The translations under genes and the position numbers were made by a program. A DNA stretch of 64,000 nucleotides, taken from NCBI GenBank assembly GCA_010356995.1, contig ML996689.1, positions 452,691 to 516,690 on the forward strand, in the 5' to 3' direction. Source of the DNA: Trichodelitschia bisporula. Lineage: Eukaryota. The notes beneath the pieces are model-generated. The model had not been told where the DNA came from. It saw only the letters and a list, made by a program, of their open reading frames with translations, and made no database searches. Positions 1 through 64,000 of this stretch are shown one piece after another. Position 1 is the first letter of the stretch. Each line of letters opens with the position of its first letter.

Positions 1-829
1 TCAATGTTTAATGTGCATGACACGTCCCAAAAGTGCCAATCTCTTCACAACTCAGTCTGCAGGCAAAGAACGCCTCCATCATATCTCACTTCACGGCGCT
101 GTCCAATGTCGACTCAGTCAAGACGAACTGCTCCCAGCTTCCCAAACGGCCCCCAAATCCCAAGATCATGGGCCGCCATCAACCCCTTAGACCTAGCGCC
201 CGTCATCCGGCAACCACGGATCCTTGACCGGAAGGGCGAAGCCGTGATGTCCCAAAGCACCTTGAGCGAGGCGCCGGATTCCGAAGCAATGCGATTAATA
301 AACTGAATATTGATCATCGAAGTATCTCGCATGCAGGAGCGAGGATGGCCCCTTTTTCAATGTGCTGTTCCTGCAGCGCGCGCGATACAGCACCACTCGC
401 AGTCCTCGGACGTAGAGGTCCATTTCAATATTCATCGGCGGCGCGTTGCCCGTCAGCACTTGTGAGCAAAACAGGAGGCGTGAAACCAAGGACCCGGGAG
501 ATGATGAACCCCAAGCTGGTTCGGCTTGGCTGCCGACGGGCCGCTGTTCAGGCCCCTCGCTCTCTGGACCCTCGGTCAAGGGGGCCCCTTCCTGCACGTT
601 TTGCGGACTGGGGTAGCCATGACATTTTAGTATGCCCTTGGATTTTCTCCTGAACTTGAACGATTTCCAGTTGCGGCCTCTCTTCTGCATCGCTTTGGTT
701 GCACGAGCCGACGTTACATGTGGCGGACCTTGACAGCCACCAGAGTAACCTCCAAGCGCCGAACATGGGCAAATTAGGGGCCTTTCTTTCACGATGCATC
801 GCCTGTGATAGTGATGAGGGCGGAAACAG

Positions 830-1488
830 TGATGAGAACACTCTGCTGTATATATTCTGACTCAGACTCAGTATATATACAGTATATGGATCACGTGCGT
901 CACGAGCTCGCCCCTTAGGATCCGGGCTATGTAGCGATGGGTGTTGCATTCTGCAGCCTTCTGGGATATCCGGGGCACGCAACGATTGTCGACATGCTGC
1001 AGTGCGCGGTTCGGCGAGTCCATCGTTTGCTCAAGATGATGCGGAGCGTGGGGTTACTCAAGATGCTGCGGAGCCCGCGGTTCGGCCAGTGCGTCGATTG
1101 CTCAAAATACCTCCGTACTGCGGAGCGTAGGGTTGCTCAATATGCTGCTAAGCGCGCGGGGGTTACATTCGCTGCCTGCGGGTGCGCAACGGTTTTGTAC
1201 TCTACTTCTATTCTTGTCCCTCCATCCTCAAGCAAACATCTCGAATCAATCTCAAATCTTGCACTGGGAGGAGCCCTTGTGACAGATGAACCCCAATGGT
1301 CAGTTGAGTTGGTATACGCGTAGGGGTCTGGCTTCAGATCGGGTGGGAGGTTGGTGGGCAAGCTCAAAGAAGGTCGATAATGGCGATAGCCCGGCTCGTA
1401 ACCTGATGAGAACTCTAGAACTACTGTATATATTCTGACTCAGACTCAGTATATGCACAGTGTGTGGATTACGTGCGTTACGTCCTCG
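830..1488. repeat. Two ~80-bp direct repeats (830-910, 1404-1488) with internal hairpin, TGACTCA and TATA-like motifs; degenerate ~22-bp tandem repeats (995-1160) between them
   Basis: CTGTATATATTCTGACTCAGACTCAGTATAT occurs at 846 and 1424; the copies differ mostly by transitions. A GTTGCTCAAGATGCTGCGGAGC-like unit is repeated between them. Confidence 0.85.
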
Positions 1489-2130
1489 GCTAATACGCCA
1501 GTAAGCTAATGTGTGCGGACTCTCTATCTGAACCCCGAGACCATCTCTCAACAGATAGCGATCTGTCGGGTCAAAAGCTTGATGTCTGGTGCGAAGCTTG
1601 GTGTTATATAGTCCAGCGACTCCGCCTGAACTCCTTCATGCTCCGGGAACAGGCTCACGTAAACTAAATAGGTCGAGAGCTCCTAATCGTCTACGGATGT
1701 TGAGCTTGCATCCCGACTTCCCAAGAGCCGCTTACGTTCCACGCGGAGTATGAATAACGCCCCCACCAACTGCTTCGCACCAATCACACCCGGACCTCAG
1801 TGTCTCACGGCAAGGCTGAGCCACATCAGGCTGCGCGCAGGAAGCAAAGCTAACCCTGCGATCCAAGCGGCTTCCGACCTCGCAAATCACACGCGCGCCT
1901 CTCAGCCTCAAATCCCGTTTTCAATGGCACGGTGGCGCTAAGGCCGCCAACAGCGTCGAAAAATACCACCGGGAATATCACCGGCACCACGGAGACCATG
2001 GAGACCTCTCCGCTCATATACCACGCCATCGCGACCTCTCCCTTTCGTCCCGTCTTTTTGCCCTTCCCCACACTCTTTTGCCCCCTCTTTTGAGGACTTA
2101 ACCCACGTTCGTTGAGCATTTCCCCTCGTT

Positions 2131-3093
2131 ATGGCCACCCACGATGCCATGGGCCCGCGCGACCCGAAGCCTACCTCTGTTTACACCGCCGACGACGCTG
2201 CGTCCTCTGCGCCGGAGCACTACGAGGCGCCCGCGCTGCCGGAGGCGTACAACGCGCACGACCCTGCGCACTACCAGTACACACCCGTCGCGCATCCCAA
2301 CATGCAATGGGGCGCGTCGCCGCAGTATACGATGAGCCCGCCGCCGCAGATGGGCCCGCCGCTGTTTACGGAGAATAAAGGCTTCGTTGGACAAGACGGC
2401 CAGTATGCGCAGCTCGAACAACCGCAGAAGGGACACTGGAGCCGTGGATGGCGCTTCTGGGCACTGGTGGCCCTGGCTGGCGCGGTGATTATTGGTATGT
2501 CGGTGGGTGGGGCGGTGGGTGGTACTATGGCGGCGAGGAAGCATACGTGAGTGCGGTTGGATGAGTGTGGAGTTTTAGCTGAGTTGCGAAGCGTGTGTGC
2601 GGCCGGCGCAGCCCAGAACCAGACCGCGGCTCCAGCGACCAGCTGCAACGGGACGACCGACGCTGGCGCCGCTAGCCCTTCGTCAAGCACCGCACCAACG
2701 GGCACAGTCGACACGTCCTTCGCGGTGCCGACGCAGCAATGCGGAACGAACTACCAATCGCGCCTGCCGTGGGACACCAAGTCTGCGAAATTCAAGTTCA
2801 CCAAGTACTGCGGGCGCGACCTGACGGGCGGGATTCAGATCGCGCAAGGCTTTACTCACGGCTGGGACGACTGCATCGAGATGTGCGCCAGTCTGAATGT
2901 CTACCTCCCCCAGGCGAATATCACGGACCTCAATTGTACGGGCGCGGTGTACATCTCGGCGTGGAATGGGACGGCGAAGTACCCGCTTAGCAAGTTCCCG
3001 GTTAATTGCTTTGCGTCGACGTGTACTACGGTTACCGGGCCGGCGCATTCTGATGTCGCGGATTGGACGTATGCGGCGCTGATGACGAAGTGA
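2131..3093 (+). CDS. Single-pass membrane protein with Cys-rich PAN/apple-like C-terminal domain (intron 2547-2591)
   Basis: ORF 2131-2550 ends in a TM helix (FWALVALAGAVIIGMSVGGAVGG). A GTGAGT...GCTGAG...AAG intron joins it in frame to an ORF with F..YCG.D...WDDCIEMCAS.N...CTGAVY. Confidence 0.75.
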
Positions 3094-3437
3094 GGGGTAT
3101 GGGTTTGTGCTTGGGATACCCGCTCGACATTGTATGCGTTGCTTCGCTGGATGTTTTGGGGATGATCGGTCCGCCTAATGCTTGGGCATGGAGGAGAGAG
3201 CTTGGGAAGACGCCGAGGACTGGCGCGCTTGCCTCCATCGCAAAGATCCGTCCATGGTCTCTCGTTCTGGAGCAGGTTGGTTAGCATGGCTCAGTCGCTC
3301 GAGGTTAGCTCCGACGTTTACAGGAAATGCAACGCGTATCTACGCTTTTTCTCCATTGACGATCCCTAGAACCATTTTCCGCACTCGCCCTCGAACCATC
3401 TTACGCTTCTTGCCCAACAGCCTCGCCGCCACAGGAG

Positions 3438-4935
3438 CTAAATCTGCTCCCCCTCCAAAATCGGCCTCGCCTCCTCCGTCCGCCACCAACTCACCCCCTC
3501 TTTCCCAGGGAACTCATACCGCGCCATACTCTCCGGGCGAATCTCAACCGAATACCCCGGCTGCGTCGGCGTAACAAAGCACCCCTCAACAACCCTTGCC
3601 GGATACAAAAAATGCTCATGCAAATGATCCACATACTCCAGCAAACTCTTCCGTCCACTAACGACCACATAATCAATCGTACTCAGATGCGCCGTGTACT
3701 CCGGGAGCCCGACGCCGCCGGAGTGCGGCACGACCTGCACGCCGAACTTCGCGGCAAGGATGAGCACGGCGAGGACTTCGTTGACCCCTCCTAGGCGGCA
3801 GGCGTCGACTTGGCACACGTCGATGGCGCCGGCTTGCATTAGTTGCTTGAAGATCACCCGGTTGTGGCACATTTCTCCCGTTGCGACGCCGATGCCGAGG
3901 GGTGCGAGCGCCTTCCGTACCGCGGCATGGCCGAGGATATCGTCTGGTGAGGTGGGTTCTTCGATGAACCACGGCTTGTAGGGCGCGAGGGCCGTCATCC
4001 ACTCGATAGCCTCGGGGACGGACCAGATCTGGGGCCTCAGTTAGCAGGACACCAACTCTAGGAGCCCGAGGGGGGCGCACCTGGTTCGCATCCACCATAA
4101 GCACATTCCCCTCATCATACCCGAGCACGCGCCTCGCAATCTCCAACCTCTCCTTATCCGCCTCCAAACTCGTCCCAACCTTCAACTTAAAATGGCGATA
4201 CCCCTCCGCCCTCGTCTCCCTCAACAACTGCTCCATCTTCTCCCGCCCATACCCAATCCACCCCGCACTCGTCGTATACGCCGGCACGCCCTTATCCGCC
4301 CCCACCTCTGCCAACCTCTCCTCCCGGCCCTCGCGCGCCTTTTCCAACAACGCGATCGCCTCGGCGGGCGTCACGGCGTCGACAATGTACCGGAAATCTA
4401 TGCACCGGACTACTTCCTCGGGCGTCATGTCGGCGACCAGGCGCCACACGGGCTTGCCCTCGGTCTTGGCCCATAAATCCCATAAGGCGTTTACGACCGC
4501 GCCGAGCGCGAGGTGCATGACGCCCTTCTCCGGGCCTATCCAGCGCAATTGACTGTCGGCGACGAGGTGCCGCCAAGTGGCCCCCATGTTCGCGGTTAGG
4601 CTCTCTAGCGTGCGGTTGGTGATCCGGTGGGCGAGGAGGGGGATGGCGGCGCAGACGAGTTCGTTGCCGCGGCCGATGGTGAAGGACTAAGGTGGGGTTA
4701 GGGGCAGTGGGGTGGAGGTGGGAAAGGGAGGAAGACACACCATCCCATGCCCCTCAAACTCCCCATCCGTCTCAAGCACACAATACGCAGCGCTATAATC
4801 CCCCGCCGCATTCATAGCGTCCGAGCCCGTTTTGTCGAGCGACGTCTGCGGCTGTTACTATCACCCCGCCACGCACTCCAACCCACGTACCGGAAACCGA
4901 ACATCGCGCGTCTTGACGCCTGTGATTGTGACCAT
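3438..4935 (-). CDS. lgd1: L-galactonate dehydratase / ENOSF1-like enolase superfamily enzyme (introns 4846-4890, 4687-4740, 4029-4080)
   Basis: Spliced protein MVTITGVKTRDVRFP-TSLDKTGSDAMN...FTIGRGNE...WIGPEKGV...FKLKVG...DANQ...WFIEEPTSPDD...GEM...DACRLGGVNE...PHSGGVGL. Confidence 0.92.
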
Positions 4936-5330
4936 GGCTGCTCAGGGAGGGACGGTTCGATCAGCAGTGGGACACGAAGCGGAATACAAAGCGGGGTACA
5001 AAGAGGCAGCAGCCAATGGCCCAAACAGAGCCGCAAAGCTCTTTCTTATGTCCCCCCACCTCCACCCCTACCCCGCGCCCTGCCGAGCGGCCGAGGGGTC
5101 GCGGTCCGCGGGGTAGGGTAAGGCTCGGCCCGTGATAGGTGGAAGATTTAAGCTCTGGATGCAGGGCCGGGTGGATGCGGCGGTGGCCGGCGGCGGGGTG
5201 GCTGTGCGGGAGGCACGAGGCTGGAAGGGGTAGCTTATTCCCTCGTGGGTTATCGTTGGTCGAGGGCGCGGGGTACGGCCTGCGGGCGAGAGCGGACGGT
5301 CTAGATGCGGCTGACGTTGGAGGGGGTGTA

Positions 5331-5526
5331 GATATCACGTGTAGCGTAGAGGCTGGATATTGCTCCCTGTCTCGCGGGTAACGTCTTGCGAGCTCGAACG
5401 CGCGGTGATGAAGATATCACGTGTGACTGTGCATATTGCTTCATATCGCGCGGGTAACGTCCACTACATAGCCGGCATCGTGAAGGTGTGTATTGCTTCC
5501 CTTTCTTGCAGGTAACCCATTACCCG
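5331..5526. repeat. Three imperfect ~78-bp tandem units upstream of lgd1 containing CACGTG and CGGGTAA motifs
   Basis: GATATCACGTGT...ATATTGCT...CGCGGGTAACGTC at 5331-5385 and 5413-5461; partial third unit at 5491-5517. Confidence 0.7.
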
Positions 5527-5721
5527 GCATCGCGTCCAGCAAGCACGGTACGACGCAACTCAGCCCAGACATCACAGAACAGCCGTAAAACTCCCCTATC
5601 CGCCCAAAAAAGCACCCAAACGCCGCCGCAGAAAACTCCCAAACTTCAACCCCGCCGCCAAAGAAAAAGGAGAAAGCCACCTCATCCCCACCTCATAATC
5701 CCCACCTCATAACCCCCCCCA

Positions 5722-6630
5722 TCATCTCCCCCCAACCCTCTTCCCCCACCACCCCCTCCTCCCCATCCCCATCCCCACACTCCCAATCCCAATCCCCCTA
5801 ACCTGCGGCGCCGGTCCCCCCATCCCAAGGATAACCTCGCCCCTCAACCCCCTCAATCCCCTGCTCCTGTTCCCCGCGCCCTCAGCCCGCATCTGCCCCA
5901 TCATGAAGTCCCACCCCTGACTCTCATAGTACATGGCCGTATCCGGATCCCGCATGCACATCTCGCGGTACAGGCGCTGAGCCCTCGCCCGTTGCGCCGC
6001 CGCCTCGCCGACAAGCGCGGGGTCCTCAAGCGGGCTCGCGGGCGCCGCAGCGGGGGAAACGGCAGGCGCCGCCACACCACCCGCACCTGCGCCACCCGTC
6101 GCCACGGCCGGACCCGCTCCCGACCCCGCTCTCGCCGTCGTCGCCGGCGCTGCTTCCACCACCGGCGCCTGCACCAAACTTGTCGCACTCAAACTGCCCC
6201 CACTGTTCCCATAAATACCCCCCACAAGCCCGCTCAGCAACTCGGCCGCCGCACTCCCACCCACGCGCTCCATGCGCCGGCGGGCCACATTCTCATACTG
6301 CCTGCTGTGGCCCGAGCGCGCGGTGGTCCAGTGCGGGATGTGATACGAGTGGAGGGCGAGGGGGTCGCGGGAGGGGGAGGAGCGGAGGGGGGTAAACCCT
6401 GGAGCGAATTCCTGGGAGGGGAGGCCGCGGGGAGTGGGGTTGCTTCGGTTGCGGTTATGGCTGGTGGTTGGGGGGAGGAGGGGCGCGTGCAGCGTGTAGG
6501 GCGGGGCTTCGGAGTGGTAGCTGGGTGCGGAGGAGATTATGGAGGCGGTTTCGGAGGGGTCGTCGGGGTTGCGGGGGGGTGTGTAGACGGGGAGGGGTTC
6601 GGTGGTGGGGGTTTCGAGGGTGAAAGGCAT
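5722..6630 (-). CDS. Hypothetical fungal protein (302 aa, PPxY motif, Ala/Gly-rich)
   Basis: Intronless ORF with ATG start; contains SIISSAPSYHSEAPPY and LEDPALVGEAAA...YYESQGWDFM blocks that look protein-like. Confidence 0.7.
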   Translation of the reverse strand: MPFTLETPTTEPLPVYTPPRNPDDPSETASIISSAPSYHSEAPPYTLHAPLLPPTTSHNRNRSNPTPRGLPSQEFAPGFTPLRSSPSRDPLALHSYHIPHWTTARSGHSRQYENVARRRMERVGGSAAAELLSGLVGGIYGNSGGSLSATSLVQAPVVEAAPATTARAGSGAGPAVATGGAGAGGVAAPAVSPAAAPASPLEDPALVGEAAAQRARAQRLYREMCMRDPDTAMYYESQGWDFMMGQMRAEGAGNRSRGLRGLRGEVILGMGGPAPQVRGIGIGSVGMGMGRRGWWGKRVGGR

Positions 6631-6641
6631 CGTGAGCGAGA

Positions 6642-6956
6642 TGCTGGAGCTGGAGCTGGAGCTTAAGCTAGAGCAGGAGCTGAAGACGGAGCTAGAGCTG
6701 AGGTTGTGTGCTGGGTAGGTAGACAGTCAGATCGACAGAGGGCCCGAGTACGTTCAAGACGTCTCGTCGTTATGGAGGATAAGGTCGGGTCTGTGGAAAC
6801 CGAAGCCGGAGCTGGAGCTGGAACTGAAGCCGGAGCTGGAGCTGGAACTGAAGCCGGAGCTGGAGCTGGAACTGAAGCCGGAGCTGGAGCTGAGCTGGAG
6901 CTGAAACAGAAGCTGGAGCTGGAGCTGAGCTGGAGCTGGAACAGAAGCTGGAGCTG
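6642..6956. repeat. GCTGGA hexamer minisatellite with 24-bp higher-order unit
   Basis: GAAGCCGGAGCTGGAGCTGGAACT repeated about 4 times from 6802, with flanking GCTGGA runs; probably the 5' UTR of the minus-strand gene. Confidence 0.85.
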
Positions 6957-7609
6957 TGCTTCCGGAGAGGTGTGCGGCCGATGTGTGAAGCGAAAGTAGC
7001 TAGAGGATCTCCAGAGGCACCGTTGCTCTGAAGGATCAGATCGTATAGGCGTGAGGAGCCGTAACCGTAGATGAGGTTGTATCGCCGTCGCTGAAGCTAT
7101 GAAGCTATCGCTGTGTGCCGGTACCGTTCGTGGCCTCGTACGTCCAACCTGCGTGGTGTGGGGTGCGGGGTAGAGCTGCGTTCCTTGCTCACTCTCGTCG
7201 TCACGTCCTATCTCAATCCTACTCAAAAGAATCCCACAAACAATGCAGTACTCTCAAAAATCACCGCCAAACTTCAGCCGCAAAAAAAAAAAAACCCGGA
7301 GGAGAACGAAGTTCCCGCAATCGACGTGGCCACGCGGCGCCTGATATGCACTTCGGCGGATAACACGCCCACTCCCCTTCCCCTCCACACTAGCCACCCA
7401 CACCTGTCCCACCATGCATTATTGTCTCCACTGCCCGCCCATCCAACCGCACCCCGGACCCCAAGCCACAGATCCATGCTGCCCAGTCGCGTTGCATGGC
7501 TGCGCCTCTGGGCTGGGCTCGGCCTCTGTGGGTGGGCGGGTGCCAAGGGAGGGATTTGGAGATGGTGGGTGGTGGGCGAGACACGGGGCACGCGACTTGG
7601 GATGGGTTT

Positions 7610-7653
7610 GGGGGGGGGGGGGGGGGGGGGGGGGCGGGGGGGGGGGGGGGGGG
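7610..7653. repeat. Poly-G tract (44 nt, one C)
   Basis: Directly visible. Confidence 0.95.
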
Positions 7654-9068
7654 AGTGGTTTCGTCACGGGGAGGGGAGGAGAGGAAGAGAGAGAGGGAGG
7701 GGAGATGTGTGGATGCTTGCTGCGCCGGAGCGTGGTGCAGCGGCGCCGGTGCGGTGCCGGCCGCGTGCGACGGGTTACGTACTGGATGATGGCAAGGCGG
7801 GGAACAGTGGAGGAGTGTGGAGAACAAGAGGGGAAGCCGAGCAGAGCTGAGCGAGCCGAGCAAGCTGAGCCCGAGAAGAGGAGCTGAAGCAGCAAGAGGT
7901 AAGGATAAGAATGTAGGGACGCAAGGGACGTAATCCTTCTCTTACTCTCTCCGACGCGATTAGCAACAGCATACAGTTAAAGCGAGAGATTCCTTCGCAA
8001 GTTACGCGGTCAAGAAAAGGACAAGCGAAGCCCAAGAGACTCAAGGCGGACCCCGCAGTTGAGCACGGCACAGCCACACGCGACCCGACCGGGGCGGGGC
8101 ACATCGGCCCAGGGCTCATCGAAAAAAAAAAAAGTCATGTCCGCCCCGGCGAACTGGACCTCTGCCAAATTTTGGAGAGAGAAAGACACGACTTTTTGCG
8201 GGCCGCTATCGATTGGCGTTGCTCCTCTCCTGCTCATGACTTGGGCCTTGCAGGCTGTGTCTGCTGAGCCAAGTTGGTTTTAATATCTCAAACACACCAA
8301 AGACAAGATCAAGACATGATCAAGATAAGACCAAGACACAATCCACGTCTGCCGAGCCCGTTGGCGAATTTCAGCTTCCGAGGAACCTCTTTGCTCCCGA
8401 CGTTGTGGACTGCAGGTGGAGATGCGGTGGAGCAATACAAGCAGCAAGGAAAGCATGTCGCACATGTAACGCCGGAAAATGGTGTGTGGCGGTGGATCCC
8501 TCTTCTGTCTCTCTGGTCATGCATTAGTTGCATTCTCCGGGGTAAAGTACCATAGAAACACATGCTCATCCCGCATCCTCATCACTGCAACCCTCCTCAA
8601 AGCCAGTATTCGGCCCGAAACACCACGCGGCTCGGGAGACATCTCCGGGTTCACGAGCCACGAAGCTTCTGAACTCAGAAAACGGGGCCGTCTAGCCGAT
8701 GAGCGTGGCCCACCCACATGGGGATCCACTGTACCACCTATTCCTGGTATCTGATGTCGTCATGTGCGATTCCCGGCAATACCCGCTGTGACGCCCAACG
8801 GAACAAGAGGCGGAGGTTCTCCCGGCTGGTAACCGACCAACGTCATCAGCTGCCGTGCAACGCAACACAGCCCTGAAGTCGCAGCAAACGCCCGTCTCGG
8901 CTAAGGAGGCGAATTGTACATGCCCACACAGGGCTTCTATCTCTACGGAGTAGATACGCCATTCCCCGCGTCTATTCAGTTAACGCCAAACGCCTCACGC
9001 CTCACGCCTCACGGCTCGTCGTACACCCAGCATAAAAAGCAGCAGACATCTCACATCCCTCGTCACAT

Positions 9069-10122
9069 CTACTCCAACCCCCCCATCAACTCTCTCCTAA
9101 CCCCCGAATTAACCACCCCCCCCACCCCAAAAGCCGGCACAATCCTCCCCACCCTCGCCAACACACTAACCCCCCATGCCCCCCTCACCCTCCTCCACCG
9201 CCCCCCCACCCCCTCCCCCCCCGCCCTATTATACCAATCCAACCCGAGCAAATGCATCGGCGTACTCACCACCTGCACCGCCGCCGGCGCTATGAACTGC
9301 GCCACGCTCTCGGGTCTCCACCCTGTCACCTGCCTCAATCCCAGCGGCACGTAGGGCGCCAGCAGCGGGGGGAGGTTGAACGAGGCGCCGATGGTCAGAC
9401 AGTCCCGCAGTGTGAAGAGCGCATATGTAGCCGGCGGGAGGGCCCGGGGGGAGGATAGTCCGAAGAGACGTGTGAAGTGGGTGTCTTTCCACAGGCACAG
9501 CGCGAGGTTGGCGGAGGATGTGGCGAGGAATTTGGGGGCGCCGAAGGTTACGGTGCTGGGCGGGGAGGGGCCGAGGGTCGAGGAGAGGGTGTCGACGGTG
9601 TTGGCGGTTAGGTAGGTGCCGGTGTACAGCGTCTGCGCTATCAGCCAATTCCTTCTTCTGAGGGGAAGACCACACATACGAAGACTAGCGCGAAGGGCTT
9701 GCTGAACACGAAGGCGTGCGGCCGTGTTAGGAGCAGGCGGAGGCTGGCGATGACGCTGGCGCCGAGGGTGCGCGTGCCGGATGCATTTTCGATTATGCCC
9801 CTATGTGCCTGGGTTAGTTTGTGGGGTTTGATATGTGTGGGGGAGGGAAGGGGAGGCAGCCGCACCGGTCTATAACCGTAATAACAGGCGCAACGAGCAC
9901 GCCCGCACACGCCGCGGCTGCTATATCAGCCGTGACGCGCGCGGGGAGGTGCGCGGTGTTATACCCGCGTGTCTGCGGCATCGTCGCGGCAGTCGCGGGG
10001 AGAGCCGCGGGGATGAGTGGCCGGGCGGGGAGTGCTCCGATGGGGAGTGGCCCAGCGGGGGAGGGCGGGAGGGCGAGGGACGGATTGAGAGTGCCCGTGG
10101 GGGGAGGGCGCGCGTCGGTCAT
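9069..10122 (-). CDS. Conserved fungal mitochondrial-carrier-like membrane protein (S. pombe C365.16-like); introns 9801-9865, 9633-9679
   Basis: Spliced ADIAAAACAGVLVAPVITVIDR-GIIENASG...TYLTANTVDT...LFTLRDCLTIGASFNLP...QVVSTPMHLLGLD...RIVPAFGVGGVVN. Confidence 0.8.
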
Positions 10123-10761
10123 CGTGCACTCGTACGGCGGGGCATTGAGGCGGGGTAGGAAGGTGGGATGGCGGAGGAGGGGTTGGAGGGGAGGAGATGG
10201 AGTGAGGTTGTCAGCGCTTCACCGCGATTTTGCACGCAGCCTCGCACCACCGCGCGCAGGCCTGGCGCGCCGTTTTGTGCATTATGCGGGCGGACGGCCG
10301 GCCGATGTCGGCGCCGGGGCGCATTGTCAGCGCGTTAAAGTTGTAGCTGCCCGCAACCGCAAATACGCCTGAAAATACCGGCTGCGAGTTTCCTGGGGGT
10401 ACTTGGACCCAAGGTAAAGGGTTCCGAGGCGCCGGCTAGCGTCGGACGAACGTCCGGCGTTAATGATTTTTACTTCGGCGCCGGAAAGTACGATAATAGG
10501 TCGCCTGCAACGCCCGCTGGTATATTCAATGCGGACGGCTGGTCTACATGCTAGTAATAATGCTCGCTCCCGCCCGATGCTGTATGCTACAAATCTATGC
10601 ACTGAGGCCAGGTCTGTCGACCGTCCTTCCATCCAGCTCTAGAGACTGTCCTCCTAACCAGCCCCAGAGGCTGTCCTACCCCCAAGGTATAAGCCTGCCC
10701 TATGTACCTCCAAGCTATAGAGGCTATCCGCCTCAGCTCTATGCACCGTCCTACCTCGCAC

Positions 10762-12528
10762 CTATAGACTGTCCTCGCGCCAACGACTCCTGACCCGCTG
10801 CCAACTCTGCATCTCCTCCTTCCCACCCTTATCCTCAAGCCCCATCCCCCGCTCAATCCACTCCCGACTCCCCATCTCACTAAGTCGGCTCAGCGCCCGC
10901 GCAAACGCAAACCGCTCCTCGTCGCCCGTGAACAAGCTCGAGTTCTTAAGCATCGACATGTTCATCCCTAGATCGTCCATCAGGCTGCGCATCACGTCGC
11001 TGACGTCGTGGTGTTCGTCGCCTTCGGGGATTTCGCCCTTGGCTTGGCCGGAGTGCATGGCTTCGTCCATTTCGTTGCGCGAGAGGAAGAGGCTGGTTAG
11101 CGGGACCGCGCTGGTCATTACGAGTTTGGCCTATGGGGATTAGCAGGGTTGGGGGAGAGGGGAGGGGGGGGGGGGGGGGGTTACCCGGCTCTCGTACACG
11201 GCGTCAATGAACGTGATAAATCGCCGTGCCAGATCTCGCGACTTGTGGTCCATGCCCGGGACCTCGGTGATGACAAACGCCTCGTAGCTGCGCATGAGCT
11301 CGAGGTAATCCGCGGCGCCCGTGGCGCGGCCAATCAGCTCGTCAAACGAGAACATAGCGGCCTTGCCGCTCGCCCTTGGGACATGAATCTCACGGCCCCA
11401 GACCTTATGCGTAGCCGTGTGGGGCGGATCGCCCTCGAAGTCGCCGAGAAAGCGGAACCACTTCTCGGCATGTGTTTTGGCTGCGTTGTTCAGCGGGTGG
11501 TGGTAGACGCCCGAGGGCGGGCGCGGGATCTTGCGGTAGTCGGTGGAGGAGTCGAGGTTGATGACGCGGAGGCGGTCTTTGAGCAGGTTTATACACGGGA
11601 TGAAGGACTGGCGCTGGATACCATTGCGGTACAAGTCGTCCGGGTGGCGATTCGAAGTCGTGACCATGACGACGCCATGCGCCATAAGCGATTCGCACAA
11701 GCGCCGCAAGATCATAGCGTCCGCGACGTCGGTGCACTGGAACTCGTCGAAGCAGAGCACGCTACTGCGCTCCGCGATCTGCGCCGCCACGAAGGGGACG
11801 CCATCCATGTCGTTCCCGTACTGCTGCTTTATCTTGTGCAGATCGCGGTGCACCTCCTGCATGAAGTTATGGAAGTGGATCCGCAGCTTCGACGTAATAT
11901 TCGGCGGCAGCGTCTCGTAGAACAGATCCATCATCATCGTCTTCCCCGACCCTACATCGCCGTACATGTAAATGCCGCGCGGCGTGGAGGACGGGATGTC
12001 AAACGCCGTCTTGGCCTCGCTCTTGCGCCCGAAGAGCCCTCCCAGGAATGACTTCTTCGCTGGCTGCAGCGACTCGATTGACGGGTGCTCCACCGGCCGT
12101 GGCTTGTATCGCGCCAGCGTGTCGTGCAGATCCTGCAGGTCCTGGATGATAGCGCGCTGGTGCTCGTCGTCGCGCAGTCGACCCGACGCCACGCGGTCGT
12201 CGTATTCCTGGAGCGGGCCGTGAGAGGTCGGCACGCTGGGTGCGCTTCTTGAAACGGTTGAACTGGCTAGGTGCGGTCAGCCATGCGCCGAGGCATATAC
12301 TGAGTTGGATAACGAACCATGGCTGCTTAGAGATTGCGCGTGAACGCGCGACGGGCGCGCAGGACGCGCACTTGTGCGCTGGAGGCCATTCAACAATGGC
12401 CATGTTGCGAGCGCAGACAGCGAACGGTGGGCGTGAAGTGGGGCGAATGGCGGGAGGGGTCTCAGCCCCGCAGAGGGGGGCGGGCAGAGAGTGGCGCGCA
12501 GGGCGCGGCGGGTGAGAGGCGATGTCAT
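10762..12528 (-). CDS. AFG1: Mitochondrial AFG1/LACE1-family ATPase (introns 12267-12317, 11131-11184)
   Basis: Arg-rich presequence, Walker A GDVGSGKT, LCFDEFQCTDVADAMIL, TSNRHPDDLYRNGIQR, ARRFITFIDAVYE, EERFAFARALSRL. Confidence 0.95.
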
Positions 12529-12822
12529 CGTGGAGAGCGGGGAGCGCAGGAGAGGTTGTAGCTCATGGCAGAGCGAGGGAGGTGTAAATGCGAGGGGAAG
12601 AAGAGGAGTGTTGGTGGCGGTTGTGAATGACTTCGGGGATGTAAACGAGAAGAGCTTCCGCTTCGGGGTCTGCCGATTGCGACTTCGGCTGCTTCCAAGG
12701 CCTATTTCAGGCAAACAAGGCACGGAGGCCTGTAGAAAAGATAACTACTGCCTATGCCCGCAAAGACACACGGGCTAGACGGCCACAACTTTTCCACGTG
12801 GACCTCGGGAGCCCCTCGGGCT

Positions 12823-13983
12823 TGAACAACCTCGTGCTTGAACAACCTCGTGCAGCGAATGAAAGCTTGGCAGCGGGAAGGGCAGGTCATGACTGGCTAA
12901 CCGCAAGCCACCGCGGATTGGACGATTCCGAATCGGGGTCAAGGACTGGCAAAAGGTTTGATTCCTGGCGGAAGGGCTTTGGTGTTAAAGACCCCAGCAG
13001 AATTGGATTGCGCAGTGAACGACCTATCTTTCGTTTCTGAAGATTGGGATGGGGATCAGGGCTGTCTTGCGCACGTCGAAAACGAGAAATTATGCATCCC
13101 ATAGCTTGAATATGGCCCTGTCGGCCCGTGTGTCGAGTAGGTGGCAGGGTGGTTTCTGCAGCGAAGATCGTCTTCGGCAGTGCTTCTTTGCTGTAAGAGA
13201 TGAAGTGCTGTTTTAAGGTGAACTGAAATCGAGATTTTCATCGAGGTAATAGCTAGCATACTGAGCGAGAGTTGCGAAAGATGAAGAGGGCGAAGCAAGT
13301 CCGCCTCTTTATCACCACACAGCGCCGGAAAAATGTATTTCCCTTCTGTTCAGGTCGTGTGTCGGATCTTAGATCTTTTAACAACCTCGTGCAGCGAATG
13401 AAAGCTTGGCAGGGTGGGGGGAGAGTGGACAAGGGTTCAACAGTCAAAGAAGAGCCAAGGGCATCCCCCGCCTTGCTAGGGTGAGGGGCAGTCCCCTAAT
13501 CCCTTGCAGACAACGACAAGCGTCACGGCGACTCCATGTACCGTACAGAGCGGGCTACGGGCTTTCAACTTGGGCCAGAGGATTTGCGGCCACTGCGGAA
13601 TTGGCCCAGCACCGGCTGGCTCCACCGGCTTTGGGTTGGCGTGAGTTTTCAACCGCACCACCTCCATCGCTTCAACTGCAGCTCCTGCTTCGCTGCCCCA
13701 TCTGTCTTGACCAATCGCTTTCGCATCTCCGTCTACCAGAACTTCAAAGCCTCAAAGCCCAGGCCGAAACCCTGCTTTTGCACAATATCCGTCTGCATTG
13801 GTCCCTGTCCCTTTTTGGACAACTGATGCAAATCCCGATTGTTGGGCATTATTGTCACCAGTCTCTCCCCTTCCCAGCTTCTCGTGGTCAGCAGTAACCA
13901 GCGGGAAGGGCAGGTCATGACTGGCTAACCGCAAGCCACCGCGGATTGGACGATTCCGAATCGGGGTCAAGGACTGGCAAAAG
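12823..13983. repeat. Dispersed direct duplication: block A+B (12841-12954) versus A (13380-13412) ... B (13901-13983)
   Basis: AACAACCTCGTGCAGCGAATGAAAGCTTGGCAG and GCGGGAAGGGCAGGTCATGACTGG...GGCAAAAG each occur twice, identically. Confidence 0.9.
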
Positions 13984-14162
13984 AATCCAAGATCATTTAA
14001 GATGCCGCATTCTTAACTCCGGTGCATCTCCACCTCGTTGTCGGCGCGTAACGATCAAAGTCCCCCTCCCGCGACTGCGCGTGCTGCACACCGCCGTCCT
14101 CGATCCGGCGAAATTCCCGTCACTCTGCGAGCTGCTGGGCGGCGACAAAACTGACCGTCTGT

Positions 14163-14447
14163 CCACCTTGTACAGGGGTAGGGTGTGATGCCTAAGGCAG
14201 CCTTTGCTTCACACGTTTTCCGCGCGGGCACTTAATCTTGAGAGGGTTCGTTGTGCATTTTTCGACCGGCGCATTTTTCGGCCGGCGCGGGGTCCACGAC
14301 CGTCAATCCACCTTGTACAGGGGTAGGGTGTGATGCCTAAGGCAGCCTCTGCTTCGCACGTTTTCACAAAATCTTGAGAGGGTTCGTTTTGTACAGGGGT
14401 AGGGTGTAATGCCTAAGGCAGCCTTTGCTTCACACGTTTTCCGCGCG
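14163..14447. repeat. Three ~60-bp direct repeats with TGCCTAAGGCA palindrome upstream of GAL7
   Basis: TTGTACAGGGGTAGGGTGTRATGCCTAAGGCAGCCTYTGCTTCRCACGTTTTC in units at 14163-14226, 14308-14365 and 14389-14447. Confidence 0.9.
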
Positions 14448-14663
14448 TCACTGGCGTCCAACGCGTCAAGCGGGAGCCAGGCTGAGAGTAGTTAGCCGAG
14501 CGCCTGGTGCGTCACCATGCAGGGAGGGGCATGTGAAGAAATCGGTGATGCAGGACGGCGCATGAACGCCGACGGCTGCCCAGCTTTATGCATCGATCGG
14601 CAATAAAACATCGCCTACCTTCAGCCTCTTCACCCCCAAACATCCTTCACAAACATTGACAAC

Positions 14664-15998
14664 ATGGCCGACGAGGTCCTCAACGACATCTCCCACCGCC
14701 GCTACAATCTCCTCCGGGGAAGCTGGCTGCTAGTCTCACCACACCGCACCAAGCGGCCCTGGCAGTAAGACGCCGCACTCCAAAATCTTCAGCACGCTGA
14801 CCAAAACAGAGGCCAGCAAGAAGCACCCTCTAAAACCGAGCTCCCCTCCCACGACCCCTCAGTTCGTCTCCCCCATCACCCCACCCCTCACTAACCCCCG
14901 CAGTGCTATCTCTGCCCCGGCAACCAGCGCGCCCAAGGCGACACCAACCCCGCTTACGCCAGCACCTTCGTCTTCGTAAACGACTACAGCGCAGTCAAGG
15001 AATCACAAGCAGCCTACAGTCCCCCCGACCAAGACGGAACGCTGGAGAAGCGCCTCCTCCGCGCCGACCCCGTCACGGGCAAGTGCTACGTCATCTGCTT
15101 CTCGCCGGAGCACAACCTCACGCTGGCGGACATGACGCCTTCGCAGATCCTGCCGGTTATCGAGACGTGGACGCGTATCTACGGAGCGCACGTTTCGCCG
15201 TCCTCGCCGTTCGCCCGCCTTGTTGGGCCCGTCGAGGCCCCGCCCCGCGACCCGCATGCCTCGATCACCCAGCCCGAGGCCCAGTACCGCTGGATGCAGA
15301 TCTTCGAGAACAAGGGCGCGGCGATGGGGTGTTCGAATCCGCATCCGCATGGGCAGGTGTGGACTACGACGGGCACACCTGAGGAGCCTGCGGCGGAGCT
15401 GGTGCAGCTTATGAAGTATCGCCGTGAGCAGGGCGGCGCGCATATGCTGGCGGACTATGCGGAGCTGGAGTCGCGGAAGAAGGAGCGGGTGGTGTTTGAG
15501 AATAAGGCGTTTGTGGCTGTGTGTCCTTGGTGGGCGACGTGGCCGTTTGAGGTTCTGGTTGTGAGTCGGACGCATAAGCGGGCGCTGGTCGATTTTGATG
15601 ATGAGGAGCGGCGCGCGCTTGCGGAGGTTATGGCGGAGGTCACCCGCCGCTACGATAACCTGTTCGAGACGCATTTCCCTTACAGTAAGTGGCACTTGTC
15701 TGGCTGGTTGGCGTGGACTGACGGATACAGGCATGGGACTGCATCAAGCGCCGCTCGAGGGTTCTGCGGAAGAAATCGAGTCCAGCTATTTCCACATGCA
15801 CTTCTACCCGCCATTGCTGCGCAGCGCCACGGTGCGCAAGTTCCTAGTTGGGTACGTAGCTCGATCCGCATGACAGCTTTCCGCGGCTAACGCAACAGAT
15901 ACGAAATGCTCGCCGAGCCGCAGCGAGACATCACGCCCGAGCAAGCGGCCGCCCGTCTGCGCGACTGCGGCGGCGAATTATACCGCAAGAAGCTGTAA
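14664..15998 (+). CDS. GAL7: Galactose-1-phosphate uridylyltransferase (introns 14765-14809, 14862-14903, 15685-15730, 15852-15898)
   Basis: [54 protein letters not shown] (active-site HPH), [22 protein letters not shown]. Confidence 0.97.
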
Positions 15999-16105
15999 TT
16001 TTGCACCGGATCTAGCCCATGCCCCTCCGCATAATTAGACCAAGCATAATTTCCCCCTTGTAGACCAACCCCGCGAAATCCTATATCCAAATCCCCTCCG
16101 TGTGC

Positions 16106-16598
16106 CTACTTCACATAATACCCCCACTGCAACCACATCCACAACAGACCCCCCGCAGCCGCAAACGCCGGGCCCGCGAGTCCGCGCCCCCACCGCGCGG
16201 TCCCGAATACTAGCCACTCGGAGTAGAAGTGGAAGGCGGCGAGCAGATAAGTTGCAAAGCCGAGCTGGTAGAAGGCGGCGTTGTCGATGTTGTAGGCGGC
16301 GTAGATGCGGACTAGCCCGGCGAGGGTGGTCCAGGTGCCGAAGGTGCGGCTTGAGAGTGGCGTTGCGGGCGAGGTGAGTGCGGGATTGTTCGTTGAGGAG
16401 GGGGCGCCGAGGTACACTTGTTGTGTGAATTGAAGCGTGAGGTAGGCTTGGATGCTGTTTGCGAAGGACACGACGCCGACCTAGGGGGTTAGCTTTTTGG
16501 GGATTGGGGGGGGAAGGCGTGCGTACGAAGACGAGGAAGGGGGGGAGGAGGCCGGGGTGTTGGGGGAGGTAGGACTGGAGGTGGGCGAGAGAGGCCAT
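16106..16598 (-). CDS. ERG28: Ergosterol biosynthesis protein Erg28 (intron 16481-16526)
   Basis: YLPQHPGLLP...NSIQAY...TPLSSRTFGTWT...RIYAAYNI...HFYSEWLVFGT. Confidence 0.92.
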
Positions 16599-17026
16599 GG
16601 TGGGATTGATGCTGGGTTAATTGGTGTTTTGGCTTGTCAATTGGTGCTTTGCGATGCTTTTGTTGTTGGTGGTGAATCGGGGGAGGTTGAGATGCGGAGG
16701 TGATGTCCTCCAGTCGGGGGGCCTGAAGCTTTGTTGGATGGCCTGAAGCTCCGTGCGCGAAGTTCCGGATTGGCGGATGCGCGCAGGGGGTGCCCGATCG
16801 ATAATTCGATTGAGAATTGCGGACTGTTGGGGATACATCACCTCAACCTCACTCGTTCCTCACACTTCTACTTCTACACCTCACTCCCACTGAATCGACC
16901 ATCGTATTGCGGAATTCGACTTCAAACCCATCCCCCGAGCGCGAAAACCCTTCTACTCGCCATCTCCAGCGCATTCTCGGCCCCAGCGCCTCACTCAACA
17001 ACTTTCCACCCCCACAAGATACCACC

Positions 17027-18080
17027 ATGCCCCTCCCCTCCACCCTCTCCTCGCCGAGCGCACAACCCGCGCTCCTCGGCCTCGCGGCCGTGGGTGGGCT
17101 ATACCTCTCGCTCAAGGTGTTGAGCTTCTTCCGGCTCCTCGCCAGCCTGTTCCTTCTGCCGGGTGACTCCGTACGCGTCCTCCCCCCTCCAACCTCTTCC
17201 CTCATATCAAACTGACCCACCCCCGCAGCTGTACAAATTCGGCCCCAAAGGCTCCTGGGCCGTAATCACCGGCGCCAGCGACGGCATTGGCAAAGAATAC
17301 GCCCTGCAAATCGCAGCCAAGGGCTTCAACGTCGTCCTCGTCTCCCGCACAGCCAGCAAACTCGAAGCCCTGGCCACGGAAATTCGCGCAAAAACAGGCG
17401 TCCAAGTCCTCACCCACGCCATGGACTTCAGCTCGCCAGACACCGCACCTTATGATAAACTCGCCCAACTAACCGCCCCACTGGATATCTCCCTACTCAT
17501 CAATAACGTGGGCCAATCGCACAGCTACCCGGAGTACTTCATCAACACGCCCAAATCCGAAATTGACGATATCATAACCATAAACTGCCTCGGCACTGTA
17601 CGCGTAACCCGCATGATCGCACCGCTGATGGCAGCCCGCAAACGCGGTCTCATCCTCACAATGGCCTCCTTCGGCGGCGTCCTGCCCACACCCCTGCTCG
17701 CAACTTATTCCGGGAGCAAGGCCTTCCTGCAGCACTGGGCCGTAGCCCTAGGAGCTGAACTCGCGCCCCACGGCGTCAGCGTGCAGGTCGTACAGAGTCA
17801 CCTAGTCGCCAGCGCCATGAGCAAGATCCGGCGCGCCAGCGCGATGGTGCCTACGCCGAAAACATTTGTTCGGTCCGCGTTGGGGAAGATTGGACGGAGT
17901 GGCGGGAGCCAGGGCGTGCCGTTTACGGTAACGCCGTACTGGGCGCATGCGTTGCTGCTTTGGGGGATTCAGTTGTTAGGCGTGTGGTCGGGTTTCGTGT
18001 TGCAGAGAAATTTGGTGATGCATGAGACTATTAGGAAACGGGCGCTGAAGAAGGCGGAACGCGACGCGAAGAAGCAGTAA
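17027..18080 (+). CDS. IFA38: Very-long-chain 3-oxoacyl-CoA reductase, SDR family (intron 17171-17228)
   Basis: N-terminal TM segment, [39 protein letters not shown] (YxxxK), C-terminal KKQ. Confidence 0.93.
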
Positions 18081-18360
18081 GGGATGCAGGGCGGATGGGG
18101 GTGGAGGTGTTTGAGTAGTTACGGCTTTAGGGGGTATTGCGTGTTGGGATCTGATCGAGGTCGGTGGTAGGAAGTCTGATTATGTACAGGATAAATCGAA
18201 AGTCGCAAAACTATGCTCGAAAGGCTATGCTCGCATTACCGCCCTTTATGCCCACACACGCCACGTTGACGAACATGCACGAAGCTGCATTAAACCCCTT
18301 CCGATATTTATGTTTTCCCTCCCGGCGCAAAAAGAACTCGCCCAAAATGGCAAAAAGAAC

Positions 18361-18432
18361 TAGCTGAAGGTGGTTTCGATCCACCGTCCTCCGGGTTATG
18401 AGCCCGGCGCGCTTCCACTGCGCCATTCAGCT
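18361..18432 (-). tRNA. tRNA-iMet (CAT), initiator
   Basis: Reverse complement AGCTGAATGGCGCAGTGGAAGCGCGCCGGGCTCATAACCCGGAGGACGGTGGATCGAAACCACCTTCAGCTA: A1:U72 pair, GGG/CCC anticodon stem, GATCGAAA T-loop, downstream T run. Confidence 0.96.
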
Positions 18433-18527
18433 TGGTTAATGGTTAGGGAAGGCGCTATTGGGGTCATGACCCTAAGGATCTTTGGAAGGGTCCACTTCCG
18501 CTAGCCCGCCGGCGCACCGGAGCGCGG

Positions 18528-19627
18528 CTACACCACGTCAGCCGCGCGGCCCGTGGCGACGTGCGCCTTTGCTTTGCGCTTCTCGGTTCCGGACTTGAAG
18601 ATATGGGTGAGATCACCAACTACACATGTTAACACAGCCCAGCACAGCCCAGCACCAAGGGATAGGGGCACACATACCAGGCATCGGAATCCCGAGGTCA
18701 ACACTCGCAACCAACATCCCCGCAACCAGCCAAAACCCGCTCACATCACAGATAAACAAGAAAGCCCCAGCAACGACCTGCAACTTATGCGCAATATCCA
18801 TATTGCCCTGCGCCGCGTGGAAGTAGCTCCCCGCCAGACTAGGGAGGCAGATGACGAGGGAGAAGAAGATGGCGAAGAAGCAGATGTTCGTGCGGAGGGA
18901 GGCGATCATGAAGATGAAATTGATCAGGCCGAAGGCGATGAGGTAGAAGGCGTAGCTGTTGTAGAAGACGGTGGGGTCGGTGTAGGCGGCGACGGCGTTG
19001 AAGGAGGGGGTTAGCGTTGCGCCGAAGGAGAACCAGAACGCGGCTGTCGCGGGTTAGCCGATACTCACAAAATGTGGCACTGACGAAGACGCAGCTGCGC
19101 TACTCACAGAACGTCGCGAACACAACGCACGGGAACGTATTCCCGAGCAGCCACTCCCCGATCGCACCGAGCACCATGAGCATCCCGCCGTAGAAATAAT
19201 AGTTCCCGACCGTTGCCGCCCCGACGCCCGCGCCGCCTGTTCCCCGCCAGCCCATTAGGTCCATGGCGAGCGGCGTTGCGCACATTAGGAAACCGACTAG
19301 GGCGACGGGGGTGGGATTGCCGTATGTCTTGCGCAGGTCGCCCTTGACGGCGGTTTGGGGCGAGAGGTAGAGCTGCTCGAAGAGCTCCGGCGAGATGTTG
19401 ATGCTGCCGGCTGTGCGGATGCGGTGCAGGGCCTCGTCGTTGGAGGGCGTGGGGTGTAGGTTTTGGGTGCGGTAGCCTGGGGGTGTTAGAGATGAGATGG
19501 TTTGAGGAGAGGGATGCTGGGAGGAAGTACCACCGTTTTCCACGCCATTGGTCCCGTTGGTGTACCCCTTGCTGAAGTCCTTCTCGACATGATCGTGCCC
19601 GAGGGCAGCGTGTTGTGGAGTGGCCAT
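18528..19627 (-). CDS. GPR1/FUN34/YaaH family acetate permease, AcpA/Ady2-like (introns 19044-19107, 18620-18677)
   Basis: ISPELFEQLYLSP...GNPTPVALVGF...GEWLLGNTFPCVVFATF-SAFWFSFG...SLRTNICF...PVGDL. Confidence 0.9.
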
Positions 19628-21746
19628 GGTGCTGGTCTTGTCTGAGGGAACTCGAATATAGGGGTTTCAAGTATCGGTAGTGGAGCAAGGCACGCGACAG
19701 AGACACTTTCCCGACCCATGGGGCCGGGGGAGTTCATATACGGCATTGACTCCGCACCCCGGATACCGGAAACCGTGTTGATCCACAAAAAGGAGATGGT
19801 CGCGGGTGCGTGGGTCTGGGGTCAGGGGGGGTTGCTAGTGCTTCCCCGCAAAAGGGACGACGCATGGTTGGCCAGATGTCGAGATGGTGGGTCTGCGGGT
19901 CCATGAGGAGGTCCAGCTACTACGTGGTATGTTGCAATGTGACAATGATATCAATTCCTCTCAGCACATCCAGAGCTGCATTTCCATTCCGATGCCCACC
20001 ACTCGCCCATGTCATAAACCATTCCGATGCCCACTGTCTGTCCGCACCCAGCTCACGGAAGCTTGAATGCCAGCCCTCGACCTCGCACCGGGAATAAGGC
20101 CCGCGACGTCATTCGCCCGGCGCAGCAAGGCTGTTGCCAAGGCAGCCGAACCAAACCATCCAGCGCATCCCCAGTCGTTTAACGCCGATATAGTTAGCAC
20201 GCGTCTAGCGCGTACTCGCCGACCACTCAATACCCGTCGTCCCACTTGCTTCTCCGCCGTCGCCAATGAGCACTCAGGTTGTTTTCCCCGCAATTCTCAC
20301 CCGTCGGGCCGCTTCGTTGAGGCGGATGATGCCGCGGGTTGGGGAATTGGATGGCAGATGGCAGAGGTGATTCGAGATGGATGCTGGGATTGAGAGCAAA
20401 GTCACGCTTTCCGGTGTTGAAACCACAGACTCGTACACTCCGCGTGTGGCGGCGTCTAAACCGTCCCGGGGGGCCAGATTCCGCAAAAGCGCCGTGTACA
20501 AGGCCGAGCCAGTACAACGCTGGCGCGTCGAAGCTCCAGCCTCCGTCCTAGCTCGACATCAGCTCATCGTCCCTAATAATGAGCAACTCAGATAAAGAGT
20601 AGAGCCAACGAAGAAGCCGTTTCTCGAAAGTTGATATCCAGACTCCCCCCAAGAACGCAAAACCGGACAAGAGGCTCCACCTTCCCCGCAACGATCGACA
20701 TACCCCGCGCACCGCCGCATCTCCCTCACCACACGCCGCACTCTAGTACCATCGCAACTCCCAATTGAATCCCCCAATTGAATCTATCAGGCCATCGGGC
20801 CGTAAATGCAGCTGTTTTAGCCGCGGCGATTCACGTCCGCGCGCAGTCAAGGCGGTCAGCACTAGCCAGCGATCAGCCCGCCAACTCCACACGCGCAGTT
20901 GCCAGACAAGAAGCCGAGCATCGAAGTGACGATGATGCACAAGCGGAGACGATTGACGTGTTGTCCCATGCGGCACAAACCAATGGAATGGTGTTCCACC
21001 ACAGCGGAGTGAGTAGATGGAGGTGGAGCGCGCGGGGTGAGGTTGAGGGTGCCAAGCGGCTTTCCGGATTGGGTGTCCCCCATGGGGAAGAGGTCAGGGA
21101 TTGGTGATGGGATCGGTGATGGGGTTCGGGGGAGGCATGCAAGCATGGCAATGGTCCGGGGAGATGATTGGGTAGGCGGGTAATGTTTCCTCGGGCTGGG
21201 AATTTGGCATGTGTTTATGATTTCGGCTTGTAAAGTCGAATAGTGAAAGGCACTAGGCGAGTACGAGTATTAGTTCGGCAAAAGCAAATCATGGTAGCCT
21301 TTAATTGTGGATAAATGATCTTCAATATGTTGATAGATTCAACTAGACTCTCCAATTGTATACTTAGAGTCTTGATAGCCATGCACTCAGGCCTGTCGCC
21401 ATCTGAATCTCCGATTGAGAATGACCGTTAGCAAATTAGTGGCTCGCCAGCGTTGGCTCGGCACATCGTGCTAAATTTCACTTAGACATGGGAGATCTCC
21501 CAAAGGCTGACGTGTAATACGCTGGAGGACTATGTCCAAATATACACAACCAGCACTGTACCTCGCGGAAGCCAGCCGTGGCGGAAGAATCTGGGCTGCG
21601 TGCGACTCCAACTGTTCATATAAGCGGGCTTCACATGATAATATTGCGGGAAAAGGAGGACACAAGGGCCGGGGAAAGGCAATCGGGTCCGCAAGAACTA
21701 CTAGTCCCGGAACGGTCTATTGTCATATCTCATTACGGGCGTTGCT

Positions 21747-22624
21747 TCAGGTCTGTACAGCCGGATACTTGTAGAAGTCGGGGGTAATCTCGAGCACGCC
21801 TTCGGGCCGTTTCCCCACGCTGTCCCAGAAGGCTTTGCGTTCCTGGACCAGACGCTCGAACCACTCACGCACCTGCGGGAAGACAATCTGCGAACCGACA
21901 CGCAGGAATTCGGCAAGATCCACGGAGCCCTTACCGGCCCGCTCGTACTCCACCATCTGGAGCATAAGCTCGATCTTGTCGACGTCGTGAACGAACTGCG
22001 ACTCCAGGGTCTTGCTGTCTTCGTACTCCGTCCACAGCGTTCGGATCTCTTCTGTCCCAACGAGGCCACAGTTTCCGAGAAGGTCTTTGCACAGATAGTC
22101 CATGGTGATCTCCTCGCGACGTGACTTCTCGGCCTTGGGGACGCCGTCCACGGGGGTGATGTCGCCGACCAGAGACTCGGCCATGTCGTGCACTAGGGCC
22201 ATTTTGACGCAGCGGGAGGTATCAAGTTTGAGCGACGCGGGAGCCAATAACGAGATGATGGACATGCGGTACATGTGGTCCGCGATCGACTCCCCGCTGG
22301 TGATACCGAAGCGGCGCCAGCCCTCACGCTTTGTGGTCTTGAGGCGCTCGAGGATGTGAAAGAACGGAACGGGAGATGAAGTGTGAGTCTCGGGCCTATC
22401 GGGGAGAGTGGACAGGACTGGTGCTGATCAGCATGGTGCCCGGGGTGGAATTAAAGAATGCTGCCGGGTTGTGCAACGCAGCAGTGTGACTCGACGTACC
22501 GGTCTCCGGTGTCCATTCCTCCTCCGCGGAGGCCCCATGGCCTTGCGCTAGGACAGGTTAGCTTGCCGTTGAAGCAAAGAATCAAGTAGGGACCAAACGA
22601 ACACGTTGTAACGTCGAGGGGCAT
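21747..22624 (-). CDS. HD-domain 5'-deoxynucleotidase, HDDC2/YBR242W-like (introns 22548-22602, 22418-22499)
   Basis: PFFHILERLKTTKREGWRRFGI...ESIADHMYRMS...MALVHDMAESLVGDITP...FVHDVDKIE. Confidence 0.92.
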
Positions 22625-23106
22625 CTCGTGGAGCGGAGTGCGGAGCGGGGTCGTTTTCCGGGCTTGTGGTGGGGAGGCTTAAACTTTGACTGGTACCGTA
22701 GGAATGCCGTGAAGTAGCACAGCAAACACAGCAGCTGTTAAGAGTAAAGTATGGGTAGCAAAGGAAGTAGAGAGTGAGTGAGAGAAGAGAGAAGAGAGAG
22801 AGAGAGGTCGGTTTTATGGAACAGCAAGAAAGCAGTGCGAAAGGAAGGAAACAAAAGCGCGTCGCCAACCAAAAGGGAACTGCAATCGCCGCCAGGGAAA
22901 AACGGGACGCACAAGCCACTGCAGACTGCAGGGGTGGGGGGGCGGAAGGGTCAAGAGGTCAAACTCCACAAATGGGCCGTGAGAATGCGCATCTCCACCG
23001 CATTCGCTGGCAAACAAAACAACAACAACCACCACCATCACCCGCAACCACACACCTCTCCATGATCTCCGTTCGTTCACCTGCTGCTCGCACCTCATGA
23101 GCGACA

Positions 23107-25700
23107 ATGGCCCGCCTTCAGCCCGCCTCCAACTCCGCTCCTCCTGTCGCGGCGCTGCCTCTCCGTCCTGTCGCTGACCTGTTCGTTACCAACCTCCGCC
23201 TGCTCGACCTTGACCGCAAGCCGGACTGGCCAGGCATCACCCCGCGCACCTTTTCGACGAAAGACTCGCAGCAAAATCAGAAACAGCGCATCAGATGCGT
23301 CGAGTGGGCGTTATTCCGGTTGTTTGAGATTTGGGATGCGGACGAGGCGCGAGACGTAGGTTGCTTCTTTTTTTGACCGTAGATTGCATGCTGAGTGCGC
23401 AGAAACTCCAACCCTTCTTTCCGCCTCTCGAACCGCTGCAGTCGCTTAACCTGCGTGCGGCCCTTTATCGCTCGCTCAATGAATTGAAAAAGAATGGCGT
23501 GCTCGGGCGCGAGTCGACGCTGCGCAAGACGATGCTGGACGAGTGCAAGGGCGATAAGCTCGTGGAGATTCTTGTCGTCTTCTCGACGGCCGTGTTGCGC
23601 AAGGTAGAGCTTGCGCGCCTCAGCGACGCGCGCCGTGCTCCTGTCGCTATTCGACTGGCGACGGCGTCGATGCTGGACCCTGCCCAGCAGCGCTCGCTAC
23701 TCCCGTTGGCCATCGCCCACCGTGCGGCGCTCACCCGACTACTCCAGCGTAAGGAGCAGATGCGGGAGCGAGTCCGCGAGTTCAAAAATCTGCTTGACAC
23801 TAAGAGCGCGCAGCTGCAGGAACGCTGGGACAAGTGCTCTAAGACACAGCTTGCGTCCGTCAGCGCAGCCGAGGAAGCGCAGGCGAAAAAGACGCTGCAC
23901 GAAAATTGGCCTGGCCACAGCAAATGGCCGGAGACGCTGCTCTACGGAGACGATACCGAGGCCGGCGACCAGCTGCTGCACCAGCCCTTCCAGGATGTGT
24001 GGCGTGTCGTCATGTCGGGCGGCACGCTGCAGCCCGCCGAGGAAACAGTCGGGTTGCTGCAGAATCTCGAACAACGCATCAGCAACCAGGCCGAGCGGCT
24101 GCAGAAGTGGCAGGCATTCCGCGAGAAGATAGTCAAGACGCCGACTGCGGAGACGACTCGTGCGACGACTACCGCGCAAACGGAACTCCCCTTCCAATTC
24201 AACCAGCACCAGCTCTTGCAGCCTGAAACAGCGGCCGCCCCCAGCGTGTACGACGAGGAAGTGGCCGAGCGTGTACACACCTACCAGGATATCGTTGCGA
24301 AGATGCGTACTGACCTCGCCGCCGCCTCTCGCACCAAGCGGGATGGTGGCTTGGGCTGGAGCGTTGACATTGACAAAGCTGCGACGCGCAAGCCTGCCGC
24401 TCGTCGGTCTCCTCAGCCTGGGAACATCACGCGCTTCGGCCCAAATCGCTCGGCGCAGGATCATATCCTCGCGCAGCGCGATGCCTTCCAGCCGTACAAG
24501 TCGGCGCCATTCGACAATGTCTTTTCGCCGGCCAAGCAGCCCCTCCCGCCCGCGGCGAGCATCAATGTCCCTATTCCTGAACCGGCAACTCAGCATCTGG
24601 ATCTCGAGACTCGTCTCCGCCTTGTCAAGTCACGTGCGCTCGATGCGGCTGCCACGGAAGCCCGTGAGACAGCAGCGGCAGCGGCAGCGGCGCCGAAGCC
24701 GAAGCCCAGCATCCCAAAGCCAGTGATGAGTGCAATTCCGTCCCTCCGCCCTACCGCTCCCGGTGCGTTGCAACGAAGTAATACCAATCCCTCGCTCCGC
24801 GTCACAGCTCCCAACCCCCCGAAATACACCCCGCAGATCCCGCAGCTCCCGCTGCCACGCACGCAAAGCAACCCCGTCGTTCCCACCAGCAGCAACACAG
24901 GTGGAGGCATAACCACCAACCCCGCAACAACCATGCCCCCACCCCCCGCCCCCTCCCAACCATCCCGCTCCCATTCCCGCACAAACAGCGCCGCCCGCTC
25001 CCCCCGCCCCGCGCACTCAAGGCACAGCTCCTTCGCCCCCCCATCCCCTTCACGACGCAGCTCCTACGCGCCCGCCTCGCCGTCCCTGCCCTCGCCCTCG
25101 CCCTCGCCGGACTCAGACGATCCGGCTGCCAAAATCATCGCGGGGATCATGAACGCCGCGCCGCACTCGCCTACCAAGCGTTCCGCCCCGCTCAGCCTCG
25201 CCGAGCGCACGCGGTTGTCCATGATCGCGCACAGCGCGGCGTCTAAGCCAGCGCTTGTGCCATCGTCCCCGCCGTCCGCTCCCGGATCCGCCGCCTCGAC
25301 GTCGCCGCCGCAGAGCCCCGCGGCTGCGGCGCTGGATCGCCGCTTGAGTCTCATGGAGCGCACGCGACACTCGATTGCGCTGGTGCCCGCGCATGCGCCG
25401 CAGCCGCTGCGTCCGGCTAGACGGACGAGTTTGTTTCCTGTGAATCAGTTTGAGGGGCAGGGGATGCGGGGTGTGGGGGAGGGGGTTCGGCGCGATGCCA
25501 CGCCTACTGATGCGCTATTTAGTGAGGATGCGGAGTATGAGAGTGTGTTTAAGAGCAGGCCGAGGGTGGCGTTGAGTCCGGTTTGGAGTCCGAGTCCGGA
25601 GGGGGAGAGGGGTGTTGGGTTGGGGTTGAGGGTTGAGGAGGAGGAGTGGGTTGGGAGTTCGCCGTTGGATGGGAGAAGGGAGAGGGGGGTTAGGGTTTGA
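23107..25700 (+). CDS. HAUS augmin-like complex subunit 6 N-terminal domain protein (intron 23356-23402)
   Basis: LFVTNLRLLDLD...RIRCVEWALFRLFEIWD...KLQPFFPPLEPLQSLNLRAAL...RKTMLDECKG, coiled coil, and C-terminal YESVFKSRPRVALSP. Confidence 0.85.
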
Positions 25701-25886
25701 TTGGTGGGGATTGGGGGCGATGATGGTATGAGGGTATGAAGCATCTCATCTCTTGCTTGGATCGTACATTTGGGTTTGGCGGCGTTCTTGTAGAAATAGC
25801 ATACTTCACTCTCCAATATATCCATGTACAACATGCTTTTACGCACTCCAGTGTTCCTTATATTCAAGCTTGCCTCCCACGCCCCG

Positions 25887-26720
25887 TTACAACTTACTCC
25901 CCGCCCCCCGTCCCCCCCTCAGTTCCCCATCATCCCCAACCTCCATGGTACAAAGAATACACGTATCCCTCAAACTCCCAACCCGATACGTCTTATTCGC
26001 CTCCTGATACTCCCTACTCCCCAGCATCGCACAGAAATGCCGGAGGCTCGGGTAATGCGCGATCGCAATCTCGTCCCAGCCATCTGCACTGCCATCACTG
26101 TGCTGCCACCCCTCTCCAGCGGGTTTCTCCGGCTTCACCACGGTCCCTACGATCTTGGCATTCCCGCCGTGTTTTTTTCCTGCGCTCTCGCCGAACGCGG
26201 CGCCGTACTTGAGATATTCCCCCTTGCGCCCTTCGACGAAGGCGAGCAGGTTGAGCATGGAGATTGGGTGGCTGCGCTGGCGCTCGGGTAGGCTGGAAAC
26301 CCATTCTTCGAGCTCGGAATCGAGTTCGAGGTCGCGGCTCCCGGGCGTGGTCAGGGGCTTTTCATCACGGTACACCGGCGGGGCGACCGGCGGATTCAGG
26401 AGGGACTCGTTTTTGGATTCGAAGTCTTTGAGTAAACGAGAGGGTATCCCGGCGCGGATGGACCAGGTTAGGGGGAGGCTGGCGAGGATGGAAGACGGGA
26501 GGGAGGTGGTGCCTGGCGGGAGGAGGAGGAGGAGGGTCCAGGGGTGAGAGGGGCTGTGGGAGAGGAGGGGTGTTGTGGAGAGGGAGGAGGGGAGGATTAT
26601 CCAGCGGAGGGGTTTGGCGACGACGATGGGTGAGATACCGGCGGAGCGGAGGGTGGAAAGGAAGGTTGGGATGCTGGTCCCCTGGGGGAGGGAGACGAGG
26701 GTGAGGGTGCAGAGCGGCAT
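25887..26720 (-). CDS. Conserved fungal protein with DUF1330-like dimeric alpha-beta barrel C-terminus
   Basis: MPLCTLTL...PLRWIILPS...PISMLNLLAF...YLKYGAAF...GGNAKIVG...WDEIAIAHYPSLRHFCAMLGSREYQ. Confidence 0.75.
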   Translation of the reverse strand: MPLCTLTLVSLPQGTSIPTFLSTLRSAGISPIVVAKPLRWIILPSSLSTTPLLSHSPSHPWTLLLLLPPGTTSLPSSILASLPLTWSIRAGIPSRLLKDFESKNESLLNPPVAPPVYRDEKPLTTPGSRDLELDSELEEWVSSLPERQRSHPISMLNLLAFVEGRKGEYLKYGAAFGESAGKKHGGNAKIVGTVVKPEKPAGEGWQHSDGSADGWDEIAIAHYPSLRHFCAMLGSREYQEANKTYRVGSLRDTCILCTMEVGDDGELRGGRGAGSKL

Positions 26721-26895
26721 TGTTGCGGTGGGTTGGGAATATCGTAGATCCAGGTGATGGTGAATTCGTCGGGATGGTAATGCGAAGCTGACGCCGTGGG
26801 ATTGATGCGCGGCTTTACGCCCGCGCGCCAATTGCGGGGTTGGATTCGGGCCTCGGATCGGGAGTGGGCCGATTGGAGTGGGGATAAGCTTTGGG

Positions 26896-26897
<2 letters not shown>

Positions 26898-26938
<41 letters not shown>
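26898..26938. repeat. Poly-G tract (41 nt)
   Basis: Directly visible. Confidence 0.95.
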
Positions 26939-26939
<1 letters not shown>

Positions 26940-27909
26940 GGGGGTGCGGGTGTGACGTGCGGGAGGAGTCTCGGCTGACGTTGTTTCGCAATTGTGGTTC
27001 CCGGGATGGGTGAAACAGATGTTTCGGTTCGGGAGAGAGATGGCTGCGCTTTGTTGTTGCAGGATGCCGTCTATCGGGCCGGTCGAAATCGGCTGGCCCC
27101 GCTCCCAGGCAAGCGGCCGACGATGCTAGGGCTACCTCGATGGCGGTCTTCTGATGCGCAGCGCACCAACACCGGAAGGCGTGTGCACCAACACTATTGA
27201 AGATCTGCACCAACACGAGAAGGATGCATGCACCCCCAGATCGAGTCCAGTGCTTGGGGGCACAAAGGCCGTTGCCGGGCAAACAACGCGCGACACCCAA
27301 TTAGCGCCCCCTGCCATCGCGATCCGCGACACTCCGCCTCACGTCCCCCGCAGGACAAACGAAACGGCGATGGGCGATGCACCACTCATCTCTCCCAGCT
27401 CCCGAACCACAGCTTCACAAAAGCAAAATGCGGGGTCGAGGCCGTTTTAAGCCGCAGGACCTTGGCCCATCTTACATATCTCCCTCGTGCCCTCCTTCTT
27501 TCCCTACCGCCACCAGCATCGTCATCGTCGCACCACGTCTGGCATCGTCGCTTCCGCTGGCAAGCAGACGCTCATCGGTGTCGACCGATGGATACGAAGA
27601 GGCAGGATCGATACAACGACGGAAGACGCGATGCACGAAAATAGGGTGGACGGGCCCCGCGCTGCGCCCGCCGTTTAGAGTGGCCCGATATTGCAGTCGC
27701 ACGTAGCCGCTCATTCCATTCCGCATCGCGGGGGGGAGGGTCGCACAGATTGCCCGTTACATCATCTGCCCGGTTGTATACATAGTAGTTGTCCCCGCGG
27801 TTTGTGTAGCTTCTTTCTGTCCAACTTATCGAGGCCTCCAACTACAACCCTCCTCGCACCACCTCCACTTAACCACCTCTCCAACTCCAACACCCTACAA
27901 CTCGCAACA

Positions 27910-28461
27910 ATGAACTTCCTAATCTTCTTCCTCGCCGCCCTCCTCCCCCTCGCCACCGCGCAAAACGATACCTGGTTCCACGTTCGCACCGCCACCCTCC
28001 CGCCTTCCCCGCAACACAATGCGCTCTGGGTAACAGCCTACCACACCGGCGCCGGGCTGTCGGACGCCGCGCTCTTGTCCTCCCTGGCGCCTGCGCACAT
28101 GGGCCGGTTGGATAACTCGTCGCTGCTGTGGTTCAACAGCACGCCGCCCTTTGGTTGGAACCTGCGGTACGGCGCGTACACGCTGTGGAATCCGGTTACC
28201 ATTGATGGCGGGAGCGGGAGTGGCGGGTTTGCTGTTGAGGGTGGAAATATTGTGCATAAGTCGGAGCAGTGGGGTGGGTGGCTTGGTGAGTATCCTGTGT
28301 GGTTTGGTGTGGGTGGGCATGGCTGATGCGTATTAGTGTGTGACTGGAACCATGGAGTGCCGCAGCTGTTCTGGCTGGATGGTGGGAGGACGCAACCCGA
28401 GACGAAGCTGCCGGTTAGTTGCAACCGCGTCGAGCTTAAGGTTGTGCCTGTCACGGCCTAG
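27910..28461 (+). CDS. Small secreted protein (intron 28286-28336)
   Basis: Signal peptide MNFLIFFLAALLPLATAQ; AYHTGAGLSDA...WGGWL-VCDWNHGVPQLFW...CNRVEL. Confidence 0.82.
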
Positions 28462-30346
28462 AATGCTGTGCAGAGGGCTAAGAGGGCTGAGACGGGTTAA
28501 GACGGGTTAATCGTGTTGATGGGACAGTGCGCCGTTAAGCGTAAAAAGCATGACTAGGAGCTAATATCATAATGTCGATGCCGTCACCATTCTACCCGCG
28601 CAGCACATGTCAGCGTCTTGACGGTCAAGGAAACGGAAAATCACTGATGGAGAGCCACTATGGCTCAGCTAACATGGTTTCTGCTGCTCGAGGTACTCAG
28701 TTATGTAGGCCGAGAGGAGGATTGAAGCTTGTCGGTGATGCGGAGGAGCAGACAGATGTTGCCGCTTGATCAACCCCAGGCTCTATGGACAGAAAGTTCA
28801 TGTGATATTTCCACCTAACTTGCCGAGAGGATGCAGCGAAAGGATGCTTCTTTGAGGGTTGAAGTAGAATGAAGGCTAGAAAGCGAAGCTCTCGGAGGCA
28901 ACACCACACCGAAGCCGTACGTACGCTTGACGGTTATTTTCTCCCAGATCGATCTCTGAAGCGAAACAGACAGCATCCAAAAATTAGTTTCTTAGTCCAC
29001 ACGTAGCCAGCACATTGATGGAGGGACGTCGAAAAGCTGAGACGTGACGCAGTTTAAAATGAATAGTTGCCTAGTCGGGATATCAGCGCTCGATCCGGAT
29101 CATGACCCTGTCGTCGGATTTTCGTGAAGCCTTGCCGACCCGCGTACCCAACATCAACATCAACATCAACTGTCCCAACTTCACAAGATCACGTCTTCGG
29201 TTCGTCAACTCTGCAGCTCATTGCCCTGCATCGTCTCATTATCTTCTCTGCGAGACATAGACGCCAGCGTCAGTCTTGTGCAACACTTGTCTGTCGACTA
29301 TTCAGCTCGCCACGAAACATGCTCACCAACGCGCCAATGCCATGATAAGCCGCCGCAGACGCGCCTATCACACTGCACATCGCCTGCCTGGAGCACGGTT
29401 CGCCTCGGCGCCAGCTCCCAAACCGCCTAGCACCCACTCTACCGGAAACCACTGCGCACACGAGTACTGGGCCTCGGATTCCGAACATCGAACGCCCTGC
29501 ATGCGATTATGCCCGGCCCGGCTGCGATTGCTACGCCCTGGCCAACACCCCCCACGTCGCCATGTAATGGCGTCCAGCTACCCCGCCATTGGCCGCGGGG
29601 CATATCGTTCATCTCATAGTTACGCCCCGTCCGTTGTCTCGCATCACTGATCTGATACTCAGATGTCTGCGTATGTCCGTGTATCCACTGAACTCGCTGT
29701 GCCTGACTGGGAGGCCGCCTCGATCGTGTTTTGCATCCTTTTCATGGACAAGGCAAAGCCTCGCCTTCACGAGGCAACGCGGGGTAGCAGAATGGCCCGC
29801 CCCTCATCCCCCACACCGAGGTCTACGCAAAAAGCAACGCCCGCTCAACTTCCATAGGACGCGTCCCTCATCGCCTCCGCCAGCAACCGGGCCAGCACCC
29901 GCAAAAGGACTCTCCTGCGCTCCCGCCTTCTCCCCGCCATTGGTAACCCACGAGCCCAACGACAGTCGGCCAAGTAGTCCGCGGTCGGCGTCCCTCGCGC
30001 TACAGGTCGTAGCTCGCAGTACAGCACTGCTGCGTGGCCGCGCGACTTGCCCCGCGCCGCCACCTCAGCGGGCCCCAAGCCAGGACCCCGCCGTGGCCCC
30101 CCGCGAAGAGCCTCCACGTCGGCGAGCTAGTCCATTTTGATCTACGAGTGCAGATGGGCCCGCTGATACGGCGATACGGGGCGGGGGGGGGGGGGGGGTT
30201 GGCCCGAGGGGAAGGATGGCGAACGCGTGGTGCTGTGCGGCGCGACGCGTACTTAACCCTCACTGTTGGGCTCATCGCTGACGAGCACAGCTTCCCCCAT
30301 GCCACTCCATCCGCCTTTCTTTCTTTCCCCCTAACCCCAAGGCACC

Positions 30347-32200
30347 ATGGACGTGCACGACGAAACCTTCGTCGTCGTCAAGCCCTCCGTTTCTCCCGCC
30401 ATGAGCGACGTCCACGGCCCCTCCTCGCCCTTGCGGCGCATGTCTGACGGCACAGCGCCGCCGGAGGCCCTCGTTGCGGCGTCGTCGCCCACTGTCCGCA
30501 TCCACACTCCCAGTGTCAGGACGCACACTCCCGTCCATGGCTTCCACGCGCAGGCCGGCGGCCCGCCCCACGTGCACGCCTGGCCATCCACGGCCGCCCA
30601 GCACGCTGCCGGCCAGTGGAAATACGCTTACGGCCCGCCACCCGGCCCGAAGCGCTCCAACACCGCTCCCGTTCTTCCCACTGTCACGCAGTCACCGCGC
30701 ATGGTCCCGGTTGACTCTGACCATCCCCACTTCGCCCAGCTCCGGCGGTGCGAGTCCCCATCCCTCTCAGCCCATCACCCCCCCTCGGCCCACCGCCCCC
30801 GCCCCCGTGCCCGCAAGCATTCCTTCTCCGCTTACCCGCCCGCACCGCACGTCCTGGCGCCCACGCCCCCGCCCCCACCCCCTATGTACACGGCTTCTCC
30901 TTTGCCCTTCAAGCAGCAACTGCATCAGCAGCTGCACCAGCAGCAGCAGCAGCAGCAGCAACCACCGCGCTACAATCCATATCCCTACCCGTACCCCCTC
31001 GCAGCCATGCCCCCGCCGCCCGGGCTCTACGCCCCCTTCCCACCCGCCTTGTTCCCCGCCCCCGCGCATCCCCATCCCCAGCCCCAAGCCCCGATCGGCC
31101 TTCCTACCCCCGCACCCACTGCCTGGCCCCAACGTCCCCCGTCCACCGTCACATCGGCCTCGCGCTCGCGCACTGCAACCTCGACATCCGGCAGCCATCA
31201 GCGCGGCCACTCGTCCCCGCCGCCTATTCCCGCCGTCTGGACCAGCAAGGCCTTCATCCCCGTAAAATCGCTCTACGACAGTGGCATCGTGCCGCCGACC
31301 AACGGAACCGACGGCCTGGTCAGCCTCGCACCCTTCGCGCCCCGCCGCGCCTACCTCACCTTCCACGACCTGACCACTTCCGATTTGCGCCGCTTCTGGT
31401 GGCTCCTGCGCCACGGGGACGAGGACACGTGGTATGCGCAACCCGCCGGCCCCGTGCTCGATCAGATTGCACTGCTGGCAAAGTTTCCGGGGGCGGGTGG
31501 GGGTGTCGGGATGCACGCTAAGGCGCAGTTCGCGGATGAGCACATCAGGCGGCTCATGCGGCCGGCGGAGCGCGGGCCGGTGGGCGCGGGGACAGTAAGG
31601 GTTGCGGTGGGGCGCGCGCTTATGGTCCCCGGGGCGGGAGAGGAGGATATCGAGGGTGTGCCGTGCCAGGTTGCGGGTGGGCATGGGAAGGTGGCGGCGG
31701 GGGAGGGGGGGCGGAAGAGTCGCGCGCAGCAGCGGGAGGGGGATGAGGATGCGGGGAGTGGAGAGGAGAGCGGGGATGAGGATGAGGAGGACGATGCCAA
31801 GAGCGAGAGTAGTGCTGAGTCCGACGGGAGCTTGAGCGCGGGCAGTGTGGCCAGCTCGGCGCGGTGGCTGAACGGGTGCAAGAAGTGCAGCCGTGCGAAG
31901 CAGGCGAGGCTCCGGGGGGCGAACTGTGTTTGGTATAGCGTTGTGCAGGGGATGCTGTCTGGGGGGGGTGTGGGGGATGTCCCGGTGTTCAAGGTTGTGA
32001 GGAGGGGGAGTCGGGAGGCGGCGGCCGCGCAGGCGTTTTATGATGCGGGGGCGAGTGGGTGGTCGACGCTTTTTACGGCGGTGGTGGCGGAGGAGAGGGA
32101 GCGGAGTTTGTGGCGGTGGTGTGAGGGGTGGGAGAGGGTGGAGGAGCTTTGGCGGCTTGGGGAGGGGGAGGGGAGGGGGAAGGTGAGGATGTTCTTCTAG
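30347..32200 (+). CDS. Hypothetical protein (617 aa; Pro-rich/polyQ N-terminal half, acidic tract, globular-looking C-terminus)
   Basis: Long ATG-initiated ORF in a CACCATGG context with GC3-biased codons. Confidence 0.7.
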   Translation: MDVHDETFVVVKPSVSPAMSDVHGPSSPLRRMSDGTAPPEALVAASSPTVRIHTPSVRTHTPVHGFHAQAGGPPHVHAWPSTAAQHAAGQWKYAYGPPPGPKRSNTAPVLPTVTQSPRMVPVDSDHPHFAQLRRCESPSLSAHHPPSAHRPRPRARKHSFSAYPPAPHVLAPTPPPPPPMYTASPLPFKQQLHQQLHQQQQQQQQPPRYNPYPYPYPLAAMPPPPGLYAPFPPALFPAPAHPHPQPQAPIGLPTPAPTAWPQRPPSTVTSASRSRTATSTSGSHQRGHSSPPPIPAVWTSKAFIPVKSLYDSGIVPPTNGTDGLVSLAPFAPRRAYLTFHDLTTSDLRRFWWLLRHGDEDTWYAQPAGPVLDQIALLAKFPGAGGGVGMHAKAQFADEHIRRLMRPAERGPVGAGTVRVAVGRALMVPGAGEEDIEGVPCQVAGGHGKVAAGEGGRKSRAQQREGDEDAGSGEESGDEDEEDDAKSESSAESDGSLSAGSVASSARWLNGCKKCSRAKQARLRGANCVWYSVVQGMLSGGGVGDVPVFKVVRRGSREAAAAQAFYDAGASGWSTLFTAVVAEERERSLWRWCEGWERVEELWRLGEGEGRGKVRMFF

Positions 32201-32724
32201 GGGGAAAGGGTGTGAGCAGAGGGGGATTATGGGGTGAAAGAGGCGGTGGTTTCGATGCTTCATGTTTCTACACGCATTTTTGGCGTTTGTGGAGGTGGTC
32301 TTCTGGTTTCCGCATAGCGAGAAGGTGGTATGATCTGGTTTTCACACATTCGGCGTCTGGCGTTGGATACTCGAACTCAGCAATGAGGACCCCTCGGGGG
32401 GAATCAGATTGTGGGTTTTGCTTTGCTTGTCTCGGGGGTTCGGTTTAGAGATAGATTGTTCTCGCTTCAGCACAGATTGTTGACTGTTAAGTTAGGTTGT
32501 TAGGTTGCTAGGTTTTAAGCCTAATTTAAGGGTTAGAGTTCTTGATATCCGCACTCTTCGTGCCTTTCACTCATGGATACATGCTCTTCTTCCGTCGTTA
32601 CGTCCTGCTCAACGCGTTGTCCAGCCGGACTGTTCTCCTCTGATGATCGAACCCTTCTAAGGGCGCGTTATACTAAGTTCTGCCCATTATCTTCTTCAAT
32701 AGCCCGCAGTAAAGCCGAGCATAT

Positions 32725-32876
32725 CAATGAAAAGGAAGCAGAACCATCAAAAATTAGGCGGAGATACTCCCCAAAGGAGTAGCTCATACCAGTATCCCCC
32801 CCTGCGCTGTGCCACGGCAAAGGGCTGTTCCGGTAGACTGTCGTATTCTGGATCGCGAACAGTTCCGCTTCCGTAT
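32725..32876 (-). ncRNA. U1 snRNA-like RNA, copy A, with non-canonical 5' end (3' end approximate)
   Basis: Reverse complement: ATACGGAA-GCGG-[AACTGTTCGC GATCCAGAAT ACGACAGTC]-[TACCGG..CCCTTTGCC GTGGCACAGC GCAGGGG..CTGGTA]-[AGCTACTCC TTTG GGGAGTATCT]-CCGC-CT-AATTTTTG. Sm site at 32755-32748; TATAAGTA at 32918-32911. Confidence 0.72.
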
Positions 32877-33206
32877 GAAGAGAAGAAGAATAGGAGAAAG
32901 GGGGGGGGGGTACTTATACCGCTTGAGCGAGGTCCGAGCTTGGTTCTAGTTGATAGAGGTTTTTCCGGCGCTAAGAAGGTGGTGATGCTTAGGGAAGTTG
33001 GAAGGCACGCGGTCGCTCCGCGGTAAGCTCTCCACCGCGTCAAAGACGCGTCGCGGGTCAAAGGACATCTCATACCTTCCTCACAAACATCACCACCTTC
33101 TAGAACTAGCGCCGGAAAACTCCCCATCAACTACCAAGCTCGGACCTCGCCTGAGGGGTATAAATACCCCCTCTCCCCTCCCTCTCCTCCTCTTCTTTTC
33201 TTCTTC

Positions 33207-33345
33207 ATACGGAAGCGGGACTGTTCGCGCTCCAGAATGCGACAGTCTGCCAGGGTCTCCTCTGCTTTGCGGAGAGGTGCTGGTATGGGTCCCTTGGGGG
33301 GCACCACCGTATAATTTTTGATTGCTCTGCTTCTTTTTTTTTCAT
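33207..33345 (+). ncRNA. U1 snRNA-like RNA, copy B, with non-canonical 5' end and shortened SL2 (3' end approximate)
   Basis: ATACGGAA-GCGG-[GACTGTTCGC GCTCCAGAAT GCGACAGTC]-[TGCCAG..CTCTGC TTT GCGGAG..CTGGTA]-[TGGGTCCC TTGG GGGGCACCA]-CCGT-AT-AATTTTTG. Sm site at 33313-33320; TATAAATA at 33159. Confidence 0.7.
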
Positions 33346-34065
33346 TGATATGTTCGCCTTTGCGCGGGCTGTTGAGGAAGATTTGGAGTAGCAGTTTCTT
33401 GCCTACGTCTAATCGCCATCCTCATCCTCACGCTCACACTCACCCTGACCCTGGCCCTGACCCTGGCCCTGGCCCTGAAGCCCCACCTTAACCCGCCCGC
33501 CCTAACCCACACCCTAACCCACACCCCCGACCCACACCTTCCCGCATGCCAGCCCACACCTAATCCTCACCCTTGGGAAGTGGCCAATTGGGCTCGGTCC
33601 CGCGTTTTAGCAGCAGCGACAAACTTGCACCCATTATTGACGCCGACCAACGGGCTAGTAAGGCAGTCGGCCCGTCCCAAGGCTGAGCCCCGCAGCTGCT
33701 GATTGGCCGATCGCCGAGCCCATGATGCCACACGCAGTTCGAACCCACGAAGCTGCAGGTTGACAGGTGCGGCGTGTAGTGCTTGCAGCGAGACGTGGCC
33801 AACGCACTCACCCTTTTGAGCAGTGGTCGCTGTGATCCGCTCCGGCCTCCGAGCGCCGTCGGTGGGAACGCTCGCAGCATCGCGCTCGCTGGTGCGCGGG
33901 GAGGAAGTAGCGGCAGTCCACGCCCGGGTTCAAATGTATCCCCATCACCTCCCCGCCTCTCACCAAACAGCTTCATTTACCCACTCACAGCACTTCTGTT
34001 CATTTCATCTCCAGCCCGCTAATCGCTTAGTATACACCCATTCTTTTCTATTCCAACCCACCGCC

Positions 34066-35321
34066 ATGGCGCCTCTGCCGGGTAGCCGCTTATGCTTTCC
34101 GCTCGCGGACCGCTACATTGTTTGTCCTCGGGCGCCTCTTACATCTCTTCCAATACACCAACGGTGCCCCCACCTGGTTCCATCACCGCTATGACCTCCT
34201 CGCGTATCTCACCGTCTGCGAGCTCTGCATGACCAGAGGCTTCGTCAACACCATCATGAGTCTACACATGTTCAACCGGGGGCACCTCCGCCTGCCCCCT
34301 CCGTTTGCACGCGCTCTTTCCCCCGAGAATGTCCGCAGGCGTGCCGACATCTTCCTAAGCCGACCCTCATCCGACCGCGACTTATCCCCAGATGAGGCCC
34401 GCAACCTCCTTAACCGGCGCGTACGGGACGCCCACGCCGCCGCGCAAGAGCGCCCCTGGACCGATGACTGGTCGACGTATGGGTGGAACCAGTCCGTTGT
34501 TCGCGCCGAGATATTGCTCGCAATGACACGGGTCCGGACCGCTGCCGAAGCGTCGGAAATTTGGGCAAAGACATGGGCCCGTCAAATGTGGGGATGGTTG
34601 TGGTATGGCGGATTGCTGGCTGGCCTGTTAGCCGACGGAGGCGACTTATTTGAACCATTTTGATGTGAAGAATGGGCTGCTCGTTGCCTAAGCACCTACG
34701 GGCGAAGTGAACTACCGATCGATTTGGTTCTACCACAACCAGCCCGAGGCCCTGATGGCCGTCCCGCCGCCCAGGTTCTGGGGCGATTTTGCGGCTTATT
34801 TCTGGAAGGAGATCTGCCAAGTGGCAAGGGTGCATCCGAGGTCTCTACGTTACGTCCTACAAGAAGAAATACTGCAAGGTGCAGACGACTATACGACCAA
34901 TCCGATCCAGATGGCCTTGTATCGACGGGATGAGCGCTTGGAGTATTATGCTTTTGGAGGCCAGGTTGTGTTTTCCGCTGAGGAAGAGGCAGGCAAGGCC
35001 TTGAACGGCAGTCTGTATGGGATTGAAACTGCCCGGATGCTGATTCAGAATAAAGAGACGCTCGGCGTTAAGACTATAACCCATGTGTTGGTCCTCCCGG
35101 TCGAAATGGGGTGGGACTGGATCGATTATGAATCGGATAACGGCGATTGGAATGACTTATGGAGCCAGTACTTCGAGGACTGTGCGGATTGGCCGTCATT
35201 TCCCCTTGTCAACATGGTGTACGTCGTTGATAATTTACGGAAGCCCCCGGGTCAAGACGATACGGTTGAAAATACGACGCAAATTGAGAGCATTCCTCGC
35301 CCGGTCGCAACCTCAATGTAG
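34066..35321 (+). pseudogene. Disrupted fungal hypothetical-protein gene (frameshifts and in-frame TAA near 34690)
   Basis: Protein-like segments are spread over different frames: NHFDVKNGLLVA*...FWGDFAAYFW...LRYVLQEEI...EAGKALNGSLYG...LIQNKETLGVKTITHV. No convincing intron repairs the breaks. Confidence 0.5.
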
Positions 35322-38300
35322 GGTTTCTGCCACGATGCCGGAAGAAAAGTCGGGACAAACTTGATCGACGGTTAAAATAATTTTGAGTTGCCTGGATGCT
35401 CACTCAGATCAAGGACGCGTTCTGGGGCAAGACGTGATCTGGGGCAAGACGCGCCGTAGATGATGCATGGCTGCCATCTGAACCAAAGCTGGATAGTGCG
35501 CGTTGAGCGATGTCTGTTCGTTGCCGGTTGACATTGTGAAAGGTTCAAAGCATTTTACTTTCAGTCATCGTATCGTGGTTTGTGGAATTATGCAGAACTT
35601 CATTTCCGTGTGGTCTGGACGGATGATATCACTTGCCTGCCTATGACAGTTAGTCGGCTAGAGCTATCTCGTCTGCGCATTCAACTGTCCGTTCAGGTGT
35701 TTTTTGATACCCCTTTACGGTCTGAAGCTCCCAAGAGGCAGGAAAAAGGACAGTAAATATTGCACTCACCACGGCAAATTCAAGATACGTCAGGCCTTGG
35801 GCTCAGATCTACCCGCATTCAAAGACATCCAGAGTATTCTGCCGACCGATGATGAGGGTTTACTAGAAACGAAAGTCGTTCGGAGTGATTCAGGCAAAGG
35901 TTCAGCAGCAAGCGAGGATGAAGAGATGTGAGCCGCAGGAGAAGGAAGTCGCACATTATTGCCCCGGTTGAGGCGGAAGGTGCAACTCAACACCATGCCA
36001 AGCATCACCAACTTCGACTCTGGGCTTCAGGGACTCTAACGGTGTCCAGCCTCAGCATCAGACTGAGCTATAATAGGACATCAAACCTTTGCAACGTTTC
36101 TCCTAAATACACGACAGCTGGCTCCAAGACCCAGCCGACATGCGGCCAAAAGGGTACTGCCTCGCACTCAACAGCTCATCCGGCACCCCCTAGACCCTCC
36201 ATGTGGACAAGAATATCTAGGTCCAAACGCGCACCCGGAATACCTTCATGGGCAGTAAACCAAATCCCCCATCTGCCCCTTCATCTCCGTCCTCTCCGCC
36301 CGCGCCCTTCGCGCCCTCCCCGCATGCCCATCACCCACCTCGCCCACACCCACCCCCTCCCAGCGCACAACCCCCTCCCCCATCTCAGCACCAGCACCCA
36401 CCCTCCCATCCGCCAACCCAGCGCCACGCAGCCGGTAAACCGCGCAACACTAACCGCTCGCCACCTCCTCATCCCACCGTCCCCCCATATCGCCTAGCCC
36501 GCAACGCCCCCCCTCCCTCCCTCCAAAAGCACCAGACCAAACCAAGCCAAGCCAGGCGAGCCCAGGCCACCCCTCCCCTCCCACCAACCCCCTCACTCCG
36601 CGCGCCGCGCACAAGCACGCCCGCACCCACGCGCAACGGCCGCCCGGAGCACGACGCTGAAACGGCGGACGGACGGGTGTTGGCGGTGCTGCGGTGCGCG
36701 GGGGCGGGAACGGTAGCACTCTTCATGGGGTTGTGGTTCGTCGGGCGGGGCCGTGGGGGCTGGGTTGGGTTAGGCCCTGAATGCGGTTCCCTGGTTCCCT
36801 GGCGGAGTGGGTTGGTTGTACGTCGTCAGTTGGCTGTTGGGATTGAGGGGACACCAGAAGGGGGGAGGGGAGGATGGGCGGTTCGCGTGTCTCCTGGATT
36901 TGGGGCGGGTGGGTGGTTCAGCTCAATGCTCCTGTGACGGTAAGCAATACTGCGGCGCTGTGGAATGCTTTCATATGTCGACATGGCATCGGAAACATCC
37001 CATGCTTATCCCATTCCACCCAATGACCTTGGGCCAAATCAACCCCTTATCATAACCGGCCAGGTGTTTATTGCGAGATATCCTCCTCGCTGACATGTGT
37101 CCGAGCCCTTCCCAGCCTATTCGCCCCTGCCACTGACGTTTAACAGTTAAAGCAACTACCCTGGAGCTTCAATCAAAATATCATAGTAATACCAAGGCGT
37201 TCACACACAGGTGAGACCAGTCTTCGCCTCTACGCTCAAAAGGAGCGATCTGAGTGTGCCAGATCGACCAGTGCTCGGTGACATCCACCATCGACTTTGG
37301 GGCGTCAAGGAGAGGACAGCACATTAGGAACCCTGCCAGCTTCAATGCACTCGGCAGAAAACACCAAAGGGATATGTTAGAATTATAAAAGAGCAGACGT
37401 GAGGTAGGAAAAAGTCCAGATCGGCTATGGAACATCTCCTGGATCGTAGGACATGGGGTGCCGTAGGGTCGCGGCTCAGAGCAGCGAATGTAGGTCAGAC
37501 TTCTCCGGTTAACCTGGCGGACATCTTAGAAGGTAGGAGCATCTTGCATCCTGGAAGAATTGCGTAGACGTCTAGCTAGCCATAGCTCATGGAAGGGAGC
37601 TTGCCTTCGTGGGTGCGGTCCAAATCTGGCAGCCTGTTAAGGAGCAGTCGTCAGTTCCTGTACCAGGAAGGCTACGAAAATGGGAGGCTGAGGGCATAGA
37701 CGCTCCGCACCTATATTGTCAAACCTCTAGAACGGCTACCTTGCGGTACGGCAGTCCCGCAAAAATCTACATTCCACCTCCCGTCATCATCAATCCCCTT
37801 CGCCATGTCACAAAAATCACCCAAACCTGAACCCATTAGCACTCCGATTCAATAGCAATCAGACCACTCTCTCAAATACATGTCCCATCATCTCCTCTTC
37901 CACAGCCTAACCCATCCACCCGTCATCCGGCCCCAATCCACCGCCTCGATCACCGATCCAGCCCCCTCGGCCGTAAGCCGCAGGCCGCAAGCAGCTAGAG
38001 CCGGAAGCGCGCACCGGGCAAAACGGATGCTACAGCGAGCGAGGGTGCGAGGCTAAGCGGGCGGATGGGTTCGCGAGAGCGGGTGGGCAAGCGTAAACGG
38101 GATTTAGGAGGCTGGAAAGGGCGAACGGGCAAGCGAAGGTGTAGAGCCAGGAATCTCTCCGGGTCTTGTGCAGCATGACCGGGCTTTCTTACAGCAGCCG
38201 CTATGGAAATTGCAACTCCATGGTCGTGGCGGCGCTAGTTCGACGTTTGGCTGAGGGTTGAGTGAGCTTGTCATCGGGGGCGGGGGGGGCGAGGTCGAGA

Positions 38301-41300
38301 TGTGGCTTCGGGGTGGCTGGGCTTTGCGGACGATGCTGGTGACGCCGGCGCGCCGCTGTCAAGACCGTGCCTGGCGGTGTTAGGAATCGCATGTACGGCT
38401 AGCGGCTAGCCCTGTGGCCTGTTAGTAACGTACGACAAGGCCAACGCGGGCCAGACGTTCGCGCGCCTGTGGCGAATGGCTGGGCTCCACGAAGAGGGGG
38501 GCAGGATGCGTCGTGGGACGATTAATGGGCGTTTTGATATAGGCTGCGCTGGCGATTTGCTGCGACGAATATACTCTGTGAAAACTTCGCGGTGGACTTA
38601 TGGCTATCTTCGTCCGTTCCGGGGCCATGCGGGAGCTATGGGAAGGCCTGGATTGCCCCAAACACCTGAAAAATCCGGGCGAGGCTAGGGAGATGGCAGC
38701 TTGCCAGTTGCCTTCCATCCCGGCGAGCGTGCGGCACCCCAAACCCCTCTTGTGATTGCCGTCTTCAGTGCGGTGGGTGGTGGTCGGGTCGAATCCCTTC
38801 CGTCGGATCCACCACCCCTCGTGACGTCCTCAAATCAGACGCATTACGTCCGTATATGCGCGAGTGAGGCCAAGGTTCGGTGTTGCATAGGCCTTTGCAG
38901 TAAAGAAGGCTATAATAAAAGGGCTATAGGGAGGAGGGGTGGTGTGTGAACCATGAGAGTTACACCATGGGCGTCAGTTTCCCGCCGGACCCAGAGCAGT
39001 GGGAATGAACAATGGAGCTTTGCAGATGCGTACCGTAAGAAGATGTTCACGGTCCCAGGTCGGAACGGGCAGTCAATCATCGGCTTCAACGCTGCTGAGG
39101 CTGAGTGGAGACAGACAGCGGAGGAAGGTGAGTCTGGGTATGCAGAAAAAATAACTAGGCCGTCCGCGGCAAGAAAATCAGCGGGGCGTTGCCGCAGCTA
39201 CCTGCAGGTCAACGGCGCGTCGATAGTTCAGGCAATAGCGAGTTCCGTAAAATGACGAAAACTGCCAGAAGCTGAGTTAGCGGGGAATGGCCCATCGGGG
39301 TCGATGAGCCTGAACGTTGGATTGAGAAGGTAGGTACGCAAAGTAAATCTCCCGCAACAGGGAGCCAAGCTCCGGTTGGGTTACAGAGTACGGTACACTC
39401 ATTCCCACGCGTGCCCCGAGTACTAGGCATGGGGTCAGTGGCATCATCCAGATTTGAACAACGGTAGCCGGGGGAGGGGTAAGAGATTAGGGATGTGTGG
39501 TTGGGAGCGGATGTAGGGAGAGGGGTTGTGGGAAATCGGAGTGTAAGGTGGCAATGAATGTATACCTTCACGCGTCTGGCTTGACTCCTGCGCATCAGAA
39601 CGTATCATGTATGCCCTGTTGCGCCCCGCGATGGCTTCCCTACCGGTCGGTGGATTTGGCTGCTGGCCGAGTGGCTGCGCCAAGGGGGAGAAGGGAAAAC
39701 AGCGGCCAAAACCAAGGGGATTTTCCCCGATGCATGTTGAGACACATCATCGCGGTGCGAGCTTGTATCCTCCGTATGATAAACGGCCCGTACCGCTGTA
39801 GTGGTTCCTGTTTTTGCGAGGCTGAGGGCCCGGCCAATCACATCGAGTACAGGGCATCACGCCGCCATTAAGCTAACGTCGTGTCACACTGGGAGAAAAC
39901 AGAAATTTCGACGGAGGAGAAAAGCTGTTGGCTGACCAATACTGGCGGTCGACCGTGAACGCGATCGCCGCCGACCGGATGATCTGGCTCCATAGTCGGC
40001 CATCAGTTGCAGACTGAACGCATGCCAGCGCTCTGGAAAGTATACGGCATCAGGATTGTCGTGGAGGGCGTTAAGAGACAAGCAGATAAGGCAGCCAACA
40101 TTCGACTTCGAGGGAAGTCCAGTCCCAAGGCGGCAACATGCGTGTGGACCGACAACCAACGCCCGGGGGATGGTGTTTCATCCATTGTTGCGTTGCTAAC
40201 CTAGGGGTCGAGTTACTCCGCAGCGCGCAGCGGCTGGAGTGGCGGGTAGACGGCAAGTTGCAGTAAGTGGCATCTTTACTCAGCCACCAAGCATGGAAGT
40301 ATAAGGTACGCAACAAACAAGCGCCGATGAGCGGGGGCAGCAAAGCGAGAGAGAAACGTATGGAGAAGTTGCGGGTGCACAAACCCCAATCAATCGCGCA
40401 ATTCGAAGCGCCTTCGAAGCGCGAAGGAAGAAGGGGCTGCCCGTTGAGGCTGACGGCTGATGCTGTCCCGCCAACATGACAAGCACAGCAGCGGCGGGCA
40501 CCGCACGCAGCAGTTCCTCATGTCACCGTCGACCAGCCTCTAAAGGTCCCAAGAGCCAGGGACCAACTTTCGCTCTGTACCTTCAGCGGATAGTGCTGGA
40601 TCTCCAGAATGTTGCAAAGACTGGATCGATTCGAACGCAAGCCAGCAGGCAAGCAGCAGGCAGAGCAATGGCTTGCCTTGACTGTTTAAGATTGTCATCT
40701 GACCTGGCTCCCGGCGCGGTTCCAGCTGCAATTCGCCAGGCCGCATCCGATGCTTTCAAGCAGCAGATGTCTGCACCCGGGCATCAAATCCATGTCAAGA
40801 AAGAAGGGGGAGGCATGTGCAGAAATAAGCGGGTAATTTGTTGCTGGTGCTGCTGCGCCTGGCAAGAGTTTTGGGGGAGGGGGGGAGGGGGGGGCGAATG
40901 CGCATGGGGAACAGAGAAGCCCGCCTACAACTGGGGTTCAATGATGGTTAGGCTAACGGGTGCATGCATATCTGCTGCCTTCAAAGCTCAGGTTCTGCGA
41001 CGCGGGCTTGGGCGTGAATGGCATACCATGCCGGGCGTAAATACGGTGAGCAAACACAGGCTGCGCCGCGCTATCCAGAGCCGGCTTAGTTGGATTGAAG
41101 AAGGCGAGGCAATTCCAATACTGGCTGATATCGACTAGTGGTTTGTTGCTACCGGCTGCTGACGGCGGCGGAGTGAGGTGGTTTACCAAGGCTCAGCGAG
41201 GATGCAGGAGCTGGGGAGATGAGGAGATTGAGGGGACATACGTGGGAGCGGCTAGGCATTTCGTCGGTTGATGATCAAGGTGTGCTGCGGTTTACTGTAG

Positions 41301-44300
41301 TCAGCACCGAAATCGTTGGTGGTGAGGAAGAGCGGAGGGATGAGGTGTCGAGAAAGTTGAATGCGGTGGAGCGGACTGCACATCGCGCACCATTTTGGAC
41401 AGTGTGTGTGTGTGTGCGTGTGTGTGTTCCAAGGGCGTGTTCCTTCAGTAGCTGGAGGGAGGGCGGGGGGATGGTGGACGCTAAGTTATGGAATCGCATG
41501 AGCTGTAACACTGCTAGCCAACTACCATAGAAAAGTATTGGTAATTGGAGGACAATGAAGTAGAACTAGAGATGATGATATTTGGCGCTTAGTGCTGGTG
41601 TTGGTGTTGGTGTTGGTGTTGGATGATGGTGTAGATGGTCATCGCAAGTTGCGACTTCCACTTTCTAGTTCTAACCTGAAGTGTGAAGAGACTGGTAGAA
41701 GGAAGAAAGCCACGAACTTGCTGACATGATGATATGGGGATTGGCACCCTCAAATCCAGCAGTTGCGCACGAATCATGACACAACGATGATGTTGAAGTC
41801 TCCACCTTCTTTCCCCCGTGATTCTCCCATGCCCCCCCATGCCACCCTATGCCACCAAGCTAAACGCCTCAGGAGCCTCAAGCCTCAACTGGTAGACTTC
41901 ATCCTTCCTCAACCTCGTTCCTTCTCCCAATTCTCCTACTCTTCGCCTCTTCAGTTCTCAAGATCCAGTTCTAAATGGGTTTCCATACCATCTCTGCCAC
42001 CTCTTTCACATGTCCCACGTTTCAACACCCACTCCCATTCCCGTCGTCGTTTTACCCGATTCCCAAAACCACAACTCCGCGCCTCCCTTCTTCCTCCATG
42101 AGCCCACCAAACTCCCTCCCCCCCGGTACCCCGGTCAGATCCTTCATCCATACATCTATCGGGCTCACAGTACACAGGAGCAGCCGCATGCACTGATGCA
42201 CGTCAACCACCCTTCTAGGGCCAATTTGTGCCCTGCACCGCGCCTCGATTCGCTCACAACTCCGGGATCCCGCAGATCAGTACAAGCAAGGGACATCTCG
42301 AATCCCCCCCTCCCTAACCAAGAACTCAGACTTCACCGAACTCTCTACTCCAAGTCCCATCTCTCGACTATCCTTCGCCACCCCTCGCATGCGAAAAGTC
42401 CGTCCTATTATCTCGCCTCGTCTGCGTCGCGCATCAGTTGATCCCATGGCCTATCCCATGTTTCTTCTATCGTTACCGCCTCCCCCCAATGCCAAAGGTC
42501 TCAGTCGCAATCCCTCCCCGCCCGTGGTGCACAGCTCGATGCTTCTCGACGTGCATCCGGCCCGGCTTCCTGGGTGGAGCTATGTCATGGCCGTCGGCCG
42601 GCCGCCGACACGGACTACTCCAGGAAAAAAAGGCCGAACCCAAGTCACAACACCGGTTCGAGTGTGCCTTACCATTCCTATTCGAAGCCCTGCCATGCCA
42701 TCTTACCCCCCCCTCTCATCCCCCTCACCCACCCACCTGCTACTACCCTTTCCCGAACCAGTCCATTCCAAAACCAGTTATTTTCCCAAACTTTTTTCTT
42801 CTCCCCACCGAACGGACCAATTTGTATCAGATGGGGTTGCAACGCTCAGCCGATTCCCTACGGGGTTTGGACAGGCCTGTCGCGGCCACGGCCGCTTCCT
42901 ATCCCATCTTAGGACTTTGTCTTTCCCCCTTGGTGCTTCTACCGCCTAGAACTAGATCCGTCAATTTTTTCTCTGACCTGGCAGTTCTCGCCCCACTGTC
43001 TGCCAGTGGCGGTTGTGACAGATAACGGGAGAAGGCGGCTTCTCCGCCATTTTTGGCTTTCCATCGCCTTTCTCCGTTGTTTCGTTTCCACACGCCATAT
43101 CGTGGCGGGCGGAGACACCGTTCACGTTCGTCTCCATCATGGAAACATAGCCCAACTGCAAATGGTCGAAACAGAACGAGGTTGACACCTGGCCACCGCG
43201 CACACTCTCATCCCACCGCCCGGCTCTGAAGACTGCCATTAGCGCATTGCCAATGGCTGTCTGACCGCGCTTCCTACCTAGGCCGAAGTGGGATGGCGAA
43301 GTTTGATCATTCGCGCGCTAGCGTGCAGGTTATTCTTGGACAAGGCATGAAACATTGCATTTACCAAGTTGCCGGAGGTTGGTGGGCACGGTAGTCGTGG
43401 GGATGAGAGGGAGGACGGAAGGGAAGCGGGGATGAAGGATAAGGACTGGGGGGGTGTATGAGACGTGGATATCTCCCAACCGTCGCCTTTTCTTTACAAT
43501 CCGCGTCCACAGTACCCGTCGGCGGGGCTGAGGCGAGTCGGCCGGCCGGTTCCTGCATTGCTGCATGAAAAAGGAGCGCAAAGGCCCTAGCGGAGCTGAT
43601 TCCCCGGAGTAAGGAATGCTGCGGGTGCGTGGACGTAAGACATTTCGAGAACACCGAGCAGCCATTCCCTGGTGTCGAAGTCTTGATAGTAGACCGCTTT
43701 TGGAAATGCTGTTTGGCTGCAGCTTTCCAATGCTACCGTGGTGTTTAGAGAATGGAAATTGGCCTGGCAGCTTGGCCCAGATGAGAATGACTACGGCTTC
43801 CGGAGGGAGGCTGAAGCAGCAGGCAAGCTGCTCGGATTTCCGGCGCCGTATCGAAAGCAGCATCTTCGGATGCGATGAGCGGCAATGGCTAAAGATGTAG
43901 CTGTAGGGCGAAAGGTCTTCCAAGGTTCACAATCATTGAAGGGCAGGACAAGAAGGCGCACCCATAAAGAAGAAGCTAACCAACGGGGGGAAGGGGTGCG
44001 GACAGGAGCGCATTTGGTTCAAAGCTCTCCATCTGCTCTCGCTCACACATGCACTTCCGAATCCTCGCAGGATACTTCTATCAGGTACATTTACTTTCCC
44101 CTGCCTCTTGTTTTTTCAAATCCCATTTGCGAGCCAACTGAAGCCAGACGCTCTCTCCCTTTGCCTTCCCATCTGTCGGTCCAACCCGTCGTCCCCATGA
44201 CCTGCTACTGATAGTCCATCAGCGCTTCTAAACTTTCTATTCACGTACGCATACGGCCCTCCCCGCCCCCCCTTACACCCCCCCACCTCTCCTCCCTCCC

Positions 44301-46529
44301 CCACACACCCTCCCAAATTCCCAAGCCCTTCTCGTCCCGCAATTCCCTCCCACCCCCCTCACTTCCGAATCCACTTGTTTTTGATTCTTTGTCTCTTGCA
44401 TTTGTCGGAAAGGCATACGCCATTCCGTTCTGATAGACAGCAAATAGGGCAGTGCCTGGTTGCTGGCCTTGTGCGACAGAGCATGGCTTCTCGAGCTAAC
44501 GATTCTGCAAGATAAGCATTGTTGTTCCTCGACATACCATTGAGCAGACGTAGCGGCTCTACAAGTGCCGACTATTTTCAACCTCACCGTTTTATAAAAG
44601 CGGACAGCGAGGTACTCGGCGAGCTTGCTACAGTTCATCGACGGTCTCTAAGTGTTCAAGGAACCCTTACGGAGCATTTTTCCCCACCATCAACATCACT
44701 GGCTCGACGGCAACCCATCGCCAGCCATTCAATCGTCTGAAGAGAATTCCGAAAAAAGGAAAGACACCTCGTGCGGCTGGGCGTTCCACCCCGTTCAAAG
44801 GCAGAGAAAAGGTCGCCAGCCCGGTTTTGCGCAACAAGCTGCTGAGGGAAGCTGCTGCATCGTCATTTCATCCAGATCGCTCTTTCCCCTCCACCAACCT
44901 CACGGCACGCAAAAAGCCACCACGCACGCCACGCAGCATTCCATCACTCGTCGGCCCACCAATCCAACACCAAAATCGGCGACTTCTCCGAGAAATCTTT
45001 CCATCACTCGCACCAAGTGATTCCCCCGCCAACAGTTGATCCGAGTCCGCGCCCGTCCTTCTCGAAGCGCCAGCAGAGCCTCAGCTTCTTTTTTGATATA
45101 AACGTCATCTCCCGCCCGTCATCGGAGTTGGAGCCCTTCGCCGGCACGAGCTTTTTCAGGCACATCCTTGTTCGCTGCTCAGATCGTCAAAGCCCCTCGT
45201 TCTTTGGGCGCCACCAGCTTCCCGAGGATCTCGTCCAGTATCCAGGGGCACGTCCAATTGGAAGGTATTGAGCTTACCTGCTATTCGAGGGCAACCAGGT
45301 TTGCCGCAGACAGGGCGCGAATTTGGCGCATCTGCCGCTTCCGCGCGCGGAGAAGCATCGCTCACTCCCGTGTGGGGAATAGTGGCTTGCTGCACAGAGC
45401 TTTGACGGAAAGGGGACAAGGCTCAAAGTTGTTCTAGAGCTAGTTCCTTACTTCGGTACAGTACGCGCTGTGTTAGGATTTGCGTCTCCTAGCAGGCTTG
45501 GAACGCAGAGAACGAAGCTTGCGCGCGTCAGGGCGGCAAAAAGCGACTAGAAACGACTGCACAGAAGAGGGCCCCCACCCAGTGCTGTTACTTTTCTTCC
45601 GGTTCGGACGCTGCGCCGCGTTGGACGGTAGCACCCCTCCGAAAGCCCCGCAACTCTCACCACTCAGCCAGGCCAGCGGGTGGCCCGCTAGAAAGCAGCC
45701 TGCGCGTCAGTCTGCGGTGCTAGAGAAGGGAAACGCCCCATTCGGTCGATATTTTGTTTGTGGGGTGGACAGAAACGGTGCGCCATTCACTTGTCGCATA
45801 ACAGAGACAAACTGCTTCGGGTCTCTGCTGTGGAAGCGCTTATTGGCTTGCTGTCATTGCGCCCGCCGATCGAGGCAGTACGCGTTCTCGACCCAGCCGT
45901 CCCAATTGGCATCCGACAGTCGAGTTTTTGTTAGCAGACACCTTCGACGACTTCCCCGCCGGATTTTTGCAACCGAGGCTGGGTGCTTTGCGCTCGTGGT
46001 TTTGCCTTGGAGCCTCGTGCAGCTCGAATCGAGGTGATCGTCGGAATTGTCCGTTGCGGGGGGGCTAGGCTATCCGAACACCACAAGGCCCATCGAGTCG
46101 AACGTCAACCTCCCGAACAACGTCGCAACTCGGATCGAGGCGATACTTGACCTTCGTCTTCCGTCTCGCCATCATCGCCGTCGAATATTCCGTCTTTTCT
46201 CCGTCGCCTTTCACATGGTACCGGCTACTCTCATTTGCGACAACAGACGAATACTTTCCTCGTCGTGACAGCGTCCAACAGACGCGAGTAAATCCAACCG
46301 CGTAATTGCATCCCACTGCATCGAATTTACGACGACTCGAAGTACTGGTCTGAGGGGTCGTTCGCTCGATTTTCGGTTCTCCCCGACTCCACACACTCCC
46401 GTCCCCCGGCGTGCCTCGAGATTCCCGCTGTTCCTATAAGTCAGTCACAGCGGCTGTTTCCCAGCAGTCTGTTTCTCACAGCGCCACTCCTACGCCGCAC
46501 GAGGGGTTGTGCATATTGGAGCTGCAACT

Positions 46530-49500
46530 ATGGATCAACGTAAGTTAGCTGTGCCATTCAGATCCCTCACACTACCCCCCTGGCCCCTCTCCCCTCCCCA
46601 GTCACATCCTCTCACATCTCACACACCTTCTCCCCCCGGTCATCCCCAGTTTAACTAAACTTCACCACCACATACACCATGTATTTTTTTGAGCTGCTTT
46701 AGTCTTCATGCCGCACGACGGCTTGCCTTTCTTTCTTTCCTTCTTTTCCCTAGATTCGAATGCCCACTAGTTTTGTCCAGCCTTGAATCAGCCCTTGCGA
46801 TTTTAAAGCTCCGGACTTTTCATCTCCATTGCCATCGCTGCCTGGTCTTAAGAGAGGGAAAGCAATTGCGTGGCCGTGATTGCAGTTGCGGCCTTTAGCT
46901 TGAACCAATTTGCTTCCTACTTCCCCCTCCAGTTCTTTTCTCTCATCCTTGCGGAGCGACTCCGACGAGCCTAGCCAGGCGCGATCTCAACCGCTTCCAT
47001 CGACGCACTGCCCGAATCCCGACTGGGTTAAGACTTGTGTAACTCTCGTAGCCCTTGGGCGTGCCGCCCACCTCTCTACCCTGCGTTTTCGTCGTTGCGT
47101 TCTGGCCCACCTTAGTCCGTCCCGTGGGGTAGAGACGCTGTGTTGTCTCCGGCCATCTCCTCTATCATACATACCCACCATCCATCACCACATCACAGAA
47201 CACCATCTCCTTACTCGGTGTCGCATCCGCTAACTCCAAGCCCACTTTCCGGGCTCTGCCACAGCTACTCTCCTCCATCATCAGATTCCGCTGAGCCAAA
47301 ATTACACTCTGTCGGCGGGCCAAGAGTGCATCGATCCTATCGGGACTCATGCACATCATCAACACTACACCAACGGGGCCGTCTCAAACCAAATCCGCCA
47401 GGATAGAGATTTACAAGGGCAAACAAGCGACTTACTGTCAATGAACAGCAACGGCAGCCTTCAACGATCGACACATGATTCAACGTAAGTCGAGACCCTT
47501 GCCAGTATTCTCCCAATCCACTCGGGGCTGCCCTTCCTGGTTGTCTTTCGCCTTGATTCCCCCCCCCCCCCCCCCCCCCCCCCTCCACCAAGTCACGATT
47601 TCCCGCCTTGTGGCTGGCAAAGAAGCGCTCCCGCACGAGAAGCGCAGCACTGCAGCGGCCAGCGCCCTAGCTGCTGCAGCCATGCACACGCGCCAGATGT
47701 GGGCGTTGCCGCTGCCCGGGCAGTGCCGTCAAAACTTCCGCCCCGTTGGCAGCCGGAATGGGCCGTTAAGATGCGCATTTGCGCTCTCTGCTCGATCCGC
47801 TCCCATCCACGTCGTCACTGCAGAGCATCGCGAGCGTTGCGCACGTCGCACAGGAGCACATAACACCAGCGGGACCAGCAGGTCCCGGTCGGGCGGGGCA
47901 GCTATTTCATATCCAGACCCTCGGTCCCGTCGGTGAGTTTGTGTGGTTGATCACACGACAATTTGGGCCCAGCAAGAGAGCAGAGGAGCGCAGACCGGTT
48001 GGAATAGTTCGTTGCTGCCGTTCCGAATCTGCACCTCGCTGTGCCACCCGAGCCTGGAGGGTTACACCTACCTCTCACCCCCCTCTTTCCCCCAGTTCCC
48101 TCAGCACCCCCCCGTCCCACCCTACCACAAATCTTCTCATCGTTCCGCATGGTTTCCCTTTCTAACCCCTTGTGCGTTGTCTCGAACAACATCAAGCACC
48201 TCCCGTTCCCTGTCGGCTAACACTCGGCCGATGCTCATCCAGATATCACACCGGGTCAAGCATCTCAGACTCGACCAACACCACAGGCTCCGTGTCGACA
48301 AGCCCAAACTCCAATACTTCGTCTCTCGCCTATTCCAACTTTTACCCGCAAGCGCAAGCGCGTGTTGCAAGTCCCTACCCCACCGCTTCGCAGGTGGTGC
48401 CGCTGCAAAACTCCTTTGCCTATCCCCAGTCGTATGGTAACGGACTGCCAAATGTCGGACAACGGCACTCGTCTATGTAAGTATCCCGGGTTGTGGCTGC
48501 TGGCTGCTTGCAGCAAGTTCAGTTCCCTGAACTTGCTTGCAGCGGATGGCGGGATTGGGGGGGAGGTTCGGAAGCAGATCCCAAGAATGGGGAATTTTGC
48601 TCCCGAATCTTAGGATGCTCCACAGGAACGCAATGTGCTAACCAGTCACCGTGTTGCGTTCACAGAGCCGATTCCTCGAACTCCGGTTCAGGCCTGCTAG
48701 CGTCTGCACGACCATCGGGCCTGGGTAATCCTGTGTCACCGATCTCAAGCTCCGCCGTAAGAGATAACTACACCACGTCGACGCCGGGTGTGAACAGGCA
48801 CATGCATTCTCCTCGCTCACAGCTCGATCCCCTTCGCTCTTCCTACTCTTCCTCGATGCCCGATACCCCTCGGTCTCTGTTTTCGTCGACGGCCAGTATG
48901 TCTCTCTCGCCAGGCGGCTTGTACACCAACCCCGCGAGTATGGGTTACGGGGTGCACCCGACCTCCGACCCAAGCGGGTCTGGGGAGACGCCACCCTTTG
49001 CCAGTCAGCAAGATCTCCATGAGATAACGTGCGAAGGGCAGCCCGTCAAGCCACACATCGAAGCCAAGATTGAAAAGGGCTTCTTCTACTCGGGCGACAT
49101 GTGCTGGACTTGCTATCGGAGGAATTACTTCTCTGTGCAATGCTCCTACACGTTGACACCACACATCCCAGGTCGACCTCTTTATCTCACTCGCTCGTCA
49201 AATTCTTCCTCAAAACAGCCCGAGCAGATCCAAGCTCTGGCTATGTCTCTCTCTGCCGCCGTTGACGGTGCTCAGGGGAAGGCGATTGATCTGGTCCAGC
49301 ATACGCCGAAGCGCGACAAAGGGCCTCAAACTCCCATTCAGATCACGAAGCTCTGTCCTACACCCCCTGGCGGAACCAAACTCCCCCATCTCCATCATCA
49401 CGCGGCCGATCCTCATTCTCCCTACGGCCCTTTGGCGCCTTACGGCTCACATCACCACCACCCGCATCACCACCCACCGAACGCCGCCCAACCCCCAGCA

Positions 49501-50352
49501 TCACCCTACCTCCCTTTGCAACAGGTTCCAGATCCCGACCAGCCCAATCTCTCCAACGCAAACTCCTCCAGCGGCGCCCCTCCAGGCTCCGCCTCCGCCG
49601 CCTCCTACCTAACGCACCCCCCTTCTCCAACCGCTCATCAGCATACCTTCGAGCGCATCCAATTCAAAAGCGCAACCGCCAACAACGGAAAGCGTCGCGC
49701 CCAGCAGCAATACTACCACCTGATCGTCGAGCTCTGGGCCGACGTGCGCCTCCACCACGACCTGAAGCCCAACTGGGTCAAAGTCGCCCAGCGCGCGAGC
49801 TCTCAGGTCGTGGTTCGCGGGCGCTCGCCGAGCCACTATCAGAACGAGGGGCCGAGCGGGGGCCCGCGGGGGGGCAGTGCGACGGGCGGGCCGGGCGGGG
49901 GCATCGGGGGTTTGGGTGGAATCGGTTCGATGGGCCTGCGAGGCGGGCTAGGCGGCGGACACAGTCTCAGCGGCTACGCCGGGCTTGGCGGTGGCTATCG
50001 CGGTACTCAGTATGCGGCAGGGACGGAGGGCGCGATGGGCAGTGTGAGCTCTGGTTCCGCAGGTACGGGAGAGAATGTCGAACTCCCGGTCTCGGAGGCG
50101 GCAACTCCAGTCAAACAGGCCACAGGGGCATACGACGGGTACCAGTATTACCCGAGCCCGCTGTATGAACTCCCACTGCCGCCGGTTAAGAGCGAGGTGT
50201 TTGGTGATTTGACTACGCGGAAGGAGGAGGGCGTGTCCGGGAGCGCGGCGGCAGGCTTGTTTGGGTCTGGAGGGCTGTTTACGGGTGGTGTGGGGAGGTT
50301 TCAGGGCGTGCATAGCAGTCGTGGGTACTATGCTGTTGACTCGGTGTACTGA
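46530..50352 (+). CDS. NDT80/PhoG-family transcription factor (introns 46540-47240, 47485-48242, 48477-48665)
   Basis: NDT80 domain KIEKGFF...WTCYRRNYFSV...LVQHTPKRDKGP...FERIQFKSATANNGKRRAQQQYYHL...VVRGRSPSHY. Three GTAAGT..GCTAAC..AG introns give an open spliced frame from ATG 46530; TATAAG at ~46436. Confidence 0.88.
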
Positions 50353-51778
50353 GCAACCGTGGGATTGGACACGATGGCGGATGACTCTGCACGACGCATG
50401 ACTGGACGGTACGCCTCGGCTCTACTCGACACTCGATGCGACTCTTTTTACATTTTGGTTGTTCGGCTTCGTTTTGCTCGGGGGACGTGGACGATCGGGC
50501 GGGTGGCTGACAGTCTCTTCGCGCGCCTGTTCGATCTCAACTTCAGCGCCGGGCATGGACCCGCGAAAGCCTTGGACTGAGCACTGTCTCGATCGCGCAC
50601 TCGAGCTTCATGAGGGATATTTACGCATCTCGATTTTTGGCGCGCGCATTCATCTTATGCAGCAGGTTCGGGAAAAGTGTGCCCATGAGGCAAGGAATCA
50701 GCGGAGAACGGAAAAACTGGCGCTCGGCAGCGGATCTACGAGCATGGAAACGGATTTACTTCACGGTCATCGTCATCATCGTCATCATCATCGCCTGCGT
50801 TGACTCGCTTTCTCGTTTTCTATCTCGATATCATTTCCGCGACTTCTTTTCTCATGTTGCTCGCACCTTTATTTTTTGGCCTGCGTTTTCTTGAGGGGGA
50901 CAGCGATGGTGCAAGGAGTGATTGGGTATTATTCCTATATTCTTTTAACCTGCCGTGCTTGTGGGATCGGGGATCATATTTACGGCTCGGGAGCGCAACA
51001 GAGGATTTTTGGCCATGTACGGGACGGGACGGGATGGGAATCATGAGTACCGGGTTCAGAGATTGGAGCAGGGGATACCAACGGGGACATGGATCGAGAG
51101 GGCTCGGGGGCGGAAGCGTAACTCAGAGGTCCGGGGCCGGGAGGGGGGCGTTATTCTTAGATGAGTGTTTCACGTCTGCGCGGGGGAGCGGGATATCCTT
51201 TCCATTTCGTCCATCAATCCGGCTTTTTCTCCATTGCGGCTCTGCTTTTTCACGCTTCTGGTTTTGAGTGTCCCGAGTTGGACAAGCCTTTTCGGAATTT
51301 CTTTCTCCTTCGCCTGGTTCACGGATCGGCGCAGGGAATCTTGTAAACAACCCTCCTCCTCCTCCCCCCCACCCCCCCCCCCCCCCCCCCCCCCACCATC
51401 CGGCGCGACGGCCGCTCCCGCGCGCTATGTAGAAGACTGCGCTGTACGCGCATACCTGATATCTTGTGAAGTCGTGTATTCGTGAATCTTGTGAGATGGT
51501 GTGTTCCGTACTCCCCCGCTGTCCGCGCCGCAGCCCGCTCCAGGGTGTACGGTAGCCGCGCCATAGGCGTGCGCCCACCGCCTTGCGGCGTAGCAGCGCG
51601 CCTAATCCAGTGCTAGGATCGCGAGTCATGGTCGAGGCACTTAGGTAAAGATGAAGACTTACACATCGCCGGCGGCGGGGTACGTACCTTCCCCGCTCTC
51701 TCCCGCTCCTCCCCAGCCACCGAAAGCACCAGGCCCCGCCATCGCCAAGCCACCCGAAACATATCCTAGGCGTGGAAG

Positions 51779-51902
51779 GAGCGAGCTGGAGAGCGGGGAA
51801 GGAGCAAGCTGGACAGCGGGGAAAGGGCAAGCTGGACAGCGGGGAAAGAGCAAGCTGGAGAGCGGGGGAAGAGCAAGCTGGAGAGTGGGGAAAAGAGCGA
51901 GC
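51779..51902. repeat. ~19-20-bp minisatellite (GAGCAAGCTGGASAGCGGGGAA-like, ~6 units)
   Basis: Directly visible tandem units. Confidence 0.85.
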
Positions 51903-54175
51903 CTTGGGGGCAGCGGAAGCGAAAGGCTTGGGAATTCAGACAACCCCGGCTACGTCTACTTGTTCGCAACAGCACCACGCAGCGGGCGTTGGGTTGCGAC
52001 GCGTGCTCTGTGTCACGCTGGCATTGCACCGCCGGTGCCCTGTCCGAGCTGCGGGCGTGCCTGGCAACGTGGTGAGCGGGAGTGGTACGAGCTTGAGGGG
52101 GCGAATGCGCGCGTGGCCTTCGTGCGACGGTGGGCGCGGGTGAATACGGTCGGTTGTGCCCGATGGGAGTGGTGTGACGCGGGCGTGGTCGGGAGGGGCT
52201 GGAGGAGGGGTTGGAGGAGGGGTTGGAGGAGGGGTTGGAGGGGGCCGCTTTTTAGGCGGGGTAGTGCTGGGCTCGGGTGGTGATGACCAGGCGGCTTGGG
52301 CATTGGGCAGGCAGGCGATCGGTCAGCGGAGGAGGGGGCGAGGAATTGGCGGGGCTGGACCGCAGGTCGTCAGTGGGAAGCGGAGGGAGGGTGAGAAGGG
52401 CTGCTCATACGCTGGGCGACGGGGGCACTTGCCTGTTTGGGAGGGACGGGCGTGCCGGTCGATAGCCGAGATGGCGAGAATGGGGCAGAGAGTTCGGTTA
52501 GGGCGTGAATGGGATGGGTCTGGCGCGGGCTTCGTGGTGAGGTTTGTATGGATGCGCGACTCCGGTGCAAGGTGAGGTGTGCGGGCCGGGTTTGTGGTTT
52601 TTTTTTTTTGGCGGAGGAGGAAGAGGCCCTGGGTTATGCACTGAGGGCCGGGTCGAAGCGTGACGTCGTGCGACGATGGCGGCCGGACATGTGATTCTGA
52701 GGCCTGGGGGCTGCATGGCTGGAAGCTCTTGGTATGGCGGCCCAATGGAGCAGTCCGGAGCGAATTGCGAGGCGGAAGAAGTACTGGTGAAGTTCAGCGC
52801 CGTCTGCGTTACCACAAAATCTTGCGCCAATAGATCTAGCCACAGTGGTGGTACATGTAGGGCTGAGATGCGGGACGGTCCGAAGTGGCATGACTTGCGC
52901 ATGAGACATCAACCCCAGGGAACCGCGGGATGAACGGCGAAGATGGCAAAGGGATAAACATCCCCCCATACCCTTCGCTCCTGATGCAAATCAGCAATGT
53001 GAATGTTAAACGGATGCCGCTTGGCGTGAACGCCATGAGAGACGGGATATACTACCCATAACGGTGCAAATCGGACGTCCCTTCGAAGATACATGTAGTG
53101 ACAAGTCGCAGGACTATATCAGATGCAACGATACATCTCCCTTGACGTGCTGAAGAAGGTCGCCCGCCTGTTTTGCAGTCGAGGGACGTCAAATTAGCGT
53201 GGCCGAGCTTCTGGGCGGCATCGGCTGCGCTAGTCTTTCGGCCCGATTGCCGTCTCGTGGCAGATTGGGCCCAACTCCCGCCACACCGCCGCCATTCACT
53301 CCACTTTCCACGCATGATACCTAACCCACCTCAGACACAGCCCTGTCTCGTTGTGGCTTGGTTAGTATCCCCACTTGCCGCCGTAGCCGCCCGCTTACTG
53401 CGGAGAAAAGCTTATCGTCAAGTCTCCTTTTTCCCTTTATCCCTTCATGCCCGCGTTCACTCCGGGGAGCCTGTTGACTGCGGAGAGCAAAAATGCCGCA
53501 TCTTCTTGCCTTCTGAACCATGCAGCGCGGTCTTTTCTCCTTCTTGAGCGGCACCACCGAACTGGAGGGACGCCGCTGGGCCTGGGAGGCCGCAGTGTCC
53601 GGAGGAGAATTCCTGCTCATATCACGGAACAGCCATGGGGAATCCCGGAGATGGTGGATTTTATGAGTGGATTGGCCCAAAATCAAGCTTACATCCGACA
53701 AGTGGTGATGTCTTGGCCCTGAGTTTCAGGTCGTGACGTCCGATCAACCTCTGGTCATCATTTGCAGCTCAACACACCTAGCCAGAGGGGCCAGGCACGG
53801 GAGTGGATGGACAGCTGGACTGCCTCCAGAAGGAGAGCTTGAAGTTTGCTGAAGGCAGAACCTTATCTACGGCTGGCTGACTGTCTAGCCCAGAAACCAA
53901 TGAGTCGGGGATCGACCAACCCATCTTGGGACGGAACCACGGACTTGCTACCATATCCTCTCTTCCGACATACCTTAGCAATCTCTACCGCCTATTTACA
54001 ACGCTTCGGTCCAAAGGCGACCATGGTGCAACAATATCGCGTCTGCTCATTCTAGCGGCTCCTGCTTACCGTACTTGCTGGTGTGGCAGCTGGTTTGTGC
54101 ATGGTTATTCGAAGGCCCCCATATATTGACCGCGGCCGCAATTTCTATCCATCAATTTTGGTAGAGAGATCCCTC

Positions 54176-54245
54176 AACTACATGGCCTAGTGGGACGCCT
54201 GCTGGGTTCATGCCCGGAAAGTCAGGGGTTCGATTCGCAAAAATC
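54176..54245 (+). pseudogene. Degenerate tRNA-Met-like sequence (pseudogene or SINE head)
   Basis: A box TGGCCTAGTGG, anticodon arm CTGGG-TTCATG-CCCGG (6-nt loop), B box GGTTCGATTC; no acceptor stem. Confidence 0.55.
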
Positions 54246-54906
54246 CCACTTTGGGGGGGTTTTCGTAGCCTCCCGGGAGGTGAGCCTTTTGCTATTTTGA
54301 AGGTTGTAGGCCTTCTGTGGAGCTTTTGCATTGCCTATTTTGTTCATGCTAGTGGTGGTTGGGATGGAAGACTGATAACACTGTCTTCGTTTTGCCGCCT
54401 CATATCCCATCCCAACGCCTGTTCGAGCAAACCGTGGGAGCTGCCAGTGGAATCATACACCCTGAGCATGATCTGATCCCGCTCCCAACTTGTCAACACC
54501 AAACATGCCCCACTGGAGAACTCAACGCCCCAAATCCCGCACCGAAACCGCCTCTCGCCGGAGCGTCCAAGCCAAATCCCGCACCTCCGGCGAAACCCCG
54601 TTCGCCAACCATACCGGTACCCACCAGCCCATCTCCTCCATCCCTTCCCTCAACCACCACCCTTCCCTCTCCCCCTTAGCGCCCCGCACTGCTCCCGCCT
54701 TCATCACCACGGCTTCATGCTCAACACCGCCCCTCATCTCTGCAGCTCCCCCCGCCCCCGTGGCCGATGTTGCGGTACACTCCACGGCACCCGCATTCGT
54801 GTGATGAGCGCACTCGCACAGCGTCTGAGCACGAGGGTGGAGGCCTTGATTGGACGAGCAGGCCTTCCCTTTGTTGTGCATCATCAACTATTTTGCAAAG
54901 TCTAGC

Positions 54907-54923
54907 ACATACGGCCATAGGTC
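54907..54923 (+). rRNA. 5S rRNA gene, 5' fragment (nt 1-17), split by insertion
   Basis: ACATACGGCCATAGGTC matches the Pezizomycotina 5S 5' end and completes helices I and II with the 3' fragment at 60441-60541. Confidence 0.8.
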
Positions 54924-57900
54924 GCAGACATATACCTGTGTCCGCGGGAAAATAGCCGCCAAATCCGGCGGTTTGTAACGGCGTTTCTGGCGTCAGATTT
55001 CCCCAATGCAGGCTTCCAAGAAATCGGGCGCTTAGAGTGTTCAGTATCCCTGTTGATGGCTAACAAATTCCAGCGGACGAATTATATGAATTAGAAAATC
55101 TAAAAAGCGGCTTACCTCGCATCGAGAATCAGCCCTCCGCCACTTTTTCTAGCTCCCGCCTCGTGCCCCTCTTGGGTCTCTCCATCGCCGCCGCCTCAAT
55201 GCGTCCTCCCGCATGCCGTTTTTTTGTCCGCCCGCCCAGGTGATTTCCGATAGCCCATCTGACGAGGGGAGAGCTGGGCGCGGTTTATTCGCAAAGGAAG
55301 AGGTAGTAGAATGGGGTACTTGCGAGGCCGGTAATGCGATGGATACGACCACGCGGGGCCGCTTGATGGACGGGAGGAGCCGCTAGGCTAGTTCGAGGGG
55401 AAGCTAGGCGCTGTCTATCACTTCAACCTTTTGCCATTATTAGTCTGTTGACGACAAGCTGTGGAGTTGTGGATGGACAATCGTTTCTCCTCGATGGGGA
55501 TGATGCCTTTCCTTCACAGTTGGAATGGCCGCACGCTCCCGCGGGCTCAATTGTTCCACGGTACTGTATGTTTCTCGAGTCCCGCGCTGACGACACGATA
55601 CAACATGACTGAGACGATGTCGTCTGCTCAACTCCAATCGAGCCTTCAATCCAGCACCAGGACGCTTGCTAACACCCATCTCACACATTATCCGGCCACC
55701 TCTTCCACAGAATCAACTACGTATCTCCTCCATCAGAACAGTCTGTATGCCCCCTCTGTCCCTCACTGCGCTGCCAAACTCCCGCCCAAAACCATGACCG
55801 CCACTCCGGCATCCTCCCGAGCCCGTTTATGCTTGAGCCCTGGTCAGTCTCGATATCCCGTACAGCATCTACGACGCGGGCATAGACGACGCAAGCAGCG
55901 TAGGCGGTGCACATGGATGAACAACCGGGTATCTCCTCCAGCGAAGTCTTCGTCTATGAACTGATCAGTTGGAAGGAGAACTTGATGCCCCGTGGCATGT
56001 GGCTGTGTCTCCTCCAATCTCGTCCTCCCCTCCGCGCCCGACAGCTCACAGCCTCATTCTTGGCATTCTGCCCCGCAGGTGATCTCAGCTGGAAGCCCCA
56101 AAGCCTCGCCTTCAACCTCGAGTTGCACTCCTGCATTTTCACAAGTCCGCAATTTCTTGACTAGAATCATTATTTCCAAAATGCCACCTGCAAAGCGGGT
56201 CCAGACACGGGGCCACTTCTGTGCCTCTTCCGGCCTTTCACCACCTTCCTCACCTGTTGCTGGCGAGACCACCACGCCTGCCCCCATTAGCAGTGTCGGC
56301 TAGACATCATCTTTACCACTTGCCCCTCAGAGAGCCACCAACAGTGGACCAACCCGCCGACTTCGTCATGAAGACTACACAATAAGATGGATATGCGCTC
56401 TCCCGATGGAACTTGCGGCAGCTCAAGAGATGCTAGATGAGGAACATCAGAGTCTCCCTCAGAATGCGGCTGATTCCAACGTCTATGTGCTTGGCCGCCT
56501 CGGTGGACACAATGTCGTAATTGCGTGCCTACCCGTAGGCCAAATGGGAACCAATGCGGCAGCCTCGGTTGCTGCCCAGATGCAGTTGACATTCAACTCT
56601 GTCCGGCTCGGCCTGATGGTGGGCATCGGAGGTGGTGTGCCAAGTACAGCTGATGTACGGCTTGGGGATGTCGTCGTCAGTCAACCGTTCAAGGATCACG
56701 GCGGAGTAGTGCAGTACGACTTCGGCAAGACGACATCAGACAAGTTTGAACGGACTGGATCCCTCAATTCTCCCCCGCAGGTCTTCCTGAAGGCGATGGC
56801 AAGCCTAAAGGCCAATAACCTCCGAGAGAGAGTCGGGTTCTTACACTCTCTTTTGAAGCTCGCCCAGTACCCAAGATTTGCACGGGACAAAGCCGGGCCA
56901 GATGATTTATACCACGATACCTACAATCATGAGGGAGGACCTGACGACTGCCAGAAGTGCCGGAAAGAGTACGTGGTACGACGCCAGCCGCGCGGCGAGG
57001 ATGTTGTTGTCCATTACGGAACCATAGCCTCCGGGAACCAAGTCATGCGGGATGCGACGATAAGAGACAAACTCAGCACGGAGCTTGGAGGCGTACTCTG
57101 CTTTGAGATGGAGGCAGCGGGGCTCATGAACAGTTTTCCGTGCCTTGTTGTGCGGGGAATATGCGACTACTTGGACTCGCATAAGAGCAAGAGCTGGCAG
57201 CCGTACGCGGCGGGGACGGCGGCAGCGTACGCTAAAGAGCTTGTGTTGTTGGTTCCGCCGGCCAAAGTCGAGACACCAGAAGATCCACCCGCGCCGGCAA
57301 TGCTCCTAAACTTGCCCAGGGCCGCAGACACACCATCGAAGCCACACGAGCGGAAAAAAGCGCCTTGCCTGATTGGTACCCGGGTCGAACTTCTCAGAGA
57401 GATCTACGCCTGGGCTTACGGGGAGAACTCGCCAAATATTTTTTGGTTAAGTGGTTTAGCTGGTACCGGCAAGTCCACTGTGGCTCAAACTGTGGCCGCC
57501 GAATGTTTTCAGAAGGGAAGGCTTGGAGCCAGCTTCTTCTTCTCGCGAAGTGGCGCAGATGTCCGGCATGCCGGCAAGTTCGTGACAAGCATCGCAGCGC
57601 AACTTGCAGACAACGTGCCGGGGGCAAAGCGGTCTCTCTACGAAGCACTGAAGGAGCGAGATACCATTACTGAAGAACCTATCCGCAGTCAGTGGCATCA
57701 TCTCATCCTCGGTCCCATGTCGAAGCTCGAAGGCGACACCTCTGCTCCGTACATCCTGGTAATCGATGCCCTTGACGAATGCGAGGGCGAGGACGACATA
57801 TGGGAAATTCTGGATCTCTTTCGGTGGCTGAAGAAAACCCGGCTCCGGCTGTTTTTAACGAGTAGACCTGAAGTGCCAATCCGGTCTCCTTTGTCCGGAA

Positions 57901-60440
57901 TGCCAACAAGCGAGCACTTGGACTTTTTGCTCCACAGCATTGAGAAGTCGACTGTTGACAACGATATCCGCTTCTTCCTACGGCACGAGTTCGAAGGTCT
58001 AGCCCGGGGACGCTCTTTTGGGAAAGATTGGCCAGGTGAGCAAGTCATCGACTCTCTTGTCCGGAATGCCAGTGGCCTGTTCATCTGGGCTGAAACCGCA
58101 TGCCGCTTTGTTCGACAAGGAAAAGCATTCGCTCCCGAGAAACTAAGCTTGATCCTCGACCGAAGCCATAGTACTGTGAAAGCGCCAGAGAAGCATCTCG
58201 ACGAGATCTACGCGACTGTTCTTCGCCAATCCTTTACCGACTATGAAGACGATGATGCAGAAAAGCTGCGATCCACATTGAAGGAACTGCTTGGAAGCAT
58301 CGTGATCCTGTTTGATCCGCTTTCCATCCGGTCCTTGAGCAAGCTACTCGGCCAGAATATGGGTCGGGCACTGGATGATCTTCACGCCATTTTGGACATT
58401 CCAAAGGAATCAGGTGACGCACTCCGTTTACATCACCCTTCGTTTCGTGACTTCCTTCTCAATCCAGGGAGAAGCGGGAAAACAGGTATCTGGGTTGATG
58501 AAGAGGAGGCGCATCGAGCCCTTGCCACGAAATGCATACTGGTCATGTCTGACTTCCTTACGCAGGACATGCTTGGAATAGGTCGGCCTGGAGTACTCAA
58601 GACCGAGGTCGACAGTCATGAGGTTGAAGGCTCCCTCCATCCTGAGAAGCAGTATGCATGCCTCTACTGGATACAGCATCTTCATAAGAGTGGATCTCAG
58701 CTCAACGATGACGGTAAAGTTCATCAGTTCCTGAAGAAGCATCTCCTTCATTGGCTTGGGGCGCTTGGATGGATGCAGAAGGTTTCCGAAGGGTTCCATG
58801 CCATCGTGTCTTTGGAGTCCATGATTTCGGTAAGCTGGACGTAAAGCAGAATGGGGATACTTGGCTGATACTTGGCTCAGGCGCAGAGGTGTCCCCGACT
58901 GTCGGGGTTTGTTCATGACATGAAACGATTTGTCCTCTACAACCGGTCAGCCATCGAACTAGCTCCCTTGCAGACATATTGCAGTGCGCTGGTATTTTCC
59001 CCGGCAGCAAGTCTTGTAAAAAGGCAGTTTCAAAGCCAAAAACATCTGTGGATGCCCCGACTACCGCAGGTTAGGGACAACTGGGATGCCTTGCTGGATA
59101 CGCTCGAGGGCCATTCGGATTCGGTCAGGGCCGTGGCCTTTTCGCCGGACGGCAAGCAGCTGGTGTCGGCATCGGATGACGGGACGGTCAGGCTGTGGGA
59201 CGCCGGCTCGGGAAAGGCGCTGCAGACGCAAGCAGTTGCCAGGTTCCGGATCGGATCCTCCACGTTTCAGAATTGTCGGGGAATGGATGACCATAGGTGC
59301 GGAAAAATGTCTTTGGCTTCCAGTCGAGTATCGCAATCCGCTACATGTCGCTGTTCACGGAAGCAAGGTTGGCTTGGGGTATTCGTCTGGTCGAGTACTG
59401 TGCAATTTCTCTTAACCGCCTCCCCACCCACCTCCGTTGCGGTCTTAGCCCTTTATACCTCTTTGAGAGTGAAAGTGGCAAAGGATTACAAATGGGAATG
59501 GTACGGCTTTGAAATCAAGCACTCCATTAGCAGATGGTAACAGTGGCGTACAAAAATGTCGCCAGATCAGTGAAGTAATGGCTTCAATGCAATGGGTATC
59601 TGGAAACATCTGGAATTAACCATTCCTTCAGTCCACAGAGAAGGTATGATGGAATGTAGTGGCTGTGTTCAATGTTTTCCACTCCCAGTTCTTGCGTCGA
59701 GCAGAGCGTTGATGAAGACGGGACCAGGCCCTAGCACAACCTGGTCAAAGCCAGAAAAGGGAGACAGTTGCGTACACCATGTCCTCTCAATAGCCTCCAT
59801 TGATAAAGACCTGAAGCTGTATTAGGATGCTAGGCGGATAATCCTATGTTTGTCATCTGAGACCCTACACAGAGAGCCCGATTCTTGAGCGCCACCAACT
59901 CCACCCGCGCCATCAACTTCACCCGTGTCACCAACCCACTCGCCACCTGCGCCACTGCCTCAGCTCGTCTTCCCTTCCCTCACCACGGTACAACTCCACA
60001 CTTAGCCCCCTAGCCACCCCACTCGGAGAATCGGAGTGCGGGGTAGTGTTGCCTGAGTCACGTTGGGGCCGAGCTGACACTGCGAAGACGGAATATGGGT
60101 CCTAACAGGCGCCCCCGCTTAATTGAGATATGACCCTTCCGATACTCATGATACTTCGCTTGCAGGTCCAACCGGGCCGGTTCTGGAGAGGGGAGCCCGG
60201 CGACAGGCCGAAGACGGGGCGATTTAAGGGAGGCGCTGTGGTTCAATGCGGAGGGCAGGACGAGCACAAGTTACTGCCCATCTAAAATCACTTAGCGCGT
60301 CAGTAATTTCCAATTGAAGGAAATCTGGTGCTGGATTTAGCGGCAAGACGGACGAAAGTATTGGCTAGCAAGGATGACAATGCATAGGTTAGTCCAGATT
60401 GGGCACTTTTCTAATTGAGCTTAGGATACGGACACAAGTC
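54924..60440 (+). mobile_element. Captain-less (non-autonomous/derelict) Starship-like element inserted in 5S rDNA, carrying an NLR gene
   Basis: Bounded by the two halves of a 5S gene, with a GTC direct repeat at both junctions. Inverted motifs ACCTGTGTCCG (54934-54944) and CGGACACAAGT (60429-60439). Left end is homologous to that of the captain-bearing element at 60894. Confidence 0.78.
56181..59415 (+). pseudogene. PNP_UDP phosphorylase-NACHT-WD40 NLR (HET-E-like), disrupted (intron 58830-58880)
   Basis: DYTIRWICALPMELAAA, GLMVGIGGG, CFEMEAAGL, RGICDY; Walker A GLAGTGKS; Walker B LVIDALDEC; HPSFRDFL; one WD40 repeat. In-frame TAG at 56301. The conserved tail (LWLPVEYR...GRV) is out of frame after ~59230. 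Confidence 0.88.
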
Positions 60441-60541
60441 AAAGAGAACATCAGCCCCAGTCTGCTCACTGAAGTTAAGCTTTGAACCGGTTGACTAGTA
60501 GTTGCGTAGGTGACCAGCAGCGAATCCCAACTGCTATATGT
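60441..60541 (+). rRNA. 5S rRNA gene, 3' fragment (nt 18-118, degenerate) followed by T-rich Pol III terminator
   Basis: AAAGAGAAC...GCTCACTGAAGTTAAGCTTTGAACCGG...TAGTAGTTGCGTAGGTGACCAGCAGCGAATCCCAACTGCTATATGT followed by TTTT. Confidence 0.88.
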
Positions 60542-60876
60542 TTTCTGTCTTTTTTACACCCCGGAAGCTTGCTGATCGGCTCGTTCAGCGGGAGGAGCTC
60601 CGAAGCTTAATGTAAGCCGACACTCTGGCCGAAGGACCAACCGAAAAAGTCATAGCTGTCCCGTCCGCAAAATCAGCCAGGCGAGGTGGCCATGATAATT
60701 TTTCAGGTGGCCCGTGAAGCTTTCTGCTCAGCCGGCTGATCGAGGGAGATGCTCCGCAGCTTAACGCATGTCCCCTATTCCAACCCAAGAACGCTCTCGC
60801 TCGGAGAGCTAACACTTCTTTTGACAATGATTTTGTTTTTTCGCTAGTTATTAGTTAACCGGCAAGACAGTCCACC

Positions 60877-60893
60877 ACATACGGCCATAGGTC
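60877..60893 (+). rRNA. Second 5S rRNA 5' fragment (nt 1-17), interrupted at the same position
   Basis: Identical ACATACGGCCATAGGTC; AT-rich TTATTAGTTAA about 25 nt upstream. Confidence 0.75.
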
Positions 60894-61164
60894 GGAGAAT
60901 GTATCTATGGTCGCGTCCCAATTTGGTAAAACTCTGAATTTGCACTGCCGTCATATATCCTTTGTCATTAGGCTTGGCGAATATCGTCCAATTAAAGTTG
61001 CCATTATTAAGCGCGCGACTACGTAAGGGAATTGTCGATTCTTCTTTTCAACTTCTCAAATTTCCAGGACGACGAATAAGGCGTCCTTAGATGCCTTCGG
61101 TAGGGGCGTTGTTAGATGGTCCTTAGGAGGGCTAGGAGGTAAACTAGTTAATGCTCTGACTTAA

Positions 61165-62008
61165 ATATCCCCGAAGACCACTGCAGGTTCAGAAGTCAAC
61201 CTGAGCCGAACCCACCATCAATGGAAAGAGTTCTGTGAAGCTGCACGAACCTCCGATATTCCTAATGGAGATGCACTTTTCAGTGACCCTGAAAAGTGTA
61301 TGGCGGAGGCTGACCCTGAGCTGGTTATGTTGTTCCTGAAATGGACTTTGGACACGCGAAAGGGAATCCGAAAAGAGATAACTATTAACGTCTACTATGA
61401 CCGGTGGCACGCCGCTCGAAGACAAATACCGCATCACCGAGTGTGGAGCCTTGAGGACAGGAGGCGTGTCAATTCAGTAAGAGACTCATCTTGATAAACT
61501 CGAAACTAATTTTGTATAGTTCATCTCTTTGGATCTAGCCTCTGAGCATGGACTCAGTAGAGAACGGCAGCCGAAGCCTGTCCTAAGCTTTGCCGATATG
61601 GCCATCCTTCTCAACCACCTTTGGAAATGGGACAGACTGCAGTATACCAACGAGACGTTACGAGTCCAAGTCACCTTGGTTATACTGATTTCGATGGCTA
61701 CGACAACAAGGCCAGCGGCATTGCTAGAGCCGGTGTACGCCAAACAAGGTCATGGGGAACTACCCAAAGTTCTTCGTTATGAGCATGTCAGGGTCTTCTT
61801 AGTCCGCGATTCCGAACGGATGAGACAGAAGCTGGTTCTGGAAATCAAATCTTGTCTTTCACAAAGGATACGAGCGAAATCCCAGATCGTAAGTAACTTC
61901 AGTTTGGCATTTGCATGCTAATAATCTTCTACAAGAACCGCCCACATTCTTACCGAGACAGTGGAGCTCATCTTTGATCCCACAATACCCCTGCTGTTTC
62001 TCGCATTC
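61165..62008 (+). pseudogene. DUF3435 tyrosine recombinase (Starship captain), degraded and truncated (introns 61477-61519, 61889-61936)
   Basis: W.EFC...LFLKW...HGLSRERQPKPVLSFADMAILLNHLWKWD...LRVQVTL...TTRPAALL...LRYEHVRVFLVR; +1 frameshift near 61848 to LVFHKGY; then ELIFDPTIPLLFLAF. Upstream TAA at 61162; cut by an LTR at 62009. Confidence 0.8.
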
Positions 62009-63064
62009 TGTTAAAATGAAGTGTGAACTTGACTGAGTTGCTTGATCGACTAGCAGTGGGAAGTGAGCTGACTATATACCTCGCCAGGAAACGACCCCTC
62101 TCTCCCGGCTCCACTCCAGCCACCCCAGGTTGCCGCCACAAATTCAGCACTCCCACTCAAACCGAGGTGGATGGAAGTGCACCAACAGTGAGCTCCCACT
62201 GCCTCCCATGTCCCGGGATGGAATAAACTCCAAGAGAGACAAAAACAAGAAGGGGTTGGCAGTGTCTGGCCTCATTAAAACCTCAAAAACCAGGTGGGAA
62301 AAACGAGGGAAAAGAATGCCAGAAGCGTTTACCCATTGCTTTCCCGCCCAAAGCGACACTCCAGCCCCAAGGCTTTCCTGAAAACCAGAAAGCGATCCTT
62401 TGGCAAGGTATTGGTGAGTCCGTCAGCGATCTGCTCCTTCGTCGAGATGTACCGCATGTCGATGACCCCCTCCGCCTGCTTCTCGCGTACAAAGTGGTGC
62501 TGGATGGCGATGTGCTTCGATCTGGCGTGAAATTGGGGGTTCTTTGCCAGCGAGATGGCGCCTTGGTTGTCTCCGAAGATGACAGTGGCTGCTGGCTCAT
62601 CGTGTTTGAGAAGCTCCTTGAGTAGGTTGCGCAACCAGACAGCTTCCTTTGTTGCTTGCGTCTGCCCCATGTATTCCGCTTCGCATGATGACAACGCAAC
62701 AACACTCTGGCGCTTCGATGACCAGCTCACTGCTCCACTGCCGAGGTTGAAGATGTATCTGGCCGTTGATCGCCTCGTGGATGAATCCCCAGCCCAGTCA
62801 GAGTCGGTGTAACCAGCCAGAGCCTCCAGCGATCCGCGGTACACAAGTTCCACCTCCATGGTGCCCCGAAGGTAGCGAACGATCCTCTTGACCGCCGTTT
62901 CGTGCTGGGGTCCGGGGTTCGCGAGGAAGCGACTGCAGATGGAGACAGCGTATGCGATGTCGGGTCTAGTACCAAGCATGGCGTACATGAGGCAACCGAT
63001 CGCTTTGGCGTACCAGGTCTTGAGGCTCTGAGGGGCCTGGAAGTCATCGGGTGCTGGCACGATC
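62009..63064 (-). mobile_element. Ty1/Copia retrotransposon 3' part: RT end/RNase H (62329-63060), PPT (62160-62150), 3' LTR (62149-62009)
   Basis: IGCLMYAMLGTRPDIAYAV, GYTDSDWAGD, WSSKRQSVVALSSCEAEY, DNQGAI, RSKHIAIQHHFVRE, ADGLT. TTGAGTGGGAG is followed by TGCTGAA...TTTAACA, a 141-bp LTR with TATATA. Confidence 0.9.
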
Positions 63065-64000
63065 TGTTAAAAGGGGATGTGTGGTCAATGGAAACTGTTG
63101 AAAGGGTGATGCGTGATCAACAGAAACGTCACTGCATCACAAGTTGGACCGAAGGTCTGTCCATGAACAAGTTGCTTAATTGTCAAAGAGGTGGGGATCC
63201 CGAGTCTACTTATACCCGAGCCCTGTGGCTGAACCTGGGTAAGGCTGAACACAGCCACCGCTTTCCAACACTCCCCCCTCAGACGAAACCCAGTGAAAAG
63301 GCGAGGGGTACGCTCACAAAGACACGAAGCTCCCATATGGACAGACGGCCAGGCCTCGTTAAAACCCTCTGTGAGGGAAAGAGTGCCTGGACTTACACAA
63401 GGAGGGGCGGCAGATAGATCGATCCTCATGGTTCCCTTCTCCCCCTCACCTGGTGCGAGCCCATTCAAGACCCAATGCCTCCCTGAACTGTTCGAAGCGA
63501 TCCTTTGGCAAGGCTTTTGTAATAATAATAACTTGATTACGCCCAGGCTTGTTTTAGCTAGCCGTATGGTCGGGTCTCACCACTTTAGGAGTGGGTTTGA
63601 CCAATTTCTTTGGTTCTACACGGCAAAAACCCTCCCTGGAAGGGTTGAGGAAAAGCCCTGGAAGTCGTCCTTTGGAGAGGAGCATTTGAGCCCCACGCCT
63701 TTAACATATGTTTATCGTCTTTTCTTTGCACCATTCTTGTGTGTCCCAAGCGAGAACTTGGCTGCACGCCGAGAAACTGAGAAACACTCCATATCCCAAT
63801 TAAACCCCAAAAACGCCGAACGCCTACAGCAACGCAGATCCCGTAATTCTAGATCATGTGACCGAAAGAGAGAAGGAGAGGAAGGAAATTGAAGAATACC
63901 AGGTGTTGTCCGGAGGCCGCCAGGGGGGGGGGGGCGGCGGCTCCTCTTTGGGGGAGATCCGGTTCCTGGTAGCAAGTGTGGTGTTGAATCGTTGAATCCG
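63065..64000. mobile_element. Probable second LTR element nested in the Copia RT
   Basis: Copia homology stops abruptly at 63064 and the new sequence begins TGTTAAAA, the same 8-mer as the LTR terminus at 62009. Confidence 0.5.

Follow-up and report, generated by a model that had tools for sequence, protein, structure and literature searches.

The region 32688-33382 of the 64 kb window, i.e., of the whole stretch of DNA that was analysed, is an inverted duplication that forms a palindrome of ~700 bp and carries two units that are probably variant snRNA genes derived from U1, with their 5' end rewritten. On balance, the evidence leans towards two divergent TATA-driven genes that would code for Sm-class snRNAs of ~175-190 nt and that descended from U1 by gene duplication. 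The initial annotation had already proposed a U1-derived paralogue pair. A U1 origin is very probable; the proposal is strengthened by the match of one unit (copy B) to the U1 model and by the presence of a canonical U1 elsewhere, and weakened by a score far under the cut-off and by the other unit (copy A), which is unmatched.

The arm with copy A, a minus-strand unit, spans approximately 32688-33000, and the arm with copy B, a plus-strand unit, spans 33083-33382. An inverted-repeat search retrieves complementary arm segments of 77, 68, 56, 27, and 23 nt with 77-91% complementarity, and the arm-to-arm alignment has a mean column identity of 82% over 406 columns. The two promoters are separated by a diverged central spacer without strand (32996-33082), identical at 17/43 columns in its aligned part, and the similarity of the arms fades gradually at their outer ends, with no sharp termini in the alignment. 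As initially described, a TATA box and then a C/T tract precede a unit that starts with ATAC in each arm. Specifically, the copy B promoter (33083-33166, plus strand) consists of two conserved upstream blocks (33083-33119 and 33120-33150) and of TATAAATA at 33159-33166, the first T of which lies 48 nt before the ATAC at 33207-33210, and the copy A promoter (32913-32995, minus strand) has the same blocks and a TATAAG at 32918-32913, the first T of which lies 42 nt before the ATAC at 32876-32873. The blocks are identical between the arms at 29/37 and 27/34 columns, and the 18-nt promoter word ACCAAGCTCGGACCTCGC is confined to the two arms (none of 100 shuffles reached two matches). The promoter is of the type present at the canonical U1 gene of the organism, and the copy A segment 32873-32907 matches the promoter of the canonical-U1 contig at at least 80% identity. 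The tract that follows the TATA box is C/T-rich in both arms; in the contigs of the organism, a TATA box with C/T tracts resembling 33155-33210 also occurs at other, apparently unrelated loci.

Copy B is predicted to be a ~175-nt U1-like RNA unit (33207-33381, plus strand) that starts with AUACGGAAGCGG and ends with a 3' hairpin. Its start was deduced from the Rfam U1 alignment, which begins at 33207, and from a CTTC/ATAC context in common with the canonical-U1 locus, and its end from the point at which the likeness to copy A and to a third locus stops (33381/33382). Copy A, delimited by the alignment to copy B and by the folds, is a predicted ~187-nt U1-like RNA unit (32690-32876, minus strand). 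The first 12 nt, ATACGGAAGCGG, had been reported as identical in the two copies, and they are so at 12/12 letters of the alignment; they comprise the changed 5' end (nt 1-8) and the GCGG 5' strand of helix H (nt 9-12), and map at 33207-33218 on the plus strand in copy B and at 32865-32876 on the minus strand in copy A. Both copies begin with AUACGGAAGC versus AUACUUACCU at nt 1-10 of the invariant U1, so that five of the ten letters are kept (nt 1-4 and 7), nt 5, 6, and 8-10 are replaced, and the invariant end is absent. The 3' strand of helix H and the Sm-type site are located at 33307-33322 in copy B (CCGU and AUAAUUUUUGAU, plus strand) and at 32746-32761 in copy A (CCGC and CUAAUUUUUGAU, minus strand), with 14 of 16 columns identical. 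Both AUAAUUUUUGAU and CUAAUUUUUGAU start 1-2 nt 3' of helix H, as is typical of the Sm site of U1, and the Sm-type site AAUUUUUG begins at nt 107 in copy B and at nt 122 in copy A, in accordance with the earlier placement of AAUUUUUGA right behind the helix at nt 122 of copy A. In the 64 kb window, TAATTTTTGAT is found at the two Sm-type sites only, versus 0.40 expected occurrences. Approximately 17 nt (copy B) or 14 nt (copy A) after the Sm site starts a conserved 3' hairpin of 43-44 nt, identical at 38/44 columns, which may be a terminal stem-loop or a 3'-end processing signal (33339-33381, plus strand, -12.5 kcal/mol in copy B; 32690-32733, minus strand, -12.2 kcal/mol, z -2.41 in copy A). 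In copy B, this hairpin lies ~17 nt further from the Sm site than stem-loop 4 of the Rfam U1 model, and is therefore not aligned by the model.

In a scan of the 64 kb against 4227 Rfam families, U1 (RF00003) is the sole snRNA model that matches. The match to copy B runs from position 1 to 166 of the model, starts exactly at ATAC, and scores 24.1 bits versus a cut-off of 69.5, with an E of 0.049 in the scan of 64 kb against 4227 families and of 0.00085 in a 1.1-kb scan; AUAC, helix H, the stem-loop 1 loop, and AUAAUUUUUGAU are aligned with high confidence. For copy A, a search of 221 bases gives no U1 match at E up to 10. In the covariance-model check that had been proposed as support for the U1 origin, copy B is matched end to end at 45 bits under the cut-off, and copy A is unmatched. 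No Rfam match in the region reaches the gathering level, and the other families yield only noise matches on the units at E up to 10. The matches to MIR1437, a plant microRNA precursor (64.7 and 60.8 bits versus a cut-off of 168), were attributed to the GC-rich palindrome and discarded as artefacts.

With single-strandedness imposed on nt 1-8 and on the Sm site, the fold of copy B (-60.9 kcal/mol) comprises helix H (GCGG/CCGU), the 3' hairpin, and three stem-loops, and the three hairpins of copy B are present in every fold computed; in the unconstrained minimum of this copy (-67.0 kcal/mol), the junction is closed by the pairing of the 5' end with the post-Sm tract. Copy A adopts the U1 layout (GCGG/CCGC) only with helix H enforced (-53.9 versus -67.1 kcal/mol unconstrained), and its stem-loops 2 and 3 form in all folds. 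The 4-bp helix with three stem-loops described in the initial annotation is, therefore, recovered in copy B with the 5' end and the Sm site kept single-stranded, and in copy A only by imposing the helix. In the unconstrained folds, the post-Sm tract is paired with nt 5-19 in copy A and with nt 5-12 in copy B, and helix H has an ensemble probability of 0.001 or less. According to these models, the rewritten 5' end may be engaged in pairing with this tract, which weakens the idea of a free 5' guide. Of the 55 pairs in the U1-like fold of copy B, 45 are also formed by copy A when the two are aligned by sequence alone, and slid controls pair 41-55% of the cells. The base pairs altered between the copies are two on both sides and nine on one side, and the covariation between the two copies is not significant (258/500 shuffles reach the observed score).

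Stem-loop 1 is identical at 26/29 columns between the copies. In copy B (33219-33247, plus strand), it exposes the loop CUCCAGAA closed by a G.U pair and folds at -11.4 kcal/mol (z -2.95; 3/200 shuffles fold as well), and in copy A (32836-32864, minus strand), it is weaker, with two pairs of the copy B stem broken and a folding energy of -4.2 kcal/mol (z -0.71; 39/200 shuffles fold as well). The predicted loops are of 8 nt in copy B and 12 nt in copy A, and thus do not reproduce the 10-nt loop that had been assigned to both copies. Compared by eye with the canonical-U1 contig, the apex of stem-loop 1 differs at 1/11 letters in copy B and at 2/11 in copy A; the contacts of the human stem-loop 1 loop with U1-70K are described in PMC4383343. 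Stem-loop 2 is identical at only 18/49 columns: in copy B (33248-33285, plus strand, -18.8 kcal/mol, z -3.32), it has a UUU loop and a different stem, and in copy A (32787-32835, minus strand, -20.2 kcal/mol, z -1.52), it is 11 nt longer and has an apical loop with UGGCAC. The U1A site in the stem-loop 2 loop of U1 is AUUGCAC. The U1A-like loop proposed earlier is loosely present in copy A (GUGGCAC, 5/7 letters by eye) and missing in copy B, and the U1A site as such is absent from the stem-loop 2 loop. Stem-loop 3 folds at -10.4 kcal/mol (z -1.09) in copy B (33286-33306, plus strand) and at -10.8 kcal/mol (z -3.00) in copy A (32761-32785, minus strand), and the folds of each copy confirm that stem-loops 2 and 3 have diverged and yet form hairpins in both.

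The conservation between the arms is a mosaic: identity is 78-100% in the promoter blocks, in nt 1-41, at the Sm site, and in the 3' hairpin, versus 36-40% in the spacer, stem-loop 2, and the flanks (14/39 in the downstream flank). Against a pooled background of 49/131, the conserved blocks have p values from 9e-11 to 1.4e-4 in Fisher tests. This mosaic argues that the conserved parts (promoter, nt 1-41, Sm site, and 3' hairpin) are under selection in both copies, which appear, judging by it, to have been maintained by selection after an ancient duplication. As for the suggested selection on the structure and on the 5' end, the pattern of arm conservation points that way, and the covariation with two sequences is not significant. 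Alternatively, the mosaic could in principle originate from patchy gene conversion in the inverted repeat instead of selection, inverted repeats being known substrates for gene conversion.

Related loci are present in the same organism. A contig of the DNA run X1 (depth of about 452, near single-copy) contains on its minus strand the shared ATAC followed by TTACCT, i.e., the invariant U1 5' end, together with a TATAAATACC box, the first T of which lies 48 nt before ATAC, as in copy B, and an 11-letter stretch with one difference, by eye, from the copy B apex at 33226-33236; this evidence consists of 30 letters from a single contig of a single run. The canonical 5' end and the near-identical stem-loop 1 apex of this separate locus indicate that a normal U1 exists, so that the two units are paralogues, and the canonical U1 that the initial annotation sought elsewhere in the genome is thus found on a separate contig with the same promoter layout. 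A third locus, on a 22.5-kb contig of X1 and an 18.5-kb contig of the second DNA run, X2, matches 33146-33181 (TATA region, 31/36 letters, five differences) and 33335-33381 (3' hairpin, 45/47 letters, two differences), with 160 unlike letters between the matches versus 153 in the window, with a different body, and with 21/30 letters alike, by eye, upstream of the TATA region. The contigs of runs X3 and X4, which are guessed to be RNA, match only 32500-32551 and a look-alike of the C/T tract, and are uninformative on expression. A scan of metagenomes for orthologues (ATACGGAAGC, a 90-120-nt gap, and TAATTTTTGAT) returned 30 loci, all of which (30/30) are unrelated and mostly AT-rich chance matches, with neither the stem-loop 1 sequence nor the promoter in any of them.

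If the units are U1-derived genes, they would have kept from U1 the AUAC start, helix H with the three stem-loops, the stem-loop 1 apex, the Sm site AAUUUUUGA, and the 3' hairpin, and would have changed nt 5-10 of the sequence that recognises the 5' splice site, with AUACGGAAGC for AUACUUACCU and with stem-loop 2 free to vary. The RNA would be capped and assembled with the Sm ring and probably with U1-70K into a variant U1-type particle, which would be unable to read GU 5' splice sites. The 8-nt single-stranded tip could guide this particle to other RNAs (complement CUUCCGUAU) or, alternatively, could fold back onto the post-Sm CUGCUUC tract, resulting in a regulated or closed U1-like scaffold. 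A more speculative and rather doubtful extension is a small family, with at least three loci that have the snRNA promoter and the 3' hairpin in common, of U1-derived Sm-class guide RNAs, in which the U1 body would be the protein scaffold and the rewritten tip, masked by the post-Sm tract until assembly, would be aimed at RNAs other than splice sites, with possible roles in 3'-end formation, transcript stability, or particular unusual introns. In the window, CTTCCGTAT with at most one mismatch has 10 matches versus 9.5 expected, and 2/10 are the genes themselves.

Decay is one of the explanations to be weighed against functional U1-derived genes. The two units could be decaying U1 pseudogenes: an old duplicate, having lost its 5' splice-site sequence, would have given rise to an inverted second copy, with the conserved patches left by gene conversion between the arms, for which inverted repeats are in general substrates. 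Such an origin fits the U1 score that is weak for copy B and absent for copy A, the loss of two pairs from the copy A stem-loop 1, and a stem-loop 2 at background identity (18/49); it is nonetheless unlikely. The conserved blocks, at least four and separate from one another, fall on the promoter, on the 5' end together with stem-loop 1, on the Sm site, and on the 3' hairpin, against a spacer and flanks at 36-40%. In addition, neither copy has lost its TATA box, Sm site, or 3' hairpin, stem-loops 2 and 3 still form hairpins in both copies in spite of their divergence, and the third locus keeps the 3' hairpin at 45/47 letters. The first four letters as in U1, the U1 order of helix H, three hairpins, and Sm site, a stem-loop 1 apex equal at 10/11 letters to the canonical U1 of the organism, and the mere noise returned by other Rfam families at E up to 10 make it improbable, too, that the pair codes for a non-U1 RNA, i.e., a new Sm-class or structured small RNA transcribed by RNA polymerase II from a general snRNA-type promoter, with a convergent likeness to U1. 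To the credit of this convergence stand a score that falls well short of the family cut-off, a 5' guide and a stem-loop 2 that do not look like those of U1, a distance between Sm site and 3' hairpin that exceeds that of stem-loop 4 in the model by ~17 nt, and the promoter-like TATA and C/T tracts at apparently unrelated loci.

The ~700-bp palindrome could also be a mobile element of the foldback or MITE type, or simply an intergenic palindrome that yields no RNA, and the sub-threshold MIR1437 matches add to this only the capacity to form a long hairpin. However, in the contigs of X1 and X2, the palindrome is spanned by one contig only per DNA run, and the matches of at least 80% elsewhere in the genome are short promoter or 3'-hairpin pieces only; being single-copy in these contigs, the palindrome is therefore no MITE, and the many genomic copies flanked by target-site duplications that the initial annotation had named as evidence for one are not seen. 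Moreover, the arm similarity fades gradually at the outer ends, and no second copy of the palindrome was found within the 64 kb window, which makes this origin very unlikely. Hardly any room is left for the units to be the working U1 of the organism, with co-evolved 5' splice sites: the U1-like architecture, and nothing more, speaks for it, against a locus with the canonical 5' end in the same genome and GTAAGT at ORF ends in the window, e.g., at 25892 (minus strand) and 48477 (plus strand). The overall count of GTAAGT in the window (10 versus 12.2 expected) is uninformative. A coding reading was rejected: four ORFs, three overlapping the palindrome and one beside it, have only sub-cut-off Pfam matches (E 0.025 and 0.072). 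When the pseudo-ORF overlapping copy B was used to look for related fungal DNA through a protein database, 15 candidates were obtained, none at E up to 0.01.

The putative U1-derived variant genes resemble canonical U1 (RF00003) in the AUAC start, the predicted 4-bp helix H that encloses three stem-loops, the stem-loop 1 loop, which by its sequence would be of the U1-70K type, the AUAAUUUUUGA right behind helix H followed by a 3' hairpin, and the spacing of the TATA promoter (48 nt in copy B, as at the canonical U1 locus of the organism). They differ from it in the replacement of nt 5, 6, and 8-10, in a single-stranded tip of 8 nt versus 10, in the copy B stem-loop 2 without a U1A-type loop, in a 3' hairpin further from the Sm site, and in the score (24.1 versus 69.5 bits for copy B and no score for copy A). 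The U1 5' end is described as invariant from yeast to human in PMC4383343, and many fungi reportedly have only one locus for each snRNA (PMC8457000). According to PMC2377427, the U1-1 and U1-2 isoforms of Aspergillus fumigatus differ at one nucleotide, position 128, and keep the canonical 5' end; the likeness is the presence of more than one U1 locus in a filamentous fungus, whereas the copies described here depart from canonical U1 throughout the guide. In animals, including humans, vU1 and U1-like snRNAs are U1 duplicates with altered 5' splice-site recognition and protein-binding loops, as reported in PMC8457000 and PMC5786027, and animal variant U1 is also treated in PMC3561869 and PMC10870369. 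The two units are similar to the animal vU1 in being probable U1 gene duplicates with a changed recognition sequence, and differ in their host, a filamentous ascomycete, in the rewriting of five of the first ten positions, and in the size of the family, which is small and includes two predicted head-to-head genes and at least one related locus. Animal variant U1s with altered 5' ends form large gene families, the functions of which are still debated, and Kyriakopoulou et al. 2006 is reportedly among the sources on variant U1 and U1-like snRNAs. U11 of the minor spliceosome, which acts like U1 with another 5' guide and has a similar junction-plus-Sm architecture, was rejected as an identity for the units: no Rfam U11 match is found at E up to 10, and the 5' end is, by eye, unlike the complement of the U12-type 5' splice site. 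Minor-spliceosome snRNAs are reported as undetected in Ascomycota in PMC11347168.

No fungal U1 paralogue with a changed 5' end was found in the literature searched, which comprised main texts with few subscription journals among the sources, in line with the initial annotation, which knew of none described, and the available parts of fungal structured-RNA surveys mention no such RNA. A U1 with a rewritten intron-recognising tip would be unusual for fungi, provided that the RNAs are really made, and a filamentous fungus in which such genes number only two or three and seem to be selected for would offer a genetically simple system for asking what role is played by a U1-type particle that no longer reads splice sites; the same system could show a new guide sequence evolving on an old snRNP scaffold. 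Conversely, if the RNAs are unexpressed, the locus amounts to no more than a pair of U1 relics, albeit an unusual one. Lastly, the 12-letter 5' string appears in one paper of the literature searched, which deals with control elements of Actinobacteria.

The inverted duplication at 32688-33382 lies in a GC-rich fungal host (window GC ~58%), amid Pezizomycotina-type genes that include NDT80/PhoG, a PNP_UDP-NACHT protein, and DUF7907, and both of its arms have gene-like anatomy. The repeat search returns arms of 77, 68, 56, 27, and 23 nt with 77-91% complementarity, and the arm-to-arm alignment has a mean column identity of 82% (406 columns). From the centre outward, each arm contains two conserved upstream blocks, a TATA box, a C/T tract, and the unit itself. 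As read from the sequence, the TATA box is TATAAATA in copy B (33159-33166, plus strand) and TATAAG in copy A (32918-32913, minus strand), and the unit start ATACGGAAGCGG runs from 33207 onward on the plus strand in B and from 32876 downward on the minus strand in A. The Sm-type word AAUUUUUG begins at nt 107 of copy B and at nt 122 of copy A, and its 11-letter form occurs within the 64-kb window only in the two units. We take the functional unit to end at about 33381/33382, because the likeness of copy B to copy A and to a third locus of the genome both stop there. The initial annotation, which described this stretch as a head-to-head pair of U1-like genes with a reprogrammed 5' end, was right about the arms, TATA boxes, C/T tract, start, and Sm word, and wrong about the loop sizes.

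The likeness between the arms is markedly uneven. All 12 columns of nt 1-12 are identical, as are 26/29 in stem-loop 1, 14/16 in the Sm site and the 3' strand of helix H (the 4-bp helix that closes the three stem-loops), 38/44 in the 3' hairpin, and 29/37 and 27/34 in promoter blocks 1 and 2, against 17/43 in the central spacer, 18/49 in stem-loop 2, and 14/39 in the downstream flank; Fisher tests of the conserved blocks against a pooled background of 49/131 columns yield p values between 9e-11 and 1.4e-4. Since the neutral parts seem saturated, we take the duplication to be old. The unchanged blocks are those needed by a small-RNA gene under RNA polymerase II, and we take the mosaic to reflect purifying selection acting on A as well as B. 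Such a pattern could also arise by patchy gene conversion, which would, however, require four or more separate tracts, all falling by chance on functional elements. A MITE, of which many genomic copies of the palindrome would be expected, is removed as a reading because the palindrome is single-copy: when contigs from two DNA runs on this organism, possibly the window's own source, are compared with 32500-33550 at 80% likeness, one contig per run spans it with zero differences, and elsewhere only short pieces match.

At Rfam curated cut-offs, no model matches the palindrome region. At permissive thresholds, U1 is the sole snRNA model to match, aligning copy B from the A of ATAC along model positions 1-166 with 24.1 bits (E-value 0.00085 when 1.1 kb is scanned, 0.049 for the whole window), best in AUAC, helix H, the stem-loop 1 loop, and AUAAUUUUUGAU. 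The expected U1 hit was obtained along the body of copy B, 45 bits below the Rfam cut-off, and was missing for copy A, which gives no U1 match at E up to 10. Two matches to a plant microRNA-precursor model were rejected, as they simply reflect the palindrome.

Folding reproduces the claimed U1-type layout exactly in copy B when nt 1-8 and the Sm site are forced single-stranded: helix H (GCGG/CCGU), three linkerless stem-loops, the Sm site, and a 43-nt 3' hairpin, at -60.9 kcal/mol. Copy A adopts it only with helix H (GCGG/CCGC) enforced (-53.9 vs -67.1 kcal/mol unconstrained). Folded singly, 8/8 sub-hairpins form, with z-scores from -0.71 (stem-loop 1 of A) to -3.32 (stem-loop 2 of B). When the fold of B is mapped on A by plain sequence alignment, 45 of the 55 pairs form; nine pairs carry a change in one partner and two in both partners, with ten cells unpaired, and covariation between these n=2 sequences is not significant, its score being reached in 258/500 shuffles. 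The unconstrained full-length folds of both units speak against a free guide: the new 5' end is predicted to pair, through nt 5-19 in A and through nt 5-12 in B, with the CUGCUUC stretch that follows the Sm site, and the ensemble probability of helix H is <=0.001. Moreover, in copy B only, AUACGG (33207-33212) is perfectly complementary to CCGUAU (33307-33312) just before the Sm site, and in the minimum-energy fold of the B core this 6-bp helix replaces helix H; copy A is without such a complement.

Two other loci of the same genome resemble the units. In one DNA run only, a contig of near-single-copy depth matches the TATA-to-start tract of copy A (32873-32907). On one side it carries a TATAAATACC box, with 48 nt from the first T to ATAC as in copy B, and on the other (minus strand) ATAC followed by TTACCT, the invariant canonical U1 5' end. 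By eye, an 11-letter stretch of it differs at one letter from the stem-loop 1 apex of B (33226-33236, CGCGCTCCAGA) and at two from that of A. Judging from this one contig of one run and 30 printed letters, a normal U1 gene, which the initial annotation asked to have confirmed, exists outside the 64-kb window; the 9-letter canonical U1 start is absent from the window. This locus has the same promoter layout as the variant units, which keep its stem-loop 1 apex and are evidently kin to the organism's canonical U1 in these two respects. The contig stops 41 letters into the U1 body, which could mean that the genome contains two or more canonical copies of this body; the sample's second run shows no such contig. 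The third locus sits on a contig of 22.5 kb, or 18.5 kb in the second run, and shows 5 differences from 33146-33181 (TATA region, 31/36 letters alike) and 2 from 33335-33381 (3' hairpin, 45/47 letters alike); 160 unlike letters separate the two matches, vs 153 in the window, and its upstream loose end has, by eye, 21/30 letters in common with 33116-33145. Judging from these matches, it has the same promoter and 3' hairpin but a different body, and could be either one more variant or a canonical U1.

The unit resembles the U1 scaffold but falls short of the curated score and lacks the invariant 5' end, and because these two defining U1 features fail, we do not class it as true U1. The closest parallels are found among the variant or 'U1-like' snRNAs of animals. 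In fungi, a portion of PMC8457000 describes a single locus per snRNA in many species, and one of PMC2377427 two U1 isoforms of A. fumigatus that differ at a single nucleotide. U11 is excluded: its model gives no match, and in PMC11347168 minor-spliceosome snRNAs went undetected in Ascomycota. The literature searched, incomplete in coverage, yielded no fungal paralogue of U1 whose 5' end had been rewritten, and orthologues were found neither in a metagenome scan, where 30/30 matches were chance, nor by protein search with a pseudo-ORF.

The units combine a U1-type element order, single-copy status, and mosaic conservation, and we lean towards regarding the pair as functional U1-derived variant snRNA genes, transcribed from ATAC into an RNA that would be capped and would assemble with an Sm ring and U1-70K. 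Their 5' tip keeps A1-C4 and A7 of U1, with other letters at nt 5, 6, and 8-10. Under the register in which PMC4383343 pairs the U1 5' end with the 5' splice site, the changed tip can no longer pair with intron G+1, and because of this a direct role in GU 5' splice-site recognition is unlikely. The tip might guide the particle to other RNAs (complement CUUCCGUAU), although a specific new-target guide is doubtful; the complement word is not enriched in the window (10 vs 9.5 expected). Alternatively, the tip may be masked by the post-Sm tract, which would recall the compact structures over the Sm site of human pre-snRNAs described in part of PMC10584915. The data fit either mechanism. The initial interpretation is thus partly supported, for the U1 derivation of the units, and is weakened by the sub-cut-off score and, for a free guide, by the folds.

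The TATA box and C/T tract of copy B (33155-33210) have look-alikes of at least 80% likeness at several other genome loci, some in contigs of runs guessed to be RNA, which probably represent common promoter or leader composition, not homology. Two short tandem arrays adjoin copy B at 33442-33538 (ACCCTG x6.2 and CCCTAACCCACA x3.2), and the second, read on the opposite strand, includes the telomere hexamer of TTAGGG type; a telomere-template-like word is in neither RNA unit. In the region 30335-32341 (69% GC), both strands contain very long frames free of stops, of 621 and 524 codons, and no Pfam family matches. The minus strand carries a gene for tRNA-Met at 18361-18432 (anticodon CAT, 66.2 bits), and the plus strand a single dispersed gene for 5S rRNA at 60424-60542 (48.6 bits); the first seven letters of the 5S RNA, AUACGGA, also start the U1-like units, probably by chance. 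Lastly, the plus-strand ORF at 56304-58844 joins a purine/uridine phosphorylase-type domain to NACHT/NPHP3_N domains, which is the architecture of fungal NLR-type proteins.

Follow-up and report, generated by a model that had tools for sequence, protein, structure and literature searches.

A probable captain-less insertion of Starship type in a 5S rRNA gene of Trichodelitschia bisporula

Two parts of one 5S rRNA gene stand about 5.5 kb apart in Trichodelitschia bisporula, with an NLR gene between them, within the window analysed here (the whole stretch of DNA under study, 64 kb of contig ML996689.1), and the question raised by this locus is what kind of element separates them and by what means it could have arrived. 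The intervening DNA, insert A, is probably a captain-less, site-specific insertion of Starship type belonging to a multi-copy family. It reads as a small recombinase-less relative of Starships because it splits a 5S gene, carries no recombinase, and lies beside another 5S gene that is split in the same way by the captain-bearing end of a second element, B (Table 1).

Table 1. Features of the split 5S genes and of the two elements, in window positions.
Feature	Position	Strand	Basis
5S rRNA nt 1-17, left stub, ACATACGGCCATAGGTC; 5S-like letters perhaps to 54928	54907..54923	+	
Insert A, 5,517 bp, probable captain-less Starship-type element	54924..60440	+	sequence, captain searches, depth
Left terminal motif of A, GCAGACATATACCTGTGTCCGCG	54924..54946	+	16/23 aligned columns common with left end of B
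NLR gene (PNP_UDP_1, NPHP3_N/NACHT, one WD40 repeat)	56181..59415	+	Pfam, tblastn with paralogue P0002, translations
Right end of A, GGATACGGACACAAGTC	60424..60440	+	12/17 like 5S nt 1-17
5S rRNA nt 18-118, then T-run	60441..60541	+	sequence, Rfam
Spacer between two 5S genes, 335 bp	60542..60876	+	~22x single-copy depth at 60743
Second 5S stub; 5S-like letters to 60898	60877..60893	+	same 17 nt as left stub
Element B, 5' end of captain-bearing Starship, leaves window	60894..64000	+	ORFs, Pfam, tblastn
DUF3435 captain gene of B	61165..62008	+	Pfam, tblastn with 13 captains, P0185 vs P0187
LTR retrotransposon inside captain of B	62009..63066	-	joints 55726>62009, 62146>55722

The preliminary description of this locus had placed 5S nt 1-17 to the left of the insert and nt 18-118 to its right, and both the coordinates and the sequence agree with this division. 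The better pairing it had claimed for the rejoined gene is likewise found, the stub and 60441-60541 together forming 8/9 helix I pairs in a scripted count against 6/9 in the DNA as it stands, and the minimum free energy being -27.1 kcal/mol for the rejoined 5S against -21.5 unjoined; only the stub at 54907-54923 restores helix I in full. Rfam (RF00001) scored 60424-60542 as a full-length 5S with helices I-V, at 48.6 bits against a gathering score of 38, because the right end of A mimics 5S nt 1-17, and in that alignment the 17 nt actually preceding 60441 form four non-standard pairs, three of them in helix I and the fourth in helix II. The 17-nt stub is not a chance match: a search of the whole window that allowed up to three mismatches returned exactly two copies, the identical ones at 54907 and 60877, where the expected count was 0.07 and two matches arose in 0 of 100 shuffles. 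How intact 5S genes begin, a point on which the earlier reading had been made to depend, is shown by an X2 contig in which the stub and GGAGA continue into 60448 and beyond across three intervening letters; this uninterrupted variant opens with the stub sequence, ACATACGG..., and not with GGATACGG....

Both boundaries of the insert had been described as visible, which stands insofar as both fall inside one 5S gene, whereas the precise point of insertion may lie anywhere from nt 17 to about nt 22. GCAGA and GGAGA, which follow the two stubs, resemble 5S nt 18-22 (AAAGA, GGAGA) and so produce a direct repeat of approximately GTCNNAGA (6/8), present at the left boundary of A as GTCGCAGA and at the right as GTCAAAGA; as this repeat is imperfect, the boundaries are precise to about 5-8 nt only. 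A wider 5S-like repeat of the insert amounts to 12/17, or to 15/22 by hand count. The left ends of A and B are identical in 16 of 23 terminal columns, with no similarity past about 30 nt in the comparison of these ends, and one contig of X2 has a third variant of the terminal motif, AGAGACTGCATCTACGTCCGCGT, after a stub. A weak candidate terminal inverted repeat (ACCTGTGTCCG versus ACTTGTGTCCG, 10/11, offset 13 and 4 nt from the ends) has a score reached by 18 of 500 shuffles; such repeats are described in many Starships, not in all (PMC9156397, PMC11162782).

The insert was claimed to lack a captain, and the tblastn and DUF3435 searches proposed at the time bear this out, the profile search recovering DUF3435 in 0 of 30 stop-to-stop ORFs of A at E<=1 and 13 captain proteins giving no tblastn match in 54924-60440 at E<=10. 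It does carry one NLR, the sole gene recognisable by Pfam (PNP_UDP_1 1.4e-11, NPHP3_N 6.3e-31, WD40 2.1e-14), though the gene has decayed: an in-frame TAG stands at 56301-56303 (codon 41, where the paralogues P0182 and P0183 have Q), the C-terminal tail beyond the intron at 58830-58880 is out of frame from 59230, the WD40 array has collapsed to one repeat, and there is no single open frame. This PNP_UDP-NACHT-WD40 gene is probably a pseudogene. A DUF3435 captain as first 5' gene, by which Starships are recognised, is present in B and not in A, and A at 5,517 bp falls below the smallest Starship reported, 15,020 bp, in a survey that drops elements shorter than 15 kb (PMC11162782).

The link to Starships is firmer than the preliminary description knew, since it had overlooked the second stub, where the neighbouring 5S gene is cut alike by a DUF3435 element with a similar end. 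Both genes, which minus A would stand 453 bp apart from start to start, are cut at the same position, nt 17 to about nt 22, near where the Starship Voyager is reported to insert. The captain, which is the first gene of B, begins about 270 bp beyond the second stub, with exons at approximately 61165-61476, 61520-61889, and 61937-62008 and a Pfam DUF3435 match (E=7e-10) to profile positions 3-85 of 418. It is damaged by one extra base near 61849, which shifts the frame, and is cut at 62009 by the LTR retrotransposon, whose 141-bp LTR (TGT...CA) occupies 62009-62149 and whose contig depth is 480-1100x. The ORF at 62329-63066, which matches no Pfam family at E<=0.01, is presumably the C-terminus of a copia-like pol, a name given from its motifs.

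Relatives of the captain fragment occur elsewhere in the species, tribis1_534970 (P0186) being 85% identical to it and tribis1_522931 (P0123) 58% identical over 57 aa; the published classification places these two in fam01, to which the Phoenix captain belongs (PMC11162782 Table S4). Judged through the 85%-identical paralogue, sequence comparison suggests that the captain of B belongs on the Phoenix side (fam01) rather than with Voyager (fam10). The 10 captain gene models examined from this group in the species are all 79-215 aa long, and no working captain is in evidence among them.

The sequence of insert A is multi-copy, and A is not a lone case. On depth summed over contigs of the public runs X1 and X2, a rough measure of copy number only, it stands at 11-175 times single copy; in X1 the unique flank has a depth of 189-198 and positions in A reach 2,152-33,203 (for example 18,448 in 12 contigs at 55504, 26,199 at 56083, and 6,135 at 60402). 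Contigs may drop rare variants, and the window's own letters are missing from those of X1 and X2 at many positions of A. Unique contigs of the two runs stop at 54929 and 54933, so that the junction of stub and left end is common to at least one other place. A contig of a further run, X4, covers 54904-55224, that is, the stub and the left end of A with 320 bp of captain-less arm, followed by 46 unmatched letters, and the stretch 55409-56641 is tiled by overlapping pieces from other copies, which places the 5' arm next to the NLR there as well. With the junction recurring and the arm tiled, the captain-less layout is itself repeated. The contigs of the runs contain no empty-site allele and no second complete copy of A with other flanks, and the joint 54923>60441 is not among the 15 joints listed of 27.

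Copy number is no proof that A moved independently, since the spacer and B are also multi-copy and NLR genes neighbour captain fragments elsewhere; mobilisation in trans, which the preliminary description had offered, is on the same grounds not borne out as stated. Within the reading of A as a captain-less Starship-type insertion, a non-autonomous family moved in trans is a tentative possibility, a composite with B is rather unlikely, and a one-off internal deletion is more doubtful again; A may travel with B as a composite, or both may merely share clustered 5S genes.

A distinct explanation, likewise unlikely, makes A the left module of a composite that comprises A, the rebuilt 5S, the spacer, the second stub, and B and is copied whole, having arisen from two insertions into neighbouring 5S genes, with copying through the left end of A and a distant right end of B, or by segmental duplication. 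The depth of the spacer in X1 (4,269 at 60743, about 22x) is like that of the right end of A (4,255-6,135) and near that of B (1,992-2,883, 10-15x), which is consistent with joint copying, but the 5' arm of A at 38-138x is 2-6 times deeper than spacer or B, so A-type sequence also exists without either. Captain fragments and A-type NLR models lie 2-4 accession numbers apart at two or three loci besides this one: KAF2399618 shares a contig with KAF2399620, KAF2403400 and KAF2403396 come from the contig that holds the window, and for KAF2400559 and KAF2400563 the records give contigs of different size. Gene neighbourhood is here deduced from accession order, and the right end of B lies beyond the window. 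Nested and tandem growth of Starships has been described (PMC9156397), but separate insertions into the members of a 5S cluster would produce this arrangement with no composite involved, such clusters being a reported Starship hotspot in A. fumigatus (10.1101/2024.06.28.601215).

It is improbable that A was a full-size captain-bearing Starship that underwent one internal deletion after landing, with the other copies representing the cargo ends of full-size relatives. Degraded captain-less Starships are known (PMC9156397) and this copy is decaying anyway, as its stop codon, frameshift, and collapsed WD40 array attest, but the junction of stub and left end recurs in X4 with its captain-less arm, and the pieces of other copies tile that arm into the NLR. 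The idea that 60424-60541 is a whole 5S gene or pseudogene that has simply diverged, with the two 17-nt pieces as unrelated truncated fragments and ordinary host sequence with an NLR between them, can draw on the end-to-end Rfam alignment and on dispersed or truncated 5S pseudogenes, which Rooney and Ward in 2005 reportedly found common in filamentous fungi, but is hardly credible, as the five differences from the stub cluster in the first 17 nt, four of them disrupting pairs of helix I or II, the stubs are identical, stop at one and the same nucleotide and each lead into a related 23-nt motif, a captain gene follows one of them, and the single-copy flank ends exactly at the stub.

On the preferred reading of A as a captain-less Starship-type insertion, a captain from a related element would recombine the joined right and left ends of A with the 5S site, acting in trans, or, were A and B to move together as a composite, in cis. 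The copy of the 5S 5' end at the right end of A would then be an imperfect direct repeat of the kind expected when a recombinase joins an element's site to a similar target, and insertion would leave a chimeric 5S gene that keeps its internal promoter region and has a weakened helix I. Element B would be an ordinary Starship 5' end with its captain first, and A, if it ever moved as a 5.5-kb unit, would have kept both ends and one decaying cargo gene. The more specific proposal, that A-type elements form a 5-6 kb non-autonomous Starship family of tens of copies, reduced to both recombination ends and a single NLR gene, that borrows fam01 captains and lands at 5S nt 17-22, is put forward tentatively. 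Such a family would be the first parasite of Starships known from nature that resembles MITEs or CIMEs, and would indicate that ends of less than about 1.3 kb on the left and about 1 kb on the right are enough for movement.

The main survey gives eight recombinase hits and no elements for this species, represented by a single genome (PMC11162782). Starships are detected through a captain and large insertions, with those under 15 kb discarded, so small captain-less derivatives would escape. If such elements exist and move, the cis-acting ends of Starships could be narrowed down to a few hundred bases, and the action of captains in trans, so far seen only in an engineered test, would be demonstrated in nature. 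They would also offer a way for individual genes, NLRs among them, to be amplified and spread into 5S genes; no description of such a non-autonomous Starship family was found in the literature searched. Read conservatively, the locus resolves the boundaries of a 5S-targeting element on the Phoenix side of the tree to nucleotide level and lends another case to the repeated evolution of 5S targeting already reported.

MITEs and the att-flanked bacterial CIMEs, which lie beside an ICE, have kept their recombination sites, lost the enzyme, and rely on a relative, with which such derivatives can move after side-by-side integration. By analogy, A as proposed would have recombination sites without an enzyme, though the enzymes and hosts of MITEs and CIMEs are others. 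miniHephaestus (engineered) and mini-Sanctuary (natural) are small derivatives that like A retain element edges, the mini-Sanctuary elements keeping their family's direct repeat (10.1101/2024.03.04.583430); a captain acted in trans on a frameshifted mini-element (PMC10104507), but miniHephaestus was built with a captain gene inside, whereas A has none. Degraded Starships ('Derelict') and captain-less Starship-like regions resemble A in carrying cargo such as NLRs, which Starships commonly do, and no DUF3435 gene, and differ, as described, in having no clean boundaries or target-site repeats, where A has both boundaries (PMC9156397). The Phoenix family (fam01) holds the two paralogues of B's captain but is reported to have the repeat TTTACA and to lie mostly in AT-rich DNA, while the target here is 5S, the site of 23% of curated Starship insertions, whose direct repeats measure 6-16 bp (PMC11162782). 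Voyager of Macrophomina phaseolina, with a captain of fam10 against fam01 for the paralogue of B's captain, is about 91 kb long, has its captain first and a 12-bp repeat, GCCCTGTATTCT, in contrast to the 5.5 kb, missing captain, and imperfect 5S nt 1-22 repeat of A; yet it too inserts in 5S, 20 bp from the 5' start where A enters at nt 17 to about 22, leaves a chimeric, weakened 5S gene, and carries NLR cargo (PMC9156397, Table S14).

One 5S rRNA gene in the window is split by an insert, here called A, with its first 17 nt left as a stub on one side and the remainder on the other (see the table), as the preliminary description had claimed. The claim is correct, since, in a scripted comparison with the DNA as it stands, joining the stub to the remainder raises the helix I pairs from 6 to 8 of 9 and lowers the minimum free energy from -21.5 to -27.1 kcal/mol. 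Rfam reports a single 5S in the window; in its alignment, helix I has three non-standard pairs and helix II has one at its start, each of them involving the 17 nt directly before 60441, GGATACGGACACAAGTC. Of 5S nt 1-17, the right end of A reproduces 12, so that Rfam and any routine annotation will read 60424-60542 as a whole 5S gene, and chimeras of this kind may swell the tally of 'intact' 5S genes in genomes rich in Starships. A second copy of the stub, overlooked in that description, was returned by a repeat search, with similar neighbouring letters on both sides and sequence beyond it that is not 5S. Searching the 64 kb for the 17-mer with up to three mismatches gave exactly these two matches, the expected count being 0.07, and two matches occurred in 0 of 100 shuffles. 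The 8 nt directly 5' of both 5S starts are alike, perhaps as a conserved promoter element close to the start, the DNA farther upstream being dissimilar. By eye, a GAAGCTT/GCAGCTT-centred motif occurs three or four times in the spacer that ends at the second stub; the spacer stands at about 22 times single-copy depth, which may mean that 5S genes in T. bisporula, a Dothideomycete, are clustered with a conserved spacer. Left of 54907 lies ordinary core genome, with genes for an AFG1 ATPase, galactose-1-phosphate uridylyltransferase, a short-chain dehydrogenase, an HD-domain protein, HAUS6, and an NDT80/PhoG family protein; a tRNA gene among these core genes is unrelated to the split 5S.

Features of the split 5S gene, insert A, the spacer and element B, by window position, with summed contig depth in sequencing run X1
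Feature	Position	Detail	X1 depth	Contigs
tRNA gene	18361-18432	minus strand, 66.2 bits		
8 nt before first 5S start	54899-54906	AGTCTAGC		
First stub	54907-54923	17 nt, ACATACGGCCATAGGTC		
Insert A	54924-60440	5,517 bp; both boundaries within one 5S gene		
A	55296		7,250	11
A	55504		18,448	12
A	56083		26,199	at least 13
NLR start	56181	MPPAK...		
TAG in NLR	56301-56303			
A	56984		2,152	3
A	58540		17,492	10
NLR intron	58830-58880	normal		
WD40 region	58873-59339		165,588	
NLR C-terminal tail	from 59230	...WLPVEYR...SGRV..., in another frame		
A, right end	60389		4,255	
A, right end	60402		6,135	
Rfam 5S match	60424-60542	48.6 bits (gathering score 38)		
Rest of 5S gene	60441-60541	T-run at its end		
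Spacer	60542-60876	335 bp		
Spacer	60743		4,269	
8 nt before second 5S start	60869-60876	AGTCCACC		
Second stub	60877-60893			
B captain exons	~61165-61476, 61520-61889, 61937-62008	GT...AG introns between; read from sequence		
B captain ORF	61520-61921	DUF3435, E=7e-10, profile positions 3-85 of 418		
B	61656		2,883	
B	61849		1,992	
LTR	62009-62149	141 bp, TGT...CA		

The second stub is followed by the 5' end of a Starship, here called B, whose left end shares 16 of 23 columns with that of A (GGAGA-ATGTATCTATGGTCGCG against GCAGACATATACCTGTGTCCGCG in A), the similarity being gone past about 30 nt. A third variant of this motif follows a stub in a contig of X2, which with X1 is one of two public sequencing runs containing the window's unique flank. 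The letters after the stubs, GCAGA and GGAGA, resemble 5S nt 18-22, which read AAAGA here and GGAGA in an uninterrupted 5S variant on an X2 contig, so the crossover falls somewhere between nt 17 and about nt 22. The direct repeat at the junctions of A is roughly GTCNNAGA, and a short inverted repeat near its ends (10 of 11 positions) is weak evidence, its score being reached by 18 of 500 shuffles. Scans of metagenomes for the left junction of A (stub, NNAGA, gap, CGCG) and for its right junction (a 24-mer) each returned 0 stretches. Readings of A as a Helitron, a hAT or Mutator element, or a retroelement were rejected, as its ends do not follow the pattern TC...CTRR flanked by A and T, its target-site duplication is limited to the 5S-like repeat, and none of 30 ORFs matches a transposase or reverse transcriptase.

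A had been described as captain-less and as carrying one NLR, and both statements hold. None of its 30 stop-to-stop ORFs (at least 40 aa) matches DUF3435, the tyrosine recombinase or captain that is the first gene of Starship transposons, at E<=1, and tblastn with 13 captain proteins gives no match inside A at E<=10. The sole gene recognised is the NLR, an immune-receptor-like gene with PNP_UDP_1 (1.4e-11), NPHP3_N/NACHT (6.3e-31), and one WD40 repeat (2.1e-14), its start being placed by comparison with paralogues. Judged against these, the copy is probably a pseudogene, given an in-frame TAG at a position occupied by Q in P0182 and P0183, a WD40 array collapsed to one repeat, and a conserved C-terminal tail that is out of frame; the public gene model P0001 sidesteps the TAG through an alternative start. 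Joints in the WD40 region, the deepest of the stretch, lead back 126 nt or skip 76-108 nt, so the number of 42-aa repeats differs among copies, the backward joints denoting longer arrays elsewhere. A 170-aa ORF at 55452-55964 was rejected as a gene and treated as non-coding, being low-complexity, S/T/R-rich, and without a Pfam match.

With the same 13 captain proteins, alignments are restricted to 61165-62011, in B. The captain of B is dead in the window's copy, owing to an extra base and to an LTR that cuts it. The base, near 61849, is lacking in every other copy aligned (depths without it 1,162 and 830, of 1,992 in total) and takes the frame away from the conserved ...LEINLIFHKGYERNPRP reading, which paralogue P0185 keeps, and at 62009 the gene is broken off by the LTR, present at 480-1100 times single-copy depth in X1 and X2. 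Past the LTR lies a pol C-terminus on the minus strand, which we take from its motifs to be copia-like and for which a Pfam search found no family at E<=0.01. The 141-bp unit is probably either a solo LTR or the LTR belonging to a copia-like retrotransposon of very high abundance. Joints 55726>62009 and 62146>55722 place it in another A copy too, at 55722-55726, where 5 bp are duplicated. When longer relatives of the captain fragment were sought, 0 of 365 candidate proteins scored, and an exhaustive protein search with the fragment gave 56 matches, the full-length ones just 28-41% identical.

Copy number was taken as summed contig depth relative to the unique flank, which has zero differences in X1 and X2, both from one sample, and depths of 189-198 and 393-418, respectively. 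The unique contigs of these runs end at 54929 and 54933, a few bases inside A, and summed depth jumps from the left edge of A through to the end of the window, reaching about 11-140 times single copy in A (up to about 175 at 58689), 22-32 at its right end, and 10-15 in B. At many positions of A the window's own letter is in no contig and, as contigs drop rare variants, the window's copy is a diverged minority member. Pieces from other A copies overlap across 55409-56641, which puts the non-coding left arm next to the NLR at other places as well. RIP was rejected, the differences between window and contigs being mostly transitions without directional bias (in X1, 201 T>C plus A>G and 191 C>T plus G>A). 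Cruder but independent support for the repeats comes from the annotated proteome, with at least 10 NLR models at least 79% identical to that of A (P0001, P0002, a P0003 cluster of four, a P0004 cluster of three, and P0014); it also holds 10 captain fragments of 79-215 aa. Two runs labelled as other organisms, X3 and X4 (shares 0.07 and 0.05), reach a depth of 1-45 per bin over A, B, and the LTR, and about 108 at the WD40 repeat, with the unique flank almost uncovered; one X4 contig carries 54904-55224, the stub and left end of A, followed by 46 unmatched letters. Over 54900-64000, roughly 2-17% of letters differ per listed piece. These pieces could represent the same or a related fungus at low level, library carry-over, or shared mobile DNA, and we do not read them as horizontal transfer; either of the first two would show only high-copy repeats.

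We consider it likely that A is a Starship-type insertion that lacks a captain and comes from a family that is multi-copy and now decaying. To that extent its description as a captain-less mini-Starship stands, but copy number is no proof that A moves alone, since the spacer and B are repeated as well. Spread in trans as a 5.5-kb unit is a tentative proposal, and the left arm of A exceeds the spacer and B in depth by a factor of 2-6, a hint that A-type sequence is also present where they are not. That A instead spread together with B in one composite, grown by side-by-side insertion into neighbouring 5S genes, seems rather unlikely: it agrees with the repetition of spacer and B and with the closeness, at other loci, of A-type NLR models to captain fragments (2-4 accession numbers apart, accession order being taken as gene order), but not with the greater depth of the left arm. 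These neighbours are KAF2399620 and KAF2399618 on one 1.0-Mb contig, KAF2403396 and KAF2403400 elsewhere on the window's own contig, and KAF2400563 and KAF2400559, for whose contigs the reported sizes disagree. Clustered 5S genes, each cluster gathering both kinds of element, fit this neighbourhood as the composite does, and such a pattern has been reported from a 5S-rich Starship hotspot in Aspergillus fumigatus (10.1101/2024.06.28.601215). An origin of A by deletion is improbable, as A belongs to a repeated family whose recurring captain-less layout argues against a private deletion at the window's locus.

That some Starship families target 5S and often carry NLRs, as the preliminary description stated, is in line with PMC11162782 and PMC9156397: 5S makes up 23% of curated insertion sites, with at least five distinct sites in the gene and direct repeats of 6-16 bp (PMC11162782), and conserved cargo includes NLRs (PMC9156397). 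The crossover of A, 5S nt 17 to about 22, compares with an insertion point 20 bp from the 5S 5' start in Voyager (PMC9156397). Table S4 of the main survey places tribis1_534970 and tribis1_522931 in fam01, with the Phoenix captain, and Voyager in fam10 (PMC11162782); the first of these is P0186, 85% identical to the captain fragment of B, so that B is probably a Phoenix-family element targeting a Voyager-like site. That survey requires a captain and drops elements below 15 kb, and for T. bisporula it gives 8 recombinase hits, 3 counted captains, and 0 elements (PMC11162782). A captain can work in trans on an engineered mini-element that carries a frameshift (PMC10104507), and natural small 'mini-Sanctuary' elements are known (10.1101/2024.03.04.583430). 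A literature search that covered supplements incompletely found no natural captain-less or non-autonomous Starship with both boundaries, the nearest cases being the engineered miniHephaestus and mini-Sanctuary, beside unrelated uses of the words. Set against the formal definition of a Starship, A departs from it in captain and size and agrees with it in boundaries, target, and cargo.

Follow-up and report, generated by a model that had tools for sequence, protein, structure and literature searches.

Starship-like elements in 5S rRNA genes

Starships are giant cargo-carrying transposons of Pezizomycotina. They move via a circular intermediate (10.64898/2026.09.21.753150), and the 5S rRNA gene is one of their targets: 5S accounts for 23% of 222 Starship insertion sites, and the direct repeats there are 6–16 bp long and match 5S motifs (PMC11162782). 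Families inserting there include Voyager (Macrophomina phaseolina), Enterprise (e.g. Osiris of Aspergillus fumigatus) and Arwing (PMC9156397; PMC11162782; PMC12153272). In these families, the element opens at its 5' end with the DUF3435 captain gene and invariably sits within 5S, close to the start of the gene (20 bp from it in Voyager; PMC9156397). Further common features are terminal inverted repeats, long direct repeats of 5S sequence, a modified 5S gene to the right of the element and 5S-rich loci as hotspots. The locus described here is similar in these respects, with a captain fragment near the start of element 2 in place of a complete one, and its arrangement, in which inverted repeats at Starship-type ends copy the 5S gene, is already known for such giant transposons. 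Tangerine, a Starship of Xanthoria, likewise has terminal inverted repeats of 10–12 bp apart from its direct repeats and an NLR auxiliary gene; unlike the units here, it has direct repeats of 4–5 bp, lies outside 5S and is about 85 kb long (PMC13486527).

The window analysed, a 64-kb stretch of Trichodelitschia bisporula, probably holds the ends through which elements of a Starship-type family recombine, the family being served by a DUF3435 captain, the tyrosine recombinase that moves such elements, and inserted site-specifically about 17–25 nt into 5S rRNA genes in the orientation of the gene. Differences from Voyager, Enterprise and Arwing are that one unit here is 5.5 kb long and captain-less and that the host species has no annotated element; Table S8 of the Starship census gives three tyrosine recombinases and zero elements for T. 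bisporula (PMC11162782). The Voyager target string, GCCCTGTATTCT, is also unlike the target here, the head of which ends in GGTC(NN)AGA. Among the 30 available rows of Table S1 of PMC11162782, one manually determined direct repeat, CCATAG of a Fusarium element, could fit this site, and motif searches in the available parts of the supplements of PMC9156397 and PMC11162782 returned no match. New features are a right arm that holds the terminal site three times in direct orientation, a second inverted box, and indications that the family is highly repeated. Coordinates below are those of the window, and features lie on the plus strand unless stated otherwise.

Two 5S rRNA genes are split after the same 17 bases

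Two neighbouring 5S genes are each split directly after their first 17 bases, ACATACGGCCATAGGTC. Exact copies of this head are found at 54907–54923 (head A) and 60877–60893 (head B), with no further match in the window at up to three mismatches; 0.07 head matches are expected, and none of 100 shuffles reached two or more. Head A is target-derived and lies downstream of an AT-rich flank of its own: in runs X1 and X2, the contigs of this single-copy flank traverse the head and stop at 54929 and 54933. In its present form, gene A occupies 60424–60542 and consists of an element-derived head and the native body, followed by T runs. It matches Rfam model RF00001 over the full length (model positions 1–120; 48.6 bits versus a gathering score of 38). 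However, the altered head with which it begins, 10/11 identical to the left inverted copy of element 1, retains six of nine helix I pairs, compared with eight of nine in the computed combination of canonical head and body. The imitation costs two pairs in helix I and one in helix II; the two bases preceding ATACGG differ from the native ACAT start, and the conserved loop A (CAUA) is intact solely in the canonical head. The proposal of the earlier note that insertion regenerates a near-complete 5S gene holds insofar as the product passes Rfam, and has to be qualified for three lost helix pairs and a changed base in the conserved loop A. Tyrosine integrases of phages and integrative elements that use tRNA genes offer a parallel, in that the element bears a copy of the displaced end of the small-RNA gene and a whole-length gene remains. 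These integrases usually restore the gene exactly across an identical core; by contrast, the copy here is 12/15, helices I and II are damaged, and it is the 5' end of the gene that is displaced instead of the 3' end.

In run X2, one contig joins 60898 via GAC to 60448, which we read as a 5S variant from elsewhere that is uninterrupted and has the canonical head. Since this variant carries the canonical head, the latter is taken to be the native one. The opposite assignment, with canonical heads borne by the element and the altered head native, is rejected on the basis of the same variant and of loop A, which is intact in the canonical head. Between gene A and head B lies a 334-bp spacer (60543–60876, by sequence reading) with no likeness longer than 8 nt to the flank upstream of head A. 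Tandem integration into the end of a resident element was also considered and is rejected in view of the full 5S body, the T runs and the 334 bp of other sequence between the two elements.

The left ends carry an inverted copy of the 5S head

All strings and coordinates given in the earlier note are present in the window. Left junction 1 consists of CGGCCATAGGT inside the 5S head (54912–54922, the left arm of attL 1), an 11-nt spacer (54923–54933) and ACCTGTGTCCG (54934–54944, minus strand), the left subterminal inverted repeat of element 1. The spacer contains the candidate crossover stretch GTC-GC-AGA (54921–54928), delimited by comparison with the second junction and with contig joints. Left junction 2 has the same layout, with CGGCCATAGGT at 60882–60892, a 10-nt spacer at 60893–60902 and, by sequence comparison, ATCTATGGTCG (60903–60913, minus strand) as the left subterminal inverted repeat of element 2. 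In each left end, nine of the 11 positions of the inverted copy agree with the reverse-complemented head, at the same offset of 10–11 nt, a match of at least 9/11 to any head 11-mer being held by 1.5% of 20,000 random 40-nt stretches of the window (P = 0.015 per junction). The repeat of element 2 differs from the exact head complement at two positions only, both G to A, as expected if the recombinase reads one 11-mer in target and element.

Alignment of the two left ends is confined to −8 to +24 around the junction, with a score of 49 against an average of 19 and a maximum of 28 for shuffles, and self-comparison of 54000–64000 with the window recovers the two left junctions and nothing else. 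Since they are homologous over about 24 nt, the two inverted copies are not independent trials. A third left junction is present in a contig of run X2, in which 23 letters of other sequence separate the head from element 2 sequence that starts at 60916; the inverted copy lies at the same offset and matches at 8/11. The three left ends are relatives and hence not independent samples. A contig of run X4, from a different organism, covers 54904–55224 and has 46 further letters beyond the head that remain unaligned; in this organism, the left end of element 1 thus adjoins a 5S head whose upstream flank is another one. Runs X3 and X4 leave 60421–60821, among other bins, without cover, and nothing is drawn from this gap. 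The half-site consensus CGRMCAYARRT proposed earlier was over-fitted: in the 64-kb window it matches just its five source sites, and it is broken by the third left junction and by the two extra copies in the right arm described below.

The right end imitates the 5S head

The right terminus of element 1, ATACGGACACAAGTC (60426–60440), matches the 5S head at 12 of 15 positions by sequence comparison and includes the first copy of the terminal site (60428–60439). Compared with the reverse-complemented left repeats, it shows one mismatch in 11 positions to element 1 and five to element 2. The left copy of element 1 departs from the head by C to A at position 4 and by T to C at position 7; the right end has both of these changes too, and the simulated probability that left repeat and right end share two changes is 0.006. 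The ends of element 1 thus co-vary within the element. The claim that the right end mimics the 5S head is borne out: the imitation belongs to the element and pairs in inverted orientation with its left subterminal repeat at 10/11. As described for Starships, element 1 has direct repeats, ATACGGCCATAGGTC on the left versus ATACGGACACAAGTC on the right (12/15, with exact identity at the junction over GTC), and terminal inverted repeats (54934–54944 versus 60429–60439, 10/11).

Motif searches place two more direct copies of the terminal site in the right arm, ACGGACGAAAGT (60348–60359) and ACGAGCACAAGT (60260–60271), bringing the copies to three, starting at 60260, 60348 and 60428. With up to two mismatches, ACGGACACAAGT has seven matches in the window, four of them at the ends of element 1, and, the right arm aside, no 200-nt interval away from the two seed sites holds two. 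The second inverted box, for which no strand is assigned, has its left copy, GCCGCCAAATCCGGC (54955–54969), 10 nt inside the left repeat and its right copy, GCTGGATTTAGCGGC (60330–60344), 3 nt before right-arm copy 2. The copies were recognised by their inverted match to each other (13/15), and none of 3000 random stretches reaches 13.

The predicted circle junction and the crossover

As the earlier note had proposed, the ends of element 1 joined in a predicted circle would form two 11-nt arms, complementary at 10 of 11 positions, around an 11-nt spacer. Core sites of Cre, FLP and lambda have spacers of 6–8 bp, shorter than the 10–11 nt found here, and the classical homologous overlap is 6–8 bp. 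The repeat copies around the crossover are exactly identical over 3 nt (GTC), or at 6/8 over GTCNNAGA. All junctions and the uninterrupted 5S variant share GTC-NN-AGA, so that the crossover cannot be pinned to GTC as had been suggested; it would lie somewhere within GTCNNAGA. In a lambda-type att system, an identical overlap of 6–8 bp is combined with inverted core sites in both attP and attB, and the sites here depart from this pattern. Reading of the sequence and the Rfam alignment revealed no recognisable inverted second half-site in the 5S body, and attB is not palindromic for this reason. The description of the ends as att-like inverted recombinase sites is thus apt for attL and for the circle junction, which are palindromic, and does not extend to the 5S target.

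A close parallel to this junction is Hephaestus. In our own reading, the junction 40-mer of its circular intermediate ('starmid') has 11-nt arms (10/11), a 10-nt spacer and a crossover 1 nt into the spacer at its left edge (10.64898/2026.09.21.753150). Its right arm directly abuts the 3' end, and its left arm lies about 9–10 nt further in, the same as in the joined ends of element 1, although the Hephaestus circle comes from a published junction, whereas that of element 1 is a predicted join of ends. Furthermore, the Hephaestus target is loose, TTAC(N7)A at hundreds of sites (PMC10104507), whereas the target here carries a near copy of the whole arm.

Element 2 carries a truncated captain

Element 2 begins at 60894 and leaves the window at 64000; hence, the sole right end visible is that of element 1. 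Its captain remnant (61165–61921) comprises two open frames, the second of which matches DUF3435 in a profile search (61520–61921, plus strand; E = 7e-10, 38.8 bits versus a cut-off of 25.8), covering only profile positions 3–85 of 418. This tyrosine recombinase fragment lies 630 nt inside left junction 2 and is directed inward. The captain is truncated by retroelement material on the minus strand (62006–63066), delimited by contig joints and translation, which consists of an LTR-like piece of 144 bp (about 62006–62149) and an open frame at 62329–63066. The latter matches no Pfam family at E ≤0.01; by its motifs we take it to be of Ty1/copia type. A search of the captain fragment against the protein collection for longer proteins gave no match, which is weak evidence. 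An atlas look-up of the N-terminal frame of the captain returned unnamed and QRICH1-type clusters and serves as a lead only. There is no intact captain within the 64-kb window. Element 1 has none at all, and that of element 2 is a fragment.

Element 1 is a short unit with matched ends

Element 1 (54924–60440), defined by its junctions and by domain searches, is a captain-less unit with matched ends. At 5,517 bp and with one cargo gene, it falls below the Starship range of 27–700 kb in published papers. According to domain searches, the cargo is an NLR gene (56304–59540) with PNP_UDP, NACHT and one clear WD40 repeat; it sits in a single reading frame (55452–59540) with five internal stops, and a public gene model of 972 aa is 100% identical to it. 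A profile search of all frames of at least 100 aa found no DUF3435 match in element 1. In contigs of runs X1 and X2, which share the left junction of element 1 with the window and in which uninterrupted 5S is seen just as the variant from elsewhere, summed depth over the 300 nt that follow the left junction, and likewise over the 400 nt that precede the right junction, is many-fold above that of the single-copy flank. In run X1, the repeated bins sum to 6,000–36,000 versus 198 for the flank, a summed depth that is not a copy number. Scanning of metagenomes with the NLR protein yielded 78 loci (580,240 bases) with 39–70% protein identity, in which BLAST with five queries found no 5S, element end or spacer (0 hits); these loci are relatives of the NLR only.

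Our tentative reading, which we hold to be possible and no stronger, is that element 1 is a compact, captain-less 'mini-Starship' composed of two recombination arms and one NLR gene, which may have been moved in trans by captains of relatives of the element 2 type, multiplied to tens of copies in the 5S family of this fungus and become present in at least one other organism. A highly repeated captain-less form of 5.5 kb would, if the hint from depth holds, be unusual for Starships. Equally tentative is the explanation that element 1 is an internally deleted relic of a full-length Starship in gene A, which retains one cargo gene between the two original ends and was never mobile at its size of 5.5 kb. 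The lack of a captain within 54924–60440 is consistent with a relic, as are the visible decay of the adjoining element 2, the reported Starship sizes of tens to hundreds of kb (PMC9156397) and the status of NLR genes as typical Starship auxiliary genes (PMC9156397; PMC13486527). On the other hand, the many-fold depth at both ends in runs X1 and X2, though again a summed depth and not a copy number, suggests that the short form, or at least both ends, is found in many places, and in the contig of another organism this left end is linked to a 5S head that has another flank upstream.

Do the repeats take part in target recognition?

The recombination scheme that we hold to be probable, in which the repeats serve in target recognition, would run as follows. 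Upon excision, the ends would be joined into an attP-like site of two 11-nt arms (10/11 complementary) and an 11-nt spacer. The captain would bind both arms and also the similar 11-mer in the 5S head, which would account for target specificity. Strand exchange would fall somewhere within GTC-NN-AGA, the stretch at the left spacer edge, and integration would leave the true head on the left and join the imitation head of the element to the 5S body on the right. The three direct copies of the site and the second inverted box in the right arm are candidates for accessory binding sites, such as the arm-type sites of a lambda-type att system.

Alternatively, the repeats could be ordinary terminal inverted repeats without a role in target recognition, their 5S likeness being a by-product of a long direct repeat that overlaps the right repeat. 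Set-back terminal inverted repeats are indeed known in Starships that do not target 5S, such as Tangerine, where 14 and 28 bp separate them from its direct repeats (PMC13486527), and Hephaestus combines the same layout with the loose target TTAC(N7)A (PMC10104507). However, the target here itself provides an arm, matched at 9/11, and the left repeat of element 2 departs from the native head complement at the two G to A positions only, and we regard this explanation as rather improbable. Very unlikely is the absence of any mimicry, that is, that the altered head at 60424–60440 began as the 5S head of the gene itself, was either duplicated or retained when the element inserted and acquired its mutations later, with an incidental likeness to the left repeat. 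Gene A has decayed somewhat elsewhere, as indicated by T at 60451 versus C in nearly all 5S contigs of run X1 (depth 37,135 of 37,332) and by several body pairs that are non-standard in the Rfam alignment. Nevertheless, two of the three head changes equal those of the left repeat of the element (P = 0.006), the same 12-mer occurs twice more in the right arm, and the two bases before ATACGG are also unlike the native ACAT start. Finally, although the motifs are short and their register was chosen as the best after viewing the sequence, chance resemblance has a negligible probability, with separate features at P values of 0.015 to <0.001, all within 200 nt of the junctions.

Implications for Starship target specificity

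The conservation of the target gene allows both boundaries of element 1 to be read without comparison with an empty site, and they give a concrete, testable recognition sequence for a 5S-specific captain. Such a sequence would also guide how circular test constructs for 5S genes are designed. The arm-spacer-arm layout of Hephaestus recurs here in a 5S-specific family whose target provides a near copy of one arm, and an arm supplied by the target would be a simple explanation for the high target specificity of some Starships. In addition, probable Starship-type elements are found in a species that the census lists with three tyrosine recombinases and no Starship (PMC11162782). If the 'mini-Starship' reading is true, Starship recombinases support a high-copy, non-autonomous, site-specific parasite of 5S genes, and the recognition code would consist of nothing beyond the 11-nt arm and its counterpart in the 5S head.

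Heads and left ends of the two elements

The 17-nt fungal 5S start ACATACGGCCATAGGTC (the head) is present in exact copies at 54907-54923 and 60877-60893, and no further copies with three or fewer mismatches were found in the window. Only 0.07 matches are expected, and two were reached in 0 of 100 shuffles. AT-rich stretches lie 10-30 nt upstream of both canonical heads. All strings quoted in an earlier note on this DNA were found where it had placed them. The first head is followed, after an 11-nt spacer, by the left inverted repeat of element 1, ACCTGTGTCCG (54934-54944), and the second, after a 10-nt spacer, by that of element 2, ATCTATGGTCG (60903-60913). Each repeat matches the reverse complement of the head 11-mer CGGCCATAGGT at 9 of 11 positions; an inverted match at least this good to any head 11-mer occurs in 1.5% of 20,000 random 40-nt stretches of the window. 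The alignment of the left ends starts 8 nt ahead of the head, stops 24 nt inside the element and scores 49, versus a shuffle mean of 19 and maximum of 28. Being homologous, they count as one family feature, not as two trials. The elements are separated by a 5S body (the rest of the gene), T runs and 334 bp of other sequence, indicating two neighbouring 5S genes, each hit once.

Matched ends of element 1

The one full-length 5S gene that Rfam recognizes spans 60424-60542, with 48.6 bits against a gathering score of 38; it starts with the 17 nt GGATACGGACACAAGTC and not with the canonical head. Compared with the head, the element 1 left repeat carries two changes, C to A at position 4 and T to C at position 7, and the right end carries the same two changes plus one more (simulated probability 0.006). 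This co-variation is a stronger argument against chance than the frequency of inverted matches. The right end has one mismatch to its own left repeat versus five to that of element 2, so that 54924-60440 is one coherent unit with matched ends. As the earlier note had proposed, the joined ends form an inverted repeat with one mismatch: 11-nt arms, complementary at 10 of 11 positions, around an 11-nt spacer. The observation on the ends is real and non-random.

Further structure is found in both ends. The terminal 12-mer ACGGACACAAGT (60428-60439) has two more same-strand copies, at 60348-60359 and 60260-60271, with two mismatches each. With up to two mismatches allowed, seven matches occur in the window (3.6 expected), and the ends of element 1 account for four of these. 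Outside the two seed sites, no 200-nt stretch other than the right arm itself contained two such matches. A second box, GCCGCCAAATCCGGC (54955-54969), lies 10 nt inward of the left repeat and has an inverted partner (13/15) at 60330-60344, 3 nt before the middle right-arm copy; a match of 13 was obtained in 0 of 3000 random stretches. The right-arm copies and the second box were noticed post hoc and were not part of the earlier note, so their probabilities are generous.

The hybrid 5S gene

According to the earlier note, insertion regenerates a near-complete 5S gene at the right end. The hybrid does pass Rfam, but at the cost of pairing: six of nine helix I pairs form with the imitation head versus eight of nine in the computed head-plus-body form, while helix II loses a pair and loop A a base. 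The Rfam consensus has a conserved CAUA in loop A, which only the canonical head retains. Folding energy is -21.5 kcal/mol with the imitation head versus -27.1 kcal/mol for the head-plus-body form. Transcription from the internal promoter is plausible; function of the hybrid is doubtful. Loss of function was likewise predicted for the 5S altered by the Starship Voyager, for which folding energies of -42.22 to -38.49 kcal/mol were reported (PMC9156397). Just ahead of the imitation head, the final 25 nt of element 1 (60400-60425) include a T-rich stretch, CTTTTCTAATTGAG, at about the same distance as the AT-rich upstream stretches of the two native 5S genes. Speculatively, element 1 may also bring an upstream promoter element for the hybrid.

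Junctions in public sequencing runs

In contigs of two public runs, X1 and X2, the flank 52000-54806 is single-copy (depth 198 and 418, respectively) with zero differing letters. The flank contigs end at 54929 and 54933, just past the head, and both runs therefore have the left junction of the window. An X2 contig contains a third left junction, in which the head (to 54923) is followed by 23 other letters and then by element 2 from 60916, with an inverted copy (8/11) at the same offset. Another X2 contig links 60898 to 60448 via GAC and is read as a putative uninterrupted 5S variant, the canonical head followed by GGAGAGAC. In run X4, from a different organism, a contig spans 54904-55224 with 46 more letters unaligned, placing the element 1 left end on a 5S head at a different place. 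All junctions and the uninterrupted variant share GTC-NN-AGA (NN = GC, GG, AG, AA, GG), so the crossover can be placed no finer than this 8-nt stretch.

Just past the head, members of the 5S family come in at least two variants, GTCAAAGAGAAC (window, 60441-60452) and GTCGGAGAGAC (uninterrupted X2 contig). Position 60451 is T in the hybrid body but C in nearly all 5S contigs; summed depth there is about 190 times that of the single-copy flank, a hint that the 5S family is very large. Between about 54930 and 64000, summed depth in X1 is 6,000-36,000, reaching 185,000 in the WD40 bin; summed contig depth is not copy number, and these values are a sign only that both elements belong to much-repeated families.

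Gene content of the elements

Element 2, which starts at 60894 and continues beyond the window, has plus-strand open frames at 61165-61494 and 61520-61921. The latter has a match to the Starship captain domain, DUF3435, over profile positions 3-85 of 418 only (38.8 bits, cut-off 25.8; E = 7e-10). Retroelement material is found past about 62005. A 144-bp LTR-like piece (62006-62149) lies at the break point of the captain; in X1 and X2 contigs, TGT, 62009-62146 and ACA are inserted in another copy of element 1, flanked on both sides by 55722-55726 (a 5-bp duplication). A minus-strand 245-aa frame (62329-63066) matched no Pfam family at E of 0.01 or better; its motifs are presumably those of a Ty1/copia reverse transcriptase/RNase H.

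No captain was found in element 1 (5,517 bp). Its only gene is an NLR that combines PNP_UDP and NACHT with a single clear WD40 repeat, within one frame (55452-59540) with five internal stops. A public 972-aa gene model from Trichodelitschia bisporula covers 97% of the 846-aa NLR frame at 100% identity. In public databases the NLR (56304-59540) is an intact 'purine and uridine phosphorylase' of 972 aa; in the open frame, no ATG precedes the conserved start of the PNP_UDP domain, and stops in the same frame lie on its flanks. Four relatives at 79-88% identity, and nine at greater distance, are assigned to the same species.

Elsewhere in the window are a minus-strand tRNA gene (18361-18432; Rfam, 66.2 bits) and a GC-rich hairpin of about 120 nt (51685-51804). 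The hairpin resembles two microRNA precursor families weakly, below threshold, and matches one of the two on both strands; it is probably just a long inverted repeat.

Proposed recombination mechanism and relation to known Starships

The window itself shows that the ends match and resemble the 5S head, and that a remnant of a captain is present. In the proposed mechanism, the captain would bind both arms once the ends are joined, and also the near-identical 11-mer of the 5S head. Strand exchange would occur within GTCNNAGA, so that the true head stays at the left junction and the imitation head comes to lie at the right one. Three points count against a classical att reading: no second inverted half-site is recognizable in the 5S body, exact identity at the crossover is 3 nt only, and the spacers of Cre, FLP and lambda core sites are shorter than here. 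The interpretation in the earlier note holds in outline and is over-precise in detail. Its half-site consensus, CGRMCAYARRT, fits no site in the window other than the five it was built from and is broken by the third junction and both extra right-arm copies; its crossover at or near GTC is finer than the 8-nt stretch that the evidence resolves.

In a published census, 23% of 222 Starship insertion sites are in 5S, at no fewer than five separate positions, with 6-16 bp direct repeats that match 5S motifs; its Table S8 gives three tyrosine recombinases and 0 elements for T. bisporula (PMC11162782). A 5S-rich locus is described as a Starship hotspot in Aspergillus fumigatus (PMC12153272), and in Tangerine distances of 14 and 28 bp separate the inverted repeats from the direct repeats (PMC13486527). 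Hephaestus moves via a circle, the junction 40-mer of which is printed in a 2026 preprint (10.64898/2026.09.21.753150). As we read this 40-mer, it has 11-nt arms complementary at 10 of 11 positions, a 10-nt spacer and a TT//AC crossover 1 nt into the spacer, with a right arm that extends right up to the 3' end and a left arm that is set back. The joined ends of element 1 are alike in arm length and complementarity, with an 11-nt spacer and GTC at its left edge. The ends described here are most likely those of a Starship-type family that targets 5S genes, a kind already known; its 5.5-kb form without a captain may be a non-autonomous element that has been amplified.
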